In this document: positions 1-26,178 of the stretch, piece by piece
Layout of the letters: each line of letters begins with the position of its first letter
How positions within the stretch are numbered: the first letter of the stretch is position 1
Assembly: GCA_964016885.1 (NCBI GenBank)
Contig: CAXHJY010001624.1
Location: forward strand, 1-26,178
DNA length: 26,178 nucleotides
DNA from: Eledone cirrhosa
Taxonomy: Eukaryota
Direction of reading: 5' to 3'
The notes under the pieces: generated by a model
Database searches by the model: none
What the model was told of the DNA's origin: nothing
What the model saw: only the letters and a program-made list of their open reading frames with translations
Made by a program: the position numbers and the translations under genes

Positions 1-5373
<5,373 letters not shown>

Positions 5374-7369
5374 CGTAGATAACGATTTCCATATTTCGGA
5401 TTGTTTATTTAGGATTCACTGAAAATGTTTTATAATATATAACGATTAGGTCCAGATTTATATCTACGATCCTGTATTTTCGTTGTGGTGGCTACCATGG
5501 CCGTAGTTTTTCATTTGCCACACCTTTGACGTATGTTTATTACTCTGAGATTTAATTTATCGATTATCGGTATATTCTTATTGAGTGCTTCGTGCAAATC
5601 TTCCGAAGAATATTCATTCGAGAGATGCTAGCCGTTGTTGCTATTTCGATTTCACTAACCCATATATATATATATATATATATATATAATGTAGTCTATA
5701 GATAGATATTACTATTATCATGTTACTTTTGATTTGTAGATGCAACGCAATAACACAATTCGAAAGTTTAAAAGCATCACCATACATATGATGCCAGAAC
5801 AATTCCTTTTATCAAAGTGGTCCTCGTAGGATGATAAAGAGAAATATCATGATTCCTATAAGACTGTACAGGCTACCTACTATAAAAGATAACAGCAACA
5901 TAAACAAAGTGGGAAAATATCTGATAATTTATGCATACTGCACTTTTAGGTTAGATGTGGGATTATGTAATTAAACTGAACTGACATATCGTTCTCAGTG
6001 GATTTTTATTTATCAGTGATTTCGAGCAACGGTGAAATACTGTTTATTGCTATAAGAGTCGAATAAGCATTTCAGTGTCATTATTGTAAAGAAAGTTGTC
6101 CCGAGACGTATACGAAGAATAGAACTTGTATTGGTGGTGTAAGAATTCTATGAAAACCACCAGTTTCTCTGCGTATAGGTTTTCCTTCTTTGGGCCAACG
6201 ATTTTGTCCAAAGGAAATGCGGGGGCCAGTTTAAAGACGTAGAATAATCGTTTCATGATGCATGACTAAATTAAATAAATCACATGTTAAATAAAATTCC
6301 AAATCAAAAAAGATTTATATAGTGAATACAATGCAGTAATATCTTTGGCATTTTTGTCAGCCTTGTATTGCATTGAAACTGATATAGAAATTAAAACAGA
6401 AATACCGTATATGATCTTTAAAGTTTACGATGTACTTTAAAGATATATCTAGAGTTCCGACAAGCAATACACTTGATTCTCTTTTTAATATAAGAAATGC
6501 TAGCTATATATACAAAATTTAAATTTTATAAATAGATTCATAAACAGCTGTGCGTTGAAACTTTAAATTTCGGATGAAACGTGTATAGTTTTGTTAATAT
6601 ACGTTGCAAGAGATATATTTTCATTGCGAAATTTCTTCCCTTAGTTTGTTTGCCAAATTCTGTTTCTTTTCGTCTACTTTGTGCGTGTGCATTTCTTCTT
6701 TGTCAAATGTAACTTTATATCAATAAACTCTAGCCTACTTTTTTGTCGATTTTAATGTTTGCATGTCTTCACTAGCACCTGCTTACATTTGTTGCAGCAG
6801 ATTTCTGTAATCATACACTATTTGTCTGTCCAACAGGTTCATATCCATTATTACTAATTTTCAATTACAAATATAGAATTCAACTTCATATATAAAAAAT
6901 ATATTATGATTCTATTCTTTTCTTTACATGTTTAGAAAATTCAGGAAAAGAATGTTAAATGTGTCTTACACACCTGTCTAATATGAATGCAATTGAGCAT
7001 CTTTATAGGAAAATGCATAAAATAAACACGCTACAGGCGTGTGCGTTTCTATGTGGGTGTTTGGCTATGCGCCTAACGCTCTGTGTATTTGTGTGCATTT
7101 ACGTTTGTACATTGCTATGTATAGACATGTCTGTCTTTGGATGTTTGTATACAGGGGCCAAATGCTTGAGTCATTGTTTTATTTTTGTTGCTGCATTTTT
7201 TCTTTGGCTGATCATTCTGAATCAGGTTGTTTTAATACTGATAATTAATACTAGCCGTGGGTTATATGCAAACGACTGTCTAAAAATATATTAATTCCAA
7301 ACTATAAACTGTCAGCTTATTCTTATATACGCCTCCAATCTGAATCGTGATTAGCTTCTACTATAATTT

Positions 7370-7409
7370 TCTCTCTCTCTCTCTCTCTATCTCTTTTTCT
7401 ATATATATA

Positions 7410-7440
<31 letters not shown>

Positions 7441-7620
7441 GGGGGGAATGATAGAGAGATCTGTTTATACATTGTATTGTATTCACACACACACATATAT
7501 ATATACAGATATATGTGTATATATGTGTATAATTAAAATGTATATATATCTATGTATATATACATTTTAATTATATATATATGTATATATACACACACAA
7601 ATACATTTATATATGTGTAT
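7370..7620. repeat. Compound microsatellite (CT)n-(TA)n-(GA)n plus CA/TA/TG repeats
   Basis: Direct reading. Includes a 21-bp perfect inverted repeat at 7528-7548/7555-7575. Confidence 0.9.
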
Positions 7621-8326
7621 TCATGACAGTGTATACTTAAATGTGTGTATTTATTTTAAACATGTTCTTTGTTGCCTGCGTGAAGACTAATAAATATTTT
7701 GGGAAACATAATTCCCTAAAGAGTAGGCTAAATATATTAATCCCAATAAATAATTATACTTTAAATAGTCTATACCAGATGACTTTATCATCCTCTCTGG
7801 TTTCATGTTTTAATTTAGTAACTAATACTTAAATAAACTAAAAATTAAAGTAACAAACAAAACAAAACATTTTACTTTGTAAACTTTCTACTGCATGATA
7901 TAGTGAGCTGGAAGGAAAACATTCTTCTTGTCAAAAAACTAGAATGGAAAATGTATTTTCCATTTATAGCTAGTGGTTTTTCAAACACTTTTTTCTCTAC
8001 TTTCAATTACTTCTTTTATATACAAGTATTGTATTAATATTGCTAAAATAATGTTATTATTATTGATAGTATTCTAGTAATACACCAACATCACGATCAT
8101 TACGATTATTATTATTGATGTTTCTGAATTGGCAATAATCAGATTCATCAACGTTGTGTATGTAGACAGCTATACATACATAGATACATACATACATAAA
8201 CACACACACAAACATATATATATCTATATATATCTATATAGGGAGCACTCAACGAAGATATAAGTTCCGGAGTTATAATATTGACGAAACATAAGTCAAT
8301 TGCATAAAACTCATAATCCTTTATTT

Positions 8327-8382
8327 ACTGCTATATATATTTCGACGATAGCCATTGAATGGCTATGACCTCATCAGTCAGT
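8327..8382 (-). ncRNA. Hammerhead ribozyme copy with damaged stem I
   Basis: Mirror copy of 8483-8536. The core is intact (TCATCAG 8371-77 and TTTC 8340-43 on +), but the 8 nt CTATCTGC that supply the 5' strand of stem I are missing. Confidence 0.55.
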
Positions 8383-8482
8383 TCTTAGATATGCCAGCTC
8401 TGTGTGTATAGTGTTGATGGTATCAGGGCCTTGGAACATCAACACTATACACACAGAGCTGGCATATCTAAGAACTGACTAT

Positions 8483-8536
8483 CTGCCTGATGAGGTCATA
8501 GCCATTCAATGGCTATCATCGAAATATATATAGCAG
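8483..8536 (+). ncRNA. Minimal type I hammerhead ribozyme
   Basis: Stem I CTGC (8483-86)/GCAG (8533-36); core CTGATGA 8487-93; stem II GGTcATAGCCAT-tca-ATGGCTATcATC (11 of 12 pairs); GAAA 8521-24; palindromic stem III TATATA; predicted cleavage after AUA at 8532; AATAAA at 8539-44. Confidence 0.8.
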
Positions 8537-8759
8537 TAAATAAAGGATTAAGAGTTCATGCAATTGACATATGTTTCGTCTCTCTCTCTCTCTCTATATA
8601 TATATATTGTGTGTGTGTGTGTGTGTATCTGTAACTGTGTATGCATGAATGTATATGTGCATTACTCAAGATAAAAAGGTATATTTTAACTAGTGACTAT
8701 ATATATATATTTACATCAGCTTCATAAAATTCCTCTACATATTTCTCTACTCTTAACCA

Positions 8760-9640
8760 TATCTGCCATCTCATGATTGTATTGCTGACCATTTCCTTGC
8801 AATGAAGTCAAGCTATACGTTTGCGTCCCTCTCAATCGCTGCAGTATTTAAACTTCGCTTCAAATCCTCCCAGCAGAACCACGTGATATACTTCAAAGCT
8901 ATTGAGATTGTCATCTATTAATGTATCATATTAGAGGGCGGTGGATTGGCAGTATCGGTAGAGGGTCTGACGCCATGCTTTCCAATATAGTTACATCCCT
9001 TTACTGGGTAATTGCTGGCCTTGTGCTTAAATAGAAACAATTAATGTATCATATTAGTATCGGGCAATTCAGTGGGATCCTGTCCAATACTTGAGAGTTT
9101 TTCACTTTGTGAGTCCTGGGCAGCTCTAATATCCGGTGGTAGCCCTACATATCAAAAGATTCTACCTTTCCTATAATATCCCTAGTCACTTGCCATACAT
9201 CGAAAACATAATGGGATATCAACCTAACATAAGCTCTAAATAACCTAATCTTCGTAAAACTATTGACGTTATTCCTCTTTAGGTTAGTATTCTGCAAGGA
9301 TGCGTGATTCCGTATTGGAATTTCACCGATATCATGACCATCAACATAACTCTTAAATATCTAAATATCTGCACGCATTTCTTCCCATTTACTTCAATGA
9401 TCTGCTGCATCGTAGTGTCATCGTTTTTATCCATAATCATAAATTTCGATTTAGAGATATATGCTGTAATGTTAAATTCTTGCGCAATCCGTAATAGTTC
9501 TCCAAGTGTAGTTTTCCGAGCCATTTCATTATCGGCAGCTCTTGCGATATCGGCTCCATATATAATACGATTAATGGCCGTATCACCTCCACAGATAGCG
9601 TGATCACTTTCTAATGTACAAAACACCCATATATGCCTTC
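8760..9640 (-). mobile_element. Decayed non-LTR retrotransposon (RTE-like LINE), C-terminal reverse transcriptase region
   Basis: Minus ORF 9279-9626 has INRIIYGADIA (degenerate YADD), SKSKFMI and IEVNG..V..FRYL. After a frameshift my translation gives TKIRLFRAYV...VW...KVESFDM*GYHRIL...KVKNSQVLDR. Beyond the SINE it gives ISRGSAG and RLRGTQ, resembling RTE C-termini. The left boundary is approximate. Confidence 0.82.
8935..9039 (+). mobile_element. Internally deleted tRNA-derived SINE with perfect 18-bp target-site duplication
   Basis: A-box-like TGGCAGTATCGGT. Its 5' and 3' parts match the copy at 15033-15207. TSD ATTAATGTATCATATTAG at 8917-8934 and 9040-9057. Confidence 0.88.
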
Positions 9641-9849
9641 TGGCGTTTGTATAGTATAAAGATTTTATATAGATATTTCAGGTTCACTCACTGTTTTAAC
9701 ATTGCTAAGTAAAGCTGAAAATTATCTACTAAATTAAAAGGCTTTCGACCATAAATTAATGAATGCATGCGTGCCTGTATATGTGTGAATGAGAGTGTGT
9801 TTCATTATGTGTCCATACCTTACTTACAAGTAATAGATCAATCCAAGAC

Positions 9850-9940
9850 GATAGCAAAAGGCACATCCTGAAGTTCTCATGCATTGGGACTCACAACGAT
9901 CCAATCTGTTGCGAACGCATGTACCACAGAAGCATGCGTG
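9850..9940 (-). mobile_element. Possible highly diverged tRNA-SINE head
   Basis: Minus strand reads CGCATGCTTCTGTGGTAC...GTTGTGAGTCCC...GATGTGCCTTTTG, loosely similar to the head and core of the SINE at 17701. Confidence 0.3.
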
Positions 9941-11836
9941 CACCTATATGTTAAAATCCTGCCAAGTTTTACTTAAATCGCATTAAAATGTATTTATCTG
10001 CTTGGGTATATTAGTTCATAACCACCCATTCAGAAGTCCTGAATATTATAGTTAATACTTCAAGTCGATGAGATAATATTTGTGACAATTTATAATGTTC
10101 TTTGTGAATTGATTTGATTTGCATAAATGACGATACAAATACTAAGTCTCTTCCATTATCACGTTGTTTTAGATCAGCCCTGAGTAATGTTACCTGATGT
10201 ATTTTAGTTCATATACATTCTGTATTTCCGTATTTACTGTTAGCGGAGTGACTTTTTCTTCTATTTTAAAATGCTGATTTGGGGGAATTTATGATCATCA
10301 TATTTCTAATTCCACAACTTCTCCGTGGGCATATCCTACAGGGTACGCAAATTCCATCCCTATATGGGCAATTCCTATAAATGTAAGTCTTGCTCTATAT
10401 GTTATTTCCCCTCTGATGTGTATCGAACACTCTTGTGCCTTTTGTTGTAGAGTTAATCACATCCACATTTTCTATTTGGTTACATCATCTAAAACTATAA
10501 ATGCGGCATATTCTTATCAAGTAGTTTTACCTGAATGTTGTCAATTCTGCATTGGCTTCTTTCTGAGCTTTTCCTTTTCATTGTGAACGATAAAATGTTT
10601 GTAAAACTAATAATAAAATAGGATAATATATACATAAACGCACATTCACACACACACAGTCTAACAAACAGTGAGTGGATGTGTGTCGGAGTATCTGTGC
10701 GCTTGTGAGTTTGCATGCCCTTCTCTGTATCTATATTTCTAATTCTCTTCTAATCTTCTCTGTGTAATTCAACACGGATTTGGGGGAAGATTACCGTGTA
10801 TGTTATTTGAAGAAATAGGAATAAACACACAGATATGTGTAACGTATGTAATCAAACGTTGGAGAAACTTGTTTCAGACATAATCAGAGTGATGCTAGAA
10901 AGCAACAAAGAGAAATGTTTGCTTACCATAATGGGAATTGATAATGTTAGATTGTATGTTCTGGACAATTTAGATAGTCTATGTTGTCTGAATTGTAAAT
11001 AAGTTTTAATAGAAGGTGCTGGAGCTTCTGACGTAATCGGCGACATTGATATGCTAGGAAACATAGAGATTTTGTTAGCTAGGATATTGTCGTGAGATAT
11101 CGTCCTATACAATTAACTATTGAAGAATTTATATTGAATGTGAGCGTCACATTAATTGAATAATGAATAAGAACTTGATATTGAATTGAATAGTGAAATA
11201 AAAATGCGATTATAGAGGGGAAACTTGATTAGATTAGACTGAGACAGTATTTAAATGATAATAAGTAGGGGAATGAAGAGATTGAGGAGATCGAGTTGAA
11301 AATTGGATATGTTAGATGGAGTACACAAAATATATTTCGTCGGTATATTTATAACGAAAACAAAAGTAGAAAGATAGTGTTGACTATTAAAGCTGAATTG
11401 GTATGTAATGATTGAGTAATATCACATGATAAATAAGTGTATGGATAGATCGAGAAAAGAGGAGGCGTATGGAAAATGAAGTGTACACTGAAACAAGAGT
11501 GGTATGGTGAAATAGTGAGGTTTGAACTTATGTGCATAGCATATGCAATATGAAATGCTTACAGTAAGTCATTACTATTTGGTGGCGGTAGAAATTGTCA
11601 TTGGTGTACATGTTGCATAGAATATTTGCTAAGGGATACATTTGATAACATTTGGTCGTTTGAACTGATTCTATTTCTAGTGGCAGGACATTGACCTGTC
11701 CGCCCAGCCTTTTGTGTTTACACACGGCACTAGGCAAAATTGTTTCTTTCCTCATTCACTCTCATTCGGGAACAGTTTTGTATGGCGCCAGTTTGTGATT
11801 TGAACTGGCAAATTTTATATTATCCGAGCGAGAAGA

Positions 11837-11920
11837 GCCTTCTGACGAGATTCCCCTTCTCAATGGAAATCCGCTCGGATTATCTGTTTATTTTGGGATT
11901 TGAAACCGCGTGGTAAGGGC
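11837..11920 (+). ncRNA. Type I hammerhead ribozyme with large loop II
   Basis: Stem I GCCTT (11837-41)/AGGGC (11916-20); CTGACGA 11842-48; stem II GATTCCC (11849-55)/GGGATTT (11895-901); GAAAC 11902-06; stem III ACC-gcgt-GGT; predicted GUA cleavage at 11915. Confidence 0.82.
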
Positions 11921-12569
11921 ACATATAGTAAGTACAGCGAACTTTTAAACATTTATTTAAAAACTTTTTCTCTATTTGTTAGATCTTGATTTTATATGTT
12001 CTGGCTTGTTAATTTATTAACCTGCCACAGAACCACATTGGCATACGGTTGGATAATACTTGTATCCCTATATGTATTTTTTACACGTAGGAACACATAT
12101 TATATATATATATATAAAAACACACAAATTAAAAAAATGTGAAAACAAAACAATGCATTAGAACAAAATTGAATCGCTGAGATGACAAAAGAATCTTATC
12201 TAAGCAAGTTTAATTATCCCAATTATTTTCTGGTTAAAAACCCATTGTCGAGGGAGTAACCCTATGAGAGACTTAAATAGTCGATCGGATAGACAAAGCA
12301 GAAGTAATTTAAATGAAATGAAAAGACGTTAAAATGTCGAATGTGCGCGTTGTGAAATGTATGATATATGCATGTGTGTGCGTGAATGTAAGTTTATATA
12401 GTGAAAGGTGTGTGTGAATCTGTATATAATAAAACGGGAAAAATATGTGTGCGATATATGTATGTGTGTGTTTACCTAGTGAGGACAGATTTAATTTGAA
12501 AGAAAGAATGAAACTGGTCGCGGGGATGTTGTAACACATGATTTTAAATTAGCCATTCTGGTGCACATC

Positions 12570-12767
12570 ATATAGTCTATCAAAGTTCTTTCATCACGCA
12601 CCTGTGACATCATCAGTAATATTATGTTTACTCCCATTGTATTGTAAAGTCTACGCCATTTTAATGTCATATTCTTTAAAATGAAGTAGACATTAACATA
12701 CAACGCGAGGAAACATAATAGTACCACTGATGATGTCACAGATGCGTTATGAAAACTTAGACTATAT
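12570..12767. repeat. Diverged ~200-bp palindrome (two ~95-bp arms, 11-nt loop) bearing outward-facing hammerhead motifs
   Basis: Arm correspondences: ATATAGTCTA/TAGACTATAT, CTGTGACATCATCAGT/ACTGATGATGTCACAG, TATTATGTTT/AAACATAATA, GTCTAC/GTAGAC and CATTTTAA/TTAAAATG around loop 12665-12675. Confidence 0.9.
12578..12621 (-). ncRNA. Minimal type I hammerhead ribozyme (extra U after CUGAUGA)
   Basis: Minus strand reads TATTA CTGATGA T GTCAC aggtgc GTGAT GAAA GAAC TT TGATA. Stems I and II pair, with G-U pairs. Stem III is very short and no longer palindromic. Confidence 0.6.
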
Positions 12768-13006
12768 ACTGTATATATATGTATATCAATCTGTATTTTT
12801 AACCGTTGGTCAATCAGTGAGGAACAATGTTTGACAGATAAATTAACTATGGACATATAAAGATAAAGAAGTGAAAACCTATCCAAATGAAATAGGCAGA
12901 GTATTTTATTATTATTATTATTTCTGGCAATATTATAACAATATGACCCTACCCAAATATAACAATATTGTTTAAACACACGATTTCATATCAAAACCTT
13001 GCAAAG

Positions 13007-13048
<42 letters not shown>

Positions 13049-13051
<3 letters not shown>

Positions 13052-13320
13052 GGTGTCCCAAACAAATTGACATCATTCTGCAGGCCAATAATTTTGGCAA
13101 TTCTTGTTGAAATAACCTCAAATGTTCACGGAATGTATAGAAACAGATCAAGATTTTAAATTTCATGTTTTATATTTTTGTCTTTTCAGATTGAGAAATG
13201 CCGTTCACTTCCAAAGAAAAGTCATTTTGCGTCTTGGAATATGCTCGAACACAGTCACCGAAGATCGTGCAGCGTGCCTTCAATGCAAGATTTGGGGAAA
13301 AAGTCACCAACTTGCAAACA
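13049..13320 (+). mobile_element. Tc1/mariner DNA transposon 5' fragment (terminal repeat plus start of DUF4817-type HTH transposase)
   Basis: Begins TA|CAGGGTGTCCCA at the end of a (TA)n run. An acceptor-like TTTTGTCTTTTCAG precedes ATG 13198. Peptide MPFTSKEKSFCVLEYARTQSPKIVQRAFNARFG is typical of mariner-like N-terminal HTH domains. Confidence 0.85.
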
Positions 13321-13625
13321 GTATCCTCAGGATACCCTCATTCGAGGAATCTGGGTTTCCAAACTTGTTCTCCTTACAGACTACTTGGGGCTTCGCAATG
13401 GTTTTTCATGAACTTGCTCGACTTGCTCTTCTGATGTTGATGATAAGCAGCTTTCCTCTTTAAATGTTTGGTACCAGGTCCAACTTTGTTTGCCGGTTGG
13501 TGACTTTTTTCCAAATGTTGCATTGAAGGCACCACGCTGCACAATCTTTGGTGACTGTGTTCGAGCATATTCCAAGACGCAAAATGACTTTTCTTTGGAA
13601 GTGGCTCCTTTGCGCTTGCGCATTT
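13321..13625 (-). pseudogene. Second, inverted Tc1/mariner transposase 5' fragment
   Basis: TSKEKSFCVLEYARTQSPKIVQR...WYQTFKEESCL...EEQVEQV...RSPK*SVRRTSLETQIP. This covers both HTH regions, with an in-frame stop and no DDD catalytic domain. Confidence 0.85.
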
Positions 13626-14752
13626 TTCAAGTCTAGTACATGCTTATTCACTCCCGAGGCAGTGTTTTAATCGCTGTGACCATATAATGATATCAAATGT
13701 TCAAAGGCCCATTCAATGAGCACAAAAAAATGAAAGCATGGAGATTTATTCAAAATGTTTAGTCCTAAGGAGTGTTCATCATATTATATAATCTTCTACT
13801 TTATCTTTTCCCGTTAAAAGTTTGAAAATACATGTAGATTATTTCATGTGTATAAGCTCTTAGAATTTTGAGGAACATATTATTGTTGGTATTAATGTTC
13901 TTTTCCTCTCCGAAGTGTGAGATTTCAGAAATTGAAATGTAAAGACCATTTCAGCTATAAATTCATGAAATGTTGCAGGTCTTATAACTGTAATTCCTTA
14001 GAATACGCCCTCAATTCATTATCCCTATACATTCTGGAAAAGTGAGATAGGTTTTAAAGCATTGTAATAACTCTAGTCGATTTGTTTCTCTTGCTCAGAC
14101 GTAAAAGTGTATACTAGTGCATCTCTTGATATGGAACCAATTAAATTTTGGGAGGAAGAAATAATTATTTAGACTATCACAACGTATTCCGTCTACGTCT
14201 ATGTATTAAACTGACAATTAGTCGTATGGTTTGATTTTAAAATTTACATTAAAGTGTGTGCTGGTATATTAAGGTTTAGTGGATATACTTGATAACTTAA
14301 ACCGCTAAACATCCCCAAACTGCCTTAAAGATTTAGTTTAACATTTTCTGAGAAATGTTTACCTGTGTATTACAACGTAATATTCACACTACCAGATGGA
14401 TTTGATTTTATGCTCAAACATTTATTACGATAGGCAATATAATTAACTGACTTCACTGAATCTTAGAAATTATGTTATACAAGCAATATCAAAATACACA
14501 AAGCAATATCATGAAATGTAATCTGTATAATCTATCGCATAGCCATACAATACTCAACTGCAAGCGCAAAATATCACTGAGCCTCCCTATTCATCCACGT
14601 AATAACAAGGTAGGAAAAATATTGATATTTTCCTAATAAACCCTTCTCTAACGTTATACATTAACAACCATTTAACTTATGTCATAGAAAAATAGCACCT
14701 GGTTACTAATTCAGATGTACTTTAATATGTATGCATGTGTATGCATGTGTAT

Positions 14753-14763
14753 ACACACACACA

Positions 14764-14813
<50 letters not shown>
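14753..14813. repeat. (CA)n microsatellite
   Basis: About 30 CA units with one TA interruption. Confidence 0.97.
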
Positions 14814-14815
<2 letters not shown>

Positions 14816-14875
14816 AATTTACATTAACAGATCATAAGGAAGTAGTAATGTACAGTAATGTATCTATTCATATAT

Positions 14876-14908
14876 GTAGTGAAAGCGCATGGCTTTCTGG
14901 TTAGGGTT
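14876..14908 (+). mobile_element. 5' stub of the SINE family seen at 17701
   Basis: GTAGTGAAAGCGCATGGCTTTCTGGTTAGGG matches GTAGTGAAAGCGCATGACTTCCTTGTTTAGGG at 17701. Confidence 0.7.
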
Positions 14909-15032
14909 CTTGTTAATTTTTAATACGTTACCTCCGTAACTATGTGTGTTTACACTCTTTAAAAATTATCCCCAGTAATTGTATGATATGTTTATTTTAT
15001 ATATATAAACGTCATTCAACTTTTAATTTATT

Positions 15033-15207
15033 TGTTTCTACTTTTGGCACAAGGCCAGCAATTACCCAGTGTATTACTGGAACTTTATTTTATCGACCCC
15101 GTAAGGATGAAAGGCAGTTAACCTCTGCGGGATTTGAACTCAGAATGGCAAGGGCCTTAACTCAATGCGTCAAAGCATGGCGTCCGACCCTCTACCGATA
15201 CAGCCAA
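15033..15207 (-). mobile_element. tRNA-derived SINE (resembles octopus SINEs)
   Basis: Minus strand: A box TGGCTGTATCGGT, B box GAGTTCAAATCCC, conserved central motif GCCTTTCATCCTTACGGGGTCGATAAAATAA, and 3' end GCTGGCCTTGTGCCAAAAGTAGAAAC. Confidence 0.9.
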
Positions 15208-15316
15208 ATGTTAATACATGTTCAGATTTACTACTTTGAGCTTATTCCACAGTTGGTATGGTGTATGCGTCTGATATTGTCACACATGGCATCTTTAATC
15301 TAATTTCGGTAGTATA

Positions 15317-15365
<49 letters not shown>

Positions 15366-15574
15366 TTACTATCTCTAATCCTTCTATAGATTTAGAAAAA
15401 TAACCAATAATATATTCTATAAAAAATGTCAAAACAACAGATAGGAATCTAATTACTCACTGCCACCAAGAATTCTCACTGCTATCGAAAAACCACTCCT
15501 TCAACTATTCTTCTAACAACTTCACCCCTCCCTCCTAATATTCTCTATAAAAACTAAATAGGTCCTCAGTAATA

Positions 15575-15694
15575 TTATTCTGATGAAATGACAGAAAATA
15601 ATAACATTGAAATATTGAATGTCTGCATAACTAAAAGTTTGTAGATAGCAGCTGTTTTAGGTTATGTAACTGTTATAGAAACACGTGTCAATAA
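15575..15694 (+). ncRNA. Type I hammerhead ribozyme with ~90-nt branched stem II
   Basis: Stem I TTATT/AATAA; CTGATGA 15580-86; stem II aATGACAG/CTGTTATa (first pair A-A mismatch); inner hairpin CATAACTAAAA/TTTTAGGTTATG; GAAAC-ACGT-GTC 15678-89 with palindromic CACGTG; AATAAA 15690-95. Confidence 0.75.
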
Positions 15695-15762
15695 ATTCCT
15701 TTCAACTAAACTGTATCCATTCAAATCTTTCTATATATATATATATATATACACCAAAGAAG

Positions 15763-16124
15763 AGAATTTAATCCACGTATTAACAATTGTCTCTCCCTCT
15801 ACTCATCACAACTTTTAGCACACAGCCCTCCTCCCCCTCCCTATACAAATCCTCTCACACCACACTATCTCTTTCTCTTTCTCTCCCTACCTCTATCCCT
15901 TTTTTTTCTCTCTCTCTCTCTCTCCCTCTCTTTTGCCCCTCTCCCTCTCTCTGTTCCTCTATCTTACACTACTACCCTTTATTTCATTTCCTAAGGTCAT
16001 TCCAACTTTGTATTTTGAAAATTCGGATGCCACAGTATCTTTCTTGATTGCCTATTATAACATAGTGTAGCAATAATGGACTGAAATTCTGATGAAACAA
16101 TTGTTAATACGTGGATTAAATTCT
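15763..16124. repeat. 28-bp perfect inverted repeat enclosing a CT-rich spacer
   Basis: AGAATTTAATCCACGTATTAACAATTGT (15763-15790) and ACAATTGTTAATACGTGGATTAAATTCT (16097-16124). The whole unit lies between (TA)n runs ending at 15751 and starting at ~16292. Confidence 0.92.
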
Positions 16125-16287
16125 TTTGTAATTGTTTACCTTCGTCCTATTTCTCTTCTTTGATTACACTCCTCGTTTGTTCGTGTTTCCACTACAGAAT
16201 CCCTACCAACCTGTCGAGTCACCTTAACGTATGTTGAGAACTTTCCTCACAACTTGTTCTACCAAGCTTTGGAATACTCCTAATAAC

Positions 16288-16342
<55 letters not shown>

Positions 16343-16508
16343 TATATTTATTAAAATAACAGATTAAAGTTTAAGCAAATAATCGCTGCTTTCACCCTTA
16401 ACGGGATCTTCTGAAACTAACAAAGTGAAACTGTGAACACAGATGTGAATATTTCAAAAACGTTGCAACCGGAGGAAGACAGGAAGACGATACTTTGGTT
16501 CGTGGAAA

Positions 16509-16772
16509 CGTTCCCTGGCAAAGAACGGAAAAAAGCGAATATAATACGTCATTATTTAGAGCGGTGAAAAACAATTACGCGCAAAGACAGAACCACGTTT
16601 ATGGTAAAAAAAAAAGCCGCAGACAAATGTTCTCTTAGGTGGTGCATAGAGGCGTTCTCTGGCAATGAACGGAAAAACGAAGATAATACGTCATATGTGG
16701 AGCGTTGAGAACAATTGCACGCAAAGACAAAACCACGTAAATGGTATAACTGAAGTCGTAGACTAAAATTCT
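16509..16772. repeat. Diverged tandem duplication, period 144 bp
   Basis: CGTTCCCTGGCAAAGAACGGAAAAA...ATAATACGTCAT...CGCAAAGACAGAACCACGT at 16509 recurs as CGTTCTCTGGCAATGAACGGAAAAA...ATAATACGTCAT...CGCAAAGACAAAACCACGT at 16653. Confidence 0.9.
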
Positions 16773-16892
16773 AAATAGGAAACCGAATGATTTGCTCTAC
16801 GGTTCCTATATATTTGATATATATTTATCCTTATCGAGCCCTCTTTGGATTTTAGTCTTCAAATTAATTATTATTACTATATATATATATAT

Positions 16893-17009
16893 ATAGGAAC
16901 GAGTAGGACCCCGACGGCTGAACTCACCCGTTTCGACGGCTAATTCAGAGTCCAGAATTAGCCGTCGAAACGGCTTGAGCTTAGCCGTCGGGGTCCTACT
17001 CGTTCCTAT
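16893..17009. repeat. GC-rich near-perfect palindrome (54/55-bp arms, 8-nt loop) made of a hammerhead 3' half
   Basis: 16893-16946 is the reverse complement of 16955-17009 apart from a small mismatched patch. The right arm contains GAAAC-GGCT-tgagctt-AGCC-GTC-GGGGTCC. Confidence 0.93.
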
Positions 17010-17700
17010 TACCCACGCTACTACCCTAAGAATTGAGTACTTTGGTGCGTTATGGTCCACCTGGTTCCTTACCAGATTTCCTTCGTTATATATATATATG
17101 TATATATATATATATGTGTGTGTTTGTGCGTGCGTGTCGGTGTATCATTATGTCTTTATTATGTAATTATGTTTTTAATTTATAATCCTCTCCATCGTGT
17201 CAATCCTATAAATATATCAGTGTTTCATCAATGATCTCTTTGAAACTTTCTTTTTAGTCAATAATTCGCAACCTGATCTTCAATAATCTAGATTTCGCTT
17301 CTAAAACAGCGTCAGATGTTGTAATAATAGTATGTCAGGAACTATATGTACTTAGATATATTGAACTAGCGTAGGTCATATAAACCTTTGTCTTGCTATG
17401 TGTCGAGAAACAATTAAACATCCATAGAAATATTGTCATATTCGTGTCACTTTCTATTTCCATTGCAGCGTAATCCTATATCTCGATTTGAGTAGCTATA
17501 AACATTCATTGTCATGAAAGGTAAAACAAGAGTTCCATTAGAAATGTTTCGTGCACCGACTAAAATATATACGGATTCATTGATTTCACATATCTAACTT
17601 GCATCCCTTTTAAATTTCCTTTATTATTTAGTTTAAATGTTACACTATCCGTGAAACAGTTGATATATCTGTATGCGTAGTCATGTATCTATACGTATAT

Positions 17701-18027
17701 GTAGTGAAAGCGCATGACTTCCTTGTTTAGGGAACGCGGCTCACGACCGCAAGGTTGTGAGTTCGATTCCCAACTGTGCGTTGTGTCCTTGATCATGATA
17801 CTTTATTTCACGTTGTTCCAGTTCACTCAGCAGGCAAAAATGAGTTGTAGCTGTATTTCGAAGGATCAGCCTTGTCCCATTCTTCGTCACACCGAATCTC
17901 CCTGAGTACTACGTCAAGGGTACACGTGTTTGGGGAATGCTCAGTCACTTGCACGTACATTTCACAGGCAGCCTGTTCCATTGATTGGATCAACTGGAAC
18001 ACTCGTCTTTGTAACCGACAAAGTGCC
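17701..18027 (+). mobile_element. Near full-length tRNA-derived CORE-type SINE
   Basis: tRNA-like head with B box GAGTTCGATTCCC (17759-71), CORE-like TGTGTCCTTGATCATGATACTTTATTTCAC, and 3' tail ending ACTGGAACACTCGTCTTTGTAACCGACAAAGTGCC. Confidence 0.85.
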
Positions 18028-18387
18028 TTCCATTTCCAAATGTTTTAATATAAATGTAATATTTTTTATATATAAACCAAAAGTAAATTGTTTTCGTGTT
18101 TTGTATTTACTATTCCTAACATAATAATCGTGCAACTAATTTCGTATTTGTTATATTCTTACGTTTTATTGATTTAGGACATCTAAATATCAAAATTAAA
18201 TGTGGCTTTGTGGCGCTAAATCATAGCTCACTTTGGGGAGAAGTTTTGCAAGAAGATTATAAATTACGTATTGAAGCACAATTACATTTCCCCATACCTA
18301 ACATACCTCTGTTGATAAAGCTTAAATGTCACACTCGTCTATGAGGTTGTCAATTATAAGATGTGTAGAGTAACGTTATTGATAAAT

Positions 18388-18793
18388 ACTACGGCCCGTG
18401 GGTCAAATGCAGCCCGCCAAAGAGTTTTGTGCGACCCATGGAAGCATTTGGTGAATTTAAAAAGTAATAAACAAATTTTCGTATATAATATTTAAGAATG
18501 TTTTGTGATGTACAGACAGTAATTAAAAGAAAACCTTGTTTTAAGATATTTGTATTTAAATATTTTATTAATTAATGTATTATAATGATTCATTTTATAT
18601 TTTATAAATTCTAACCGAAGAAAATTATGGTTACTGGTACATTATATCTAATAATATCTATTACTATACTCTACTGTACTATACAATACTGTACGATACT
18701 GTACTGTACTATATCTAATAATAAAAGGTGCGGTCCTCTGTTGTAAATGACCCAGTCGATGTGGCCCCGATCCCAAATGTATGCCCACCCCTG
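18388..18793 (+). mobile_element. Non-autonomous hAT (Charlie-like) DNA transposon/MITE, left terminus truncated
   Basis: Subterminal ACTACGGCCCGTGGGTCAAATGCAGCCCGCC, 3' end ATGTGGCCCC...TGCCCACCCCTG, and an AT-rich interior with a (TACTG)n-like run at ~18661-18711. Confidence 0.75.
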
Positions 18794-19404
18794 GTATAAA
18801 GTCTCTAATCTATTTTACCTATTCTTCTCTGTCCGTTTTATTTGTGTAGCTCAGAGTCTTATAGGGATGTCTAAGATTACGGTTTAAGGGTATCTGTCTG
18901 AACAGCACATCATTTTACTCCTGCTTAAGTTTGCTTTGTTCAATCCAGTGTCATTTCATCTATAAAAAAGGTTAAGTTTCGTGAGAGATAACAGCTATAA
19001 CTAGCAAATCGAAAAATCAGGTACATATTCACCCCTTTACTGCTGGTAGTTATAACACTAAAGAAAAACGCGGAAATGTTCAGGTCGGGCCGTCGATAAG
19101 TTTCTGCAGTTTGCATTTCACAGCATTATATATCTACTAAACAAAATATTCAATGAGAATTATTATTATTATTTTTCATTACAGCAAATTTTCAGTGAAA
19201 CCTGAAACTTGATTTGCAAATTATTTAACTTAGTAAATTATCGGCTGCCAACCAGTTTTAATTTATCTTATACGATGATTTATTAAATTAAATTTTCCTT
19301 TCGGGTTTGTCTTGTCATACTCACCACGCATATCAATACATATGATATAATTCGATTCGGAATCATTTATTAATGATATATATATATATATACGTTGTAT
19401 ATGT

Positions 19405-19492
19405 CAACAACAACAACAATAATAACAATAATAATAACAATAATAATAATAATAATAATATCAGCAACAACAACAATAATATCAGCAACAAC
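19405..19492. repeat. Compound (AAC)n/(AAT)n trinucleotide repeat
   Basis: Direct reading. Confidence 0.95.
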
Positions 19493-19764
19493 GGAACAAA
19501 AAGGAAGAGAAAAACGATACAATAACAGCAAAATAAGATTAATAATGTTCGGGAGGATGGAAATGATAAATCTTTTAGTTTAAAGAAATATATTGGGAAA
19601 ACAAGTCAACATTCCCCACCAACCACATTCAAATTTAAGTAATTTACTGGAGAGATCATCTTATTTTATTGTCAGAATTTACAATTTATGGACGTTTTAC
19701 ACAAATTACAATTTCAATAATGTTTATACAAAACCTCACACATATACACATATATGTCTATATC

Positions 19765-19772
<8 letters not shown>

Positions 19773-19813
<41 letters not shown>

Positions 19814-20307
19814 TAAATATATGTATGATATATATATACATATATATGAAAAATATATATATATATATAATATATATAAATATATGTATGATATATATAC
19901 ACATATATATGATATATATATATATATATATATACATATATATAATATATATATACATATATATAATGTATATATATATATATACATATATATAATGTAT
20001 ATATATATATACATATATATAATATATATATATATATATATACATATATATAATATATATATATATATATACATATATATAATATATATACATATACATA
20101 TATATAATATATATACATATACATATATATAATATATATACATATATATAATATATATACATATACATATATATAATATATATACATATACATATATATA
20201 ATATATATATACATATACATATATATAATATATATATACATATACATATATATAATATATATATATATATACATATATATAATATATATATATATACATA
20301 TATATAA

Positions 20308-20386
<79 letters not shown>

Positions 20387-20645
20387 TATATATAATATAT
20401 ATATATATAATATATATATATATAATATATATATATAATATATATATATAATATATATATATAATATATATATATAATATATATATATAATATATATATA
20501 TAATATATATATATAATATATATATATAATATATATATATAATATATATATATAATATATATATATAATATATATATATAATATATATATATAATATATA
20601 TATATAATATATATATAATATATATATATAATATATATATATAAT

Positions 20646-20679
<34 letters not shown>

Positions 20680-20749
20680 ATATATATATATAATATATAT
20701 ATATATATAATATATATATATATATAATATATATATATATATAATATAT

Positions 20750-20804
<55 letters not shown>

Positions 20805-20950
20805 ATATATATATATATATATAATATATATATATAATATATATAATATATATATATAATATATATATATAATATATATATATATATAATATATATATAT
20901 AATATATATATATATATAATATATATATATAATATATATATATATATAAT

Positions 20951-20993
<43 letters not shown>

Positions 20994-21057
20994 TATATAA
21001 TATATATATATAATATATATATATAATATATATATATAATATATATATATATATATA

Positions 21058-21096
<39 letters not shown>

Positions 21097-21168
21097 TATA
21101 TAGATATACAGATAGATAGATATAGATATATATATATATATATAGAGAGAGATAGAAATAGATAGATA
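19773..21168. repeat. Interrupted (TA)n array: CATATATATAATAT-type minisatellite part, then AA-interrupted part, ending in GATA/GA repeats
   Basis: Units of roughly 20-36 nt at ~19930-20330; AA interruptions often every 11-13 nt at 20380-21090. Confidence 0.97.
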
Positions 21169-21279
21169 TGTTTCTTTTATTTGCCACTAGGGCATCACAA
21201 GTGGGACAAGTACAAAGGGGGGAGTTTACACAAAAAGGCGTCCTCAATAAGGAGGAGGCAATAACAACATATTAAAATA

Positions 21280-25986
<4,707 letters not shown>

Positions 25987-26178
25987 GAGACTACGATCTC
26001 TAACTGGATTGTCGTGGATTATGTGAAAGGCATATAATCGAAATATACACTCCCTTGACCATGAAAATACCGAAGTACATGAATTACTTGACATCCCTGC
26101 GCTGTGCATCTCCAATACTTATAACACTTTTAATGCTTGCACTATCTTTAATGCTTATAATATTTCTCCACACACAGA

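What the first reader, a model, noticed from the sequence alone, without database searches (positions are those of the whole stretch)
11822..11920. Hammerhead with 9-bp leader-to-loop-II complementarity: pseudoknot or on/off switch
ATCCGAGCG (11822-30), just 5' of stem I, is the exact complement of CGCTCGGAT (11872-80) inside the 39-nt loop II. GAGAAG (11830-35) also complements CTTCTC (11856-61). This is either a stem I/loop II pseudoknot, a tertiary contact known to stabilise some natural hammerheads, or a competing hairpin that encloses CUGACGA and blocks folding. All core nucleotides are canonical, so this is the best candidate for an active ribozyme. A small hairpin GCCAGTT/AACTGGC (11787-11809) lies upstream.
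Basis: partly seen in the sequence, partly recalled or inferred. Interest (0 to 1): 0.75.

Follow-up and report, generated by a model that had tools for sequence, protein, structure and literature searches.

The report
Pseudoknotted hammerhead ribozyme in animal retrozymes
This is a worn, solitary copy of a small protein-free repeat carrying a hammerhead self-cutting-RNA motif; the flagged 9-base match occurs in this one copy only, but a shorter 5-6-base pairing beside it recurs, with matched changes on both sides, in several unrelated repeat families of this animal genome and likely braces the ribozyme in its cutting shape (cutting untested).

Summary
All complementarities are present as stated, in a type I hammerhead inside a ~484-nt protein-free repeat with Penelope-type insertions. 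The headline 9-bp pairing is not conserved. It occurs once in the 3.0-Gb genome, is complete in 0 of 122 other copies, shows no covariation, and arose from two private substitutions. The upstream hairpin is also private. This copy is decayed and solo, so it is a poor activity candidate. The leader GAGAAG pairs with CUUCUC in an internal loop of a long stem II: 95% of cells paired in 122 copies, with a G-C/A-U swap. The same leader/loop helix occurs in sequence-unrelated families sampled without constraining it (23 of 29, 12 of 29; controls about 1-2), one with 10,837 copies. Genome-wide, U in the loop goes with A in the leader 2,986 times versus 400 with G. Most likely it is an activating stem I/II pseudoknot in a dimer-dependent hammerhead. 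The scan noted retrozymes in this genome before, but not this pseudoknot.

The parts
11644..12105 (+). One solo, slightly incomplete unit (462 of ~484 nt) of a protein-free hammerhead repeat (family A), ending in (TA)n
   Evidence: no ORF of 100 aa or more over it
11787..11809 (+). Hairpin private to this copy; made by changes at 11807 and 11809 (with 11810 also changed)
   Evidence: 1 match in genome; complete in 0 of 59 other copies
11805..11828 (+). Family upstream hairpin (9 bp) that holds most of the flagged leader; broken in this copy
   Evidence: 93.5% of cells paired in 122 copies; p>0.5 in 49 of 56 folded copies, 0.00 here; no two-sided change
11822..11830 (+). 5' arm of the flagged 9-bp match (copy-private; partner 11872-11880)
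11830..11835 (+). Pseudoknot 5' strand (purine leader, one nt before stem I)
11837..11841 (+). Stem I 5' strand (pairs with 11916-11920)
   Evidence: G-C 67 / A-U 40 at outer pair
11842..11848 (+). Core CUGANGA
11849..11855 (+). Stem II proximal 5' strand (pairs with 11895-11901); first pair often non-canonical in family; U-U at 11851 here
   Evidence: 6 of 7 pairs change on both sides
11856..11861 (+). Pseudoknot 3' strand = 5' side of stem II internal loop
11862..11888 (+). Apical helix of stem II with 4-nt loop 11873-76 (contains the 9-nt target)
   Evidence: 91.6% of cells paired
11889..11894 (+). U-rich opposite strand of the internal loop (unpaired; more variable)
   Evidence: 4 of 6 columns vary between subfamilies
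11902..11915 (+). GAAA, stem III/loop III (perfect palindrome in family, broken here by C11911T) and predicted GUA cleavage site after 11915
   Evidence: palindrome in 94 of 122 copies; duplex -19.9 versus -16.1 kcal/mol here, hairpin -0.9
11916..11920 (+). Stem I 3' strand
11928..11933 (+). 5'-splice-site-like GTAAGT 12 nt after the cleavage site, shared by families A, B, C
   Evidence: donor-like motif within 28 nt in 73 of 85, 64 of 66, 18 of 30; control window 0; function untested

Best explanation
The locus is a decayed solo copy of a ~484-nt protein-free repeat with Penelope-type insertion ends and a type I hammerhead motif; the flagged 9-bp match is private to this copy, while the neighbouring 5-6-bp leader/stem II-internal-loop pairing is conserved and covaries across families and likely acts as a pseudoknot that holds stems I and II parallel so that the ribozyme would cleave, probably as a dimer. 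Steps: (shown) repeat family, tandem and inverted insertions in (TA)n, covarying stems I and II, palindromic stem III, conserved leader/loop complementarity; (inferred from known hammerhead biology) tandem transcripts fold two cores by pairing their palindromic stems III and cut after GUH to release unit-length RNA; (inferred) the upstream hairpin delimits the leader and keeps it from invading the apical helix; (inferred) a Penelope-like RT-endonuclease copies the RNA into (TA)n. In this copy the upstream hairpin is lost, the leader is predicted to invade stem II, and there is no second hammerhead in cis, so it is predicted to be inactive.
For: 9-bp helix: 1 genome match; 0 of 122 complete; covariation score reached by 104 of 500 shuffles; 8-bp G-U version in only ~77 family loci (84 rows, less 2 double counts and 5 rows of an unrelated repeat) against at least 950 leader-plus-loop matches. 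6-bp helix: 95.3% of cells paired, complete in 92 of 122, G-C 71 / A-U 36 at 11835-11856; 0 of 500 shuffles; 2 of its 12 columns vary between subfamilies and they are that one pair, against 13 of 14 in stem II and 40 of 112 in flanks; it uses no nucleotide of stems I-III. Other families: loop-strand pattern 4,222 hits versus 10 control. Resampled with neither strand constrained, a strict 5-bp leader/loop helix is found in A 42 of 47, B 23 of 29, C 12 of 29, control windows mean 0.3, 1.3, 2.4. Middle pair G-C 57, A-U 7, mismatched 4 of 68 anchored copies; partner-swap control 1 of 2000. Genome counts 2,986 A-U versus 400 G-U, with A-U forms in lineages A, B, C and D. Hammerhead regions of A, B, C, D share only background local-alignment scores (14-27 versus 81-98 within a lineage). 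Tandem units of 464-496 nt; 14 of 104 loci tandem, 10 with inverted arms; fixed 3' ends at (TA)n. Precedent: pseudoknots between stems I and II raise rates 20- to >100-fold (PMC3088659 section 7); a 5-bp helix I / 6-bp helix II pseudoknot geometry is described for type III (PMC7936874).
Against: No cleavage or expression data. Within family A the swap at 11835-11856 is probably one or two events, and the independent-pairs test is not significant. The sixth pair is unpaired or mismatched in 10 of 23 anchored B copies. A diverged A subfamily has an A-G mismatch inside the helix in both full copies seen. The loose helix-length control with G-U allowed was noisy (36 of 47 in an upstream window of A). 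Pseudoknot-free folding puts the same helix as a plain hairpin replacing stem II in 23 of 56 copies, and the monomer hammerhead lies a median 7.1 kcal/mol above the minimum, which also fits an off-state. Template switching between these inverted repeats does occur (L141) and could create two-sided changes without selection. Families B and C were first noticed through a pattern holding the loop strand, and D through one holding both strands. No autonomous parent element sharing the hammerhead was found. Another hammerhead family in this window (8487) lacks the motif.
Confidence: 0.66

Rival explanations
1. The conserved leader/loop helix is an inhibitory or timing hairpin: it forms first during transcription, encloses the core and delays or blocks hammerhead folding (for example in the monomer or circle) until a second unit or a protein refolds it.
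For: It closes before the 3' halves of stems I and II are made. It replaces stem II in 23 of 56 predicted folds and appears in several circular-unit folds. PLE hammerheads are reported to be slow in vitro (PMC4209133).
Against: It sequesters no core or stem nucleotide and is compatible with all three stems. Its spacing to the core is held in a narrow range in unrelated families. Short palindromic stem III already provides a monomer brake. The folding model cannot score pseudoknots.
Confidence: 0.17
2. The purine leader and pyrimidine loop strand are a structural or protein-recognition module (for example for the Penelope RT or for splicing) that has little effect on cleavage rate.
For: The primary sequence is kept across unrelated families more than pairing alone requires. 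A donor-like motif sits at a fixed distance.
Against: Two-sided changes show that pairing, not only sequence, is kept. The position is where hammerhead tertiary contacts are known to form.
Confidence: 0.1
3. One reading: the 9-bp leader/loop II pairing is a functional pseudoknot or on/off switch.
For: The match is exact and dominates the predicted fold of this copy (p 0.90). An 8-bp version with one G-U is possible in about 77 loci. This copy has two separately perfected inverted repeats, and one 9-bp copy is somewhat more than a rough product of the two allele frequencies predicts (about 0.1 expected; my estimate).
Against: Unique in the genome, no covariation, broken in most subfamilies, both arms belong to other conserved hairpins. 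The helix is favoured in only 2 of 56 other copies. The copy shows ordinary divergence (end branch 0.052, the median). Inverted-repeat perfecting by template switching is seen in this family.
Confidence: 0.04
4. The 5-6-bp complementarity is inherited sequence plus template-switch conversion, with no RNA function.
For: Counts are of related copies. Fold-back events between these arms exist (L141; L125).
Against: Chance of a 6-bp match at this spot is about 0.002. It recurs in four lineages without sequence similarity, and the middle pair switched to A-U in each.
Confidence: 0.03

Closest known systems
Minimal type I hammerheads of Penelope-like elements (Cervera and de la Pena 2014, PMC4209133; parts 1-2 of 4 read)
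   Same: Helix I of 5 bp, helix II of about 7 bp, palindromic stem/loop III implying dimer cleavage, many solo and opposite-strand copies.
   Different: [quoted passage not shown]
Metazoan non-LTR retrozymes (PMC7229834, parts 2-3 of 6 read; bioRxiv 10.64898/2026.07.22.740005, part 1 of 5 and passages)
   Same: Protein-free, AT-rich unit with a type I hammerhead, found as monomers and tandems; PLE-like mobilisation.
   Different: Units of 464-496 nt (B 471-571) are longer than the 150-450 bp quoted; mostly solo or short tandems; tertiary contact is a Watson-Crick helix, not the canonical loop 1/loop 2 contacts; circular RNA not shown here.
Pseudoknotted hammerheads of Perreault et al. 2011 (PMC3088659; section 7 and passages), including human C10orf118, and the type III HHRs of toad and termite HDV-like RNAs (PMC7936874; passages)
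   Same: A Watson-Crick helix links the stem I region to loop II; short helix I with longer helix II.
   Different: Here the partner is an internal loop of an extended stem II and the 5' leader of an open stem I, combined with a dimer-type stem III in high-copy repeats. I saw no figure, so exact topologies in those papers were not compared.
PK hammerhead (Zhan et al. 2024, PMC11300833; part 1 of 6 read)
   Same: 6-bp pseudoknot and an extra stem-loop 5' of helix I.
   Different: There the pseudoknot replaces helix II; here helix II is intact and covaries.
Type-SGC rearranged hammerheads (PMC10085705; passages)
   Same: A helix is proposed to join stems I and II.
   Different: Strand order here is the ordinary type I order.

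Membership tests
Type I hammerhead ribozyme | Core CUGANGA, GAAA, UH in type I order | tested here: met
   intact in 103 of 122 other copies
Type I hammerhead ribozyme | Stems I-III with compensatory changes | tested here: met
   (0 of 500 shuffles for covariation score); this copy has a U-U in stem II
Type I hammerhead ribozyme | G10.1-C11.1 pair (highly conserved, exceptions published) | tested here: not met
   G-U here; family G-U 41, U-U 33, A-U 28, A-G 8, G-C 7 of 122; U-U exceptions noted in PMC3088659 and PMC7229834
Type I hammerhead ribozyme | Match to an Rfam hammerhead model | tested here: not met
   none in window or 5 family A loci; one weak HH9 hit, E 0.044, among 5 B/C loci, at a place other than the motif studied
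Type I hammerhead ribozyme | Site-specific self-cleavage | not testable with these tools
   no assay; no RNA run listed
PLE minimal hammerhead | Helix I 4-5 bp, helix II 7-8 bp | tested here: met
   5 and 7 bp
PLE minimal hammerhead | Palindromic stem/loop III | tested here: met
   94 of 122 copies; broken in the window copy
PLE minimal hammerhead | Location in the pseudo-LTR of an RT-GIY-YIG element | tested here: inconclusive
   one tandem is fused to a 5'-truncated RT plus GIY-YIG frame whose own 3' end lacks this hammerhead
Non-LTR retrozyme | Short protein-free unit with type I hammerhead, in tandems | tested here: met
   family: 14 of 104 loci tandem, unit 464-496 nt; window copy is solo
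Non-LTR retrozyme | Expressed as linear and circular unit-length RNA | not testable with these tools
   no RNA holder listed
Pseudoknotted hammerhead (Perreault 2011) | Watson-Crick helix of 4 or more bp between stem I extension and loop II, with covariation | tested here: met
   (for the 6-bp helix; not met for the 9-bp helix)
Pseudoknotted hammerhead (Perreault 2011) | Pseudoknot raises cleavage rate at low Mg2+ | not testable with these tools
   needs kinetics
PK hammerhead (Weinberg 2015 / Zhan 2024) | Helix II replaced by the pseudoknot | tested here: not met
   stem II present, 6 of 7 pairs with two-sided change
Type-SGC hammerhead | Non-circularly permuted strand order | tested here: not met
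   ordinary order

The most novel reading that the evidence does not exclude
An undescribed extended hammerhead subtype, missed by Rfam and present in over ten thousand copies in one animal genome: upstream hairpin, purine leader that pseudoknots (perhaps as a triple helix with the U-rich strand) into an internal loop of a long stem II, dimer-only palindromic stem III, and a 5' splice site 11-15 nt after the cut. If so, some 'minimal, slow' Penelope-associated hammerheads are fast ribozymes once their leader and partner are included, and cleavage may be coupled to splicing.
Probability: 0.35. Interest if true: 0.7.

Novelty: new variant of a known kind. Interest (0 to 1): 0.5.

Why it matters
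PLE-associated hammerheads are reported to lack clear tertiary contacts and to cleave slowly in vitro, and their role is called unclear (PMC4209133, PMC8557442). A conserved, covarying leader/stem II helix in several large families gives a specific, cheap test of whether a missing tertiary contact explains that, and a search profile for a class that Rfam misses. The case also shows that a perfect complement in one repeat copy can be decay, while the shorter helix beside it is the selected one.

Tried and rejected
Rfam: no hammerhead model hit the window or family A. Expression: no RNA holder listed; this is no evidence either way. Three coded runs of one sample, held as contigs, confirm both flanks of the locus and very high depth over the repeat, but no piece spans the ribozyme, so the private substitutions could not be checked independently. 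A covariance model was built but not used for any count. Autonomous partner: 41 of 102 frames and 41 of 91 frames from flanks were scanned with Pfam; RT plus GIY-YIG in one frame only at L014, and its 3' end has no such hammerhead. RNAalifold proposed an upstream pairing to CUG and to stem III; 1 cell with a two-sided change, so not pursued. The loose helix-length control was replaced by a strict Watson-Crick one; both are reported. Five rows are an unrelated repeat (no match to the window). Lunse et al. 2016 on PLE hammerhead variants could not be read, so a prior description there is not excluded. No supplements or figures were read; they may show similar motifs. Literature searches that found no description of this motif in listings or passages. 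Rows dropped: 11 partial hits; 20 of 77 copies with indels before folding; L099, L125, L138, L139 and duplicates left out of family A counts; sets for searches are the 122 copies fetched, not a random sample.

Full report
Observation. The three complementarities are at the stated coordinates. The motif is an ordinary-order type I hammerhead: stem I 11837-41/11916-20, CUGACGA 11842-48, stem II from 11849 to 11901, GAAA 11902-05, stem III 11905-14, predicted cut after GUA at 11915. No Rfam hammerhead model matches it. 'Loop II' is a 7-bp stem, a 6x6 internal loop and a 10-bp apical helix.

Context. The window is a whole 26-kb contig of a 3.0-Gb genome, with (AT)n arrays at both ends. The ribozyme lies in a repeat spanning 11644 to about 12105. 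Distances between tandem hammerheads are 464-496 nt. Copies end at two fixed places, 11997 and about 12105-12116, each followed by (TA)n (counts there include duplicate loci). Of 104 distinct loci, 78 hold one hammerhead, 12 a tandem, 8 inverted arms, 2 both and 4 none by the filter. Partial tandems, inverted truncated arms and microsatellite targeting are described for Penelope-like elements (PMC8557442, passages). At least 950 copies keep leader, core and loop strand. One tandem is fused to a 5'-truncated RT plus GIY-YIG frame, but that element's own 3' end lacks this hammerhead, so the mobilising partner is inferred, not shown.

The 9-bp match is private. The pattern occurs once in the genome, as does the upstream hairpin variant. 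Among 122 other copies from all subfamilies fetched, the nine pairs are complete in 0. The first pair holds in 2 of 121, A11827 in 74 of 120 and C11829 in 80 of 120. The covariation score is reached by 104 of 500 shuffles. An 8-bp form with one G-U is possible in about 77 loci and a perfect 8-bp form in 2. In the family the leader is the 3' arm of an upstream hairpin (93.5% of cells paired) and the target is part of the apical helix. This copy has lost the upstream hairpin through three substitutions, so the leader is predicted to invade stem II (p 0.90; above 0.5 in only 2 of 56 other copies). It has also lost the stem III palindrome, has a U-U in stem II and has no tandem partner; 48 of 122 other copies keep core, stems I and II and palindrome. 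Its divergence is typical. Template-switch fold-backs occur in the family (L141) and could explain perfected inverted repeats; that is inference.

The 6-bp helix is conserved. GAGAAG 11830-35 with CUUCUC 11856-61 is paired in 95.3% of cells and complete in 92 of 122 copies, with G-C 71 and A-U 36 at the core-proximal pair; 0 of 500 shuffles reach it. Between subfamilies only that pair varies among its 12 columns, against 13 of 14 stem II columns, 4 of 6 in the opposite loop strand and 40 of 112 flank columns. On the tree this swap is one or two events and not significant alone.

Independent families. A pattern holding core, loop strand and GAAAC but not the leader gave 4,222 hits against 10 for the control, and the fetched copies of other families carried the purine leader. 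I then resampled with neither strand constrained: family B, 10,837 copies, and family C, 153 hits including noise. A strict 5-bp leader/loop helix was present in A 42 of 47, B 23 of 29 and C 12 of 29; ten shifted control windows averaged 0.3, 1.3 and 2.4. At the middle pair, 57 were G-C, 7 A-U and 4 mismatched of 68 anchored copies; swapping partners lowered helix length (1 of 2000 shuffles as high). Genome-wide, the U-bearing loop goes with the A leader 2,986 times (control 26) and with the G leader 400 times (control 9; still a G-U pair), although the G leader dominates the unconstrained B sample (19 of 23). A-U forms occur in lineages A, B, C and a fourth family D. The four lineages share only background alignment scores yet share the layout: long stem II with internal loop, palindromic stem III, an upstream hairpin (seen by eye in B and D), and in A, B, C a donor-like motif after the cut (73 of 85, 64 of 66, 18 of 30; control 0). 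Against: the sixth pair is often unpaired in B, a diverged A subfamily has an internal A-G mismatch, the G-U-tolerant control was noisy, D was found with both strands constrained, and the A-C and G-C genome counts were not obtained.

Mechanism. Shown: sequence, family structure, covariation. From established knowledge: short palindromic stem III makes such hammerheads work as dimers in tandems (PMC4209133; PMC7229834); here the duplex is -19.9 against -0.9 kcal/mol for the hairpin. Stem I/II pseudoknots speed cleavage and constrain stem lengths (PMC3088659). Inferred: the leader/loop helix is that contact, since it uses no stem or core nucleotide and keeps its spacing. The main rival is a co-transcriptional off-hairpin made by the same helix, which pseudoknot-free folding favours in 23 of 56 copies; only kinetics separate the two. 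Nothing here shows transcription or cleavage.

Comparison and novelty. It works like the pseudoknotted hammerheads of Perreault et al. and sits in a retrozyme/PLE-type repeat. It is not the PK hammerhead of Zhan et al. (helix II intact) or a type-SGC form. Ten literature searches showed no description of this combination in what I read, which was listings, passages and the parts named under Closest known systems; further passages were read in PMC6765202, PMC12192606 and PMC13725137. Lunse et al. 2016, figures and supplements were not seen. Earlier notes of this scan describe retrozymes with Penelope-type ends and rearranged hammerheads on other DNA of this genome, and none matched this sequence or this pseudoknot. 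The labels 'family A-D' are mine.

Verdict. Observation confirmed; headline interpretation refuted; secondary pairing upgraded to a conserved, probably activating pseudoknot of a large hammerhead subtype. New variant of a known kind; interest 0.5.

Noticed in passing
window 8283-8580: 307-nt inverted repeat (88.6%) with two type I hammerheads (cores at 8377 minus, 8487 plus), palindromic AT-only stem III, no leader/loop pseudoknot motif; relatives in L133.
   Followed up: partly
window 12570-12767: 208-nt inverted repeat (78%) with CUGAUGA at 12616 minus and 12727 plus; on the plus strand GAAA and UA come before the core, as in the rearranged hammerheads of earlier notes.
   Followed up: no
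window 15569 minus, 15580 plus, 16089 plus: Further CUGANGA motifs, two of them back to back; not resolved into hammerheads.
   Followed up: no
window 11928-11933; families A, B, C: 5'-splice-site-like GTRAGT/GTAAAT 11-15 nt after the cleavage site; similar motif by eye in family D. PLEs are known to keep a 5'-UTR intron.
   Followed up: partly
L133:7180 (L014): A 1.7-unit tandem is joined without (TA)n to a 5'-truncated RT plus GIY-YIG frame; related frames lie beside L039, L041 and L096. Possible template switch by the mobilising RT.
   Followed up: partly
L141:890-950; L125: Fold-back copies in which the leader region is recopied in inverted orientation over part of the ribozyme or its flank, rejoining at the purine/pyrimidine inverted repeat.
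   Followed up: partly
L153:221-499, L211:2544-2790, L244: Diverged family A lineages (72-75% identity) with different stem III palindromes and A-rich leaders; two have an A-G mismatch in the helix.
   Followed up: partly
L138, L139: Unrelated repeat, with a hAT dimerisation domain frame in L138, that matches the 8-bp pattern by chance.
   Followed up: partly
window 11785-11790: A GGCGCC palindrome upstream is well conserved in family A and predicted by RNAalifold to pair with the stem III palindrome; no covariation.
   Followed up: no
window 16893-17009; 13206-13603; 8916-9054, 14932-15334, 16291-17128: Other inverted repeats and high-copy repeats shared with fetched loci; a SINE-like stretch near 17700-18030 by eye, no tRNA called.
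   Followed up: no
window 1-5373 and 19773-25986: Kilobase-long (AT)n arrays flank the contig.
   Followed up: no
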